A DNA stretch of 52,186 bases, taken from a virus. Lineage: Duplodnaviria > Caudoviricetes. The stretch lies in IMG/VR virus record IMGVR_UViG_3300032334_000367, positions 1 through 52,186 of that record; one strand, given 5' to 3'. This document shows, one piece after another, positions 1-52,186 of this stretch (position 1 is its first letter; every line of letters begins with the position of its first letter). The translations under genes were made by a program, and so were the position numbers. The notes beneath the pieces were generated by a model. That model was not told where the DNA came from, made no database searches, and worked only from the letters and a program-made list of their open reading frames with translations.

Positions 1-24
1 AACAACAATAAACTTATTCATAAT

Positions 25-699
25 TTAATCCCATAGTCCATCATAATACTTAGCAAACAAGCGACGACCATTATTGATGCGCTCTTGATGCTTCTTCATA
101 CCGTCAGAATCAACCTTGAAAGTATGTTTGGGTCCATCAACCAACCGTGTATATGTTGACCCTTCAACTTTCTCAGAGCGCATGTCAATCTCACCGCTAT
201 AGTAGCTATTTTCCCATTCGTTGTTATCTTGCTCAAATGCCCAAATCATTTCGTCCATAACCCATTCCCAACGTAGGAAATGATTGCCATCAGTATCCCA
301 TTCATTTTCTTTCGGTGGTGCCACAGTAGAGCGCAGGTTTTCGGGAACATCCTCATCATCTGTCCATGGTGCACCGTGCTTGTTTTCTTTTAGTTGCTTG
401 AGCATAGGAACAACAATCAAAGAAAGAGTGCTGTTCATATTCCAGGTATCATAGTTGTCAAGATTAATCACGACATTGCGCTTACGCTTGCTGTCGATCC
501 ACTGGCAAAAACGCAGCAGCAAAGAAGGATTGGTATTTTTACCCAACCATTGGTCAGGTTCCTTGACATAGTCGCCAGAAAGCCAGCGCCCCAATTTATG
601 CACGGAATCATCTTCATGCTTGTTCTTCCAGAAGAGAATCTTTTCTGCAATCTGGTACGGACCGATGAAGTCTTTATATGGACCAATTTTTACGCGCAT
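25..699 (-). CDS. Hypothetical phage protein (Trp/Asp-rich)
   Basis: 224-aa ORF with its own sigma70-like promoter (734-762); no motif recognised. Confidence 0.75.
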   Translation of the reverse strand: MRVKIGPYKDFIGPYQIAEKILFWKNKHEDDSVHKLGRWLSGDYVKEPDQWLGKNTNPSLLLRFCQWIDSKRKRNVVINLDNYDTWNMNSTLSLIVVPMLKQLKENKHGAPWTDDEDVPENLRSTVAPPKENEWDTDGNHFLRWEWVMDEMIWAFEQDNNEWENSYYSGEIDMRSEKVEGSTYTRLVDGPKHTFKVDSDGMKKHQERINNGRRLFAKYYDGLWD

Positions 700-733
700 A
701 AGAATACCTCACAATTCTACAACTTATAGAACT

Positions 734-796
734 ATTATACCCTCAGAGGGGCTAAAAGGCAAAAGATTATTTCTTCAATGAAATCAACAACTTACG
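734..796 (-). promoter_or_regulatory. Composite early promoter: IHF-like box + TTGCCT-N17-TATAAT
   Basis: -10 at 734-739, -35 at 757-762, AATCAACAACTTA at 782-794 (+ strand). Confidence 0.75.
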
Positions 797-1322
797 GCAT
801 CCCGTTTAAACGTTCTTGAACAGAAATAACCATACCATATTGAGGTCTAGGTGGAGGCGTCTTCACCACTTCTATTTTCGCAGATTTAAGCGTATTAATA
901 CCAGTATCATCTCTATAATCATGCTGATAATAGACTTTTTCAATTCCGCTTGCAATAATCATTTTAGCGCAATCTGCGCAAGGTGCATGCGTAATGAAAA
1001 TGGTTGCACCCTTAGTTGAGTCGCCAGATGCTGCGACCTTGGCAATTGCATTAATCTCAGCGTGAATAACTTCAGGTTTAGTTACCCATGAAACTCTTTT
1101 GATTATGTATGGTGGACTGCCTTCATCTAAAATCCATTCTTGTTCTTTTTCAACTGTATTCTCACAGTTATTGTCGAAACCTTTCGGCATTCCATTATAA
1201 CCATATGATAAGATGCGGTCATCTTTTACAATGACCGCACCTACCTGTAGACGCCTAGCATGAGAGAGTTCAGCAACTCTCTCAGCAGTTTCAGCATAAA
1301 ATTTTATAAATTTATACTTCAC
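792..1322 (-). CDS. cd: dCMP deaminase (ComEB/T4 cd family)
   Basis: HAEINAI and PCADC zinc motifs; VGAVIV..GYNG. Confidence 0.93.
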   Translation of the reverse strand: MKYKFIKFYAETAERVAELSHARRLQVGAVIVKDDRILSYGYNGMPKGFDNNCENTVEKEQEWILDEGSPPYIIKRVSWVTKPEVIHAEINAIAKVAASGDSTKGATIFITHAPCADCAKMIIASGIEKVYYQHDYRDDTGINTLKSAKIEVVKTPPPRPQYGMVISVQERLNGMP

Positions 1323-1324
1323 AT

Positions 1325-1747
1325 TTATGCCTTATTGATCGCTATCTTGCGAGGCTTCTGCTCTTCAGGAATTACATTATGCAATTCGACAGAAAGAATT
1401 CCATCAGCAAGATTTGCGTTACCGACAACGACAGTATCTGCTAGAACAAAGCGACGTTCAAAAGAACGACCAGCAATACCCTTAATCAAATAAGTGCGTT
1501 CATCGGTTTCTTCCTTCTTGCCTGAGATCTTCAGTAGATTCTTTTCTGCCTGGATTTCAACTTCATCTAGTTTGTATCCAGCAATTGCAAGTTCAACGAC
1601 GAAATTATAGTCGTCGACGCGAACAACGTTGGCTGGCGGGAATGCCACATTAGATGAATTTAGGACATCTGATGCATGATCGAGAATATCGAACATACGT
1701 TCAAATCCTAGAGCCGATGGTAGGAAACGATTGTATTGATTACCCAT
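1325..1747 (-). CDS. hsp20: Small heat shock protein Hsp20/IbpA-like
   Basis: FPPANV..ELAIAGY..KGIAGRSFERRF..DGILSV alpha-crystallin domain. Confidence 0.93.
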   Translation of the reverse strand: MGNQYNRFLPSALGFERMFDILDHASDVLNSSNVAFPPANVVRVDDYNFVVELAIAGYKLDEVEIQAEKNLLKISGKKEETDERTYLIKGIAGRSFERRFVLADTVVVGNANLADGILSVELHNVIPEEQKPRKIAINKA

Positions 1748-1801
1748 ATATTAATACTCCTTTTTAAGCAAGTTAAAATACTGAGCCCATATGGCACTCA
1801 G
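1748..1801 (-). promoter_or_regulatory. ROSE-like RNA thermometer in the hsp20 5' UTR
   Basis: ACUUGCUU-AAA-AAGGAGU hairpin pairs UUGCU (bulged G) with the SD; a second hairpin lies at 1781-1801. Confidence 0.65.
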
Positions 1802-1806
1802 CGGTT

Positions 1807-2361
1807 TTATGACCCAGTGGAACCGAACCCGCCAGTTCTATTCATAAAAGGCTCCGGACGCGAGTCCGTTTCAACAAATGCGAAGGTTTCATTCTTCACA
1901 ATTTCTGCTTGGCAGATTCGTTCGTGCAGCTGGATCTTCTGCACAACTTTCGATGTATTAACCATAAGAGCGTACACTTGCTCCTGATAGTCAATATCTA
2001 CAACACCCTCGCTATTTGCGAGAATCAATCCGCGTTTTAATGCCATCCCTGAACGAGCATGGAGGCGAATTGAGTAGGTGCGAGAAATATGTAAATCTCT
2101 TACTGGAACATCAATCTTAAAGATTAATCCAGTAGGAACTAGCAAACGCTCACCTGGATATATAGTCAACTCTCGCGAATCTTTCGGAAGAAATCTCTTA
2201 ATTGGCGTATTATTTTCATCATACCCAGAGACTACATCACTAGCGGGAGAAAAAGTTAAATCGAAACAGGTCGAACCATTAGTACCCCAAACTGGTGTTG
2301 GGACATCAGGCGACATCTTATAAAATTTCAAATTACAATTATTAGCACCTTCTACATACAT
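1807..2361 (-). CDS. dut: dUTPase (trimeric family)
   Basis: ARSG, GVVDIDY, ERICQ and C-terminal RTGGFGSTG motifs. Confidence 0.93.
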   Translation of the reverse strand: MYVEGANNCNLKFYKMSPDVPTPVWGTNGSTCFDLTFSPASDVVSGYDENNTPIKRFLPKDSRELTIYPGERLLVPTGLIFKIDVPVRDLHISRTYSIRLHARSGMALKRGLILANSEGVVDIDYQEQVYALMVNTSKVVQKIQLHERICQAEIVKNETFAFVETDSRPEPFMNRTGGFGSTGS

Positions 2362-2367
2362 AATATT

Positions 2368-2937
2368 TTATCTCTTTATTTCTGTTATCCAACAACCATT
2401 ATTCCATGGATCAGCATAATTGCCGACACCAAAGACATCATCAACTGCTTTTCTAATTGGCGGTGCCCAACCATAATCATGTCCAGCTAAAACACCACCA
2501 TTTTTAACTTTAGGTAGCCAAGCGATAATGTCACGCTTAACTCCTTCATAAGTATGATCAGCATCAATGAATACGAAATCTAGGCTTCCATCTTCATATA
2601 AACTAGCAGCTTCTGCAGAATCCATCCTAATCGGATTAATTATCTCTTTAACTGGAGAAATATTACTGATGAATGTTTCATAGAGAGTGCCGCTTACAAT
2701 TTCTTGTATTTCGTTATGTTCACCCTCAGTTCCCACCCAAGTATCGATACAATCGAATTTAATATTTTTGCCAGAATTTACAATTTCTACTGCCATGTAT
2801 GCAGAAGATTTTCCTTTCCAAGATCCAACCTCAACAAAATGACTTTCTGTTGAAAATTCGCTAACCATAAAAGAATATAGAGTTGGGTATGTAAACCAGT
2901 CCTCGCCCATGTGAGGTAAATGATAAAAGTGTTCCAT
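2368..2937 (-). CDS. Class I SAM-dependent methyltransferase (Methyltransf_24-like)
   Basis: VEVGSWKGKS, FVFIDADHTYE, GGVLAGHDY; start re-called at MEHF (2937), just after the regA stop. Confidence 0.85.
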   Translation of the reverse strand: MEHFYHLPHMGEDWFTYPTLYSFMVSEFSTESHFVEVGSWKGKSSAYMAVEIVNSGKNIKFDCIDTWVGTEGEHNEIQEIVSGTLYETFISNISPVKEIINPIRMDSAEAASLYEDGSLDFVFIDADHTYEGVKRDIIAWLPKVKNGGVLAGHDYGWAPPIRKAVDDVFGVGNYADPWNNGCWITEIKR

Positions 2938-2938
2938 G

Positions 2939-3340
2939 CTATTCCTCTCTTTTTTTCTTTCCAATATTGTACTTAGCAACCAATTCCCAATCATTCTTAT
3001 CCTTGTGTGCAATAATCTTAATTTGGGAAAGAGGAGCTCTTAGTTCTTCAATTCTTTCTGGGGAAACAATCTTAATTAGACCCCATTCTGAGAGAAGGTT
3101 AATGATGGTGTTGCGACGAGCAACATCATTCTCAACAATGCTTGATGGCTTACCATCCAAAGCAAATAGTTCTTTAAAGTGTACAATATAATACTTACCC
3201 TGCTTATGCAGGATATGGCAAGATTGGTAAAGTACATTTTCTTTTTTAGCAGCAACGCCGATTCGAGTAAGAGTTTCGCGAATTTTTAGGAAATCGTCTT
3301 TCTCGGCTAGAGTAACTTCGATTAAATTTTCCACACTCAT
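2939..3340 (-). CDS. regA: Translational repressor RegA
   Basis: DDFLKIRETLTRIG, LYQSCHILHKQGKYYIVHFKELF signature; synteny. Confidence 0.96.
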   Translation of the reverse strand: MSVENLIEVTLAEKDDFLKIRETLTRIGVAAKKENVLYQSCHILHKQGKYYIVHFKELFALDGKPSSIVENDVARRNTIINLLSEWGLIKIVSPERIEELRAPLSQIKIIAHKDKNDWELVAKYNIGKKKREE

Positions 3341-3342
3341 AT

Positions 3343-3723
3343 TTAATCACCTATAGTTGTTTTAATTCTAATAGAGGTGATCTGTTCTTCAGTTAAAAGT
3401 TTGATAGCTTCTCTAGCTTTTCTATCAGAATAACCAAAAAATAACTTAATAGCTTCCAGATCACTTTGCTTTTCAGGCTTAAACCATTTAGCAAATGGTC
3501 TTTTTGATGCCCGTATGCTATTTATAAGATAGTCATATTGCGCTCTACTGTGCAACTGGTAGTTTTTATTCATTTCGTTGGCAAACATTACACAATCAAC
3601 ATAATTAGATAGTGCTTTATTTACAACATATGAATTATATTCTTTAATCGAATCATCATCAGTTAGAACATCTTGCTTTGTGTTGAGTATACTTGGGATA
3701 ATATCCTTAAATAAATCTGTCAT
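3343..3723 (-). CDS. gp62: Clamp loader small subunit gp62
   Basis: YVVNKALS..ANEMN..QYDYL..FGYS..KAREA; start re-called at MTDLF (3723). Confidence 0.88.
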   Translation of the reverse strand: MTDLFKDIIPSILNTKQDVLTDDDSIKEYNSYVVNKALSNYVDCVMFANEMNKNYQLHSRAQYDYLINSIRASKRPFAKWFKPEKQSDLEAIKLFFGYSDRKAREAIKLLTEEQITSIRIKTTIGD

Positions 3724-4024
3724 ATACTTCCTTTGTATTTCGATTCTTTCGATTATTTTTCTTTCTATTATCCCAACACTCAATACAAACAGACTCAAAA
3801 TCATATTCTGGATGAGATGGGATTTGGTTTTTACGCTTAGATTTGGATTTTGCGTAGAAATAATCGATAGGCAATAACTTAATACATTCAGAACAATTTT
3901 TCTCAATCAGCATATAGTTAAAGCCGAACGCTTCAGTAAAGAAGTTATTCGTGTTTGCAACTGGCTCAGAAGAAACTTTACGCCAAACACGAGCCAAATT
4001 ATGCTTTCTGGCTTTGATTGGCAT
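3707..4024 (-). CDS. Small basic Zn-ribbon protein (CxxC..CxxC)
   Basis: CSEC and CIEC pairs; overlaps both gp44 and gp62. Confidence 0.6.
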   Translation of the reverse strand: MPIKARKHNLARVWRKVSSEPVANTNNFFTEAFGFNYMLIEKNCSECIKLLPIDYFYAKSKSKRKNQIPSHPEYDFESVCIECWDNRKKNNRKNRNTKEVYDRFI

Positions 4025-4965
4025 TATTGCACCTCACACTCAATCATCATTTCGGTGAGGAATGCTAATAAATTAATTTCCTGATCAGCCACAAATGCAG
4101 ACTGATACTGATATTTTGCCAGAAGAATTACTGCCATTGGAATAGTATCTTTCTTCAGGTTCTCATACAATCCATCATAGATTTCACGATAGATTAGATT
4201 GGCATCATTATCAGAATTTGAGGCAATCCACTTACGGATCTCAGTAAAGTTTTTTTCTTTGAGAAGCCCCATCAATTCCTTGATTCGAGTATTAGTATTG
4301 ACAGACAAGATACCTGTATCTACCTTACCTGAAACAGAATACCGCTGGAGTTCATTTAGAACTCGACGATAGTCTGGGAAATACTTGCTGACGACTTCAG
4401 CAATTACCTTACCTTCATAATCGATCTTCTCAGTCTTAAGAATCTGCTCGATACGCTTGAAGAAGGCAGTTGCCATCTTAGCCTTATCGCCATTCTTTAA
4501 CTTAAAGTCGATGATTGCACAACGCGAGTGGAGCGGCTGGATGATTCGATTCTTGAAGTTGCAGGTAAAGATAAAAGAACAATTACCCGAGAACTCTTCA
4601 ATAACTCCGCGGAAAGCTGCCTGAGCGTTTGGCGTCAGATAGTCAGCCTCATCGATAATAATAACCTTACGACCACCCATCAACGAAACAGATGAGGCAA
4701 ACCCCTTCACTTTCACACGCAGAGTGTCAATGCCTGACTCATCTGAGCCGTTGATTAGGATATAGTCGCAACCAATTTCTTCACACATGGCTCGAGCGAC
4801 GGTAGTTTTACCGACACCTGCCGAGCCAGTGAGAATCATATTTGGAATTTCTTTCTTCTTAACGTACTCGAGAAATGGCTTCTTCAGACTATCTGGAAGA
4901 ACGCACTCATCAATGGTGCCAGGACGATACTTTTCAACCCACAAAATCATATCATTATCATTCAT
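4024..4965 (-). CDS. gp44: Clamp loader large subunit gp44 (AAA+, RFC-like)
   Basis: LWVEKYRP, GSAGVGKTT, IIDEAD, SRC. Confidence 0.96.
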   Translation of the reverse strand: MNDNDMILWVEKYRPGTIDECVLPDSLKKPFLEYVKKKEIPNMILTGSAGVGKTTVARAMCEEIGCDYILINGSDESGIDTLRVKVKGFASSVSLMGGRKVIIIDEADYLTPNAQAAFRGVIEEFSGNCSFIFTCNFKNRIIQPLHSRCAIIDFKLKNGDKAKMATAFFKRIEQILKTEKIDYEGKVIAEVVSKYFPDYRRVLNELQRYSVSGKVDTGILSVNTNTRIKELMGLLKEKNFTEIRKWIASNSDNDANLIYREIYDGLYENLKKDTIPMAVILLAKYQYQSAFVADQEINLLAFLTEMMIECEVQ

Positions 4966-4983
4966 AATATAAAACTCCTCAAA

Positions 4984-5241
4984 TCACTTATTTTCAAATA
5001 CGGTATCGTAAGTTTCGGCGAACTCAGTATCTTCCGCGATTACCTCCTGTACGTTACGCTTATGGTAAGCCTTTGCTAATTTACGAGCCATCTTTGGTGG
5101 GATCTCATATTCATCTTTAAGATCAACAAAGATGTCTTTGACTAAGTCTCGTTCAGCAGAGACTCGAGTCCAAGAGTTGCTAATTTCAGTAAACCTATTT
5201 TTGATTTCCTGCAGGTCAGTAGGAGTATAGCCACGTGCCAT
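4984..5241 (-). CDS. Small dsDNA-binding protein (T4 DsbA-like)
   Basis: 85 aa helical protein, KLAKAYHK motif, located in the replication module. Confidence 0.55.
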   Translation of the reverse strand: MARGYTPTDLQEIKNRFTEISNSWTRVSAERDLVKDIFVDLKDEYEIPPKMARKLAKAYHKRNVQEVIAEDTEFAETYDTVFENK

Positions 5242-5243
5242 GA

Positions 5244-5915
5244 TTACTTACCAAAACTCGAGGAAGCCTGTTCGATGGCAATCCAGTAAGTCACATTCTT
5301 ATTAGTGAACTTGCTGACACCAATCGCAGAAACTTTAACATCATATGCACCAGGAATGACCTTGAGGTTTTCAATTTTAAGAACTGCCTGGAATGAAATA
5401 TCCGAGCTGCCATCGACCTTAACGCTAGCGTCGTCGACGATCTCACCCTTAACGTCCATTGCCCAAATATTAATATCCTGACCCTTACCGTCACACTTTA
5501 CAACAACGTTGGGACACTTGAGGATAGATGCAGTGCTGAAAATCCAGCTCAGCACTTCTGCTGAAAGATTAAACTTAACATCGTAATCAGGAATATTGAT
5601 ATTCTTATTCGGAGGAGTGAGAATAAGAGCTGCTGGAGTATAGCGAAGGCGAACCTTACCTACCGAACGGCAAACAAGGAATTCTTTTTCAAACTCAACT
5701 TCTGCGCCAGTCTTATTCTGTGAAAGAATACCCAGCATCTTGTTGAGATCGTAGATACCAAACTCATTGGGAAACGATTCCTCAACGGTGGCTTCTGCGA
5801 GAATAGCCTTGTTAGACGAAATGGTACGAAGAATGCTTCCTGGCTTTACAACAAGCCCTTGATTGATAGAAGCGAAGTTCTTAAGAACCGACAATGTATT
5901 ATCACTTAGTTTCAT
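5244..5915 (-). CDS. gp45: Sliding clamp gp45
   Basis: MKLS..LKNFASIN, FGIYDL..L, YWIAIE; synteny with gp44. Confidence 0.95.
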   Translation of the reverse strand: MKLSDNTLSVLKNFASINQGLVVKPGSILRTISSNKAILAEATVEESFPNEFGIYDLNKMLGILSQNKTGAEVEFEKEFLVCRSVGKVRLRYTPAALILTPPNKNINIPDYDVKFNLSAEVLSWIFSTASILKCPNVVVKCDGKGQDINIWAMDVKGEIVDDASVKVDGSSDISFQAVLKIENLKVIPGAYDVKVSAIGVSKFTNKNVTYWIAIEQASSSFGK

Positions 5916-5931
5916 TTTATACCTCAAAAAT

Positions 5932-6570
5932 TTAAGTAGAACGATTATTATATACTAAATTGACCAAAGAGTCAACCTTTTCAATTAGGTCTTCTAGTGT
6001 GCTATTGTTAGCAATTTCAGCATCAATATCTGACCCAATCCAAGCCCATTCGCTGAAATGTACGTTGGGGTATTGTTCTGCCATACCGTAATAGTTGTTC
6101 TTTTTATTAACTTTAAGAGCAACATTGTACCATTCAGGCTCATCACCACGCTTCACTCGAATTACAATACCACCTGCTTCCCGAATGGCTTTAATTTCAT
6201 TCGGGAAACGAACATCAGCAATTACATAATTGTTCCAAGGTGCATTCTCGCACCGACGCAGAACAGTATGAACCCAGAGGTCAGGGTGAAATACATCACG
6301 TCCTGCCTCTGTGCCCATAAGTTGTAGAGCTAGTCTTGGGGAGAATGATTTACCAAGTTTCTCAGACCAGAACTTATCGTCCTGCTCTCTCCATGCTCGC
6401 GACTCGGGTGTATCGCCTTCAAGGAGAGCACGATCCCAGCCAAAAATAACTGAGACCGCATCCTTAACACTATTGGCAAAGCTTTCTTTAAAAAAGTCGT
6501 GTCGATCTACTAAAAGATCGGCAACGGCTCCCTTGCCTGCCCCAATAAAGCCAACTAGCCCTACTATCAA
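5932..6570 (-). CDS. gp1: dNMP kinase gp1
   Basis: GFIGAGKG, SFA, PRLALQLMGTE, DVRFPNE, HFSE; TTG start overlapping the upstream stop. Confidence 0.92.
   Translation of the reverse strand: MIVGLVGFIGAGKGAVADLLVDRHDFFKESFANSVKDAVSVIFGWDRALLEGDTPESRAWREQDDKFWSEKLGKSFSPRLALQLMGTEAGRDVFHPDLWVHTVLRRCENAPWNNYVIADVRFPNEIKAIREAGGIVIRVKRGDEPEWYNVALKVNKKNNYYGMAEQYPNVHFSEWAWIGSDIDAEIANNSTLEDLIEKVDSLVNLVYNNRST
5947..5975 (-). promoter_or_regulatory. sigma70-like promoter for gp45 (TTGACT-N17-TATAAT), inside the gp1 3' end
   Basis: Near-consensus hexamers with a 17-nt spacer. Confidence 0.7.
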
Positions 6571-7379
6571 AGAGCACCCACATAGTTGGCAACAGCTGCC
6601 ATATCACCAGTGAACGCATAGCTTCCGATGTGGTGAGTCTTCATCCATGGGCACAACCAAATCTTGCCACCCATGTTACGCCACCACTGACAGAACATAT
6701 AGTCTTCAGAGAGATAACGATCAGATCCTTTACCACCATTTTCAACTGTATCAATTACGGTATCGAAGTATGCATGGATGTAACGCGAACCATCAAAGTT
6801 TGCCTGACCAACATGGTCTGGTTTGTATCGAAGATTTGGATAGTTCTCTTCAAACTTAGCAAAAACCTCGCGCTTAACCATCATGAAACCAGTACCGATT
6901 TCCATAACTTCTAGAGGCTCACCAACATTAAACTGACCAGTACCAACTACAGCATTGAAGACATAATCTCCACAAACCTTTTCGAGTTCTGCTCCAGTGA
7001 TGTTTGGGTTACGCTTAACAGCTTCAACAACAGAACCCCACTTAATGGTTTTCTTTGGGTATGGTCCACCAATAACTTCCTTATCAATTGCCATCATAGC
7101 AATAACATCGCGAGGATCGAAGTGAATATCGCTGTCGATAAACAGGAGGTGGCTGAAGCCAGAACGTAGATACTCATCTACAAGATAATTACGAGCGCGA
7201 GTAATTAGGGATTCATTAAAGATAAATGAGAATCTAACTTCAATCCCATACTGAGAACATAGTGCCTGCAAATCAAGACACGACTTAGCATACATGCCAT
7301 GATTCACACCACCATACATTGGTGTGGCGACAAATAGTTTATTCTTGCGCAATGTTTCAACGGAAATTTCCAGCTTCAT
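6567..7379 (-). CDS. GT-A fold glycosyltransferase-like protein
   Basis: VATPMY, SLITRARN, FIDSD (DxD), GTGFMM, SEDYMFC. Confidence 0.75.
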   Translation of the reverse strand: MKLEISVETLRKNKLFVATPMYGGVNHGMYAKSCLDLQALCSQYGIEVRFSFIFNESLITRARNYLVDEYLRSGFSHLLFIDSDIHFDPRDVIAMMAIDKEVIGGPYPKKTIKWGSVVEAVKRNPNITGAELEKVCGDYVFNAVVGTGQFNVGEPLEVMEIGTGFMMVKREVFAKFEENYPNLRYKPDHVGQANFDGSRYIHAYFDTVIDTVENGGKGSDRYLSEDYMFCQWWRNMGGKIWLCPWMKTHHIGSYAFTGDMAAVANYVGAL

Positions 7380-7381
7380 TA

Positions 7382-7954
7382 TTATTCACTCCAGGTAAAA
7401 AAGTCTTTGACTGTATCAATAATCTTAGTTTGGTCATCGTAAGTTTCGTTGACCATTGTTTCTATATAGCCCATGAGAACTAGCGAACTACAAATATTTG
7501 AGATTTTCGTTTCACGGCTGTTCTTAAATTTATCGTCTTGATCGTCTTTTCTATCCACATGACGCTTCTCTTTCTCATCATGGGACGCCCTCAAAACTAG
7601 AACTTTAAAGTTTTCTTCTAGGACATTATCTGCAATATGTTCTAGAAATTTACCGTTGAATAAACGGTCACCTTCAAAAATCACATTGACCTTTTCAGCA
7701 TTTTGCCGCAAGTCATCAATAAACTTAACTGCATCAGGCTGAACAGCCATGCTTAGACGGTCAGTCCCTTGGAATACATTACCATCTTTTTCATATTTAC
7801 CTAGAATATAGGTGCGCAACTTTTCGCTGTATAGCGCATCAAGGAGTTTCTGAGGCTTGCAAACTTTCCAATCGTCAGCCATGGCAATGAGTTTAAAAAT
7901 TAATGTCGTTTTTCCTGTGGCAGGTTCACCACCCAATGCAATCACCTTAAGCAT
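7382..7954 (-). CDS. P-loop kinase, probable 5-hydroxymethyl-pyrimidine DNA kinase (5-HMUDK-like)
   Basis: GGEPATGKTT Walker A, GTDRLS, IFEGDRL; adjacent to the amino-acid:DNA transferase. Confidence 0.72.
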   Translation of the reverse strand: MLKVIALGGEPATGKTTLIFKLIAMADDWKVCKPQKLLDALYSEKLRTYILGKYEKDGNVFQGTDRLSMAVQPDAVKFIDDLRQNAEKVNVIFEGDRLFNGKFLEHIADNVLEENFKVLVLRASHDEKEKRHVDRKDDQDDKFKNSRETKISNICSSLVLMGYIETMVNETYDDQTKIIDTVKDFFTWSE

Positions 7955-8960
7955 AAAAAGCCTCCAAGCCAGTTGTCACTGGTTTTTCATCGTCAAACAT
8001 CCACTCTAATTTAGATATTCTACCTGAATTCAAGTAAGAAGTAAACATTTCTTTGTTAATATTTTTAACGCCAGCTAATGGTGGTTCAAGAGTTTCATTG
8101 CGAGCTTGCCATAAAACATTCCAATCAATACCATGCCAGCCATCTTTTTCTGCCTGTTGAATTTCTTCAGACTGTCTATCAAGATAGTATCCCAAATATC
8201 TTCCATGATGTTCGCGGAAGATTTTCTTAAATGAGCAAAGGCAAGTTTCCATTGTAAAGAAATCAATCTCATCTCTCAATGATGGGAACCTAATTTTCAT
8301 CTCGATGAGAATATCTTGTGCATTTCCTTCAAGAATTCCATATTCCTTTGCAGTAAGTTTTGAATCATATTTGTCATCTTGCCCAAGCGCAAAATGTAAA
8401 CCATTACGATGTGAACGAGACCCAGAATAATCGTCCAACATAAGAGAAGTAGGCTCAACTCTAATATTAGCAGTGTGGTAAAGATGCTGGAGATAAAACC
8501 AAGTGGAATAACGACCAAACTTGTAAAGACCGTTTTTAATAGCTCCCCATAAATTGTCGAATGATTGGTGTTCGTTGTCTCCATAATAACTCTCCAAAGC
8601 TTCACGTTGAGATCTATTTCCAATAAATTTTTGATATGATTCGAACATCACGGGAAGATGTCCCTTGTTCCACTTGGTGTCAGTTTGATATCTTAATCGT
8701 TTATAGTTTTTTGTGTTCCACTGCGTGATTCTATCCACAGTAGCAAGTTCAAAGTCTGGGAATTCATTCTTCAGAACCCATGTGGTTGGAAGCTGATATG
8801 TATTACCATACAACCAGCAAATCCAAATTCTTTCTTCGTCGTTGTGTTCATATCTTTTATTAAGATAGTTTGTAAGCCATACAGCAGGGTCGCAATCTTT
8901 ATATTGCAGCGACCAAGCATACCACCGAATAAATTGTTCTAGACGTTCTTTATTAATCAT
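7947..8960 (-). CDS. Amino-acid:DNA transferase (aGPT-Pplase2/ADDT, HhH-glycosylase fold)
   Basis: DCDP, FGRYSTWFY and METCLCSFKK motifs typical of the family; gene context. Confidence 0.72.
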   Translation of the reverse strand: MINKERLEQFIRWYAWSLQYKDCDPAVWLTNYLNKRYEHNDEERIWICWLYGNTYQLPTTWVLKNEFPDFELATVDRITQWNTKNYKRLRYQTDTKWNKGHLPVMFESYQKFIGNRSQREALESYYGDNEHQSFDNLWGAIKNGLYKFGRYSTWFYLQHLYHTANIRVEPTSLMLDDYSGSRSHRNGLHFALGQDDKYDSKLTAKEYGILEGNAQDILIEMKIRFPSLRDEIDFFTMETCLCSFKKIFREHHGRYLGYYLDRQSEEIQQAEKDGWHGIDWNVLWQARNETLEPPLAGVKNINKEMFTSYLNSGRISKLEWMFDDEKPVTTGLEAFYA

Positions 8961-9484
8961 GATAACTCATCGAAAATTTCTGCGCAACCACCCTTACCCT
9001 TGCGGTAAATCGCCTTTCGTATTGTAGGGTCTGCAGTATCATATATTCCAGTGTTAATAGTTAAACCATTAATTCTAAAGATGCTTAGTTGACATTTGCT
9101 CTTTTGAGCGCACCAAAATTTAAATCCAATCTTTTTATAGAAAGCGACAGCATCAGGTTCTGCTGAAACTCTGAAATACTCAGCGTGTTTAGAAATAGAG
9201 TCATTAAAAGAATATTCGCAAAGATACTTACCGACTCCACGACCTCTAAATTTAGCAAAGGTGTGCAGTAGTTGTAGATTAGCAACATGCGGTGGACGTT
9301 TCGATATTGTGGTTATAATCGCTCCAGCTAACTCATCGTCAACAAACGCACCAAGACATTCAGACCATTGGTCTTGCATATTTGCTTTAGATACAAAAGT
9401 CTTTGCGAATGAATCAGCTTTATCTGAGCTAATAGCTGGAATAAATTCTTCTTTCGTTATCTTTCTGATGTCAAACAACGGCAT
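8957..9484 (-). CDS. GNAT-family acetyltransferase
   Basis: FRGRGVG acetyl-CoA motif A, AVAFYKKIGF motif B; start re-called at MPLFD. Confidence 0.85.
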   Translation of the reverse strand: MPLFDIRKITKEEFIPAISSDKADSFAKTFVSKANMQDQWSECLGAFVDDELAGAIITTISKRPPHVANLQLLHTFAKFRGRGVGKYLCEYSFNDSISKHAEYFRVSAEPDAVAFYKKIGFKFWCAQKSKCQLSIFRINGLTINTGIYDTADPTIRKAIYRKGKGGCAEIFDELS

Positions 9485-10343
9485 GAAATTCCCGATGCTT
9501 ACTTCCACGCTCTTTAGGATACTTGGTTGCTTCCCAACCAGTGTAGAGATCATGGTCATACACTAGAGGTGGGAAATTATATCCTTGCTGTAAAATAACA
9601 TCTACATCAGGACCATCGTTCAGCGCAGCATCAATAAACTGAGATGCGAATCTAAAGCAGTTTGAAATTTCAACCTTATTGGTAGATGACCTGAAACAAC
9701 GGAACTCGATAGTTCCTGTATGCTTCATGCAATATGTATTGATAGCATGACGGAATGGACGACCCATTGAAGCGCCATCCTTACCTGCTGCGTGAAGTTT
9801 GATGAAGTGATCAAAATCAGTAGCCAGATTGATGATATTGCTGCACATGTAATCTGGCATTGGACGTCCGCCGTCCCACTTCAAATAAGTGCGAGCAGTC
9901 TTCGTGTCTTTCATGGCATAATGTTCTTTATACTGATAACATGCCTTGATAGTTTGCTCTTGATTGCGCTGAATGTATGCAATGAGGCTCTTTAGCGCAC
10001 CAATATCATCTTTAAGACCAGGAACAAATACATGGAGATGTCCATGATTTACACAAGATGAGGTGGGCTCATTACCGCTAGCTGCAAACAAGTCATGAAT
10101 CTCCATGATTCTATCAACTTGTTCAACCCAAGTCTTTGTTGGTTTGGTATTAATCTCACCGCCAAAAGGTGGCTCCAATCCAAGAGGATCGCAGGCAACG
10201 CCACGATATGGGTCGCGCTCATTGACAATATCAGTTTCTGCATATTCCCATTTTCCTAGATGTTCAGGAATTTGAAAATTACGAGGGATATCACCCCATT
10301 CTATCTCATAGCCATAGGTAAACGTGTCAGGAGAATATTTCAT
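9471..10343 (-). CDS. Putative amidoligase (COOH-NH2 ligase, Amidoligase_2-like)
   Basis: TYGYEIE, GGEINT, GHLHV, AIN, GTIEFR motifs of the glutamine synthetase/GCS-like fold. Confidence 0.8.
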   Translation of the reverse strand: MKYSPDTFTYGYEIEWGDIPRNFQIPEHLGKWEYAETDIVNERDPYRGVACDPLGLEPPFGGEINTKPTKTWVEQVDRIMEIHDLFAASGNEPTSSCVNHGHLHVFVPGLKDDIGALKSLIAYIQRNQEQTIKACYQYKEHYAMKDTKTARTYLKWDGGRPMPDYMCSNIINLATDFDHFIKLHAAGKDGASMGRPFRHAINTYCMKHTGTIEFRCFRSSTNKVEISNCFRFASQFIDAALNDGPDVDVILQQGYNFPPLVYDHDLYTGWEATKYPKERGSKHREFHAVV

Positions 10344-10345
10344 AA

Positions 10346-10975
10346 TTACACCATTTGTAAATCTTTAGTATCACTTCCGCATGGAACAATATCAGCTTTA
10401 TACTTTCTACCAGAAGCTCTGTACATAATATCTGCAGTAGAAGTTATGATGTAGCCATTGTCCAATTCAGTTTTATATAGGGGACGTTTACCGTTGCGAT
10501 AATATCTCATCTCCCCACAAGCATGTAGCTCAATAGCAGCAATGCTAGCATTTCTCCAAAGAAACAGAGGGGTCCTATCCACTGTATGCAGTAATAACTC
10601 GCTGTCATTTTTAGTTTGTGTATCAATTTCATATAGCTTTTTCCAATTTTCAGGAAGTTCTTGAGAAATTACGCCATTATGTACAATGGCAACATGATTA
10701 GTGTATAGCGGCTGGTTGTACTCTAGGTCACTAGTGCTATACCGACAATGACCGATTAACTTAATAGATTTTCCGCAAAGCTTTTCAAGCTTCTCTAGGT
10801 GAGAAAAATTATCTGATGATACTGGTTCTTTGAATGTAAGAAGTTCTTTCTTACTTAAGATTGTCATACCAGTTGCATGTAATCCTCTAATCTTAGACTC
10901 TATAAAAACTCTGCGGATTAGTTCAAACTGCTCAGCAGTAGGGTTTTCAATATTAACACCAATTACAGCACACAT
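10346..10975 (-). CDS. Class II (Ntn) glutamine amidotransferase
   Basis: N-terminal Cys2 (MCAVIG), RG..ATG, GHCRYST, HNG, NDSE, RPL. Confidence 0.87.
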   Translation of the reverse strand: MCAVIGVNIENPTAEQFELIRRVFIESKIRGLHATGMTILSKKELLTFKEPVSSDNFSHLEKLEKLCGKSIKLIGHCRYSTSDLEYNQPLYTNHVAIVHNGVISQELPENWKKLYEIDTQTKNDSELLLHTVDRTPLFLWRNASIAAIELHACGEMRYYRNGKRPLYKTELDNGYIITSTADIMYRASGRKYKADIVPCGSDTKDLQMV

Positions 10976-12333
10976 TAACCGAACAATGCCTCTAGTGAGC
11001 TTTCCTTGGTGTTAGCTTTTGGATGATACTTGTCAAGCATTTCTCGACCACCATGAGTTTCAAGATAGTCATACCATTCTTTAGTTTCCCACATCCCTTC
11101 ACTTACACCATTCCACAACTTACGTTGCATTGGGTGCTCAGGATTTTTGCGACGAAATTCTACAAACTCAAAGCGATGGTTTTCATATTCATATGAGCCA
11201 AGTTCAAGCATCTTCTCACGAAGATAACAAACAAGGCTGATACGCTCACCGTCATCATATGTTTCAATAGGAGTGTTACCATGAATAATCTCATGATTGT
11301 TCACAAGTAATAGATCGCCTGGACGAACATTTACCGCAATGCGATACTCTGGGAAAATAAGGTAGCCACCACGATACTTTCCATTATTAGAGAGCACAAG
11401 AAGATTGCTTAGACCATCGCTGAAATCTCCAGCATCACGATGACATGCAGTACGGAAAGTCTTGTTCACAGTAATAGTTGTGAATACAGTTTCAGGAACT
11501 AGGAATCGCTGGTCAATTTTATCAGCTGCAGCTCTCTGATTACCCCAACGCGAAGGTAGAAGTTCTTTAAACCCTTTGTCGAGAGTTTGTAGGAAGGGGA
11601 ATGCCATTTTGAATTTATCAAAATGATTCTTGGTGTAAGCAGTAGCGCGACCATATGGGATGCGAGGATAACGATCGAACCAACCAGCAATACCAGAGTT
11701 TACTGCATTAGCATAGGTTGTATCAGAAATATATTTGTCTAGAGTATCTCTAGCAGAACTACGAATCTGAGCTTTATCTTTAAGCTTAAGAACGCCTTTC
11801 AACCAACCATCAAAGTTAAAATTATTTTTTTCAACTTCAGAAGCCAACCAAACCAGACCACGAGTCGAGGAGTTATCCTTTGTCTTTTGCTTGACCAATT
11901 CAATTTCTGTTTTAAGGTCTACTTGAATTACAGTTTCTTGTAGATCCGCTAGGAGCTCTAAAGTTTGAATTTGATAATCTGTAACCCATTCACGCTGGGC
12001 GCACTTTTCGCCTCTTGGTCCAGAAGCCAACCCACGATTCTGCGATGGAGTTGCGGCTTCTCGCAAACCAAGATATGCTTGTTCTTGTTCTTCTTTGCTG
12101 AAGAAATTCTTTCTGAACATGAAAGCGATACGCTTTTCATCTTTGGTATTCTTAGACTTGCAATCTTTGCAGTCTGATTCTTTACACTGAGCTTTCTCGA
12201 ACGGAGAGCAATCTGCTTCATAGTAGCAGTCAGTGTCTGACTCAATAAGTGTATCATAATGAGTCTCATCTACAAATTGTCCAAGTAGATGTTCACAATC
12301 AATTTTAGTTCTAGCGACAATTACATTAACCAT
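10975..12333 (-). CDS. TET/JBP-family 2OG-Fe(II) dioxygenase
   Basis: FTTITVN, CHRDAGD (HxD), HEIIHGN distal His, ERISLVCY (RxS). Confidence 0.85.
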   Translation of the reverse strand: MVNVIVARTKIDCEHLLGQFVDETHYDTLIESDTDCYYEADCSPFEKAQCKESDCKDCKSKNTKDEKRIAFMFRKNFFSKEEQEQAYLGLREAATPSQNRGLASGPRGEKCAQREWVTDYQIQTLELLADLQETVIQVDLKTEIELVKQKTKDNSSTRGLVWLASEVEKNNFNFDGWLKGVLKLKDKAQIRSSARDTLDKYISDTTYANAVNSGIAGWFDRYPRIPYGRATAYTKNHFDKFKMAFPFLQTLDKGFKELLPSRWGNQRAAADKIDQRFLVPETVFTTITVNKTFRTACHRDAGDFSDGLSNLLVLSNNGKYRGGYLIFPEYRIAVNVRPGDLLLVNNHEIIHGNTPIETYDDGERISLVCYLREKMLELGSYEYENHRFEFVEFRRKNPEHPMQRKLWNGVSEGMWETKEWYDYLETHGGREMLDKYHPKANTKESSLEALFG

Positions 12334-12361
12334 TACATTCTCCGACTCTCAAGGTAATTCT

Positions 12362-12390
12362 ATTATACCTCTTACTTATGCAGAAAGCAA
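12362..12390 (-). promoter_or_regulatory. sigma70-like promoter of the DNA-modification operon (TTGCTT-N17-TATAAT)
   Basis: Hexamers at 12385-12390 and 12362-12367, just downstream of a terminator. Confidence 0.72.
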
Positions 12391-12395
12391 ACTCG

Positions 12396-12427
12396 AAAAC
12401 GATGTGGGGGGCAAAAAGCCCCCCACA
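12396..12427 (-). terminator. Rho-independent terminator
   Basis: 10-bp perfect stem TGTGGGGGGC/GCCCCCCACA followed by TCGTTTT. Confidence 0.8.
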
Positions 12428-12459
12428 ATTACGAAATAAATCGTAAGTAATTGCCACTA

Positions 12460-12741
12460 TTAGGCAGCAATAGCATCGCGATAAAGAGACTTACGAGCGC
12501 GAGCAATATGCCGCGACTCAATGCTCTTCATAAACGATTCGCTTGGGGTGCCAAGACGATAGGCGAAAGTCTTCTCACCACGGCTATTGGTCACACGATT
12601 GGTGTAAACAGCAACGCCCTGATTGCGTAGACGATAGACTAGGTCAGCGACATTCTCGACCTTGAAAAGAGTACGAGCCTGACGCGAAGTCACCTGATTT
12701 CCGTTAGCGAGATAACGGTACATAGAAAGAACAGCAGACAT
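12460..12741 (-). CDS. Small winged-HTH DNA-binding protein
   Basis: YLANG..VTSRQA..VADLVYRLRNQG..YRLG pattern; start at MSAVL with a GAGG SD. Confidence 0.65.
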   Translation of the reverse strand: MSAVLSMYRYLANGNQVTSRQARTLFKVENVADLVYRLRNQGVAVYTNRVTNSRGEKTFAYRLGTPSESFMKSIESRHIARARKSLYRDAIAA

Positions 12742-12814
12742 ATTAAAATCCTCAACTACAAACACCGCGCAATTCAACTCTACTGGGGTGCGGCTTACTC
12801 AGTAGATACATTAT

Positions 12815-12843
12815 ATTATACCCTAGTTGGAGTATAATAGCAA
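12815..12843 (-). promoter_or_regulatory. sigma70-like promoter (TTGCTA-N17-TATAAT) overlapped by an inverted repeat
   Basis: ATTATAC-N10-GTATAAT palindrome spans the -10 box and the spacer. Confidence 0.65.
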
Positions 12844-12866
12844 ATGTTTTTTAAAATTATTTTCTA

Positions 12867-14090
12867 TTACATTTGAGTGGTGGTTTCTTCAACCACCGCC
12901 GCAACAGGCTCAGGAGTTACAACAACCTCAGGATTGATAGAGGCATCGATTGCCTGATAGAATTCCAAGAAAGAATTCTTGGTATCAGTATCGAAACGAT
13001 TCAAGCAAAGCTCGATCGCTTTCTTACGATCCTGGAAGATAGAAAACGTCTTAATAATATGAACAAGACGACGAGTTGAAATTAGCTCATTAATAGAGCC
13101 ATCGACGAATGCTTTACGGATAATTTCAGCCCAGGTGCAAAGATGAGTCGCAAAACCATCATCAAGGCACCCGAGCTGTTCCATGTTCTTCATGACGATT
13201 TTCTTTTCAATCGCAGAAGTAGGATACTCTTGTTCCATCGTAATACTGAAACGCTCAAGGAACGCTTCGTTCATAACCTTGGTGCCGACGAAACGACCAT
13301 CGTCACTACCCTTACCCTTGGTGTTACCAGTGATGAAGATATTGAAACCTTCAGCAGGATGAACCATTTCACCAGTCTTCTTATTAAGATATGGCTTACC
13401 TTCAAGGATCGGCATCAAACAAAGAATCTTAGTATTATTCAAGTCACCTTCGTCGATAAGAAGAACCGAACCAGTACGCATTGCAAGAATGACTGCACCT
13501 TCGCGGTAAACCGTATTGCCATTCACCAGCTCAGTACCACCAAGCAAGTCGAGTTCGTCAGTTTCTTCGGTGACATTGATGCGCAAAATTTGACGCTTCA
13601 GCTTTGCGCATGCCTGAACGATGGACATCGTCTTACCATTACCCGACATACCAGTTACATAAACTGGGAAGAAAATCTTGGAAGAGATAATCTTTTCAAT
13701 GTCAGAATAGTTGCCAAACGGCACATAAGTGGGATCGCGGTCAGGAACCGTGCAGGAAATATCTGCCTGCATGGAAGTGGGACCACCAGAGATAACAGTG
13801 CGAGCCTGTTCAATAACCACAGGAGCAGGTGCCTCTGCCCTGCTGACTTTCTTCATCGGAGGAAAGGGTGTCATGGGCTTGAATGCGGCAACCACTGACA
13901 TCGCAACACTATACTTACCACGAGCAACCTTTCGGTTGGCGTCACGATAGATGAAGTATGGGAAAGCTGAACCAGTGTTTTCAACATAAGAACGAATCTG
14001 GTTATTGTCCAAAACTTCAGTGCCGTAGTGGCTAGAGATTTCGGTCAAAAACTGATTCTGCTGTTCAGCATTATAAGAAAGTTTCGGCAT
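12867..14090 (-). CDS. CobS/MoxR-like AAA+ ATPase
   Basis: GMSGNGKT Walker A, LLIDE Walker B, NEAFLERF, STRRLV. Confidence 0.88.
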   Translation of the reverse strand: MPKLSYNAEQQNQFLTEISSHYGTEVLDNNQIRSYVENTGSAFPYFIYRDANRKVARGKYSVAMSVVAAFKPMTPFPPMKKVSRAEAPAPVVIEQARTVISGGPTSMQADISCTVPDRDPTYVPFGNYSDIEKIISSKIFFPVYVTGMSGNGKTMSIVQACAKLKRQILRINVTEETDELDLLGGTELVNGNTVYREGAVILAMRTGSVLLIDEGDLNNTKILCLMPILEGKPYLNKKTGEMVHPAEGFNIFITGNTKGKGSDDGRFVGTKVMNEAFLERFSITMEQEYPTSAIEKKIVMKNMEQLGCLDDGFATHLCTWAEIIRKAFVDGSINELISTRRLVHIIKTFSIFQDRKKAIELCLNRFDTDTKNSFLEFYQAIDASINPEVVVTPEPVAAVVEETTTQM

Positions 14091-14141
14091 AAATTATTTC
14101 ACCCTCACATTTAATAACATAATATTTCAACCTATAAGAAT

Positions 14142-14204
14142 ATTGTACTCTATTAGGGCTAAAAAGGCAAGCCTTAAAAACCCTAATAGAATCAATAACT
14201 TACG
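14142..14204 (-). promoter_or_regulatory. Composite early promoter: IHF-like box + TTGCCT-N17-TACAAT
   Basis: -10 at 14142-14147, -35 at 14165-14170, AATCAATAACTTA at 14190-14202. Confidence 0.75.
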
Positions 14205-16551
14205 CAGCTATGTTTTGCATGAACCGACTTAAGAACATTCGCTGAATGTTGCGGTTTTTGACGGAAGCCATGAATGCTTTGGCCAACTTGCTCTTGGTCG
14301 CATCTTCGGGAACAACAATCTTCTCATCTTTAATTTCAAGACTATCGTTCACAACAAAGAAATATTCATCAAACCCAAATTTGTCACAAGACATAAAATT
14401 GTCAACCGCAATTTTATTGCGAAGATTTCGCATCTGCTGACGGAAAATATCCCTCTGAGCATCAGTTTCATTACGATTTGTTCTAGGATCAACAAACTCA
14501 TAAGGATATACTAGATTCGGAATATCGGTTTTACGACAAATGTAATATCCAGTATACTTTGCTCCAGTAACCTTTTTGGCAACTTCAATTAGAGCGCGAG
14601 TAGATATGAAACGGTCATCACCATACCTATAGGTACTCTTCATCTTATCTTCATAACGAACGCGAACATTCGTTCCAGGATATTGGATATAAAAAGAAGA
14701 CTTACTATTTTTGTCAATATGTACATATTCTTTTCTTCCCTTATTGTCAGAGAAATATTGACGGGTTGTGACACCTTCACCATCAGTCAAGAAAATGCAA
14801 TTTACAATATCGAGACGATTAGACGTTTTGAAGTTACTCACAATTTCAATAGATGAAGCAACTGCCTCATCGAGCGGAGTTCCATGTAGCTGTTCAGAAC
14901 ATGGAATAGCACTCTCACGAACAGTATAGTCTATATTTTGAGCTTTACCAAGGTAAATTAAATTCATGCATGATTCGCGATAATCATTTTGATTCATGCT
15001 GCTGCTAAGATAATGTTTCAGATGAAAACAATCATCTGAAAGATCTAGAACATCTTTCTCGATTACAATCTTGCGAAGAGCGACTCTAACATCATCATAT
15101 ACGACAGCCGATTTAGGATTGTTACTGAACCCATATACATCAAATGGAATATTTACTTTTTTGCAAAACATGGTAAGAGCAATTGCTTGCTCAAAAGTCT
15201 TCAAAAGAATGTCACTCATAGAACCAGAAAGGTCGATGAATAGAACAAGACCGTGATTCTTTCCCTGCTGGATAGTGGTAACACGTTTGAAAATGTCAGC
15301 ACCGAGCGAGTACCGAGAAAGTTTACCCACATCGACTTCACCAGACTTAGAAACTTTTGCGCGAGAAAGCTGAGACGCATTTTTGCGCATCTCAAATTCC
15401 TTAACCATGTAATTTACCATAGGTCCACTGCGCGAAATAAAATCGCGATATGCGACGTTTCTCATATTATGGATTAATACAGAAGGAACATACTCATTCA
15501 TGTAGCTGTAAATGGTATCATGAGTGGCAAAATCTTCGATATGATTTTTGATCGCACTATGCACTTTCTTGTAATTTACGACAGTATGTGGTTTAAAGCG
15601 AGGAACGAAAACAGTCTTGCTGTGGATAGAACCATCAATAAGATTTTTCTCATTCATTCGGAATGCATTATCGGTAATAGAAGTTAGATCGTCATCATCA
15701 GTTTCAGATTCTCCCAAAGAGTTCAATTTTGATTCTTTTTCGTCTTCATCTTCGTCCTCATCAGAATCCTTAAATTCATCAGATTCTTCAGAGTCGTCGG
15801 AGTTATCGGAGTTGTCAGTTTCTTCAGATTCATAAGAATTGTCAAAGTTATCAGAGTCTTCAGAGTCATCAGAATCATCAGATTCTTCCGAATCTTCAAA
15901 TTCATCATATTGACCATTGTTATTCCAACTATCAAATTCGTCAGATTCATCATCTTCAGGAGACTTATCTTTCATCTCGTTTTTCTTTTTCTGCCACTCT
16001 TCTTTTGCCAGAGCGTGCAAATCGGTTGCGATGTTATGTACATCTTCCCAAGTTTGGGCAGCATTAATACGATCGACGAATTTCAGTTCGTCTGGGCTGA
16101 ATCCCACAGTAACGTGCGCACCCAACTTGTAGAAAATATTGATGCGGTCAATGAGACGTAAAGTCTTGACGTCGATTCCAGAAAGACCGAAGAAATCTTG
16201 CTCATGGAGCTTTCTGTATGCAAGATTGAACGAACGACGCAGACCAGGATACTTTTCCTTGATCTTACGTTCGATGCGAGCATCTTCAACGACATTAAGA
16301 TAAGACTTGAGAGACCTATTGTTCTCGACGGCAGAATGCCAACCTTCTGCCGGAGTGTAAAATGCGTGACCAACTTCATGACCCGTCATCAGGTCATAAG
16401 TGTCAGAATCCATCTCTCTGTAATTTGGGAGAACGATCGTGCGAGTCTCGAGGTCGAAATACGCAGTCGGAACATTACGATGCTCCACTGACAAATTTTC
16501 CTGCGCGAGCAATTTCGCGAGGGTAGATTTACGTTCGAATAGATTTTCCAT
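14200..16551 (-). CDS. CobT-like protein: HExxH metallopeptidase-like domain, acidic linker, VWA domain
   Basis: HEVGH, NVVEDARIE, D/E/S-rich linker, DLSGSM MIDAS, GTPL, LTDGE. Confidence 0.85.
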   Translation of the reverse strand: MENLFERKSTLAKLLAQENLSVEHRNVPTAYFDLETRTIVLPNYREMDSDTYDLMTGHEVGHAFYTPAEGWHSAVENNRSLKSYLNVVEDARIERKIKEKYPGLRRSFNLAYRKLHEQDFFGLSGIDVKTLRLIDRINIFYKLGAHVTVGFSPDELKFVDRINAAQTWEDVHNIATDLHALAKEEWQKKKNEMKDKSPEDDESDEFDSWNNNGQYDEFEDSEESDDSDDSEDSDNFDNSYESEETDNSDNSDDSEESDEFKDSDEDEDEDEKESKLNSLGESETDDDDLTSITDNAFRMNEKNLIDGSIHSKTVFVPRFKPHTVVNYKKVHSAIKNHIEDFATHDTIYSYMNEYVPSVLIHNMRNVAYRDFISRSGPMVNYMVKEFEMRKNASQLSRAKVSKSGEVDVGKLSRYSLGADIFKRVTTIQQGKNHGLVLFIDLSGSMSDILLKTFEQAIALTMFCKKVNIPFDVYGFSNNPKSAVVYDDVRVALRKIVIEKDVLDLSDDCFHLKHYLSSSMNQNDYRESCMNLIYLGKAQNIDYTVRESAIPCSEQLHGTPLDEAVASSIEIVSNFKTSNRLDIVNCIFLTDGEGVTTRQYFSDNKGRKEYVHIDKNSKSSFYIQYPGTNVRVRYEDKMKSTYRYGDDRFISTRALIEVAKKVTGAKYTGYYICRKTDIPNLVYPYEFVDPRTNRNETDAQRDIFRQQMRNLRNKIAVDNFMSCDKFGFDEYFFVVNDSLEIKDEKIVVPEDATKSKLAKAFMASVKNRNIQRMFLSRFMQNIAA

Positions 16552-16580
16552 TTGGGTTCCTTTACCAACTCTATAGGACA

Positions 16581-16643
16581 ATTGTACTATATCTTAGCTG
16601 GAAAAGCAACCCCTAAAAACTTGAACAGAATCAATAACTTACG
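16581..16643 (-). promoter_or_regulatory. Composite early promoter: IHF-like box + TTGCTT-N17-TACAAT
   Basis: -10 at 16581-16586, -35 at 16604-16609, AATCAATAACTTA at 16629-16641. Confidence 0.75.
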
Positions 16644-17209
16644 GGTGTTTCTTTTTCAACTGTCTTTTTCATAATCTTAAGGTTTTTCTTAATTTTTTTC
16701 TTTTCTCTTTCTAATGTTAGAGATGAAACTTTCTTGGTGTAGAATATTCCATCTAAATGATCAATTTCGTGCTGAATGCAAACTGCTGCCATTCCATCAA
16801 AAGATTGTACCACTTTGTTTCCCTGAAAATCAAAAGACTCAACAGTTACTGCTTCTGCTCTGGGAATATTTAAAAATAGTCCTGGAAAAGAAAGACAGCC
16901 TTCTTTGAGATTAGAGACACCGAGACGATTTACAATTTTAGGATTAAACATTACATATGCAGTTGCTCCCATATTAAGAACACAAACACGATATGGTAAT
17001 CCGACTTGATTAGCAGATAATCCAACTCCTTGTTTTTTTGCCATAGTTTCAACTAAAGAGAATGCCAAATAATGCGGGTTAACCTGAGGGTTGGAGAAAT
17101 TAAATTCTTCAGTTGGTTTGTGTAGAATATCGTCATATTTGTCTACAAGATCGTAGATCTCATATTCAACCATATTACCATCAATAAATTTAAGTTTCTT
17201 TGTGCCCAT
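16631..17209 (-). CDS. def: Peptide deformylase
   Basis: GVGLSANQVG, EGCLS, QHEIDHLDG. Confidence 0.95.
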   Translation of the reverse strand: MGTKKLKFIDGNMVEYEIYDLVDKYDDILHKPTEEFNFSNPQVNPHYLAFSLVETMAKKQGVGLSANQVGLPYRVCVLNMGATAYVMFNPKIVNRLGVSNLKEGCLSFPGLFLNIPRAEAVTVESFDFQGNKVVQSFDGMAAVCIQHEIDHLDGIFYTKKVSSLTLEREKKKIKKNLKIMKKTVEKETPVSY

Positions 17210-18912
17210 TATACGATCCTCGAAAAATTCTTAATCTTATCAAATTTAATTACGCTGCGGAACTTATCGACTAGGATATCACCCTTATGGCTAATAACGA
17301 AGACATTAGTTTCATTCAATGTATTAATCAGTTTCATAAACTCTTCAGTACCGCTATTATCTAGCGAACTGTCGAATACTTCATCAAGAATTAACAAGTT
17401 GGTATTCATACTATTTTTCATCTTAGCAATCGCTCGCCAAGTAAATAGTAGAGCCAAGTCAATTCTCATCTTTTCACCTTCAGAAAAATTCTGATAGCTG
17501 AATTCATCTCTAAATCTTGATTTAATCGTTTCTTTAAACTCTTCATTAATTTCAAAGTTAACAAAGAAGTCCATAGAAGCCAAATATTTATTGACCAGCT
17601 TATTGATGATGGGAAGATACTGTTTAATAATCCTAGCCTTAATACCAGTATCTTTCAATAGGGTAGCTGATACATCTATGTATGTCTTAGTTTCAGAAAG
17701 CTTAATTTTTTCACTATTGAGTTGTTCTAGTTTATCGACTAGTTCCTTTGACACAGTCATCATATCATCGCTGAGAACTTTCTTGTCTTTAAGTTCTTTA
17801 ATTTCAGCTAAAAGTTTCTTCATGTACTTTTGTATTTGGGTTACACTTGCATTAGTTTCAGATACAGCATTACCATGCTTAATTATTTTCTTGTTTATCG
17901 CAGTAATTTCAGTAAGCCGTTCACTAACCTTATTGTATTCATCAGTGAGCTTTTCCAATCCATCATTCAATTCATCAATCTTAGAATTGCATTGGTGAAC
18001 CTTTTCGTCTTTGTTATTAATAGTTTGGTCACAAGAAGGGCAAGTGCTATTCTTGGTGTAGAACTCGATATCCTTTTTGAACTTGCCAATATTGTTTTCA
18101 ATTTTAGCTTCAAGCTGACTCAGTTTCTTTTGCTTATCTTTAACCTTAGATTCATCTTCAACTTTCTTCATCAGGATATCAATATGACGCTGAACCAACG
18201 TAACGTCAGATTGTAACTTAGTTACTTGGGCTTCTTGTTCAGCATATTCAGTTTCTTTCTTTAGAACTTGTTCATCGTTATTCTTTTTTGCATCAGCAAT
18301 AAACTTCTTTTGCAACTCAATCTTCTGAAGAGTAGATTCAAGTTCCTGCTTAAGCTCTGTGGCTCTCTGCTTAATTGCATTAGATTTTTCTTTCACGACA
18401 ACGTTCATTGCAGAGAAGATATTGATGTCCAGTAGATCCTCAATAATAGTTCTACGATCAGAAGCAGAAAGCTGCATGAATGGAGTAAAAGATGCGCTAC
18501 CAAGAATAACAATTTGAGTGAATGCTTTATAGTTAAACTTTAGGATTTGGTCTTCTAAAACTTCTTGATAATCCTTGCTAGCAGCTTCCTGATTTATCAA
18601 TACACCATCAGAATAGATCTCAAATATATTTGGTTTAATTCCTCTCACAATTTTGTAATTTCTATTCAGGGTTCGGAATTCAACTTCAGCAACGCAATCT
18701 TTTGCATTGATTGAATTTACAAGAGTTGGCTTATTGATATTTCTAAATGGCTTACCAAATAGAACAAAGGTGAGTGCATCCAACATAGTGGACTTACCTG
18801 CACCATTCATACCAATAATCAATGTATTAGGAGACTTATCGAGTTTAATCTCTGTAAATACATTACCAGTAGAAAGAAAGTTTTTAAACCTTAATGTCTT
18901 GAACTGAATCAT
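17209..18912 (-). CDS. gp46: Recombination exonuclease ATPase subunit gp46 (Rad50/SbcC-like)
   Basis: GMNGAGKST, CPSC zinc hook, FSEGE signature, LDEVFD. Confidence 0.96.
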   Translation of the reverse strand: MIQFKTLRFKNFLSTGNVFTEIKLDKSPNTLIIGMNGAGKSTMLDALTFVLFGKPFRNINKPTLVNSINAKDCVAEVEFRTLNRNYKIVRGIKPNIFEIYSDGVLINQEAASKDYQEVLEDQILKFNYKAFTQIVILGSASFTPFMQLSASDRRTIIEDLLDINIFSAMNVVVKEKSNAIKQRATELKQELESTLQKIELQKKFIADAKKNNDEQVLKKETEYAEQEAQVTKLQSDVTLVQRHIDILMKKVEDESKVKDKQKKLSQLEAKIENNIGKFKKDIEFYTKNSTCPSCDQTINNKDEKVHQCNSKIDELNDGLEKLTDEYNKVSERLTEITAINKKIIKHGNAVSETNASVTQIQKYMKKLLAEIKELKDKKVLSDDMMTVSKELVDKLEQLNSEKIKLSETKTYIDVSATLLKDTGIKARIIKQYLPIINKLVNKYLASMDFFVNFEINEEFKETIKSRFRDEFSYQNFSEGEKMRIDLALLFTWRAIAKMKNSMNTNLLILDEVFDSSLDNSGTEEFMKLINTLNETNVFVISHKGDILVDKFRSVIKFDKIKNFSRIV

Positions 18913-19976
18913 TTAGTTTCCAAATTTTGCGCTTCAAGATATATTTCACGGATTTGATTCTTCAGCTTAGACTTATCCAAGTCAATCTCTAAGCCGTCGA
19001 TATACTTGTCCAATAGCGTTACAGTATCATCAGATTGATCGACGATGTCGTCATCAGAAATTTCTGAGTAGTCAGTGAAATCTTCTACGATTGTGAGGTC
19101 AAGAGGAGAGACCTTATATAAGTTGTCTAAGAACATATCATACAATACAGGATTTGATTTGCTCGCAACAATCACCTTTACCATAGCGTTTTTGTATTGC
19201 TCATAGTCTTTATTTGCGATTGTTTCTAGTGTTTCCTGCTTCTCATCGTACAGAACCTTGTGGAACATACGATAAGGGTTTTCAATGAAATCAAGTTCAC
19301 GGGTTGCTGTATCGAATATATGAAACCCGCGCTTATCGTTATAGTCTGCCCAAGTCATTTCATAAGTGTTACCCAAATATGTAACATGACCATCAGTAGA
19401 CTTATGATGAAAGTGTCCTGAATAAACTATATCAAACTTATCGAACATCTCTCGCGAGAGACCTTCATGACACACATTACCGCGATCCATTTCAAAGCCA
19501 GAAATTTCAAAGTGTCCAAAACAAATTTGGGCTGGTGATTGCTTTATGTATTCTAAGATATCATTCATATTAGTATGATTGATCCATGGAATAAGAGATA
19601 TATCAGTACCATCAAACGTTACAGTTTTAGGTGATGAATAAATCTTCAAGTTATCTTGTAACGAAAATAACTCTTCCATCGCATTCACTTCATTGGTGTT
19701 ACGATAAGGGACGTCATGGTTGCCCACAATCACATGGAAGTCAATGTTCATCTCTTTTAATCTAGAGACAAATCGCTTGCGGAGGTTATGTAACGTAGTG
19801 AAATTAATAAAACGTCTACGGTCTACGATGTCACCAAGGTGAACAACAGTTGTAATGTTATTCTCTTGCAAGTAAGGGAAGAAAGTGTTCTCCCAAAACT
19901 TGAAAAAGAATTCATTAAATGCTGGATTATCGCCGCGAGCACCGAAGTGTGTGTCTGTTATAAGTGCTAATTTCAT
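18909..19976 (-). CDS. gp47: Recombination nuclease gp47 (Mre11/SbcD-like)
   Basis: DTHFG, GD, GNHD, GHFH metallophosphoesterase motifs. Confidence 0.95.
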   Translation of the reverse strand: MKLALITDTHFGARGDNPAFNEFFFKFWENTFFPYLQENNITTVVHLGDIVDRRRFINFTTLHNLRKRFVSRLKEMNIDFHVIVGNHDVPYRNTNEVNAMEELFSLQDNLKIYSSPKTVTFDGTDISLIPWINHTNMNDILEYIKQSPAQICFGHFEISGFEMDRGNVCHEGLSREMFDKFDIVYSGHFHHKSTDGHVTYLGNTYEMTWADYNDKRGFHIFDTATRELDFIENPYRMFHKVLYDEKQETLETIANKDYEQYKNAMVKVIVASKSNPVLYDMFLDNLYKVSPLDLTIVEDFTDYSEISDDDIVDQSDDTVTLLDKYIDGLEIDLDKSKLKNQIREIYLEAQNLETK

Positions 19977-20002
19977 AGGAGTACTCTTGAGTGAGAGCTC
20001 TT

Positions 20003-20031
20003 ATTATACCTCATCTTTCAATGATATACAA
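20003..20031 (-). promoter_or_regulatory. sigma70-like promoter for gp47 (TTGTAT-N17-TATAAT)
   Basis: Intergenic hexamers with a 17-nt spacer. Confidence 0.6.
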
Positions 20032-20038
20032 AATGTTT

Positions 20039-20614
20039 TTATACTTGAGCGTCGAGCGCCACGTCAAGCACCACTACCTCATCTTCATCTATCAATAGTT
20101 CAAGCGACTTCTTGACTTTTTTCTTCTTATTCATTTTGGTTTGCTCATAGTTCTGTATGAACTCAGAGATATTATCATACATTTCAAATTGCCTACTTGA
20201 GCCACCATTCTCTTCATGCTCGAATTGCTCATACTCATCCAATACACCGATCTGCTCTGTAGACTTATACTTTACATACAGCTGCTTCTTTTCCTTATGG
20301 ATCCGACGGATGAAAGCGAAGTAAATAATTTGAGTGAAATATGCGAATGGATTCTTGGATTTCTTTGGGTCAAAGTTATCAAAGTACATCACACAATTTT
20401 CAATGCCATCGGCAATCATTTCATCTCTAAAAGAATATGATATGAAATTGGGCTTGTGTGATAGATTTTCAGCGATTAGCATCAAGCATTTACCCACATA
20501 GTCTGGGATCTTTGGTTTGGTTGTGCCTTCACGTTTCGCTTTCCTGCAGTCCTTTTTGTATTGAATAAGTGCTTTCAAAAAGTCTGCGTTGTTTACATAA
20601 TGATTCTTTGCCAT
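20039..20614 (-). CDS. gp55: Late-transcription sigma factor gp55
   Basis: HYVNN, PNF..Y..EMIADG, NPFAYFTQI..AFIRRI.KEKKQ. Confidence 0.95.
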   Translation of the reverse strand: MAKNHYVNNADFLKALIQYKKDCRKAKREGTTKPKIPDYVGKCLMLIAENLSHKPNFISYSFRDEMIADGIENCVMYFDNFDPKKSKNPFAYFTQIIYFAFIRRIHKEKKQLYVKYKSTEQIGVLDEYEQFEHEENGGSSRQFEMYDNISEFIQNYEQTKMNKKKKVKKSLELLIDEDEVVVLDVALDAQV

Positions 20615-20621
20615 AAATTAT

Positions 20622-20650
20622 TTGACCTGCAGGTGATAAGTGGGTACAAT
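20622..20650 (+). promoter_or_regulatory. Orphan antisense sigma70 promoter (TTGACC-N17-TACAAT)
   Basis: Near-consensus hexamers on the + strand; no + strand gene downstream. Confidence 0.6.
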
Positions 20651-20688
20651 AGACTGTGTCGGGCTTTATGAATAACTCTATTTAAAGA

Positions 20689-21093
20689 CTATTCTATACT
20701 ATTTTTAGATCCAGGGAAAGTAATTACCTTAGAATTATTATTAGAGAGAACCTTTTCTTTTTTATCAGTTCTCTTATAAGTTCCCCGATCTTCAATCATT
20801 TCAAAGACTACACCTTTATAGTAGTCTATAATATCTTCCTCAACCTCGGCAGTAAAGATAATATCTTTCAAATTGAGGTTGCATCCATTGTCTTTAGCGA
20901 TGCCTTGTGGCATCCAGTTATGCATATAGATTGTCTGTTTACCTGCATCTAAGTCAGCGTCAACAATCACACGCATAGGATTTTCTACCAAAAAAGAAGA
21001 TCTAGTAGAGCCTTTAATTACAGCTATAATATCTTCTCCATTGGAGAGTCTGAGAAACTTAACTTTAGTTTCTTCTGTTTTTGTATCAGACAT
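20689..21093 (-). CDS. Conserved T4-like hypothetical protein (Sm-like fold)
   Basis: LRLSNGEDII..ENPM..WMP; typical position between uvsW and gp55. Confidence 0.7.
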   Translation of the reverse strand: MSDTKTEETKVKFLRLSNGEDIIAVIKGSTRSSFLVENPMRVIVDADLDAGKQTIYMHNWMPQGIAKDNGCNLNLKDIIFTAEVEEDIIDYYKGVVFEMIEDRGTYKRTDKKEKVLSNNNSKVITFPGSKNSIE

Positions 21094-22591
21094 TTTTTAT
21101 TTCTACCTTATAAGTTGAGATTTTAAATTTCTCCGCATGATATATTTTTACACGTTCAGCGTAATGATTCATAGTATAGTTTGTGTAATTTCCAATTCGA
21201 AGGTCATCAGAAATATCGTAAAGCGTTGCTTTGTCTTTATCTTCTCCTAAACGGAGACCTCTACCGATTGACTGTAAATTTCTAATTTTAGATTTACTTG
21301 GAGAGGCGAATACTATATTATGTAGGCGACGAATATTTACGCCTGTTGAGAACACACCATAGGAGGCAACGATGATAGCATCGTTTTCTTTCTCAGTAAT
21401 ATGTCTAACGTTTTCTCGATCTTCTGCTTCAGTTTGACCACAAACAAAAAAGATCTTTCTATTAAGATTTTGGTTTTTCTCCACAATCATATTGTGAAGA
21501 ATTTTACCGTGCTTCTCAACATACTGAAACAAAATTAGGCTGTTACCTTTTTGATCTAATGCAAGATTAGTGATAAACCTATTTCTCGATTCATTAGTTA
21601 CAATAAAGTCCATCTCTTGTTGAAAGTCCATTTCTTTAACCATTTTACATAGTTGTTCAGGATACTTCAATACAAGACATTTAATTTCAAAGTCTGATAA
21701 TTGTTTCTTATCAATAAGTTCTTTGGTAGTTACAAGTCTAGAGGCTGGACCAAAGTGCCCCTCAAGAACAAGCTTGTGAACTTCAGAGTCATCTATAGTA
21801 CCAGTAGTTCCTAATCTATACTTAGCGTTGGTAGATTTGGTCATGATGGATGAAAGTGACTTTGCTTTGAAGCTGTGAGCTTCGTCGCCAATTATAAAGT
21901 CAAATTGCTCAAAGAATTTCTTGGGTAATTCATGTATAGATTGCCATGTAGAAATAGTTAGAGGAACATTAGCGAACTTATCTTGTCCTTGATAAATCTT
22001 GTGGCAATATTTTTCTACATCCCATTTATTGACTGAAGAATAATCTTTAAAGTCACCATACATCTGCTCAACTAGAGAGATAGTTGGAACAATTAGTAAT
22101 CCTCTTTTGCATTTATTTTTTAGCAAGTGACGCATTATCATATAAATGATAAGCGACTTACCAGAAGCAGTCGGAGAAAGAAGCAGTATCTTTTTATACT
22201 TGATTGCTTTGATTAAACCAGTAAGCTGATAGTCATGTGGTTGAATTGGTTTATTTCTTGAATGTAAGTCTAGCGACTTTGCAAACTCAGTTGCTTCTTC
22301 AAGAGTAAATTTGTCAAAGCTTTGCGCAGCAGAATCAACAGCAACTTTTAAATTTCGTTCCTTAGCAAACTCTTTGAGATAACGAATTAACCCACCATAA
22401 AGGTATGCTGTCTTTTTGCTGAAAAGATATATCTTCCCGTTCCAAATTTTCTTTTTGTATAGGGGACTAAATTGATAGTTAGGAGCAAAGAATGAGAAGT
22501 AATCACTCAGTTCTGCTTTCACAGAGTCTTCACAAACTAATTGAACAAATACCTCATTTACTTTGTTAACTATAATATCAATGTTGTCCAC
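21086..22591 (-). CDS. uvsW: DNA helicase UvsW (SF2)
   Basis: SPTASGKS, DEAH, TGT, QSIGRGLR. Confidence 0.95.
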   Translation of the reverse strand: MDNIDIIVNKVNEVFVQLVCEDSVKAELSDYFSFFAPNYQFSPLYKKKIWNGKIYLFSKKTAYLYGGLIRYLKEFAKERNLKVAVDSAAQSFDKFTLEEATEFAKSLDLHSRNKPIQPHDYQLTGLIKAIKYKKILLLSPTASGKSLIIYMIMRHLLKNKCKRGLLIVPTISLVEQMYGDFKDYSSVNKWDVEKYCHKIYQGQDKFANVPLTISTWQSIHELPKKFFEQFDFIIGDEAHSFKAKSLSSIMTKSTNAKYRLGTTGTIDDSEVHKLVLEGHFGPASRLVTTKELIDKKQLSDFEIKCLVLKYPEQLCKMVKEMDFQQEMDFIVTNESRNRFITNLALDQKGNSLILFQYVEKHGKILHNMIVEKNQNLNRKIFFVCGQTEAEDRENVRHITEKENDAIIVASYGVFSTGVNIRRLHNIVFASPSKSKIRNLQSIGRGLRLGEDKDKATLYDISDDLRIGNYTNYTMNHYAERVKIYHAEKFKISTYKVEIKNV

Positions 22592-23018
22592 TTATGAATC
22601 TCTCCCATCCCATAAACTCTTTAAGCTGCCAAGTGCGGTTATTAAGTTCTTTCAAAATTAAATTACAAACTTCTACAGCTTGTTCGTGTAGAGCTCTCTT
22701 TGCGATAATTTTCGCAAGATCCTCATCTGACTCAAGATAAGTTGAAACATCGCCTTTTAGAGTAAACCTGAATGGTTCTAGGTTGTACTTCTTGAGCATC
22801 TCATCATCACCGTTTAATTTTCCGGTGTAATATTCCCATTTAATCTTTTTTATCTTAGAAAACTCAATACCACAAGACTTTACAGCAAGAGAATGCGCAG
22901 TAAGTTGGGTAACGTACTTAGAGTGTAAGACAGGAATTCGAATAATTTCTGCACTAGGGTCAGTTCGATCGACCACAGAGTCTTTCTCCCACATCTGGAG
23001 AATTTCGTTAATTTGCAT
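22578..23018 (-). CDS. uvsY: Recombination mediator UvsY
   Basis: W.KDS..D, IPVLHSKY, KWEYYTGK, RTWQLK; synteny. Confidence 0.9.
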   Translation of the reverse strand: MQINEILQMWEKDSVVDRTDPSAEIIRIPVLHSKYVTQLTAHSLAVKSCGIEFSKIKKIKWEYYTGKLNGDDEMLKKYNLEPFRFTLKGDVSTYLESDEDLAKIIAKRALHEQAVEVCNLILKELNNRTWQLKEFMGWERFISGQH

Positions 23019-23058
23019 AGCTCTCATAATATTACTCAATAAAAAACAAATAATCTAT

Positions 23059-23088
23059 ATTATACCCTTTCTACATCATAATAGGCAA
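23059..23088 (-). promoter_or_regulatory. sigma70-like promoter for uvsY (TTGCCT-N18-TATAAT), in the gp3 3' end
   Basis: Hexamers at 23083-23088 and 23059-23064. Confidence 0.55.
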
Positions 23089-23593
23089 ATTTAAATGTCG
23101 CATCTCCAGTAATAATTACGTCAGCATTATCCTGAGTTGAATACCGAATAGATGAAAGACTTATAGGAAAACAATCTCTAAATTTAACTCGAATGTTTGG
23201 ATTGTTCTTATTTGTATATAGAGTTAATACTGCATCACTATATTGAGGCTTTTCGGAATTTTTAGCCAACATTGATTGTGGGCTTGATGGTTGTTGTAAC
23301 TTTAAGTTCTTATATTCTTCGAATGATGTTGGAAATGTTATACCGCGAATCCAATCATGAACTGTAAACCAAGAGCGATAGTCTTCATCAACCAAGAATG
23401 AAATGTCTAGTGGCTCATATTCAATTTTATCTCCAGGAACCGCAAGGTCTGAGAATGGAGTACTCTGTTGAGTGCTTCCAGCTGAAACGCCAGGAAGATT
23501 GACCGCACTACAGAAGAATGTAACATATGGCAGTCTAGAGAATATTAATGTAAATTTAGTGCTTTGCGCTAAACTTTGATTTAATGGTTGCAT
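23060..23593 (-). CDS. gp3: Tail completion/tube terminator gp3
   Basis: VNLPG, PGDKIEY, FLVDED..W..W, CFPISLS; synteny. Confidence 0.88.
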   Translation of the reverse strand: MQPLNQSLAQSTKFTLIFSRLPYVTFFCSAVNLPGVSAGSTQQSTPFSDLAVPGDKIEYEPLDISFLVDEDYRSWFTVHDWIRGITFPTSFEEYKNLKLQQPSSPQSMLAKNSEKPQYSDAVLTLYTNKNNPNIRVKFRDCFPISLSSIRYSTQDNADVIITGDATFKFAYYDVERV

Positions 23594-23618
23594 GTTTAGT
23601 TTCCAAAACCTTGTATAC

Positions 23619-23626
23619 TATTTAGG
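23619..23626 (-). promoter_or_regulatory. T4-type late promoter variant CCTAAATA (gp3)
   Basis: TAAATA core about 25 nt upstream of the start codon. Confidence 0.55.
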
Positions 23627-23630
23627 CAAT

Positions 23631-23658
23631 AAAAAAGGGAGGCATTTCTGCCCCCCTT
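23631..23658 (-). terminator. Rho-independent terminator after gp23
   Basis: AAGGGGGGCA-GAAA-TGCCTCCCTT followed by TTTT. Confidence 0.85.
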
Positions 23659-23696
23659 AAACTTCTAACTTTCGTTATTGTTTTTAGTTTACGCTA

Positions 23697-25094
23697 TTAA
23701 CGTAGGTTGATAACACCGAACTTGCGGTAGTACACATTGCTATTAGCAGATAGTGCACCAGACGAAGCGGTTGATCCTTCCGAGAATGGATTCATGACTA
23801 GACCATAACGTGTCTTGAAGCCGATCTTAGGCTGGAAGGTGTTAGGATCAATTGCACGAACCATCTGTAGAGGAACGTATGGGCAGTAGAACAAGCCAGC
23901 GTCATAAGCGACGTTACCCTTGTAACCAACCACAACGTAGTCTGTACCAGCTACCGAGTATGGGTCAACATAAACCTTAACGCGACCAAATAGAGTACCA
24001 GCAAAAGTATTGCCAGTGTCGTCAACGGTTAGGTTTGTGCCATTGGTTAGAGCTCCCTGATAATCAAGAAGACCAGTCATTGCTAGGGCTGATGCGACAT
24101 CTGTTGAGCAGATGACGATATTACCCTTGCCGCGACGAGTGTCTTTAGCGATGCGGTTAGCTTCGCGCTCGATCTGGAACATTAGACCCTTATACTTTTC
24201 AACAGCCCAACGACCATCTGTGTCACCAGCGTTTGGCACGCCAACTGCTGATGTTAGAAGACCAGAAGTACCAAGGTTGTATAGACCTGGAGTATTAGCA
24301 GTATTAGCACCAGTCTTAGCGATCGCGTATACAGAACGAACAACCTCACGGTTAATTTCAGCAAGAATTTCTGTTGAAAGAATATTTGCTAGTTCTGTTT
24401 CTGCATCTAGACCGTGAACAGCCTTAAGGTCCTGTGCGAGCTCAAGGGTATACGATGCTTGTAGAGCACGTGTCTTGGCTGTTACAGTTACCTTCTCAAT
24501 TGAGAACCCCATTGCGTTCATGTTTGAAGCAGCAGTTAAATCTTCACCTGTTGTGGTCAACATACCAGCAGCAACGTTTGCCATGTTACCAGCAAATGCA
24601 GCTAGACCAGGGTTATTGCTTAGGGTTCCACCTGGGTTGCCACCAGCAATAAAAGTTGTGTTACCAGAGAACGCAGTATTGGCTTCGTTATATAGAGCTT
24701 CATTAGTGCCGCCCTGTGTAACGTTACCTGTTGAAGTTGGAGCATACTGGCTACGCATTGCAAAGATTAGCCCAGTAGGACCAGTCATTGGCTGAACGCC
24801 GCAGATATCATATGCCATTAGGTTGGGTAGTGAACGACGAACTAGGCTGATTAGAATCGGATCAAAACCAGCAACTGGTGAGCTTGCAGCACTACCAAAG
24901 CCAGCTGACGGATTGCTACCACCAGTAACCATTGTTGTCTCGTGCAACATGCCAGCTTCTTCACGAAGTGCACGCTCTTGATTCTCGAGCACAACTGCAG
25001 TTACTGAACGCTTGTATGGGTCGGTGATAGCACCTAGATCTGGGTGATCTAGGACTGGCGCCCACTTATTTTGAATTGCTTCTGAAAGATACAT
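23697..25094 (-). CDS. gp23: Major capsid protein gp23
   Basis: GVQPMTGPTGLIFAMR, ELAQDLKAVHGLDAE, FQPKIGFKTRYG. Confidence 0.98.
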   Translation of the reverse strand: MYLSEAIQNKWAPVLDHPDLGAITDPYKRSVTAVVLENQERALREEAGMLHETTMVTGGSNPSAGFGSAASSPVAGFDPILISLVRRSLPNLMAYDICGVQPMTGPTGLIFAMRSQYAPTSTGNVTQGGTNEALYNEANTAFSGNTTFIAGGNPGGTLSNNPGLAAFAGNMANVAAGMLTTTGEDLTAASNMNAMGFSIEKVTVTAKTRALQASYTLELAQDLKAVHGLDAETELANILSTEILAEINREVVRSVYAIAKTGANTANTPGLYNLGTSGLLTSAVGVPNAGDTDGRWAVEKYKGLMFQIEREANRIAKDTRRGKGNIVICSTDVASALAMTGLLDYQGALTNGTNLTVDDTGNTFAGTLFGRVKVYVDPYSVAGTDYVVVGYKGNVAYDAGLFYCPYVPLQMVRAIDPNTFQPKIGFKTRYGLVMNPFSEGSTASSGALSANSNVYYRKFGVINLR

Positions 25095-25111
25095 TTAATT
25101 CTCCTAAAAAA

Positions 25112-26377
25112 TTAGTTTGGTAGAGTTCTAGAGATTGCGCGAACATAACGATCCATTACAGAGTTAGACTCTGCAATTTGAACAGGCTCAACACTTTCTG
25201 TTAACGCGACTTGATTCGAAGCCTGTTTCACCTTTGACTGGTCAGATGAATTATTTGTGAAATAGCTCTCACGAATAATCTTGACCTTCTCAGCATATTC
25301 ACCCTCTGTGGTGAACTCTACACCCTCTGCGAGTGTCTTTACTTTTTCAGCTTGAGTGGCGGTGAGACCCTCGCAAACTGATGATACGATTTCAGACTTA
25401 GCTGCTTCTGTAACTGCCTGGGCAAGCTCAATGTTGTCATTGATGGCTTCATTTAGCTTGTCGTTTAGGGCAGCAATTTCTGCAGCCATTTCTTCCATTA
25501 CATCTACTTGTTCTTCTGGAACATTAATATTATGTTCAGCAAATAGATTCTTTAGACCTTCAATGAATTCTTCTGTAATTTCATTCTTTAGACCCGAGCT
25601 GATTGCAACTTCGTTGTCTTGTACCCACTGCTCAACCATATAGTTGAGGTAGGAATCAACCTGCTCTTCGAGCTCTTGCTTGATTACTTCTACTGATTGC
25701 TCAGCAGCTTCTAGAATGTCTTTTTCTAGTTCTTCAACAACTGTTACAGCGCGAGCAATAACTGCGCCTTCGAAGATTGTTGTAGCCTTTGTGCGGAACT
25801 CTTCTGATAGTTCTTCGCCGTTGAAGAGAGCGTTGATATCTTCCTGAACGCCCATTTGGCTCATCTTCTCTCTTACAAGAGCATACTTAGCCTCGCGGAT
25901 TTCAGCAAGTTCTTCTTCTGAAAGCTCTTCTTGCTCTTCTGAATCATCTTCATCAGAAAAGTCTTCTACATCTTCAACGTCATCTGAATCATCTTCAGCA
26001 AGAACATCTTCTTCATCAACATATTCTTCTTCAGCAATTGCCCTGCCATGAATGTTTGGAGACATTAATGGAGTTTCTGTATTGCCTTGAATATCTTCTG
26101 GGTTAGCTAGTGCCTTAACAGAATTTTGTGGCTGTGGAGAAAGCTTCTTCATGCCTTCCTGACCAATTGGTGCTGGCTTGCCTGGAGCAGCAGCTCTACC
26201 GACTAATGCGGCAGCTCTTGCGCCAATATCCATATTACCATTTGGATCCTGTAATGTTGAACCACCAAGGTCGACAAAATTTGCGCCTTGTAAATTCTTC
26301 ATTGGTTCTGCTGGCGATGAGCTCTTTGATCTTGCTAGAACTTCAGCGGCAGCTTCTGCTAGTGTGCGAACTGTCAT
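25112..26377 (-). CDS. gp22: Prohead core scaffolding protein gp22
   Basis: Acidic coiled coil, LSEEF..KATTIFE, YLNY..W; lies between gp21 and gp23. Confidence 0.92.
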   Translation of the reverse strand: MTVRTLAEAAAEVLARSKSSSPAEPMKNLQGANFVDLGGSTLQDPNGNMDIGARAAALVGRAAAPGKPAPIGQEGMKKLSPQPQNSVKALANPEDIQGNTETPLMSPNIHGRAIAEEEYVDEEDVLAEDDSDDVEDVEDFSDEDDSEEQEELSEEELAEIREAKYALVREKMSQMGVQEDINALFNGEELSEEFRTKATTIFEGAVIARAVTVVEELEKDILEAAEQSVEVIKQELEEQVDSYLNYMVEQWVQDNEVAISSGLKNEITEEFIEGLKNLFAEHNINVPEEQVDVMEEMAAEIAALNDKLNEAINDNIELAQAVTEAAKSEIVSSVCEGLTATQAEKVKTLAEGVEFTTEGEYAEKVKIIRESYFTNNSSDQSKVKQASNQVALTESVEPVQIAESNSVMDRYVRAISRTLPN

Positions 26378-26401
26378 GAGTAAACTCCTATGATTGTATC
26401 T

Positions 26402-26409
26402 TATTTATA
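26402..26409 (-). promoter_or_regulatory. T4 late promoter TATAAATA (gp22-gp23)
   Basis: Exact consensus. Confidence 0.8.
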
Positions 26410-26412
26410 AAA

Positions 26413-27057
26413 TTAAAGTTTTGAGAGAAAGCTCTCAAATTGACGTAGCTTAATTTCTTCCAACTGCTTTTGTTTTGCACGAACGATAACTTCTTTCATT
26501 GAAGCAATTTCTGCTTCTTTGATTAAACCATTATCCCATACCCACTCTTTGTTTTCCATAATACCATTAACAAAAGCACCTGGAGCTGAAGGATCAGCCA
26601 CAATATCTGCCGCTGTGGCTAGATAAAAATCTGGTTGAACGTAATTAACACCATTCTTGTTTACAAGAGATCCCATGCCTCTTGATGAAACTCCAACAGA
26701 ACCACCACCTTCAATAAGGCTCTTGGCAATCTTACCCATTGGCGTTTCTAAAATCTTTGCCTTACCAATCCAGACATTTCCTTCTTGTGTAAGGTTTGTA
26801 ATTAAATGTGACACTCTATCTAGGTTGATAGATGGACCGTCTGGATGCCCCAATTCACCAAATGCGCGGTTTTTGTCAACATACTCTTCAGTATAGCGAC
26901 CAACCTCACGTTTCATAATATGAGTTTCGTAAATTCTTCCGTTACGATTTTTTGTCTCAGCAACAAGGAATGGACCTTGAATGTAAAGGCTCTTTACACC
27001 ATTACTTTCTTCGGTAAGATATTTTACTTCTTCTAATGTTTCTGTAATTAGCTTCAT
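26413..27057 (-). CDS. gp21: Prohead protease gp21
   Basis: NRNGRIY, GELGHP, GVSSRGMGS, DIVADPSAP. Confidence 0.96.
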   Translation of the reverse strand: MKLITETLEEVKYLTEESNGVKSLYIQGPFLVAETKNRNGRIYETHIMKREVGRYTEEYVDKNRAFGELGHPDGPSINLDRVSHLITNLTQEGNVWIGKAKILETPMGKIAKSLIEGGGSVGVSSRGMGSLVNKNGVNYVQPDFYLATAADIVADPSAPGAFVNGIMENKEWVWDNGLIKEAEIASMKEVIVRAKQKQLEEIKLRQFESFLSKL

Positions 27058-27069
27058 TATAGTTATCCT

Positions 27070-27393
27070 TTAACCCCATCCCTCTCTGCGCGCATTACTC
27101 TGTTTCCATCTTCTAAGTCTTTGCGCAGACTTTGTTTTTGCTCTACGAAATCCCATTCTACGATTAGGATTCTTCTTTGATCTTGCTCTAATTTCTTGAG
27201 CAGTCATTCTTCTTAATTGTGTACCAACTAGTTTGTAACCTTTAATTTTTTTGTTACGAACCCTTTTATTTCTTTGAACAACAATTTGCCCTTTAGGATT
27301 TCTGCGAATACGACGCGCAATGCGCATAACTCTAGCACCAGCTTTCTTTGGCGCTTTAGTATTCTCAGAAAGAAAAGCCTTAAATGTTTTCAT
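27070..27393 (-). CDS. Highly basic prohead core/internal protein (gp68-like position)
   Basis: R/K-rich; N-terminus MKTFKAFLSE resembles the T4 capsid-targeting sequence. Confidence 0.6.
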   Translation of the reverse strand: MKTFKAFLSENTKAPKKAGARVMRIARRIRRNPKGQIVVQRNKRVRNKKIKGYKLVGTQLRRMTAQEIRARSKKNPNRRMGFRRAKTKSAQRLRRWKQSNARREGWG

Positions 27394-27839
27394 TAGCCTG
27401 CAGCGCCACCAGCAGCAGAATATGCACTCATACCATTAGCAAAACCTGCAACCTTGGTGAAAGTTAGTACCATTGAATAAGAATCTAGAGGAACTAACCC
27501 CATCTGTCTCAATACAAGATTTCCGGTTGGACTGGCTGCAGTATTAAACACAGCGGCGCTTAATGTACCTGCTTGTGTTCTACCAATTGTATAGATTGGA
27601 GTATTAGCAGAAGCTCCTTCCCAAGCTAACTGAATATATCCATTAGCACTTACTGAAAACTCAGCCCCAGCTAAAGCGACTAAACATGTTTGTTGAGTGT
27701 TTGCGAAAGCAAGAGTTTTAGGATTTAGAAGAAGTGCATTCGTAGTAGTGACTGCAGCATCATAATATCCTGTGACTTTAATTGCTGTTTGAAATGCAGT
27801 ATCAAATACAGTAACTACTTCTGGTGAATTTACAGCCAT
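27393..27839 (-). CDS. Hypothetical virion protein
   Basis: Ala/Thr-rich ORF in the head module. Confidence 0.65.
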   Translation of the reverse strand: MAVNSPEVVTVFDTAFQTAIKVTGYYDAAVTTTNALLLNPKTLAFANTQQTCLVALAGAEFSVSANGYIQLAWEGASANTPIYTIGRTQAGTLSAAVFNTAASPTGNLVLRQMGLVPLDSYSMVLTFTKVAGFANGMSAYSAAGGAAG

Positions 27840-27851
27840 TTTCTATACCCT

Positions 27852-28331
27852 TTATTGATTAGCTGTTGTAAAATCAACAGCTGTTTTAAAATCTTGTGGA
27901 TTACCGCTCACATATCTTGTAAACTTAACCCTGTTTGTAAAATGTAATTGCTTTGTCAAATTAACTAGTCTTGCTGCCACAGCTGGCTGCACTTGCGCAG
28001 TTGTACCATTTCCAAATTCAACATTGTCAGGTTGTCCAGTACGAACAATCTTTAATAACCTTTTCATAATAGTTTCATTGATGGTGTCAAGAGGCAATTC
28101 AATTTCCTCTTTCATAACAGCAAGTGGAACTTTTATATTACCAACCTTTCCAGGAAAATAAGGAACGCTAACATCAAGATTGAGCTTGCTGTTGCGATAC
28201 AATGCAATTCTTTCGCCTGTTGGAAACATGCGAATTCCTATGCGTCGTAAGACAACAACAGGTGGAGGGTCTGGCAGCTTGACGTACTCAGCCTCGAGCA
28301 GCGTTCCTCTGATTTCCTTAAAAGATTTCAT
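27852..28331 (-). CDS. Hypothetical, probable internal head protein
   Basis: N-terminus MKSFKEIRGTLLE; located in the head module. Confidence 0.6.
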   Translation of the reverse strand: MKSFKEIRGTLLEAEYVKLPDPPPVVVLRRIGIRMFPTGERIALYRNSKLNLDVSVPYFPGKVGNIKVPLAVMKEEIELPLDTINETIMKRLLKIVRTGQPDNVEFGNGTTAQVQPAVAARLVNLTKQLHFTNRVKFTRYVSGNPQDFKTAVDFTTANQ

Positions 28332-28826
28332 TTATTCCGATACGACCAACTTAGCTTCGCGACCTGTAGCCTTGTGCCAAGATTTACCATCTTTTAACGC
28401 AGCTTCTGGAGAAGGGTGCTTTTGTGTTGACTTCTTACCATTATGCATGTGAAGAGTTACATTAGATCCATGAACATGAACCTTAGCAATATGGTCTACC
28501 ATACCCTCATCAAGCTCGACTTCTTCCTTAACTCCACCGTCATACTTTTCTTTCTTTCTTAGATGCTTTGCTCTGTCTGCCTTTTTCTTGGCAAGGCGAG
28601 CATTATTCTTAGCAACGATGTCAGCAATAGCAGCGCCAGTTGCGCGACCACCGCGAGTCATCTCAATCTTTTCTTCAGCAATTGCTGGATCTTCGAACAT
28701 TGTCGCAGCAATTTCAACTTTCTTAGCATCTAGTGCATCAGAAACTTTTTGGGAAAGAACTTCCTGGAAAAGATCCTGGAAATCGAGAGCATTTTTGTCT
28801 AGTGCTAGGTCAGTAAATCTGTTCAT
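28332..28826 (-). CDS. Prohead core protein gp67-like, with C-terminal extension
   Basis: Directly follows the portal gene; F..VLSQKVSDALDAKKVEIA..MF helix. Confidence 0.6.
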   Translation of the reverse strand: MNRFTDLALDKNALDFQDLFQEVLSQKVSDALDAKKVEIAATMFEDPAIAEEKIEMTRGGRATGAAIADIVAKNNARLAKKKADRAKHLRKKEKYDGGVKEEVELDEGMVDHIAKVHVHGSNVTLHMHNGKKSTQKHPSPEAALKDGKSWHKATGREAKLVVSE

Positions 28827-30472
28827 TATTGATTACCTTTAATAAGTTGGGCAACTTTTTTATTTATATCATCTGGTTGTTTAGGTCCACCAGATGATGG
28901 TGTATTTGCTGATGTATCATCAGGATTATCTTCTTGAGGTTGGTCACCTTGCTGCTGTTGCATTTCAGCTTGCTTCTCAGCCTCTTCTTCTGCTTCTTTC
29001 TCTATCTGTTCTTGCATAATCTGAACTTCTTCTTCATTCAACTGAAGAACATTTTGTAATACCCACTGCTTGGAGAAGTACTGTCCGATATATGGTTGAA
29101 TCACATTTAGAGTGTTAACTCTATTTTGAATTAGTTCAGCTTCCTTCAACTCAACAAAGTTATTGTCTTTGATGAAGTCATAATGAATGTATTGCTTAAA
29201 TTGCTGCCACTCATCAAGAGTGCAAATACCCTTTAGTGCTAGTTGACGAGACATTAGCTCATCAAACATAACAGAAAAACGAGCACGCAACTTGTCGATG
29301 AACTTGTCAAACTTTAATTCATCTCTTGTAATTTCATTCGAACGACCAAGGCTAAATCCTTGTTGTTGCTCGAGTCTTGACACAGGCACATTTAATGCCT
29401 TGTAAAGCTTTTGCTCAAAGTATTTTACATCATCCATCTGACCAAGATTTTGTCCAGCAGGAAGCGTAGTAATTTCAGTAGACTTACCTTCACCACGTCG
29501 AGGCATCCAGAAATCTTCAAGCATAGAAAGTTGACGACGGTCATCACGAATTTCACCTGTTACTGAGTCATATGTTAATTTGTTACGGAACTTTGTCATT
29601 GTATCGCGAAGATACTGCTCTGCTTTTTGACGAGGCATATTGCCAACGTCAACATAGAACACACGACGTTCTGGTGCACGCGAAACACGATAGATTACAG
29701 TAGCGTCTTCAACGAATCTCAATTGATTCATTGGGCGAATTGCTTTATGAATGTAAGAAAGAACTGTAGACTTGGCTGGGTCAAATAGACCCGATGAAAT
29801 ATAAACAACAGAGTCATCTGTTAATTTAGTTCCACCAGCATAGCTGCCTAGAATTTGTGGTGACTGTACGTTATTATTAACAACTTTTTCGTTGTAAAGA
29901 TAGAACGTCTCAATCTTGTCTACCATCTCCATACCATTTTCTTTTTTCTTCTTGATATGGCGAATCTTACGAATACGTCTTGGGTCGACATAGATGAGCT
30001 GCATAATACCAGCTCTTGGATTGTCTGGATCGATAACTATATTGTAATATAGTCTACCATCAACATACCAACGACGGAAAATATCTGAGCCAAAGTTTCC
30101 AAAGTCAAGGAGCCTCATAACTTCCTTGAACTCATCGCGAATCATTTTCTTGATTTTATCTGGTTGTTGTAATTCATCTAGAACAATCTTAACTGTTTCA
30201 CCACGAGTATCGTGGACAATTGATTCATTAATAATATCTTCAATTGCAGACTCAATTTCAGGCTGCATTGCCATTGTTCTATATTTGGTAATTAAGTCTA
30301 CTTCTGAACGATAGGTTCCATCAAGATCGACATAAATGCCATAATGGGAACCAGACTGAATATTGATGGAGCCATCTTCAGTTTGTGGAGTGACGACTGA
30401 TGGAAGCTGCTCTTGCTCATCAGACTTTTGTGAATTGCGGACTAGTTCAAAGCCGAAGAATTTTAGTGCCAT
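28826..30472 (-). CDS. gp20: Portal protein gp20
   Basis: FRRWYVDGR, IYRVSRAPERRVFYVDVGN, EDFWMPRR, ITRDELKF. Confidence 0.97.
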   Translation of the reverse strand: MALKFFGFELVRNSQKSDEQEQLPSVVTPQTEDGSINIQSGSHYGIYVDLDGTYRSEVDLITKYRTMAMQPEIESAIEDIINESIVHDTRGETVKIVLDELQQPDKIKKMIRDEFKEVMRLLDFGNFGSDIFRRWYVDGRLYYNIVIDPDNPRAGIMQLIYVDPRRIRKIRHIKKKKENGMEMVDKIETFYLYNEKVVNNNVQSPQILGSYAGGTKLTDDSVVYISSGLFDPAKSTVLSYIHKAIRPMNQLRFVEDATVIYRVSRAPERRVFYVDVGNMPRQKAEQYLRDTMTKFRNKLTYDSVTGEIRDDRRQLSMLEDFWMPRRGEGKSTEITTLPAGQNLGQMDDVKYFEQKLYKALNVPVSRLEQQQGFSLGRSNEITRDELKFDKFIDKLRARFSVMFDELMSRQLALKGICTLDEWQQFKQYIHYDFIKDNNFVELKEAELIQNRVNTLNVIQPYIGQYFSKQWVLQNVLQLNEEEVQIMQEQIEKEAEEEAEKQAEMQQQQGDQPQEDNPDDTSANTPSSGGPKQPDDINKKVAQLIKGNQ

Positions 30473-30486
30473 GTTTTCCTCATATC

Positions 30487-30517
30487 AAAAATGGGGGGAA
30501 CAAAATAGCTCCCCCCA
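30487..30517 (-). terminator. Rho-independent terminator after gp19
   Basis: TGGGGGGAGC-loop-GTTCCCCCCA followed by TTTTT. Confidence 0.8.
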
Positions 30518-30526
30518 ACAAGTCAA

Positions 30527-31117
30527 TTAAGTGCCAAGAACTTCGCCGAGAGCAGATAACACATTACCAGCTGTGCTATTGTTCTCTGCTGATGTCCAGT
30601 ACTGATATGCAAAGGTGATTGAGAATTCTTCAATCTGATCGTTTGCACTCCAGTTAACTTCGATTGGTGATACATCTACTGGGAACATTCCAACAAACTT
30701 ATAAGTCTTTAGAACATCTCCCTTCTTGCCGTATTGAATTACAGTAGCATCAGCGCCATATCCATTGTCAACAGTTCCTGCTGAAGCAGCACGAATGTTA
30801 GCAACAGGATCTGATAGACCATTAATCCAACGCTCCATGGAATTGCGTACTGTAAAATCTTCGTCGTTAATTACGTTGATTGTCCAGTCTGGATATTGTC
30901 TATTGCCAGCAACCTTTACTTCACGACCGAAGTAGTATGTTGGTGCAATTCCTACTGTTGAGCCAGGTAGCTGAGCAGAGTTACACATGAAGGAGATCTT
31001 ACGATCTACTCCATTTGTCTTTGCATAACCTGGAACGTTCATACGAACTTCAAACAGATTAGGACGTGCACCGTCACCAATAAGTTGTTGTCTAAATTGA
31101 TTTACATTAAAAGCCAT
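30527..31117 (-). CDS. gp19: Tail tube protein gp19
   Basis: GARPNLFEV, AQLPG, WTINVINDEDF, IEEFSITFAYQYW. Confidence 0.95.
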   Translation of the reverse strand: MAFNVNQFRQQLIGDGARPNLFEVRMNVPGYAKTNGVDRKISFMCNSAQLPGSTVGIAPTYYFGREVKVAGNRQYPDWTINVINDEDFTVRNSMERWINGLSDPVANIRAASAGTVDNGYGADATVIQYGKKGDVLKTYKFVGMFPVDVSPIEVNWSANDQIEEFSITFAYQYWTSAENNSTAGNVLSALGEVLGT

Positions 31118-31142
31118 TTGACTCTCCTAGAGTTCTTAAAGG

Positions 31143-31150
31143 TATTTATT
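31143..31150 (-). promoter_or_regulatory. Late promoter variant AATAAATA (gp19)
   Basis: TAAATA core overlapping the gp18 stop codon. Confidence 0.55.
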
Positions 31151-32897
31151 AGAACTTACCAACAACTTCATCAAACGAAACACCCGTTCTTACAGCAACA
31201 AAGTTCAACTGGATATAGTTGATGCTTCTTGCTGGCTTAATGTAAATATCACCGACAAACTCATTGCGATCAATTAAGTCAGGAGTATTGTTTGTTGTGT
31301 CGCAAACTACGCGGAAATCATAGATTCCACGACGACCCTGTACAGTTCTTAGGAATGGCTCAACCAAACTTACAAACTGAGCTCTTGTAAACTCATCATT
31401 GAACTCGAAGAGGCTTGCCTTAGCAGCACGAGAAATTGCCTTCTCAAGAACAATAAACAAGCGACGTACATTAATACGATCGAAAGCAGAAGTTCTTGAT
31501 AGCAAGGTCTTGTCACCGAATAGTACAGTACCTTCGCCTGGGAACGCAACAACTGGATTGATACCAGCCTTATATAGGGTGTCGCGATCTGTCTTGCTTG
31601 GGTTAAACTTCAACTTGACAACGTTCTTAATTACACCACGTTGATAACCTGCAGGAGAGAACCATGGATCTCTTTGGCTATCAGTGCGAGCGCATAGACC
31701 AGCAATGTCACCATTTAGAGGAACCCAACGATACTTGTCGTTGTACTTGTCGTACATGTACTTCCAGCCAGAGTCCATAATTGCATATGAAGAGCTAGCA
31801 TTCAGAGTTGTATTTCTATAGTTAGTGATATTGCTTAATGTATCAGCCTTATCTAACGGAGGTGATAGTAAAACAACGCAGTCTTTTCTTGATTCAGCAG
31901 TTGAAATTAGCGCGGTAGCAATATTAACGTCGCCAGTTCCCTGCATGATTAGAGAAACATCAACATATTCTGGATTAGAGAACTGAGCATAAGCATTTAC
32001 TACATTAGCTGATGAAACCGTTCCGTCAGCACCAGCAGTGAACGATACTGTAAAGTTATTGCTATTTGCACCAACAGAAGCTCCGCCAAATACTGTATTG
32101 TTAGCAGTAGCGCCCCAATTTACAGTATTTGTTGCAACTGCATCATTATTGGTTGGGTGATTCATCCAGTAAACATACTTCGAATTTTTCCACAGAACTT
32201 CTTTATAATAGTTGCTTGAACCATCATCTGTTCTAGCATCAGAAGCTTTCGATACAAATGGGAATTTTTCTAGAACAGTTCCTGGAGCTCCACTGATCAA
32301 ACCATCTTCATCAACAACGATAATGTGCATTTCGTCACCAGAACCGCCACGTGCAGCAACATATGGTGATGTGCTTGGGGCAGAAGGGAAGTTAGATGCA
32401 TATGCCCAAGGAACGTATGCAGCACCTGTTGCAGTATTGCCGACGAAAGCGTTAGGTGATGGGCAGATAGAAATCCTTAAAGAATTACCTAGAGAACCTG
32501 CATAGCGAGCAGCGAACGAAGTGTTGGCGCTTGCTGTTCCAGTATACTCATTAGTAAAATATGTTTCCTCATTTTTAACTAATGTTCCAGTTGCCTGTAA
32601 TGAATTATTTGCATTAGCAACAGCATTTAGTAGACCTGCTCCGGTTGAACGAACAACTAGGAGATCGCTTGAGTAAGAGAGAAAGCTGGTTGCCGTTAGA
32701 TATAGAGCAGCTGTGCTATCGTTTGGTGTGTAAAATCTTGAAGCTAATTGAGCTTCGCTTGAAACTGGGGTCAAAAATTCGACTGGTCCCCATCTAAATT
32801 CGCCAGCAATAGCGCCAGTTGATGTAGATACTGCGGGAATGCCAGCTGTTAAGTCAATTTCTGAGACGTTAATGCCTGGTGATACTTGAAATGCCAT
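31149..32897 (-). CDS. gp18: Tail sheath protein gp18
   Basis: SPGINVSEID, WFSPAG, FDRINVRRLF, IKPARSINYI. Confidence 0.97.
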   Translation of the reverse strand: MAFQVSPGINVSEIDLTAGIPAVSTSTGAIAGEFRWGPVEFLTPVSSEAQLASRFYTPNDSTAALYLTATSFLSYSSDLLVVRSTGAGLLNAVANANNSLQATGTLVKNEETYFTNEYTGTASANTSFAARYAGSLGNSLRISICPSPNAFVGNTATGAAYVPWAYASNFPSAPSTSPYVAARGGSGDEMHIIVVDEDGLISGAPGTVLEKFPFVSKASDARTDDGSSNYYKEVLWKNSKYVYWMNHPTNNDAVATNTVNWGATANNTVFGGASVGANSNNFTVSFTAGADGTVSSANVVNAYAQFSNPEYVDVSLIMQGTGDVNIATALISTAESRKDCVVLLSPPLDKADTLSNITNYRNTTLNASSSYAIMDSGWKYMYDKYNDKYRWVPLNGDIAGLCARTDSQRDPWFSPAGYQRGVIKNVVKLKFNPSKTDRDTLYKAGINPVVAFPGEGTVLFGDKTLLSRTSAFDRINVRRLFIVLEKAISRAAKASLFEFNDEFTRAQFVSLVEPFLRTVQGRRGIYDFRVVCDTTNNTPDLIDRNEFVGDIYIKPARSINYIQLNFVAVRTGVSFDEVVGKF

Positions 32898-32936
32898 GGT
32901 TTTCTCCTAACTATAGGCGGAGGTAATATTCTTTTA

Positions 32937-32944
32937 TATTTATA
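32937..32944 (-). promoter_or_regulatory. T4 late promoter TATAAATA (gp18)
   Basis: Exact consensus. Confidence 0.8.
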
Positions 32945-32959
32945 AAAAGCCCTGTTTCA

Positions 32960-34672
32960 TTAATTATACTTAAAAAAATCGTTGGCATAAGAGTTAAAGT
33001 CAGAGTTTGATTCTCCAATGTTTTCCCACATTAAGCCTCCATCTTTAAAGTATTTTTGACCGTTATCGGTCTCAAAGCCAGAACTCATTAAAGGGATTGG
33101 AGGTAATTCGTCCTCCATTTGTTGCATCTTCTCGTCATAAAGCTTCTTTCGGATGTCAAAGTTAGTCATATCTCTAAAATAAGGCTGAGTTGTCAACCAA
33201 GAGAATAGAACTAGACACATTGCTAAGTCGTCGTGAGATCCTTCCTCGGCTCCATAATACCCACTCGGGAGTAGAACAAAAGTAGAAAGTTCTTCAATAA
33301 TGTTAAAATCTGGGATTAAAAGTCTTTGATTCTCAATCAAATCTTTAAGGGTATTACATCCCTGACGTTTAACTTTTTTAGTCGTCTTAACGCCTAACTG
33401 TTTCGTCTTTCCGAACTGAGAAAGATTAAAACGACCATTCATTCTATACTTTACGTTTCCACTTTCTTCGCCGTGGAACATATTTTCGTATTCTAATTCA
33501 TTATGCACGACCATAGCGATTTGAGAACCAATATCGTTATTCTCAATTAGCAAATATGCATCGTGGTAGTATCTCGCAGCTTGTACGATGATATTTGGGA
33601 ACAAGAGCGGAGAAACCACATTACTTCTATATTTAGCCACAACTTTAAATGGTTGGGCAGTAACGTCAACTATCACAAATGCTGAATAGTCTAGACCGAC
33701 TCCTCGAGCAGTGTCGACAGTAGAGATATAAAAGTGGTTTGGCTCTGGCTCATCATATACGTCTAAGCCTTCCATAATAGAACGCAAAGGTCGACCAAAA
33801 ACTAGATTTCCTAAAGCACCAGCTGAAATGAGGGTTCCTGCTGAACCGAGGAACGTACATTCCATTTCTTGCAAGAATTTTTGTTCTCCAAGAACACGCT
33901 TTTGTTCTAATGCCCACTCTTCAGTTCTTCCCGGAACCTGACGCCAGTTAGCCTCAATTGTATGGAAACCGTTAACTTCTTCCTCGGCTTCTTTCCAGAT
34001 TCGGTAGAAGTGGTTCATACCATTAGGAGTAGATGAAATTAATACCTTAGAGGTTTTACCAGAAGAAATCGTGGGATAAACTGAGGTAAAGAATTCTTCT
34101 GCTACGTTGTTTGGAACGAACGCAAATTCGTCGAGATACAGGAAGTTAATTGAGTAACCACGAGCAGCAGATGATGCAGTAGAGTCAGCTAAAATGCGGC
34201 ACTTATTTTCTAGTTCGATGTCACCTTTGTTCCAACCACTAACACCTTGCTGTAACCATAGAGGTAAAGACTCATAAGCAAGTTTAATTCTATTAAGAAT
34301 TTCACGAGATGTCTTAGCCTTGTTAGCAAGAAGAGCAATGAGCTTATCTTCCTCAAAAAGAATGTACCAAACAATATATCCAACCACAGTGGTAGTTTTA
34401 CCGACCTGACGACCAGCCTTCATTACTACGAAACGATTATCTTGAATGTCTCTGATAGTTTGTTCTTGGAATGGATAGAGGTCGATCTTAACGAAACCGC
34501 GATCGAGTGTAACGATCTTGACATAGTTTTGAATAAAATATACGGGATCGTTTTTACACTTAACATATTCCTCTAATTGTTCCTCTGTAATAGAAACAGA
34601 AACCCCAACTTTTTTAAGTTTAGGATTGTTTAGGTAAATATCTTTCTTATTAGGTCTTTCGTTATTGAGCAT
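32960..34672 (-). CDS. gp17: Terminase large subunit gp17
   Basis: GRQVGKTT, YLDEFAF, SSTPNG, HDDLAM. Confidence 0.97.
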   Translation of the reverse strand: MLNNERPNKKDIYLNNPKLKKVGVSVSITEEQLEEYVKCKNDPVYFIQNYVKIVTLDRGFVKIDLYPFQEQTIRDIQDNRFVVMKAGRQVGKTTTVVGYIVWYILFEEDKLIALLANKAKTSREILNRIKLAYESLPLWLQQGVSGWNKGDIELENKCRILADSTASSAARGYSINFLYLDEFAFVPNNVAEEFFTSVYPTISSGKTSKVLISSTPNGMNHFYRIWKEAEEEVNGFHTIEANWRQVPGRTEEWALEQKRVLGEQKFLQEMECTFLGSAGTLISAGALGNLVFGRPLRSIMEGLDVYDEPEPNHFYISTVDTARGVGLDYSAFVIVDVTAQPFKVVAKYRSNVVSPLLFPNIIVQAARYYHDAYLLIENNDIGSQIAMVVHNELEYENMFHGEESGNVKYRMNGRFNLSQFGKTKQLGVKTTKKVKRQGCNTLKDLIENQRLLIPDFNIIEELSTFVLLPSGYYGAEEGSHDDLAMCLVLFSWLTTQPYFRDMTNFDIRKKLYDEKMQQMEDELPPIPLMSSGFETDNGQKYFKDGGLMWENIGESNSDFNSYANDFFKYN

Positions 34673-35102
34673 CGTACTTCTTCAGCGCCTTCAATAATTC
34701 AGCAGTAGAACCTATGAACACAGCTTTATCAACATTAACTTCTGTAACTGAAGTTGACTTACCAGTAGCAACTTCTATAGCTGCTTTTGTTTTTTGTAAA
34801 GCAACAAGCTTATCAGTTAGGTCTGCGATGTTCTTAATAAGATTTCCAGCAACTTCAAAAGCTCTTGGGTGTTGAGATTCTGTAGCGACATCTAATGCTT
34901 TATCGACAGCATCACTGCCTTTCTCTATAAGCCCATAAAGATTTTGCCTGACATATTCAAAATCTCTTTGAGCCTCAGGAGATACAATTGTTTCAGCAAT
35001 AGGAAAAGTGTTAGATTCTGAAACAGTTACTGTGGTTACAGGAATTGGCTCTACATCAAATACTTCAGCTAGTGGATCTTCATGGTATGTTTGGTGATTC
35101 AT
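34662..35102 (-). CDS. gp16: Terminase small subunit gp16
   Basis: DFEYVRQNL, HPRAFEV, FIGSTAELLK. Confidence 0.92.
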   Translation of the reverse strand: MNHQTYHEDPLAEVFDVEPIPVTTVTVSESNTFPIAETIVSPEAQRDFEYVRQNLYGLIEKGSDAVDKALDVATESQHPRAFEVAGNLIKNIADLTDKLVALQKTKAAIEVATGKSTSVTEVNVDKAVFIGSTAELLKALKKYDAQ

Positions 35103-36087
35103 AAATTACTTCTGTATATCCAAAATCATCACTTGCGTTAGCCGTTGGAGGTTTCGGTGTAACGCTTATGTAAACAAGCTGTTGTGAAACAGGAAGAACG
35201 CTATTAATGTTACGTTTCGTATTACTTATCGTGCCAATAACATTACTGTTTGCAGTAAATTTACCAATAGTATTGGTGACCTTTAATATTTTGGTAGAAG
35301 TATTCCAAGCTAGAACGTCAGCTGTCACTGAAGAAGCTTGAGTCGTTTCGCCAACATAAACAGTTTCACCGAGTCTATAGGTTCCATTGCCTGAAGCAAG
35401 ATTCAATTCTATGACATCTGAAGAAGTCTTTGTATCTGAGTATACATTTGCAGTAGACTTTCTGATTAACTTGGCAGTATTTACTGGACCAAAGAAATAG
35501 GTTTTAACTTTAAATGTTAAAGTCCACACTATAACTCTAGTAGTTTCTTCTGCTCCTTCATAGGTTGTATCCTCAGAAACACTTTCTAAAATAATAGGAA
35601 TGTCTCTTTGAATATTCAACTCATCAACATAATTCATTGTTAACGTATAGTCAGGATTAAAGAAAGGTAGAATTTGTTCTACAATTTGAGTTCCATCTTC
35701 AACGTTACGAACATAGAGGTACAGCTCAAATTGTAAATCGTATGGAGTTCCAGCATATTGCTGATATTGAGTGCTATTTGAACCAGCAACAGAGTGGAAA
35801 CTGCTTGTAAAAGAAGATAGTTTTCTAGAAGGATCGTAACTTATTCCTACCATCTTAAAAGACATTCTAGGTAGAGTTATTTGGGTTGGATTATGTAAAT
35901 CTGGATTGCCCAAAAGTCTCGTTAAGAAATTTTCTTTAGCATCATATGAAAGCGGCACTGTAGTACGACTGACTTCCTCAAAGGAGTCTTTCGTGTACTT
36001 GAACAATTCAATATCTTTAAATATTGTGCCGAAAGAAATTACTGTCTTTCGTATTGTTCGATGATAGAAATGGTTCTTACTTAACAT
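35080..36087 (-). CDS. gp15: Tail sheath stabiliser/completion protein gp15
   Basis: FYHRTIRK..FGTIF, LPRMSF, QIVEQILPFFNP. Confidence 0.93.
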   Translation of the reverse strand: MLSKNHFYHRTIRKTVISFGTIFKDIELFKYTKDSFEEVSRTTVPLSYDAKENFLTRLLGNPDLHNPTQITLPRMSFKMVGISYDPSRKLSSFTSSFHSVAGSNSTQYQQYAGTPYDLQFELYLYVRNVEDGTQIVEQILPFFNPDYTLTMNYVDELNIQRDIPIILESVSEDTTYEGAEETTRVIVWTLTFKVKTYFFGPVNTAKLIRKSTANVYSDTKTSSDVIELNLASGNGTYRLGETVYVGETTQASSVTADVLAWNTSTKILKVTNTIGKFTANSNVIGTISNTKRNINSVLPVSQQLVYISVTPKPPTANASDDFGYTEVIYESPNIP

Positions 36088-36110
36088 TGTTTAGCCTATA
36101 ACGTAGAAAA

Positions 36111-36851
36111 CTAAAACCCAAATACTGCTGCAATTAATTCCCATTTTGCAGCAGTAGAATTGTAAATAAAGCCTATGTAATCGCGTTTACTGCTGCCGCT
36201 AGACACAGATGGTAACGTAAGATCCGTTGAACCTATGAACACAGAATTCCAGGAGAATGTTTGCACATTGGTTGATTGTAATCTTATCATGAGTTTTTGG
36301 CCATTTGATAATGTGCCCGTCGGCGCATTTATTGTTAATGTTCCAGTAGCTTGTGTATTAGTGTGTGTCGCTAGTTCTGTTGTGTTGGCATTAATTGTAA
36401 TTGAGGTTCCATCTGCATAATCAACGACTTTTAATCCCCATGGAACACCTTGAGATCCTTGAACACCAAAAGCACCTTGAGCGCCAACAGCACCTTGTGC
36501 GCCTTGTGCGCCAGTAGCACCTTGTGAGCCAACAGCACCCTGAACACCAACAGCGCCTTGTGCGCCAGTAGCACCTTGTGAGCCAACAGCACCCTGAACA
36601 CCAACAGCGCCTTGTACGCCAGTAGCACCTTGAGCGCCAACAGCACCTTGAACACCTTGTGCGCCCTGAACACCCTGAACACCAACAGCGCCTTGGACAC
36701 CTTGACGACCTTGTGCTCCTTGAGCACCCTGCACGCCACGCATATCATATAATTCTGAGAAATTGCTATTGACCTTTACAAAAGCATCTCTTAATTTATC
36801 GCCCTTGCCGTCATTAGGAGTGACACCAAGATTAATTGTAAGTCTAGCCAT
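36111..36851 (-). CDS. Collagen-like short fibre protein with a gp9/gp10-like N-terminal motif
   Basis: INLG..PNDGKGDKLRDAF.K.N.NF.ELY followed by about 33 G-X-Y triplets and a beta-rich C-terminus. Confidence 0.8.
   Translation of the reverse strand: MARLTINLGVTPNDGKGDKLRDAFVKVNSNFSELYDMRGVQGAQGAQGRQGVQGAVGVQGVQGAQGVQGAVGAQGATGVQGAVGVQGAVGSQGATGAQGAVGVQGAVGSQGATGAQGAQGAVGAQGAFGVQGSQGVPWGLKVVDYADGTSITINANTTELATHTNTQATGTLTINAPTGTLSNGQKLMIRLQSTNVQTFSWNSVFIGSTDLTLPSVSSGSSKRDYIGFIYNSTAAKWELIAAVFGF
36445..36740 (-). repeat. Collagen triplet (9-bp period) coding repeat, including a 54-bp duplication
   Basis: GAQ/GVQ/GAV/GAT triplets; near-identical units around 36502-36610. Confidence 0.85.
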
Positions 36852-36853
36852 TT

Positions 36854-37795
36854 TTAAATCTCATCTACTGATATTGGGGTGGAATCGACACTATACTGAA
36901 TCATGTCAGCAGAATTATCTGCTACAACAGTCGGTTCACCAAACGGATTAGTTTCTGAGAAATCTAGTATTCCATCAGTAACGCCCAATTCTCTATTATT
37001 ATCAAGGAAATTATTTGTATTGTTGAGTAGATCTACTCTATTCAATGAATAATCAGTACCGGAATAAATTCCAACAATTCTAGTATTCGCTAAAAATACA
37101 CCCTTGATATCTTTAAGTTCTAATGTCAATGCAGGTCTATCCCATGTAACAACAGAAGCAGTAGCAGTAGCGACATTTGCATTTGCTCCCTGATAGACAG
37201 TTTCATTTAAAATATATGTCGCATTAGCATAAGTTGAATTATTATTTAAAATAAAGCTATATGTTGTAGCGACAGTATTAATTGCATCTTGAACTTCTGT
37301 AATACCAGAATCAAATCTTTCATTACTATATCGGAATCTTTCGCATATTAATTCAAAGCCATAGAAATTTTGGTTTCCGAAAGCATAGAAAAAGTGTTGT
37401 TGGTTTACAAATTTAATTTCAAACAAAGCTTGAAAATTGGGAAGCCAAACAAGATCACCTTCTCTTGGTCTACCATATGTGGAAGGAACTCTGCTCTTAA
37501 ATGACCTTGTGGTCATCATGAATCTCATTTGATGCTGAATTTCTAAACCAAATTTACTAAACAATTCATTACCTTCAAAACTGTCTACGTTTTTAACATA
37601 AACTTCTACAGGATAAGATTGGCTAAATTTCTTTGTTGGATCATCACCAAAAATTAAGTCGATTGAAGACTCAGAAGATCTCGGTAGATAATAACAATCT
37701 ATCCCCCACTGTTTAATTGTCTCATTGATGAGATCTTCGTAAAGGCGTTGTTCACCCTTAGCACCATAATTGTTAAAATACACTGATACTGGCAT
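36854..37795 (-). CDS. gp14: Neck protein gp14
   Basis: YYLPR, FSKFGLEI, RPREGDLV..P..LFEIKFV, DFSETNPFG. Confidence 0.93.
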   Translation of the reverse strand: MPVSVYFNNYGAKGEQRLYEDLINETIKQWGIDCYYLPRSSESSIDLIFGDDPTKKFSQSYPVEVYVKNVDSFEGNELFSKFGLEIQHQMRFMMTTRSFKSRVPSTYGRPREGDLVWLPNFQALFEIKFVNQQHFFYAFGNQNFYGFELICERFRYSNERFDSGITEVQDAINTVATTYSFILNNNSTYANATYILNETVYQGANANVATATASVVTWDRPALTLELKDIKGVFLANTRIVGIYSGTDYSLNRVDLLNNTNNFLDNNRELGVTDGILDFSETNPFGEPTVVADNSADMIQYSVDSTPISVDEI

Positions 37796-37798
37796 GCG

Positions 37799-38557
37799 CT
37801 AGCCCACTTCAAACATCGGGGGTTCTTCGTACATATCTCTCAATTCTACCTCTAGATCTGCACATTCTTTGGTCGCCTCATCATAAATTTGCTGACCATT
37901 AAGAACAATACCACCAGGAAGTTGAACGCCAGCAAACTTCTTAAGATTGCTTCCCCACTGCTGCTTAATTAGTGCAGTCCCATATCGTTTTAGCCAAACA
38001 TCATTCCATAATTTTGTATTGCTCTCAGGAAGAACAACATAACACTCAGCAATAAAATATTGACCAGCAGTGAGCTTTCTTTTCCATGGAGAATCTAGGT
38101 ATAACTTACCCGCATGTTTATTGAAGCGAATTGGAACTTCGCCAATAAACAACATTTCCATTGTCCTTAGATGCTGATTCGCTAATGAGAAATAGACGTA
38201 ATCAGCAGAAGTGAAGTCATACAATTCATTTAATCTTAACTGATATGTTAAGTCAAACATATTGAAACTTAAGCTTCCTCCAGGACCAACTTGTGTTGCC
38301 GAGAGAGTAAAAATTTTATTGATTCCGATAACATCATCAGAAACTGAAATATAATTATTAGCAATATCACCATCTGTAACTAAGTGTTTTAGATAAGTTT
38401 TTTCCATGGAATCAAAGTTAAATGTTCGAAAGAGGTCTAACGCCTCATCAATACGATCTTCTACCTGATCGTCGTCGAGATTCATTTCTACTACAGGGAA
38501 CCCGAGCTTTCTCAAGCAGTAATCTTTAAAGGTAGAACGGCTATTAGGTATTGCCAT
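37799..38557 (-). CDS. gp13: Neck protein gp13
   Basis: YCLRKLG.PV, KQQWGSNLKKF.GVQLPGG. Confidence 0.95.
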   Translation of the reverse strand: MAIPNSRSTFKDYCLRKLGFPVVEMNLDDDQVEDRIDEALDLFRTFNFDSMEKTYLKHLVTDGDIANNYISVSDDVIGINKIFTLSATQVGPGGSLSFNMFDLTYQLRLNELYDFTSADYVYFSLANQHLRTMEMLFIGEVPIRFNKHAGKLYLDSPWKRKLTAGQYFIAECYVVLPESNTKLWNDVWLKRYGTALIKQQWGSNLKKFAGVQLPGGIVLNGQQIYDEATKECADLEVELRDMYEEPPMFEVG

Positions 38558-38585
38558 TTTTAATTCCTGAAATGGGTAATAATTG

Positions 38586-38593
38586 TATTTAGG
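38586..38593 (-). promoter_or_regulatory. Late promoter variant CCTAAATA (gp13)
   Basis: TAAATA core about 30 nt upstream of gp13; same variant as the gp3 promoter. Confidence 0.55.
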
Positions 38594-38605
38594 TAATTAA
38601 ATATA

Positions 38606-38634
38606 TTGACTTTTTTGTAGGAATACGGTATCAT
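38606..38634 (+). promoter_or_regulatory. sigma70 promoter (TTGACT-N17-TATCAT) for the + strand cassette
   Basis: Near-consensus hexamers upstream of 38671. Confidence 0.7.
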
Positions 38635-38670
38635 ATATATAGATGAATTTATGCTATCGAGGGTTTTATA

Positions 38671-39033
38671 ATGTTATTGAAATCGGCAAATATTGTGGCT
38701 AAAGGTTGGGGACACGAGCAAATTTGGGTTAGCAATGACCTTTATTGCGGTAAAATTCTCCACTTCGAAGAAGGTAAGTCTTTCTCGATGCACTTCCACG
38801 CCAAAAAACATGAAACTTGGTATGTAATGTCTGGTGAATTTGAAGTCCAGTGGATCGATACCAACGACGCAAAGTGGCATGTTCAAAGCCTGTTTCCAGG
38901 AGATGTTTGGGAAAATGAACAGCTATTTCCCCATAAATTAATCTGCTTTAAGGCTGGTTCAATTATGGAAGTCTCAACCAAAGATACGGTTGAAGATAAT
39001 TACAGAGTTATGCCTGGAGATTCCCAAAAATGA
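38671..39033 (+). CDS. Cupin, sugar isomerase-like (mannose-6-phosphate/D-lyxose isomerase-like)
   Basis: KGWGHE, SMHFH..KHETWYV..G, PH, EVST..D.YR. Confidence 0.8.
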   Translation: MLLKSANIVAKGWGHEQIWVSNDLYCGKILHFEEGKSFSMHFHAKKHETWYVMSGEFEVQWIDTNDAKWHVQSLFPGDVWENEQLFPHKLICFKAGSIMEVSTKDTVEDNYRVMPGDSQK

Positions 39034-39326
39034 TTTACATGGTAGATATCGACGGCACTATCTGCAATAGTAGTGGTGGAATGTATAAGAGTGCTTCCGC
39101 ATACTCAGTTAGAATTGAGTATGTGAATAAGTTGTACGACGAGGGGCATACTATCATCTACTGGACTGCAAGAGGTGGGAATAGTGGCATAGATTGGAGC
39201 GAACTAACTAAACAACAATTAGATGCTTGGGGTTGCAAGTACCATGAGTTGCGAATGAAGAAGCCTGTATATGACGTTTGGGTAGATGATAAGGCAATCA
39301 GCGATAAGGCGTTTTTCCCAGTATGA
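39030..39326 (+). CDS. Small HAD-superfamily phosphatase (capsule biosynthesis phosphatase-like)
   Basis: DIDGT, WTARG, KP, DDK. Confidence 0.85.
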   Translation: MIYMVDIDGTICNSSGGMYKSASAYSVRIEYVNKLYDEGHTIIYWTARGGNSGIDWSELTKQQLDAWGCKYHELRMKKPVYDVWVDDKAISDKAFFPV

Positions 39327-40102
39327 ACATAGTAACTGGATATATGGGATTTATTGGGTCTCATATCTGTGATCGCATATCAGATATTTTTGCAGTAGAG
39401 CAAAATGATTGTTTTGAGTTCTTGCAAAATTTTAAAGATTGGTCAAAAGTAAAATTTATATACCATCTTGGTGCGATAAGCGACACCACTTGCACAGACA
39501 TTGCAAAGATATACAAGTATAACATAGACTTCTCATTACAACTTTTTGAGAAGGCTATTGAATATCAAATTCCAATTCGTTATGCTTCTTCAGCCTCTGT
39601 ATATGGAAATACTTATGGGTCTATTAATCCATTAAATCATTATGCTATGTCAAAAGCAAGCATCGACTTGTGGGTAGAAGACAATATGCATCGGTTTAAT
39701 CATATCCAAGGGTTGAGATTCTTCAATGTATATGGTAACGGTGAAGAACACAAAGGCAATCAGGCAAGCCCTGTATCTAAGTTTCGTAAAGAAGTAAAAG
39801 AACGCGGAACAATTTCCATATTTGAAGACTCTGAGTCGTACTATAGAGATTTTATTTGCGTGGAAGATCTTGTCGATATTATGGTAGACAATAAATTAGC
39901 TTCTGGAATCTATGATTTGGGAACAAGTAACCCAGTCTCATTTTGCGATGTTGCAAATTCTATTCAACAAAGATATGGTGGAACTATAAAGGTCATACCT
40001 TTTCCGAACCATTTAGTTGGTAAATACCAAAAGTCCACAAAAGCAAAACAAGTATTCCCACATACATTTAAGACTGTTTCTCAATGGCTTGATGAGAACT
40101 AA
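39323..40102 (+). CDS. NAD-dependent epimerase, ADP-L-glycero-D-manno-heptose 6-epimerase (HldD/RfaD)-like
   Basis: TGYMGFIG, HLGAISDT, YASSASVYG, YAMSK, RFFNVYG..E.HKG..AS, RDFI. Confidence 0.85.
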   Translation: MNIVTGYMGFIGSHICDRISDIFAVEQNDCFEFLQNFKDWSKVKFIYHLGAISDTTCTDIAKIYKYNIDFSLQLFEKAIEYQIPIRYASSASVYGNTYGSINPLNHYAMSKASIDLWVEDNMHRFNHIQGLRFFNVYGNGEEHKGNQASPVSKFRKEVKERGTISIFEDSESYYRDFICVEDLVDIMVDNKLASGIYDLGTSNPVSFCDVANSIQQRYGGTIKVIPFPNHLVGKYQKSTKAKQVFPHTFKTVSQWLDEN

Positions 40103-40898
40103 ATTTATCCCACAAAGCTCTCCAGTTAAGGTATGGATCTCTAGTTGAATCATCTTGGAGATGTAAAGCTAAACTTGGTATTGGGGTAAATAGCAAGTGT
40201 TTAATTTCTCTTATTGGGTAACTTTCCATATTTTGAAAAAGTCTATTAATAGATCTATCCTCGCAAGTTTCATCATACACAGATCTACCCATTGCATCAA
40301 ATAGATCCCAGTTCTCGACGATAGTTTTATGACTGACTAAAAAACAAGAAGCTGTATGGTATGCAGTTCTCCAATGACGCTTTGAGCCCAAAACAACTTT
40401 TGTGGGGTATTTCAAATATTGATTCCCATATCGATATGGATCATCATATGGAAACAGACACACTTCCATTTGAGTTAGATTCGCAAACCTGTAATAAGAA
40501 TCTACAAGCTCCCAGATAGCACTATCGAAATACAAATAATCATCTTGAACAAAATAGACTAGATCTTTTCCTTTTTCTTTTCCAATTTGATATTGCTTTA
40601 AAATATTTTGCATCAATCCAGGAGTTTCTGAGTTTATAATCTCGATCGTAAACTTTTGAGATTTACTTGTTTCTGACACCAATGATGTAAACTCAGTTTC
40701 AGATCTATCGTCTAAAACAATGAGCTTGATGGTTATCGGTGCCTGCTTATTGTCGAGGCAATATTGAACTGAATTTACCAAAGATAGAAAGCTTCTTTTT
40801 GATATCTCTACTTTTGATGCATTTACATAGCGAGAACTATCTTTATGGTTCGTGTTGTTTTTTGCATGCGCTTGCATGACGATTAATAAATCAATCAT
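40068..40898 (-). CDS. GT-A/GT2-like glycosyltransferase
   Basis: IVLDDRS, YFVQDDY, ED..IN, SLALH. Confidence 0.65.
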   Translation of the reverse strand: MIDLLIVMQAHAKNNTNHKDSSRYVNASKVEISKRSFLSLVNSVQYCLDNKQAPITIKLIVLDDRSETEFTSLVSETSKSQKFTIEIINSETPGLMQNILKQYQIGKEKGKDLVYFVQDDYLYFDSAIWELVDSYYRFANLTQMEVCLFPYDDPYRYGNQYLKYPTKVVLGSKRHWRTAYHTASCFLVSHKTIVENWDLFDAMGRSVYDETCEDRSINRLFQNMESYPIREIKHLLFTPIPSLALHLQDDSTRDPYLNWRALWDKFSSHQAIEKQS

Positions 40899-41499
40899 TA
40901 AGATTCACATTAAACGCTATTGATATTCTAGTGTCATCAGAATTATTTTTATTGACACTATGTGGCATCCAAGATTGGAACATTATTATTTTTCCTGGAA
41001 TGGGTTCATAGCCCACGGAAGTAGAATTAAGAGGATTTTCTTCTTTTTTATTTTTCAGATAAATTCCTTTCCACATATCTCTCTCAGCTGTCGCATCAGG
41101 GAATACTATATTTCCTGATCCTTTTGGTGCGCTCACATAATAGCACCCAGAAAGAAAACTCCCATAATGTGTATGCTGGTTTTCAGTTTGACCTTTCTCG
41201 AAGAAGTTTATCCATGAATGTATGGTGTATGAACCTCTATAGTTTAGCCCCATCGCCTGACAGAAATAATTCGTACAATAAATTATCTCATTGTAAAGTT
41301 CTAAAAGATCGCAAATTTCTATGATATTATGTGTAGCGTGATATGAAGTTTTTAAATTCTCTTCTGGACTGACTATCAAATACTTTGCAATATTTTCGGG
41401 AGTAGACCAAGAATCTACCTTTGATGAAATAGCTTCTCTTTTATTTCCATCAATTTGATGAATCAAAATTGGAGTGGGAAACCAACATTCAATATTCAT
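40891..41499 (-). CDS. Putative 2OG-Fe(II) oxygenase (TIGR02466-like)
   Basis: FPTPI, SWIN, HTH..LSGCYY, FQSWMPHSV, RISIAFN. Confidence 0.85.
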   Translation of the reverse strand: MNIECWFPTPILIHQIDGNKREAISSKVDSWSTPENIAKYLIVSPEENLKTSYHATHNIIEICDLLELYNEIIYCTNYFCQAMGLNYRGSYTIHSWINFFEKGQTENQHTHYGSFLSGCYYVSAPKGSGNIVFPDATAERDMWKGIYLKNKKEENPLNSTSVGYEPIPGKIIMFQSWMPHSVNKNNSDDTRISIAFNVNLND

Positions 41500-42830
41500 T
41501 TTTTCATCTCAATATCAATAAGTTCTCTCGCTCGCCATAAAGGTTCGCTCCAGTCTCTTGGTTTTTTTTGTTTCAGCACAGTAAAATTATCACCATACCA
41601 TGGAGTAGACTCATCTTTTCTTGTAGAAGTCCATGTGTAATATTCTGCAATGGGTGCTATCACTATCGTTCTCTTTCCAAGTGCACCAGCAGCGTGTACC
41701 AAACTAGTGCAAGAGCTGACAATAATATCCATTTGATCAATGTAATCAAGAGTGTCCTCCCAACTATCTAACTTATCGTTTAAGTTGATGCATCCTGGGT
41801 GAGTCTTTTCTTTGTCAAAATAATATAATGAGACGTTCTCAGGCATCACAGCCAGCATTTCTTCTATAGGTATTTTTCTATAAACATCTTGATCGAAATA
41901 TGGATTACCATTACACTTAAATCCAATTTTAAATTTTGTATCATTAAGTCTATTTTTTTCTTGCCTTAATGGTTTTAGATATGGTCCTTTCCATAATTGA
42001 TTCTCACTTAAACCCATATACGCAGGAAGCGCCATCATGTGCGTCCATAGATAATCTTTCTTAAAGAAACGATTATATGAGACCACCTCATGACCGTGGC
42101 GAGAAAATAAATTCGTCAGGTCAGGTCTATATTTGTACCAGCTTGAGTATAGAATTGGATGCATTCCATGATCTTTAAACCAATCAAGGAATCTGAAATT
42201 AATAATTTCATCACCAATTCCACCCTCACCATTTATAACGATAGTTCTTCCAGGAAAAACACCACCATCCCAAAACTTAAGTTTCAGTTGATCTTCAAAT
42301 AAAGAATTTTTTGGCTTAAATTTAGTGATAAAATTACCAATACCTTTAGCAGTTTCTCCATTCCTTATTTGTCGACCAGAAAGTGCATACTCTAGAGACT
42401 CTGCTTGTTTTGGATCATCAGTTTGAATTTTCATCAGAATGCTTTCAGCCTCTTCTCTTCTACCAAGAAGAGAAGTATTAAATGCCTTATACATTAAAGT
42501 TTCAGTATCGTTAGGAGTTTGTCTTAAATTTAGGTCGACATAAAATAGTGCTTGTTCTGGTTGATTGATTGCGTTATATATTTTATATAAATTTTCTCTA
42601 GATTTTCTTAACTGCTCTCTATTTGTAGAATGACTATAAACATATTTGGCAGCTTTAAGGCGCAAATCATCGTGTTTTGCTAGTATGCTCAATTCACCTA
42701 GAACATCATAATCTGAAATTGATTCAGCGTTCTCGGCAAAAATATCAAGCACTTTGCAAGCGAGAGGATAGTCATAATCGTTGACAACAATCCGCTCAAT
42801 AACATATTTCAGTTTATCTCGGTCAATCAT
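41496..42830 (-). CDS. TPR-domain protein with GT-B (GT9/heptosyltransferase-like) domain
   Basis: Helical N-terminus; EGGIGDEI; DT..ID.MD.IVS.CTS.VH.AGALG. Confidence 0.78.
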   Translation of the reverse strand: MIDRDKLKYVIERIVVNDYDYPLACKVLDIFAENAESISDYDVLGELSILAKHDDLRLKAAKYVYSHSTNREQLRKSRENLYKIYNAINQPEQALFYVDLNLRQTPNDTETLMYKAFNTSLLGRREEAESILMKIQTDDPKQAESLEYALSGRQIRNGETAKGIGNFITKFKPKNSLFEDQLKLKFWDGGVFPGRTIVINGEGGIGDEIINFRFLDWFKDHGMHPILYSSWYKYRPDLTNLFSRHGHEVVSYNRFFKKDYLWTHMMALPAYMGLSENQLWKGPYLKPLRQEKNRLNDTKFKIGFKCNGNPYFDQDVYRKIPIEEMLAVMPENVSLYYFDKEKTHPGCINLNDKLDSWEDTLDYIDQMDIIVSSCTSLVHAAGALGKRTIVIAPIAEYYTWTSTRKDESTPWYGDNFTVLKQKKPRDWSEPLWRARELIDIEMKK

Positions 42831-43374
42831 AATTTTTAATTGCTACCAATTTTATGTTAACTTCCATTACGATATTGTTGTGTTCTCTTATGTAAGGGAC
42901 AACCTGATCTGCTGGCTTTCCCTCAAAAGCTTTACGATAATATTCATCAGGAATATCTTGAGAATCTACAACCTCAAAATCTACGCCATAGTAATATGCT
43001 AATCTTGAAGCTCTTGTGCCAGCTTTTATTTGAATGTCATTATACTTTTTACTGAATAGCCATAGACCGGGAACTGTTATTGGTCGACGATGTGTTGGGT
43101 CATCAGCAAAATGCTCATGTCTATGGTGCGGTACGCGAATATCAATCATAGCTCCATGCTTACAAACTCTATAGAGTTCTTGCATCACATGGAAATAACC
43201 CTCGCCAAGATGTTCAAGGACATGATGCGCAATAACTTCATCTACGGAGTTATCTTCAAATGGCCAAGGATCTTTTTCTATATTGAAACAATAATCTGGA
43301 TTAGAATTTTTATCATAGTCAACGCTCACATAACCTGGTATTTTCTCATCACCAGCACCAATATTTAATTTCAT
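42823..43374 (-). CDS. SAM methyltransferase (Methyltransf_11-like)
   Basis: KLNIGAG, WPFEDNSVD..HVLEH, E.YRV.K.G, DPTH. Confidence 0.85.
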   Translation of the reverse strand: MKLNIGAGDEKIPGYVSVDYDKNSNPDYCFNIEKDPWPFEDNSVDEVIAHHVLEHLGEGYFHVMQELYRVCKHGAMIDIRVPHHRHEHFADDPTHRRPITVPGLWLFSKKYNDIQIKAGTRASRLAYYYGVDFEVVDSQDIPDEYYRKAFEGKPADQVVPYIREHNNIVMEVNIKLVAIKNYD

Positions 43375-43388
43375 ATATCACCTATCAA

Positions 43389-44546
43389 TTAAGCAACCCA
43401 ATATCCTGTGTTTAATGAGTTTGAAAGAAGAAATAAATCTTCATGGTTTTCTGTTGGGTATAGTTCATTAGTGAGTTGAACAGCCTCTTGGATATTTAGA
43501 GGCGTTAAAATATCAACATTATTTTTTATAGCATTTTGCAAATTCATTTTATTTGGTATATAATTATGTCTTTCTATAAATGAGAATATGTCAAATGGAG
43601 AATTACCAGCATTTTTAAGATGAGCTGGTGCAAACTCAATAATTATATGAGGTCTGTGTTTACGAAAGAACTCTTTACCACCCTGAAGAACCTTAGCGTC
43701 AGATCCTTGAGCATCAATTTTAATCAATTTAATTCTAATTAAATCTTGATATGTGAGCGACTCAAAGAAATCATCGAGAGAAACGCACTCAATTTTTGGA
43801 CCAATGTAATGATCCTTAGCTGCAAAATTAACTCTATGGTCACCAAAATTAATTCTAGACCTCATCAAAGTTGCTGTCTTACTTTCTTCCATAACCGCTT
43901 TTTGAATAAGAATTACATTAGATAATTCGTTCATCTCAATGTTATACTTGAGAAGCTCAAAGTTTTTTGCATCAGGTTCAAATGCATAAACCTTTCCTGT
44001 GGGACCAACAAGCTTGGATGCAATAATTGCATTGAATCCAATGTTAGCTCCAACATCAATATAAACATCACCGTTTTGTAAAAACTTAGTATACGTTGCG
44101 ACATCGTCTAGATCTGGAGTGCCATGAAATCTTATTATATAAGAATACAACTCATCTTCTTCATGAAGCTTCATCTTAAAATTAAAACCAAAAAGATTAA
44201 ACTCTTGTATTTTCTTAAATTTATTTGTAATTGTTTGATGACTTGTTTCTGGGTTTCTACAGTCGAATTGACGACATGAGATAGGTCTATCGTTGTAGAT
44301 ACTACACTTATTGTTGACCAGGTACATACAGCCGCCGTGAACTGCCTTAGGAATTGTTATAACTGGTTCCTCTGAAAGAGGTGATTGCATAAAAGTATAC
44401 GCATATTTACCAGATTTAAATTCCTCATCAGTTAGATGTGGCGTTAACTTTGAACAGCAGTCAAAACAACTTCCACATGGGACATCTGATATTGGTAAAT
44501 CATTTTTTATTGTGATTCCCTTAAATTGAAAAGTTTTCATTTCCAT
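43389..44546 (-). CDS. YkgJ-like Cys-cluster domain fused to an FkbM-family methyltransferase
   Basis: CGSCFDCC..C..CSIY..RP..CRQFDC; DVGANIG, AFEP, IKIDAQG. Confidence 0.82.
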   Translation of the reverse strand: MEMKTFQFKGITIKNDLPISDVPCGSCFDCCSKLTPHLTDEEFKSGKYAYTFMQSPLSEEPVITIPKAVHGGCMYLVNNKCSIYNDRPISCRQFDCRNPETSHQTITNKFKKIQEFNLFGFNFKMKLHEEDELYSYIIRFHGTPDLDDVATYTKFLQNGDVYIDVGANIGFNAIIASKLVGPTGKVYAFEPDAKNFELLKYNIEMNELSNVILIQKAVMEESKTATLMRSRINFGDHRVNFAAKDHYIGPKIECVSLDDFFESLTYQDLIRIKLIKIDAQGSDAKVLQGGKEFFRKHRPHIIIEFAPAHLKNAGNSPFDIFSFIERHNYIPNKMNLQNAIKNNVDILTPLNIQEAVQLTNELYPTENHEDLFLLSNSLNTGYWVA

Positions 44547-44549
44547 AAT

Positions 44550-45323
44550 TTAGCGCCAAACCTCAAGTCCAGAAAACTGATGAAATATATCAGGAGGAAG
44601 TATTGTGTTTCTTGGTATATATTCAACCTTTTTTCTTATTTTGTGCAACCCGTTAATTCCCGCAGCATCATCAAACTCATCATAAGAAGTTTCAACATTG
44701 TTAAAATCATGATTATAATAATCCTCGCCAATAAAATTATATAACGATCTCATTGTTTGTTCTGGATTTTTAGATATCTGCTCATACTCTACTAGAAATA
44801 TTTTATGTTTATGGGGACCAGTAATTGCTTCTTTTAAACAATCGTATGGAAATCTTAAACTGTGTCCAGGGCTCATCAAAGAATTAGCTCTGGTATAAAC
44901 TGTTTCTCGATCTTGATCTGTAAAAAGGCGAGAATGCGTAAATGGATTTTTACGAAATAAAACCTCAAAAGAATCTAGTATCCATGGGATATCTCTAACA
45001 CAACAAATTAATTTAGCGTCAGGAAAAGTTTGATCTAACATTGGAAGTAATACGCTCCACCCACGATTTGTGTTAAAGCAAACTTCTTTGTTATAATCTG
45101 CGTGATAAGTCTCAATAAGATTTTTTATTAAATTTATTCGTTTCGATTCTGGACATTCAATTGAATAACCTGGACCTGAATATGTTTCCACAACAACAGA
45201 ACGAACAAACCTTGCGAGAGGATTTGATATTGTAGAGTAAAATTTAGGGTTTTGATTTAAAATAGAAGTCAATAAAGTCGAACCTGATCTTGGAAGACCA
45301 GAAATAAAATGATATTTTGTCAT
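44550..45323 (-). CDS. Sulfotransferase
   Basis: SGLPRSGSTLL 5'-PAPS loop, VRD..ILDS, VEYE. Confidence 0.87.
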   Translation of the reverse strand: MTKYHFISGLPRSGSTLLTSILNQNPKFYSTISNPLARFVRSVVVETYSGPGYSIECPESKRINLIKNLIETYHADYNKEVCFNTNRGWSVLLPMLDQTFPDAKLICCVRDIPWILDSFEVLFRKNPFTHSRLFTDQDRETVYTRANSLMSPGHSLRFPYDCLKEAITGPHKHKIFLVEYEQISKNPEQTMRSLYNFIGEDYYNHDFNNVETSYDEFDDAAGINGLHKIRKKVEYIPRNTILPPDIFHQFSGLEVWR

Positions 45324-45329
45324 AAATCC

Positions 45330-47165
45330 TCAATAATATGTTATAATCACCGCACCATTAGATCCTGGATTTCCTGCTGTAGCGTCAACTAATATACCAC
45401 CACCACCAGCACCATATCTAAGTGCATTTCTACCAGCAATTCCAACACCACCATTACCAGCACCTAAACTTCCATCACCACCTGCATTTCCTGCAGTGTT
45501 AGCGTCTGTTCCACCTGTAGCAGTATTTGCTGGACCACCAGCACCATTACTTATATCACCATAAAAACCGCCACCACCACCATTAGCAGTCATTTTTGTT
45601 ATTGTATATGTTAATGATGAGATTGATGAGACATTTCCAGGTAAGCCAATACCACCATTAGTTGGTGCATATCCACCATCTCCTCCCTGACCAATGAGCA
45701 AAGAAATTGTTTTGCCACCTTGGTATCTTACATCGGCAGAAGTTCTAGCATATGCTCCGCTTGCTCCTCCACCACCTCTAAATATGCTATATCCATCTCC
45801 TCCTCCCCCACCACCAGCCCAAACTTCAAAAAATGCACTAGCCATTCCAGTGGGAATAGTCTCAGTAAATGAGCCTGGGACTGTATATGTACTTATTTGA
45901 GGAAAACTCGCATCATTTTCCACCAATCCTAACATAAACACTTGGTTTCCTGTTGGAGAATCTGCGACAGATATTTGCTTCCAATTTAAGGGGTCAATAT
46001 AGATAATTGATGCTGGAGAAGATCGATTAAACGTTGTACCACTACCTAATATCCCAACAGAGTTATTACCCCAAGTCCAGAGAGTTCCATCTGTTTTAAT
46101 AGCCGATGCACAATTACCAGTCATATAAACCTGTTTCCAAGTTGTGCCGCCACCAGCAACTGTTCCTGGAGAAGATCGATCTGATGTTAAATCATTTCCC
46201 AGCACACCTGACGAGTTTTTACCCCAAGTCCAAAGAGTTCCGTCAGTTTTAATTGCAGCAGAAGAATAAATTCCACAAGAAATATCTTTCCATTGATATG
46301 AGTTCGCAGGAACAATTAAAGATCCTGGTGAATTTCTAGCTGACGTGTCTCCTGTGCCCAGCTGACCACTACCATTTCCACCCCAACTCCAAAGAGTACC
46401 ATCAGTTTTGATACCAAGTGTGTGCGTATTAGCTGCACTATTATCAGGAGCGAGTGTAATTTTATCCCACTCTCCACCACCAGCAACAAGAGATGGACTT
46501 AATCTTGATGTTGTTACACCAACTCCCAATTGTCCTGATGTGTTATTGCCCCATAGATATAAAGCGCCATTGGCTTTAATTGATGCTGCATATCCTCCAG
46601 TGCCGAAGCCTCCAGCTGCAACATATTTCCAATCATTGTTAGCGCCAGAACCTGGTAAACCTGCGAATATTATTGTGCTAGGAGAAGATCTAGCTACTGT
46701 GCTGTTTATGCCCAGTTGCCCTGTACCATTATTTCCCCAAGTCCATAAACTTCCATCATTTTTGACACCAATCCCGAAAGATGATGCACATGCAACTTGA
46801 TCCCAAGTTACACCACCACCAGCAATTGTTCCTGGTGAAGATCTATTTGTTGTGCTACCAATACCCAACTGACCAGTATCGTTAATACCCCAAGTCCAAA
46901 GAGTTCCGTCAGACCTTACAGCTGCTCCCCATCCTGGACCAGCTGCAGCATTTTCCCAAGAGACCATGCCCATACCAAATAAAGATGCAGGAGAAGATCT
47001 ACTTGTTGTTGTATTGTCACCCAATTGACCTACCGTATTAAACCCCCATGAATATATTCCTGATGAGCTGAAGTATTCTCTGCGCACAAGAATATTTGAA
47101 AGATCAACACCAGAAAATCCTAGTGTTGTATTGCTATTGGTATATTGTACGGGAGTAACAGCCAT
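45330..47165 (-). CDS. RCC1-repeat beta-propeller protein with Gly-rich C-terminal domain
   Basis: Repeats of DGTLWTWG.N..GQLG......RSSP; WAGGGGGG Gly-rich tail. Confidence 0.88.
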   Translation of the reverse strand: MAVTPVQYTNSNTTLGFSGVDLSNILVRREYFSSSGIYSWGFNTVGQLGDNTTTSRSSPASLFGMGMVSWENAAAGPGWGAAVRSDGTLWTWGINDTGQLGIGSTTNRSSPGTIAGGGVTWDQVACASSFGIGVKNDGSLWTWGNNGTGQLGINSTVARSSPSTIIFAGLPGSGANNDWKYVAAGGFGTGGYAASIKANGALYLWGNNTSGQLGVGVTTSRLSPSLVAGGGEWDKITLAPDNSAANTHTLGIKTDGTLWSWGGNGSGQLGTGDTSARNSPGSLIVPANSYQWKDISCGIYSSAAIKTDGTLWTWGKNSSGVLGNDLTSDRSSPGTVAGGGTTWKQVYMTGNCASAIKTDGTLWTWGNNSVGILGSGTTFNRSSPASIIYIDPLNWKQISVADSPTGNQVFMLGLVENDASFPQISTYTVPGSFTETIPTGMASAFFEVWAGGGGGGDGYSIFRGGGGASGAYARTSADVRYQGGKTISLLIGQGGDGGYAPTNGGIGLPGNVSSISSLTYTITKMTANGGGGGFYGDISNGAGGPANTATGGTDANTAGNAGGDGSLGAGNGGVGIAGRNALRYGAGGGGILVDATAGNPGSNGAVIITYY

Positions 47166-47665
47166 TATACTTCTTTAAGTTTGAAAATTTGAATTAAGCC
47201 GCTGGTGAACGAATGAAATAGCCATGGTCTAAAAAATATTCCTTGACCTGGTTCTAGGAGATGATTTAACTTTAAATCCCATTCAAACAAATTTCTATAT
47301 GCTAACTGATAATTTTCTGTTGCATTTTTAGCTCCAGATTTATGCTCAAAAACATTAAATGTTGTGTGGTCTATAGCAACAACGAATAACCAATCTTTAT
47401 TAGACTCAAATTCTTCAAAATGAATAAACCCTGATGAGTTAGGTATTCTGAATACCCCAGACTTATCTTTATCCACAGTAATTTTTCTATTTAGAACATT
47501 TGAAAAAACTTCATCAGCATCTTCTGGGACCATATTAAAATTTAGTAAATCTTGTCCGAAGTCATTTTCTTCAAATTGAAGAAGAGGAAGTATTACCTTA
47601 CTTAGCATAAGCCCTTCTTCTTTGGTATAATAATCATCAATCGTAATAGTTTTAAGAAATGCCAT
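47165..47665 (-). CDS. Putative 2OG-Fe(II) oxygenase-like protein (DUF6445-like)
   Basis: IDDYY, IHFE, FF..WLFHS, QIF. Confidence 0.5.
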   Translation of the reverse strand: MAFLKTITIDDYYTKEEGLMLSKVILPLLQFEENDFGQDLLNFNMVPEDADEVFSNVLNRKITVDKDKSGVFRIPNSSGFIHFEEFESNKDWLFVVAIDHTTFNVFEHKSGAKNATENYQLAYRNLFEWDLKLNHLLEPGQGIFFRPWLFHSFTSGLIQIFKLKEV

Positions 47666-47668
47666 ATA

Positions 47669-48901
47669 TCACCAATCATCCTCTTCTTTGATTGCACAAA
47701 GAGTTCCATTGCCTGCGGCAACCACTTTCCAACTTGTTACGGGTAATGCAGTTTGCGCAGGAGAAGTTTTACTGTTAGATGTGTTTCCATCTCCACATTC
47801 TCCAGAAAGATTCGCACCCCATGTCCAAAGACTTCCATCAGATTTTATGCCACCACTAGATGATGCTCCAGCATGTACACGAATCCAATTTAAACCAGCA
47901 CCAGTTACTGTGTCTGGAGAAGATCTACTTGCACCAGAAGCACCAAATCCTAATTGACCAAAATCATTTTTACCCCACGTCCAAACAGAACCGTCTGATT
48001 TAACTGCAACAGTATGCGAGTATCCACATGACGCAAGTTTCCAGTTTGTACCACCACCAAGTGTTGTGGTTGGGCTTGATTTGTTGACAGTAAATCCATC
48101 ACCAAGCTGATAGTTACCATTTAATCCCCAAGTCCAAAGCCTACCATCATTAGTTATTCCAACTGAAAAGCTTGTTCCAGCGGCAACAAAATTCCAAATA
48201 TTATTTGCAGCTGCAGGAAAACTTACTGCAATACTTACTGGTGAAGATCTATTTGTTGTTGATCCAGAACCTAATTGTCCGTTGGTATTCACTCCCCACG
48301 AATAAAGATTTCCGTCAGTTTTTATTGCTAAAACGTGAGTGTCTCCTGCAGCAACTTGTTGCCAAGTATCTGCAGCACCACCAGTGGGAGCTCCTGCCAT
48401 AGTAGATGGACTGGTTCTTGATGTTGTGTTACCTGTCCCTAATTGCCCTGATGTGTTCAATCCCCAAGTCCACATTGAACCATTAGATTGTATTGCTGCA
48501 GTGTAACGAAGCCCACAAGAAACCTTAGCCCAAATTGTTAAGTTAGTTCCAGCTGTTGTTAAGGGGGAAGATCTATTTGCTGTTGCACCAGAACCTAATG
48601 CTCCATATGTTCCAGCGCCCCATGTCCAAAGACTTCCGTCTTGGCGAATTCCTGCGACATGCAGTGCTGCATCAACGGTTTTCCAGTTTGATGCTCCACC
48701 AAAAACTGTTCCTGGGCTAGATCTAGATGTGTTATTGACATTATCTCCAAGTTGCCCAGATGAGCCAATTCCCCATGTCCACATTGATGGCATGTTGGAG
48801 TGTGTAGCAATATTTGGATATCGATCAATAAGATATTCTTTGGTAACGTACTTGCCACCAACATCAATTCCATCGTTATCTGTAAAACCTAATGTTGCCA
48901 T
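47669..48901 (-). CDS. RCC1-repeat protein
   Basis: About seven DG.LWTWG repeats. Confidence 0.88.
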   Translation of the reverse strand: MATLGFTDNDGIDVGGKYVTKEYLIDRYPNIATHSNMPSMWTWGIGSSGQLGDNVNNTSRSSPGTVFGGASNWKTVDAALHVAGIRQDGSLWTWGAGTYGALGSGATANRSSPLTTAGTNLTIWAKVSCGLRYTAAIQSNGSMWTWGLNTSGQLGTGNTTSRTSPSTMAGAPTGGAADTWQQVAAGDTHVLAIKTDGNLYSWGVNTNGQLGSGSTTNRSSPVSIAVSFPAAANNIWNFVAAGTSFSVGITNDGRLWTWGLNGNYQLGDGFTVNKSSPTTTLGGGTNWKLASCGYSHTVAVKSDGSVWTWGKNDFGQLGFGASGASRSSPDTVTGAGLNWIRVHAGASSSGGIKSDGSLWTWGANLSGECGDGNTSNSKTSPAQTALPVTSWKVVAAGNGTLCAIKEEDDW

Positions 48902-48902
48902 G

Positions 48903-49529
48903 TTATTCTAAATCGATTAAATTTAATTCTTCATGAGTAGAAGCTAAATCTATTTCTATATGCTTATTTGCTTCCCAATCAAATTGCTGTTGAACATGAT
49001 CAGAGATACATTGAGAAATAGTAGCCATATCATTCTTAGTTAGAGTTATCCAAAAATCTCCAAATTTCCAATCAAGTGTTTCATTATCTCCTAACATAAG
49101 ATATCTTTGAATGTAATTTCCTCTATTTTCGCGAGATGTGCTGATATTGATAACAGTGTTTTGTATTGTGCATGTAGTTCCTGCAACTTCTTTGTTATAT
49201 CTATTTGCGGTTACAATTTCTCTAAATGCACCTTTAACAGAATCAATATGATTTCTTTCTACTGTATATGAACCTATAGCAACATTTCCACTAAGATCCC
49301 AAAACGGACCATGTAAATATTCTATCTTAGGATTGTGTATGGGATTTTCATCATAAATTGCTGGAAGAATCTTAACAGTTTCAGTGATAAAGATCGGTTC
49401 CCCATCTGTTTTATTTGATGGAAGAGCATAATTTATGTTTAAATCGTCTCTTAGAGTTCGCTCAAATGAACGAAAATTCCAAGGTCTTGGTCCATTTAAA
49501 ACATAATTATTAGATACTAAAACGTACAT
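48903..49529 (-). CDS. Tail-fibre-associated protein (DUF4376-like)
   Basis: R..KE..G, T.RE.R, WKF, HVQ..F.WE. Confidence 0.6.
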   Translation of the reverse strand: MYVLVSNNYVLNGPRPWNFRSFERTLRDDLNINYALPSNKTDGEPIFITETVKILPAIYDENPIHNPKIEYLHGPFWDLSGNVAIGSYTVERNHIDSVKGAFREIVTANRYNKEVAGTTCTIQNTVINISTSRENRGNYIQRYLMLGDNETLDWKFGDFWITLTKNDMATISQCISDHVQQQFDWEANKHIEIDLASTHEELNLIDLE

Positions 49530-49535
49530 CTTAAC

Positions 49536-50810
49536 TTATCCTCCGCCAATGAAAAGGGCGATCCCTAGAGTCTCATTAATATTAGCTCCTGCACCATCAG
49601 TAGATCCTGAGCAAGAAACTGCAGTCCATTCAGCAACACCACCAACTATTGTTCCAGGAGAAGATCTACCAGTTATATTTCCTGTTCCAAGATTTCCTTG
49701 AGAATTAGTGCCCCAAGTCCAAAGAGATCCATCAGTTTTAATAGCTCCTGTGTGTCCATAACCACAAGAAACGTGATCCCAATTTGTTCCACCTCCAGCA
49801 ACAGTCGCTGGCGAAGATCTTGGGCTTGTAGATCCATCTCCAAGTCTACCGTTTGTATTAGAACCCCATGTCCAAAGTGTACCATCTAATTTGACACCTG
49901 CCATATGAGTCGAAGATGCAGTACTGATAGAAACTTGTTTCCAAATTGATCCTCCACCAACAACTGATCCTGGAGAAGATCTATCTGTTGTCGAGCCGTC
50001 ACCTAAAACTCCAGTTCCTACTGGAATAGAAGAAATTGATATTGCATTTCTACCCCAAGTCCAAAGAGTTCCATTATTTTTAATTGCAGCTGAACTTTGT
50101 CCGCCAGCTGCGATTTTATACCAATCAAATGAACTACCAGCAACTTGTGTTGGAGTTGATTTATTGATTGTTGATCCATCGCCTAATTGACCATTAGCAT
50201 TAAATCCCCATGCCCAAAGGCTTCCATCAGTTTTAAGACCAAGTGTGTGTCCACTTCCTGCCCAATATTGAGATGATGCGATATCATACCAACTGTTATT
50301 TGTAACTGATCCTGAAACTATGACGACCTGTGCTGTTGACCTATTTGTGGTGTTGCCTGTGCCTAATTGACCCTGAGTATTAAACCCCCAAGTCCAAAGA
50401 GATCCATCTAACTTTAATGCTGCTGTAAAACCTGTGCCTGTTGTAACTCTTGACCAATCTGTTGTTGTATTAGAAGTTTGAGCAGGTGATGATCTACTTA
50501 CTGTTGACGCATTACCGAGTTGCCCAAGAGAATTAACTCCCCAAGTCCAAAGAGTGCCGTCTGTCTTAACACCCGCGCCAAATGATGTTGTTGTGCTTAT
50601 AACAGCAGCAGAAACCTGTTTCCAGTTTGACCCAAGTCCACTAAAATCTACAAAACTAGATTTACTTACTGCAGTTCCGTCACCCAATCCACCGATAAGA
50701 TTGGCACCTGTACCAAATGCTCTGTTTCCAATATATCTGTCAATTAATTGAGTATCAGTGAAAAAGATACGATCAAAATTTTCTCCATTACTGTAAAATG
50801 ATGATGCCAT
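49536..50810 (-). CDS. RCC1-repeat protein
   Basis: About seven DG.LWTWG repeats. Confidence 0.88.
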   Translation of the reverse strand: MASSFYSNGENFDRIFFTDTQLIDRYIGNRAFGTGANLIGGLGDGTAVSKSSFVDFSGLGSNWKQVSAAVISTTTSFGAGVKTDGTLWTWGVNSLGQLGNASTVSRSSPAQTSNTTTDWSRVTTGTGFTAALKLDGSLWTWGFNTQGQLGTGNTTNRSTAQVVIVSGSVTNNSWYDIASSQYWAGSGHTLGLKTDGSLWAWGFNANGQLGDGSTINKSTPTQVAGSSFDWYKIAAGGQSSAAIKNNGTLWTWGRNAISISSIPVGTGVLGDGSTTDRSSPGSVVGGGSIWKQVSISTASSTHMAGVKLDGTLWTWGSNTNGRLGDGSTSPRSSPATVAGGGTNWDHVSCGYGHTGAIKTDGSLWTWGTNSQGNLGTGNITGRSSPGTIVGGVAEWTAVSCSGSTDGAGANINETLGIALFIGGG

Positions 50811-52186
50811 TATTCACCTCTCGATTTTCTCTCGAGATCATTTACTCTTGATGAGAGATTTTTCACAGCCTCAATCAAGATTGCGATAATGCCTGAATAG
50901 TTGACTGTTTTATTATTCTCATTTGTTTCAACAAGTTCTGGTAGAACTTTTTCTAATTCTTGCGCAATAACACCAATAGATGGAAGACCAGTATCTCTCC
51001 AATTAAACTTAACGCCGCGCAATTGATCAACAATTTCTACAGCGCGTTTAATAGTCTCAATATTTTCTTTTCGTAAAATATCAGACAAGCTGTTGAAAGT
51101 TGTTGCGCTTAATGTACCAGTTGATGGATTAAACGATAGTTGCGTTGCAGAAGTATTTAATGACGCTATTGTACCAGAAGAAACATCAACGAATAGTGGA
51201 TATCTAGTAGCATTAACAGTATCTGGTACAACAGTTGAAGAAGAAGCACCAGAAGCACCTTGTGCGCCCCTGTCACCAGTTCTACCGAACACAATAGACA
51301 TTAATGTATTGTTAGCAGCTGGGGCTATACCAGAAACGCCAGTTACAGGAACACCACAATAATTTGCATTTCCTATAATAGTGCCTGTAATTTTAAATAT
51401 ATTAACGAGAGTGCCATTTGCAGGCTCATCTTGAATCACAAGATACCCAGCATTAGCAGTGGTAGTTGAGTCGTCCCACTGCATAATATAATTGTTAACA
51501 TCTACACCAGCACTAGTATTAGAAATATAAATTGTGGCAGATATATTTGTTAATGCTCCAGTTACACTATATGCAAAACTGTTAGCTCCTGGATTTGTAT
51601 TTGTAGTATTAGTGATAAACTTGTATACTAAACCGCCCTTATAACCAGTAGAACCTTGTGCACCTTGAACACCACTTCCAGGTGCACCTTGGAAGCCCTG
51701 AGTTCCTTGGAAACCTTGAGCACCTTGGAATCCTTGATTACCTTGGTTGCCAATGTTACCTTGTGTTCCTTGAAAACCTTGGTTGCCTTGGTTGCCAATG
51801 TTACCTTGTGTTCCTTGAAAACCTTGGTTGCCTTGGTTGCCGATATTTCCTTGTGTGCCTTGGAATCCTTGGTTGCCTTGGTTGCCGATATTGCCTTGTG
51901 TGCCTTGGAATCCTTGGTTTCCTTGATTACCAATATTGCCTTGTGTACCTTGGAAACCCTGATTACCTTGGTTGCCAATGTTACCCTGAGTACCCTGGAA
52001 TCCTTGATTGCCTTGGTTGCCAATATTTCCTTGAGTGCCTTGGAATCCTTGATTGCCTTGGTTGCCAATGTTACCCTGAGTACCCTGGAATCCTTGGTTT
52101 CCTTGGTTGCCAATGTTACCCTGAGTACCCTGGAATCCTTGGTTTCCTTGGTTGCCAATGTTACCCTGAGTACCCTGGAATCCTTG
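50810..52186 (-). CDS. Collagen-repeat tail fibre with C-terminal S74 intramolecular chaperone (5' partial)
   Basis: The frame of ORF 50810..51484 stays open to the window edge; G-X-Q repeats; SD..RKENI, GVIAQE..VLPELV, VNYSG. Confidence 0.88.
   Translation of the reverse strand, partial: QGFQGTQGNIGNQGNQGFQGTQGNIGNQGNQGFQGTQGNIGNQGNQGFQGTQGNIGNQGNQGFQGTQGNIGNQGNQGFQGTQGNIGNQGNQGFQGTQGNIGNQGNQGFQGTQGNIGNQGNQGFQGTQGNIGNQGNQGFQGTQGNIGNQGNQGFQGAQGFQGTQGFQGAPGSGVQGAQGSTGYKGGLVYKFITNTTNTNPGANSFAYSVTGALTNISATIYISNTSAGVDVNNYIMQWDDSTTTANAGYLVIQDEPANGTLVNIFKITGTIIGNANYCGVPVTGVSGIAPAANNTLMSIVFGRTGDRGAQGASGASSSTVVPDTVNATRYPLFVDVSSGTIASLNTSATQLSFNPSTGTLSATTFNSLSDILRKENIETIKRAVEIVDQLRGVKFNWRDTGLPSIGVIAQELEKVLPELVETNENNKTVNYSGIIAILIEAVKNLSSRVNDLERKSRGE
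51650..52186 (-). repeat. Tandem 45-bp coding repeat (GFQGTQGNIGNQGNQ)n
   Basis: About ten degenerate copies of ttgccaatgttaccctgagtaccctggaatccttggtttccttgg. Confidence 0.9.

What the first reader, a model, noticed from the sequence alone, without database searches (positions are those of the whole stretch)
5932..12390. Candidate new DNA base-hypermodification operon: TET/JBP oxygenase + GATase + amidoligase + GNAT + AA:DNA transferase + kinase + glycosyltransferase + dNMP kinase
Seen: eight co-directional genes follow one sigma70-like promoter just after a terminator, all overlapping or 2 nt apart (TAATG at 10975, ATGA at 8957-8960, TTGA at 6567-6570), embedded in the replication module. 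Known: TET/JBP enzymes hydroxylate the 5-methyl of T or 5mC in DNA. In phages ViI, M6 and PaMx11 a 5hmdU DNA kinase plus an aGPT-Pplase2 transferase attach Ser or Gly to 5hmU, which is then tailored by PLP decarboxylase, radical SAM, flavin lyase or GNAT enzymes, with 5hmU supplied by dUMP hydroxymethylase. Here the PLP, rSAM and flavin enzymes are absent from the operon, and a TET/JBP oxygenase and a GATase-amidoligase pair appear instead. Inference: T is oxidised to 5hmU on DNA, phosphorylated, substituted with an amino acid, then amidated and N-acetylated. That would give a base I do not know to be described, probably serving anti-restriction or anti-CRISPR protection.
Basis: partly seen in the sequence, partly recalled or inferred. 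Interest (0 to 1): 0.92.

Follow-up and report, generated by a model that had tools for sequence, protein, structure and literature searches.

The report
Phage thymine hypermodification gene cassette
An uncultured T4-like phage carries a tightly packed set of enzymes that most likely oxidise thymine in its finished DNA and build a nitrogen-bearing, acylated side chain on it; this kind of gene set is already published, but the base it makes is still unknown.

Summary
The eight minus-strand genes are real and packed as described. Six of them (TET/JBP oxygenase, class-II glutaminase, GS-like amidoligase, GNAT, amino-acid:DNA transferase AADT, 5-hmdU-kinase-like P-loop kinase) form a conserved module. 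In AMID-seeded IMG/VR loci, TET was present in 59 of 59 with room upstream, and AADT, kinase and GNAT in 51 of 51 with room downstream. The glycosyltransferase-like gene and the dNMP kinase are lineage neighbours of the clamp gene, not module members.

The architecture is not new. Lee et al. 2021 (PMC8989533) and O'Toole et al. 2026 (PMC13229309) describe TET_JBP clusters with kinase, AADT, GATase and amidoligase, of unknown product. This scan has also reported the cassette before on other DNA.

Its "GATase plus amidoligase amidate an amino acid" step is less so. The glutaminase always travels with the AADT (33 of 33), also without the amidoligase (4 of 33). A complex prediction also docks the glutaminase's active-site face on the AADT (ipSAE 0.84, best control 0.00).

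My reading: glutamine-derived ammonia gives 5-aminomethyluracil, which is then acylated or acetylated. The window lacks the ParB-like gene of its nearest relatives. The TET and AADT proteins end in polymerase-like clamp-binding tails.

The parts
12403..12427 (-). Intrinsic-terminator-like hairpin that closes the upstream gene (a 105-aa winged-helix protein) and sits just before the cassette
   Evidence: 10-pair stem with 8 G-C pairs and a T-rich tail. Sequence read.
12362..12390 (-). Promoter-like site TTGCTT-N17-TATAAT, 28 nt upstream of the TET start codon
   Evidence: sequence read directly. The -10 is perfect and the -35 matches 3 of 6, which is below the threshold of the scan. Function is inferred.
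10975..12333 (-). TET/JBP-family (5mYOX) Fe(II)/2OG dioxygenase, 452 aa. It has a conserved N-terminal region (about residues 1-240) and a polymerase-like C-terminal tail, SSLEALFG. Predicted thymine dioxygenase making 5hmU in DNA.
   Evidence: Pfam Tet_JBP 8.9e-22. phrog_24024 1.6e-163. H298, D300, H351 and R364 are invariant in 37 sequences. AF2 pLDDT 83.4. Foldseek top hits are NgTET1 (8.4e-10), CcTet, CMD1 and TET2. The tail motif is present in 56 of 59 distinct orthologues.
10346..10975 (-). Stand-alone class-II (Ntn) glutamine amidotransferase domain, 209 aa. Predicted glutaminase that docks on the AADT.
   Evidence: Pfam GATase_6 7.9e-10. Met1-Cys2 is invariant in 28 of 28 distinct sequences, and R78, N100, G101 and D124 are invariant. 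The complex prediction places its active-site face on the AADT.
9471..10343 (-). Glutamine-synthetase-like carboxylate-amine ligase (Amidoligase_2-like), 290 aa
   Evidence: Pfam Amidoligase_2 E 0.0041, below cut-off. A 32-34% identical relative, L030:3995-4960, passes the cut-off (25.2 against 22 bits). AF2 pLDDT 92.4. All top Foldseek PDB hits are GS, GmaS, gamma-glutamylcysteine ligase, YbdK or PafA, but they are weak (E 2e-3 and worse, TM 0.3-0.4).
8957..9559 (-). GNAT N-acetyltransferase. The longest ORF is 200 aa; the probable start is Met33 at 9463.
   Evidence: Pfam Acetyltransf_10 1.4e-12. Its only PHROG hit, phrog_1249, is also the best PHROG of PaMx11 gp48, the 5-NmdU acetyltransferase (1.7e-24). 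BLASTP against gp48 gives E 5e-4 and 23% identity over 122 aa. The start is inferred from the alignment.
7947..8960 (-). Amino-acid:DNA transferase (AADT, also called aGPT-Pplase2 or ADDT), 337 aa, of a clade that always travels with the glutaminase. C-terminal tail GLEAFYA.
   Evidence: Pfam ADDT 6.9e-20. phrog_3271 5.1e-52, the family of the ViI gp247-like protein of phage phiMAM1. G149, E238 and C242 are invariant across 19 sequences that include M6 gp51. The tail motif is present in 18 of 25 distinct close-clade members.
7382..7954 (-). P-loop kinase of the 5-hmdU DNA kinase (5-HMUDK) family, 190 aa
   Evidence: Pfam Ploopntkinase3 2.5e-4, below cut-off, but 17 of 19 orthologues match it, best 3.9e-13. 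phrog_800 6.9e-14 is the family of M6 gp54 and PaMx11 gp49. hhalign of the orthologue profile against M6 gp54 gives 95.8% and E 6.7e-9; against PaMx11 gp49 it gives 95.9% and E 6.2e-9.
6567..7379 (-). GT-A-like glycosyltransferase candidate (contains FIDSDIHF), 270 aa. It is co-transcribed with the cassette but is a neighbour of the clamp gene rather than a member of the conserved module.
   Evidence: phrog_1574 1.5e-58, function unknown. Pfam Anp1 below cut-off. Homologues of 44-46% identity occur in Sinorhizobium phiM12-group phages and Ochrobactrum phage OC, none of which gave a TET match. It stays next to gp45 when TET lies elsewhere (L002, L052). It is absent within 2.5 kb of the kinase in 13 of 30 cassette loci.
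5932..6570 (-). dNMP kinase, 212 aa (TTG start). An ordinary nucleotide-metabolism gene next to gp45.
   Evidence: Pfam DNMK 5.9e-10. phrog_139 9.7e-46. It is absent from many cassette loci.

Best explanation
The six genes from 7382 to 12333 form a post-replicative thymine hypermodification cassette of a T4-like aquatic phage. The proposed order of steps follows.

1. The TET/JBP-type dioxygenase hydroxylates thymine in finished DNA to 5-hydroxymethyluracil. It probably works from the sliding clamp, because it ends in the same acidic-hydrophobic tail as the DNA polymerase of related phages.
2. The P-loop kinase phosphorylates the hydroxymethyl group, as M6 gp54 does.
3. The AADT uses its conserved Cys and Glu to expel phosphate and form an exocyclic methylene.
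4. The stand-alone class-II glutaminase, docked on the AADT, supplies ammonia from glutamine as the nucleophile. The product is 5-aminomethyluracil.
5. The GS-like amidoligase then joins a carboxylate, probably an amino acid, to that amine with ATP.
6. The GNAT caps a free amine. This is either 5-aminomethyluracil itself, which would give the PaMx11 base 5-AcNmdU, or the appended residue.

Shown by homology, motifs and co-conservation: the enzyme families, their intact catalytic residues, their linkage, and the lack of any 5mC or pre-replicative 5hmU source. Inferred: the order of steps, ammonia as the AADT's nucleophile, the amidoligase substrate, the final base, and a role in protection against host nucleases.

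The GT-like gene and the dNMP kinase are co-transcribed neighbours, not shown to take part.
For: Families and catalytic residues.

Thymine as the substrate:
- No PF00145 match in the window or in 0 of 5 related records, four of them 92-100% complete.
- No ThyA-family match in 0 of 5 related records, while ThyX was found in 4 of 5.

Co-conservation:
- Among 78 new loci chosen only by the amidoligase, TET was found in 59 of 59 with more than 2.2 kb upstream. AADT, kinase and GNAT were each found in 51 of 51 with more than 3.8 kb downstream.
- Among 106 unique loci, 33 GATase loci have at least 6 kb downstream. All 33 have the AADT and the kinase, but only 29 have the amidoligase.
- Minimal cassettes TET-GAT-AADT-kinase exist (L041, L044).

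GATase-AADT coupling:
- The three-chain prediction (AADT, amidoligase, GATase as partner) gave ipSAE 0.84 (runs 0.84, 0.88, 0.79), with best of 3 controls 0.00.
- The mark was reached by 58 of 80 solved complexes and 2 of 110 mismatched pairs.
- The runs agree in at least 82% of contacts, and partner pLDDT is at least 86.
- All confident contacts are between GATase and AADT. Replacing the AADT while keeping the amidoligase gave 0.00.
- GATase residues at the interface include 1, 28-33, 79-81 and 101-107, next to the invariant C2, R30, R78 and N100-G101.
- The 25 AADT interface residues are 83% conserved in GATase-linked AADTs, against 68% for the other 312 residues (permutation p 0.008). They are only 15% conserved in GATase-less AADTs.

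Tailoring steps:
- The GNAT shares its PHROG with the PaMx11 5-NmdU acetyltransferase.
- ATP-dependent amide ligation on a DNA base has a precedent in CmoY (PMC12783734, passages).

Clamp tails:
- Only TET and AADT, 2 of 62 window ORFs, carry the tail motif.
- Family-B polymerases of 5 related records end in STLEDFFG-like tails.
- The motif is in 56 of 59 TETs and 18 of 25 close-clade AADTs. It is in 0 of 27 GATases, 0 of 20 amidoligases, 0 of 28 kinases, 0 of 41 GT-like proteins and 0 of 40 gp45.
Against: - No chemistry was measured. The product and the order of steps are inference.
- The complex job used my own alignments and three chains, unlike the tool's calibration, so its counts hold only roughly. 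A pass supports binding but does not show it.
- Every characterised AADT transfers an amino acid or a polyamine, not ammonia (Lee et al. 2021).
- The window AADT falls in the PHROG of the ViI-type serine transferase, so an amino-acid donor remains possible.
- The amidoligase never occurs without the GATase (26 of 26), which also fits a GATase-amidoligase partnership.
- The amidoligase assignment is weak for the window protein alone.
- The window lacks the ParB-like gene that its 95-98% identical relatives carry. O'Toole et al. 2026 found one 5mYOX subclass to need such a partner on double-stranded DNA.
- The contig is only 31% complete, so absences in the window itself are weak evidence.
- The window's own polymerase gene is not on the contig.
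Confidence: 0.55

Rival explanations
1. The AADT attaches a free amino acid (Ser or Gly type) to phospho-5hmU. The GATase channels ammonia to the amidoligase, which amidates the carboxylate of the appended amino acid. The GNAT then acetylates its amine.
For: All characterised AADTs use amino acids or polyamines. The window AADT shares phrog_3271 with a ViI gp247-like protein. The amidoligase is never seen without the GATase (26 of 26). GS-like ligases that use ammonia are the textbook case. A glutaminase-bearing amide-ligase cluster next to CmoX was predicted to amidate a DNA carboxylate (PMC12783734).
Against: The GATase occurs with AADT and kinase but without the amidoligase in 4 of 33 unique loci, and minimal TET-GAT-AADT-kinase cassettes exist. 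The predicted GATase interface is on the AADT. AADT interface residues are conserved specifically in GATase-linked AADTs.
Confidence: 0.25
2. Add-and-remove or donor-synthesis logic. The amidoligase and the Ntn-hydrolase-type GATase act like EgtA and EgtC: they add and later cleave a gamma-glutamyl group. Alternatively, they build the small-molecule donor that the AADT transfers, rather than tailoring DNA.
For: The amidoligase model's fold neighbours include gamma-glutamylcysteine ligases and YbdK. Class-II GATase folds also act as amidohydrolases (recalled knowledge of EgtC, not tested here). Earlier notes of this scan raised the same idea.
Against: The GATase keeps the full glutaminase residue set (C2, R78, N100-G101, D124). 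It is predicted to face the AADT. It also occurs without the amidoligase.
Confidence: 0.1
3. The oxygenase works on 5-methylcytosine, as phage TET clades A and B do, so the cassette modifies cytosine rather than thymine.
For: Phage TETs that oxidise 5mC exist (Burke et al. 2021, passages). The T-dioxygenases studied by O'Toole et al. also oxidise 5mC in vitro (abstract).
Against: No PF00145 methyltransferase was found in the window or in 0 of 5 related records. The methyltransferase at 2368-3012 is Methyltransf_24, not a C5 DNA methylase. The kinase and the AADT are homologues of enzymes that act on 5hmU.
Confidence: 0.04
4. The cassette in this particular phage is crippled. Loss of the ParB-like activator gene leaves the oxygenase inactive on double-stranded DNA, so little or no modification is made.
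For: The window differs from its 95-98% identical relatives L016 and L004 by replacement of the GNAT 3' part and the 433-aa ParB-like gene. No ParB_N match was found in the 52 kb. One 5mYOX subclass depends on ParB.
Against: All six ORFs are intact. ParB-less versions of the full cassette recur: L069-L071, L075 and L077, and 23 of 51 loci. Orthologous TETs work in TAGT or GT cassettes that never have the ParB-like gene. 69% of the genome is unseen.
Confidence: 0.06

Closest known systems
Metavirome contigs with TET_JBP + 5-hmdU DNA kinase + aGPT-Pplase2/AADT, co-associated with amidoligase and glutamine amidotransferase genes (Lee et al., NAR 2021/2022, PMC8989533, Fig. 2 sequences 22-25; passages read)
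   Same: The gene families and the logic are the same. TET_JBP replaces dUMP hydroxymethylase as the 5hmU source, next to the kinase and the AADT. The amidoligase and GATase are present, with function unknown.
   Different: That paper names no product and no roles for the GATase and amidoligase. I could not see its figure or supplements, so I cannot say whether this contig or a near relative is one of its examples. Added here: the always-together GATase-AADT pairing, a predicted complex, and clamp-type tails.
Phage 5mYOX clade C1 'ParB-dependent' thymine dioxygenase neighbourhoods, for example 5mYOX176/ParB176 (O'Toole et al., PNAS 2026, PMC13229309; sections 5, 6, 9, 11, 12 and 13 read)
   Same: A TET/JBP enzyme without a C5-methyltransferase neighbour is linked to GATase, P-loop kinase and AADT. 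Relatives of the window carry a ParB-N-like gene inside the cassette.
   Different: The window has no ParB-like gene. Its TET is 452 aa, against about 290-300 aa stated for one subclass.
Pseudomonas phage PaMx11 pathway to 5-acetylaminomethyl-dU (gp49 kinase, gp46 glycine:DNA transferase, gp47 FAD lyase, gp48 acetyltransferase)
   Same: The kinase (phrog_800) and the acetyltransferase (phrog_1249) fall in the same PHROG families as gp49 and gp48. 5-aminomethyl-dU is the likely shared intermediate.
   Different: There is no flavin lyase and no dUMP hydroxymethylase. The amine would come from glutamine through a docked glutaminase rather than from glycine cleavage. An amidoligase is added. The AADT belongs to a different PHROG (phrog_3271, against phrog_6364).
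Salmonella phage ViI pathway to 5-NeOmdU (5-HMUDK, serine:DNA transferase gp247, PLP decarboxylase)
   Same: The window AADT falls in the same PHROG as the gp247-like protein of phage phiMAM1 and keeps the essential Cys and Glu.
   Different: Identity is only 26%. There is no PLP decarboxylase. 5hmU is made after replication by TET.
CmoX/CmoY system of Synechococcus phage S-B43 (5-carboxymethylcytosine-glycine amide; PMC12783734, passages read)
   Same: An ATP-dependent amide ligase acts on a modified base in DNA. A sister cluster with a glutaminase domain is predicted to use glutamine-derived ammonia.
   Different: The base is cytosine, the handle is a carboxymethyl group, and the ligase is of the asparagine-synthetase type rather than GS-like. 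No oxygenase, kinase or AADT is involved.
Base J synthesis in kinetoplastids (JBP1/2 plus a glucosyltransferase)
   Same: Thymine is hydroxylated in DNA by a TET/JBP enzyme as the first step. Sister phage loci carry TET plus TET-associated or GT1-type glycosyltransferases at the same position.
   Different: In the window the 5hmU is routed through a kinase and an AADT. The nearby GT-like gene is not linked to TET across genomes.

Membership tests
TET/JBP (5mYOX) dioxygenases, Pfam PF12851 | Profile match above the curated cut-off | tested here: met
   77.5 bits against a cut-off of 34.9, E 8.9e-22, residues 245-373.
TET/JBP (5mYOX) dioxygenases, Pfam PF12851 | HxD...H iron triad and the 2OG-binding Arg | tested here: met
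   H298, D300, H351 and R364 are invariant in 37 aligned orthologues. Mapping these residues to the triad rests on general knowledge of 2OG oxygenases.
TET/JBP (5mYOX) dioxygenases, Pfam PF12851 | TET-type jelly-roll fold | tested here: met
   AF2 model with pLDDT 83.4. Foldseek PDB top hits are NgTET1 (8.4e-10), CcTet, CMD1 and TET2.
Phage thymine dioxygenase subclass (clades C1/C2 of O'Toole et al.) | No C5-cytosine methyltransferase partner | tested here: met
   No PF00145 match in the window or in 0 of 5 related records. The window covers only 31% of its genome.
Phage thymine dioxygenase subclass (clades C1/C2 of O'Toole et al.) | Cognate ParB-like activator gene in the neighbourhood (ParB-dependent subclass) | tested here: not met
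   No ParB_N match in the window. The ParB-like 433-aa gene of relatives L016 and L004 is replaced in the window.
Phage thymine dioxygenase subclass (clades C1/C2 of O'Toole et al.) | Oxidation of T to 5hmU, and placement in the published tree or sequence similarity network | not testable with these tools
   This needs an assay, or the paper's sequences, which are in closed supplements.
Amino-acid:DNA transferase (AADT / aGPT-Pplase2, Pfam PF18724) | Profile match above the curated cut-off | tested here: met
   72.2 bits against a cut-off of 26.2, E 6.9e-20.
Amino-acid:DNA transferase (AADT / aGPT-Pplase2, Pfam PF18724) | Essential Cys and nearby Glu (mutagenesis of M6 gp51 and ViI gp247; Lee et al. 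2021) | tested here: met
   E238 and C242 are invariant in 19 sequences that include M6 gp51 and a ViI gp247-like protein. The requirement is quoted.
Amino-acid:DNA transferase (AADT / aGPT-Pplase2, Pfam PF18724) | Transfers a free amino acid to phospho-5hmU | not testable with these tools
   The donor is unknown. My reading is ammonia from the docked glutaminase.
5-hmdU DNA kinase (5-HMUDK; Ploopntkinase3, phrog_800) | Profile match, P-loop, and homology to proven kinases | tested here: met
   The window protein alone is below the Pfam cut-off (21.1 against 27 bits). However, 17 of 19 orthologues match, best 3.9e-13. hhalign gives 95.8% against M6 gp54 and 95.9% against PaMx11 gp49. All fall in phrog_800. 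G9, G14 and K15 are invariant. Plain BLASTP against gp54 was not significant (E 0.15).
Class-II (Ntn) glutamine amidotransferase | N-terminal catalytic Cys directly after Met, plus a profile match | tested here: met
   GATase_6 at 39.3 bits against a cut-off of 27. M1-C2 is present in 28 of 28 distinct sequences. R78, N100, G101 and D124 are invariant. Their equivalence to PurF residues is recalled, not tested.
Amidoligase_2 / glutamine-synthetase-like carboxylate-amine ligases | Profile match above cut-off, or a clear fold match | tested here: inconclusive
   17.5 bits against a cut-off of 22. A 32-34% identical relative passes (25.2 bits). The confident model (pLDDT 92.4) finds only GS, GCL, YbdK and PafA folds, at E 2e-3 or worse and TM 0.3-0.4.
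GNAT N-acetyltransferases | Profile match above the curated cut-off | tested here: met
   Acetyltransf_10 at 48.1 bits against a cut-off of 23.6. It shares its PHROG with PaMx11 gp48.
DNA glycosyltransferase of the TET pathway (TAGT or base-J-type) | Curated family match and linkage to TET across genomes | tested here: not met
   No TAGT hit, and Anp1 is below its cut-off. Homologues occur in phage records that gave no TET match. The gene is absent after the kinase in 13 of 30 cassette loci. True TAGT genes occur in sister loci (L014, 2.1e-15).

The most novel reading that the evidence does not exclude
A clade of amino-acid:DNA transferases has recruited a stand-alone class-II glutaminase. Together they would form a glutamine-dependent 'DNA aminase' that converts phospho-5hmU directly to 5-aminomethyluracil. 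A GS-like ligase and a GNAT then build an N-acyl (aminoacyl, acetyl-capped) side chain, giving a thymine derivative not yet described. The first and third enzymes would ride on the replication sliding clamp through polymerase-type tails, which would couple hypermodification to the replication fork.
Probability: 0.35. Interest if true: 0.75.

Novelty: new member of a known kind. Interest (0 to 1): 0.5.

Why it matters
The cassette is very common in environmental T4-like phages: 356 amidoligase-encoding stretches were found in IMG/VR alone. Its product is nonetheless one of the thymine hypermodifications that the field has flagged but not solved.

Three things seen here turn 'function unknown' into a specific, cheap experiment: the natural drop-out series (TET-GAT-AADT-kinase, then plus GNAT-like, then plus amidoligase and GNAT), the predicted glutaminase-AADT complex, and the clamp-type tails. 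A glutamine-fed amination of DNA would be a new enzymatic way to place an amine handle on DNA. It would also be a new counter-defence chemistry that restriction enzymes, CRISPR and DNA-glycosylase defences have to cope with.

As a finding of this scan it is not unique. The same cassette has been reported on other DNA several times.

Tried and rejected
What led nowhere:
- Megablast of the 6.5-kb region against the phage collection found nothing.
- Sequence-only PDB searches gave little. The TET-like protein gave only E 0.015 to CcTet. The amidoligase, GT-like protein and kinase gave nothing useful.
- BLASTP of the window kinase against M6 gp54 matched only the P-loop (E 0.15). The profile comparison was needed.
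- The N-terminal 240 aa of the TET protein gave no Pfam family (best was zf-PARP at E 0.13). I leave that region unassigned.
- The Cys cluster at residues 36-56 is absent in several orthologues, so it is not essential.

Ideas considered and rejected:
- That the 105-aa upstream protein (12460-12777) is the ParB-like partner. It is a winged-helix HTH_39 protein and lies before the terminator.
- That the methyltransferase at 2368-3012 supplies 5mC. It is Methyltransf_24.
- Iterative oxidation to 5-carboxyuracil followed by amidation. This is less parsimonious, because the GATase and the amidoligase never occur without kinase and AADT.

The complex job says nothing about GATase-amidoligase binding either way. 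No interface was reported there, and that is not evidence against binding.

Literature coverage:
- Searches for a paper that characterises the GATase or amidoligase step: one search found 0 papers and one search found only Lee et al. 2021. One search was swamped by unrelated 'AADT' hits. One search found 41 papers, of which 25 were listed; I read passages of three. None assigns these enzymes.
They may contain this contig's relatives or unpublished product data.
- The bioRxiv version of O'Toole et al. was seen only as a search listing.
- Iyer/Aravind 2009 and 2013 are recalled, not read.
- PMC7824862 held nothing relevant.

Tools not used: the search for homologous proteins, the search of protein representatives, sequencing-run tools and RNA tools.

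Full report
WHAT IS THERE

The window is a 52-kb IMG/VR virus record, estimated 31% complete. It belongs to a T4-like aquatic myovirus. Its clamp loader gp44 is at most 59% identical to any cultured phage; cyanomyoviruses and the Methylophilales phage Melnitz are nearest.

From 38.5 kb down to base 25, every long ORF lies on the minus strand.

Upstream lie gp47, gp46, peptide deformylase, CobT, CobS and a small winged-helix protein, followed by a strong terminator-like hairpin at 12427-12403. Next comes TTGCTT-N17-TATAAT at 12390-12362. Its -10 is perfect and its -35 is weak, so it falls below the scan's threshold.

Downstream, gp45 follows the dNMP kinase after 4 nt with no terminator between. 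After gp45 come a small regulator, gp44, gp62 and RegA. The 'operon' therefore has a clear start but no clear end. An 11-of-12 promoter-like site lies at 5975-5947, just before gp45.

WHAT THE PROTEINS ARE

- TET-like protein. Pfam Tet_JBP is well above cut-off. H298, D300, H351 and R364 are invariant in 37 orthologues. An AlphaFold model (pLDDT 83.4) finds NgTET1, CcTet, CMD1 and TET2 as best PDB matches.
- AADT. Pfam ADDT is well above cut-off. Lee et al. 2021 showed a Cys and a nearby Glu to be essential in M6 gp51 and ViI gp247. These are E238 and C242 here. They are invariant in an alignment that includes M6 gp51 and the gp247-like protein of phiMAM1.
- Kinase. The window protein alone is under the Pfam cut-off. 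However, 17 of 19 orthologues match Ploopntkinase3. The orthologue profile matches the proven 5-hmdU kinases M6 gp54 and PaMx11 gp49 at about 96% hhalign probability. All three fall in phrog_800, which is mislabelled 'terminase small subunit'.
- GATase. It is a stand-alone class-II domain. Met-Cys starts 28 of 28 distinct sequences, and R78, N100-G101 and D124 are invariant.
- Amidoligase. This call is the weakest. Pfam is below cut-off, although a relative passes. A confident model (pLDDT 92.4) has PDB neighbours that are all glutamine-synthetase-type carboxylate-amine ligases, but with weak scores.
- GNAT. It is clear in Pfam. Its only PHROG is also the best PHROG of PaMx11 gp48, the 5-aminomethyl-dU acetyltransferase.
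- GT-like protein. It has a DxD-like FIDSD motif and a large PHROG of unknown function, but no curated family.

IS IT CO-CONSERVED, AND WHAT BELONGS TO IT?

A scan of IMG/VR with the TET protein gave 158 confirmed relatives, of which the best 80 were kept.

The TET gene anchors a variable island. Depending on the phage, it is followed by one of these:
- a TET-associated glycosyltransferase (13 loci);
- a GT1-type glycosyltransferase (11 loci in the simple form);
- a distant AADT with a kinase, often with a myo-inositol-1-phosphate synthase;
- a GATase-containing cassette (34 loci).

The GATase cassettes come in a natural drop-out series:
- TET-GAT-AADT-kinase (L041, L044);
- the same plus a GNAT-like protein (6 loci);
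- plus a GT1, a distant amidoligase and a low-molecular-weight phosphatase (7 loci);
- the full GAT-amidoligase-GNAT form (18 loci).

Of the 18 full-form loci, 11 have a 433-aa gene between the GNAT and the AADT, one (L040) has a different unrelated gene there, 5 have none, and 1 is cut short.

A second scan, seeded only with the amidoligase, found 356 relatives. Among its 78 new loci:
- TET is present in 59 of 59 that have room upstream;
- AADT, kinase and GNAT are each present in 51 of 51 that have room downstream;
- the 433-aa gene is present in 28 of 51.

After removing duplicate loci (106 unique of 158), 33 GATase loci have at least 6 kb downstream. All 33 have the AADT and the kinase, and 29 have the amidoligase.

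The GT-like gene behaves differently:
- It follows the kinase within 2.5 kb in only 17 of 30 loci.
- It stays beside gp45 when TET is elsewhere, as in Cr30 and L052.
- Homologues of 44-46% identity occur in the Sinorhizobium phiM12 group and in an Ochrobactrum phage. None of these records gave a TET match.

I therefore count six genes as the module. The GT-like gene and the dNMP kinase are co-transcribed neighbours.

WHICH BASE?

No C5-cytosine methyltransferase family match exists in the window. None exists in five related records either, four of them 92-100% complete and three of those carrying GATase cassettes.

Those records also lack any ThyA-family enzyme, the family that includes dUMP and dCMP hydroxymethylases. 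Four of the five encode ThyX.

The phage therefore makes ordinary dTMP. It has no pre-replicative route to 5hmU or 5hmC and no way to make 5mC. Thymine in DNA is the only sensible substrate, as Lee et al. and O'Toole et al. argued for such contigs.

HOW THE NITROGEN GETS THERE

The census speaks against an obligatory pair. The GATase is always with the AADT and the kinase, and sometimes without the amidoligase.

I sent one three-chain complex job with the AADT, the amidoligase and the GATase as partner. The score was ipSAE 0.84 (three runs: 0.84, 0.88, 0.79), and the best of three controls was 0.00. The tool states that this mark was reached by 58 of 80 solved complexes and 2 of 110 mismatched pairs. 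The runs share at least 82% of contacts, and the partner's pLDDT is at least 86.

Every confident contact is between the GATase and the AADT. Replacing the AADT while keeping the amidoligase dropped the score to 0.00. The GATase surface involved surrounds its catalytic residues.

As a partly independent check, I compared conservation at the 25 AADT interface residues:
- In GATase-linked AADTs they are 83% conserved, against 68% for the rest of the protein (permutation p 0.008).
- In GATase-less AADTs they are only 15% conserved.
- The difference between the two groups exceeds every one of 5000 random residue sets.

The model supports binding but does not prove it. The job also differs from the tool's calibration, because it used three chains and my own alignments.

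Taken together, I read the GATase as the ammonia donor of this AADT clade. The product would be 5-aminomethyluracil, which is already known as the PaMx11 intermediate. The amidoligase and the GNAT would then acylate or acetylate the new amine. ATP-dependent amide ligation on a DNA base has a recent precedent in CmoY. The final base remains unknown.

TWO FURTHER FEATURES

First, the window differs from its nearest relatives. L016 and L004 are 95-98% identical to it in DNA over the flanks. In the window, the 3' part of the GNAT gene and the 433-aa gene are replaced by a different, shorter GNAT end. The last 130 nt or so of TET also differ.

The missing gene has a ParB/Noc N-domain-like core:
- profile against PDB, E 5.5e-4;
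- 5 of 10 members weakly match ParB_N;
- ParB-like PHROGs at about 1.5e-4.

It is plausibly the 5mYOX-associated ParB of O'Toole et al. ParB-less full cassettes recur, so I do not think the window's cassette is dead, but that remains possible.

Second, I followed a lead in earlier notes of this scan. I found that only 2 of the 62 window ORFs end in an acidic-hydrophobic [LI][DE]x-hydrophobic-aromatic tail. They are TET (SSLEALFG) and the AADT (GLEAFYA).

Family-B DNA polymerases of five related records end in STLEDFFG-like tails. The motif is in 56 of 59 distinct TETs and 18 of 25 close-clade AADTs. It is in none of the GATases, amidoligases, kinases, GT-like proteins, gp45, gp44, CobS or deformylases examined.

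In T4, such C-terminal tails of gp43, gp55 and gp33 bind the sliding clamp and are interchangeable (PMC2988020, passages). The window's own polymerase is not on the contig, and no binding was measured.

COMPARISON WITH WHAT IS KNOWN, AND VERDICT

The architecture is in print. Lee et al. 2021 describe contigs in which TET_JBP replaces dUMP hydroxymethylase next to the kinase and the AADT. They note co-associated amidoligase and glutamine amidotransferase genes of unknown function. O'Toole et al. 2026 show that phage 5mYOX enzymes of this kind oxidise thymine. They state that one subclass is 'consistently linked' with GATases, P-loop kinases and AADTs.

A 2026 paper still lists only radical-SAM, PLP, flavin and acetyltransferase enzymes as characterised tailoring enzymes.

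The window is therefore a new member of a known, chemically unsolved kind. This scan has already reported the cassette on other DNA, with similar readings.

Interest is moderate, for three reasons: the product is unknown, the cassette is abundant, and the glutaminase-AADT coupling and clamp tails give concrete tests.

Noticed in passing
L016:4643-5944 (also L004, L013, L038, L045, L055, L058, L063, L066, L067, L083); absent between window 8960 and 9251: A 433-aa gene with a ParB/Noc N-domain-like core and a GIY-YIG-looking N-terminus (by eye) sits between the GNAT and the AADT in the window's nearest relatives. In the window it is replaced, together with the GNAT 3' end.
   Followed up: partly
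L074:2734-3861, L039, L072, L073, L079, L081; also Cr30 (L002:14293-15474): TET cassettes with a distant AADT (21-31% identity) and a kinase carry a myo-inositol-1-phosphate synthase (PF01658, 3.4e-21) instead of the GATase, amidoligase and GNAT. This hints at an inositol-derived thymine adduct.
   Followed up: no
L014:2346-3158, L011:11366-12697 and about 25 other loci: At the same genomic position, sister phages carry TET followed only by a TET-associated glycosyltransferase (PF20691, 2.1e-15) or a GT1-type glycosyltransferase. That would be a base-J-like route. The locus is a swap site for DNA-modification cassettes.
   Followed up: partly
L069:11528-11914 (family F19; also L070, L071, L076-L078): A dATP/dGTP diphosphohydrolase N-terminal domain protein (PF18909, 1e-34) sits directly after the kinase in some cassettes. 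A DUF3310 protein takes this place in others (L075:5562-5918).
   Followed up: no
window 5947-5975 (minus strand): TTGACT-N17-TATAAT, an 11-of-12 match and the best sigma-70-like site in the scanned 9.5 kb. It lies inside the 3' end of the dNMP kinase gene, just upstream of gp45.
   Followed up: no
window 12166-12228 (TET residues 36-56): A Cys cluster (CxxxxC...CxxxxCxxC) in the TET N-terminal region is present in most orthologues. It is deleted in the nearest relatives (L016, L005) and several others, so it is dispensable.
   Followed up: partly
window 792-3012: dCMP deaminase, Hsp20, a dUTPase-like protein and a Methyltransf_24-type (O-methyltransferase-like) gene lie just past RegA. The methyltransferase is not a C5 DNA methylase.
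   Followed up: partly
L050:4333-5010: One relative carries an N6/N4 DNA methylase (PF01555, 3.2e-17) between TET and its distant AADT.
   Followed up: no
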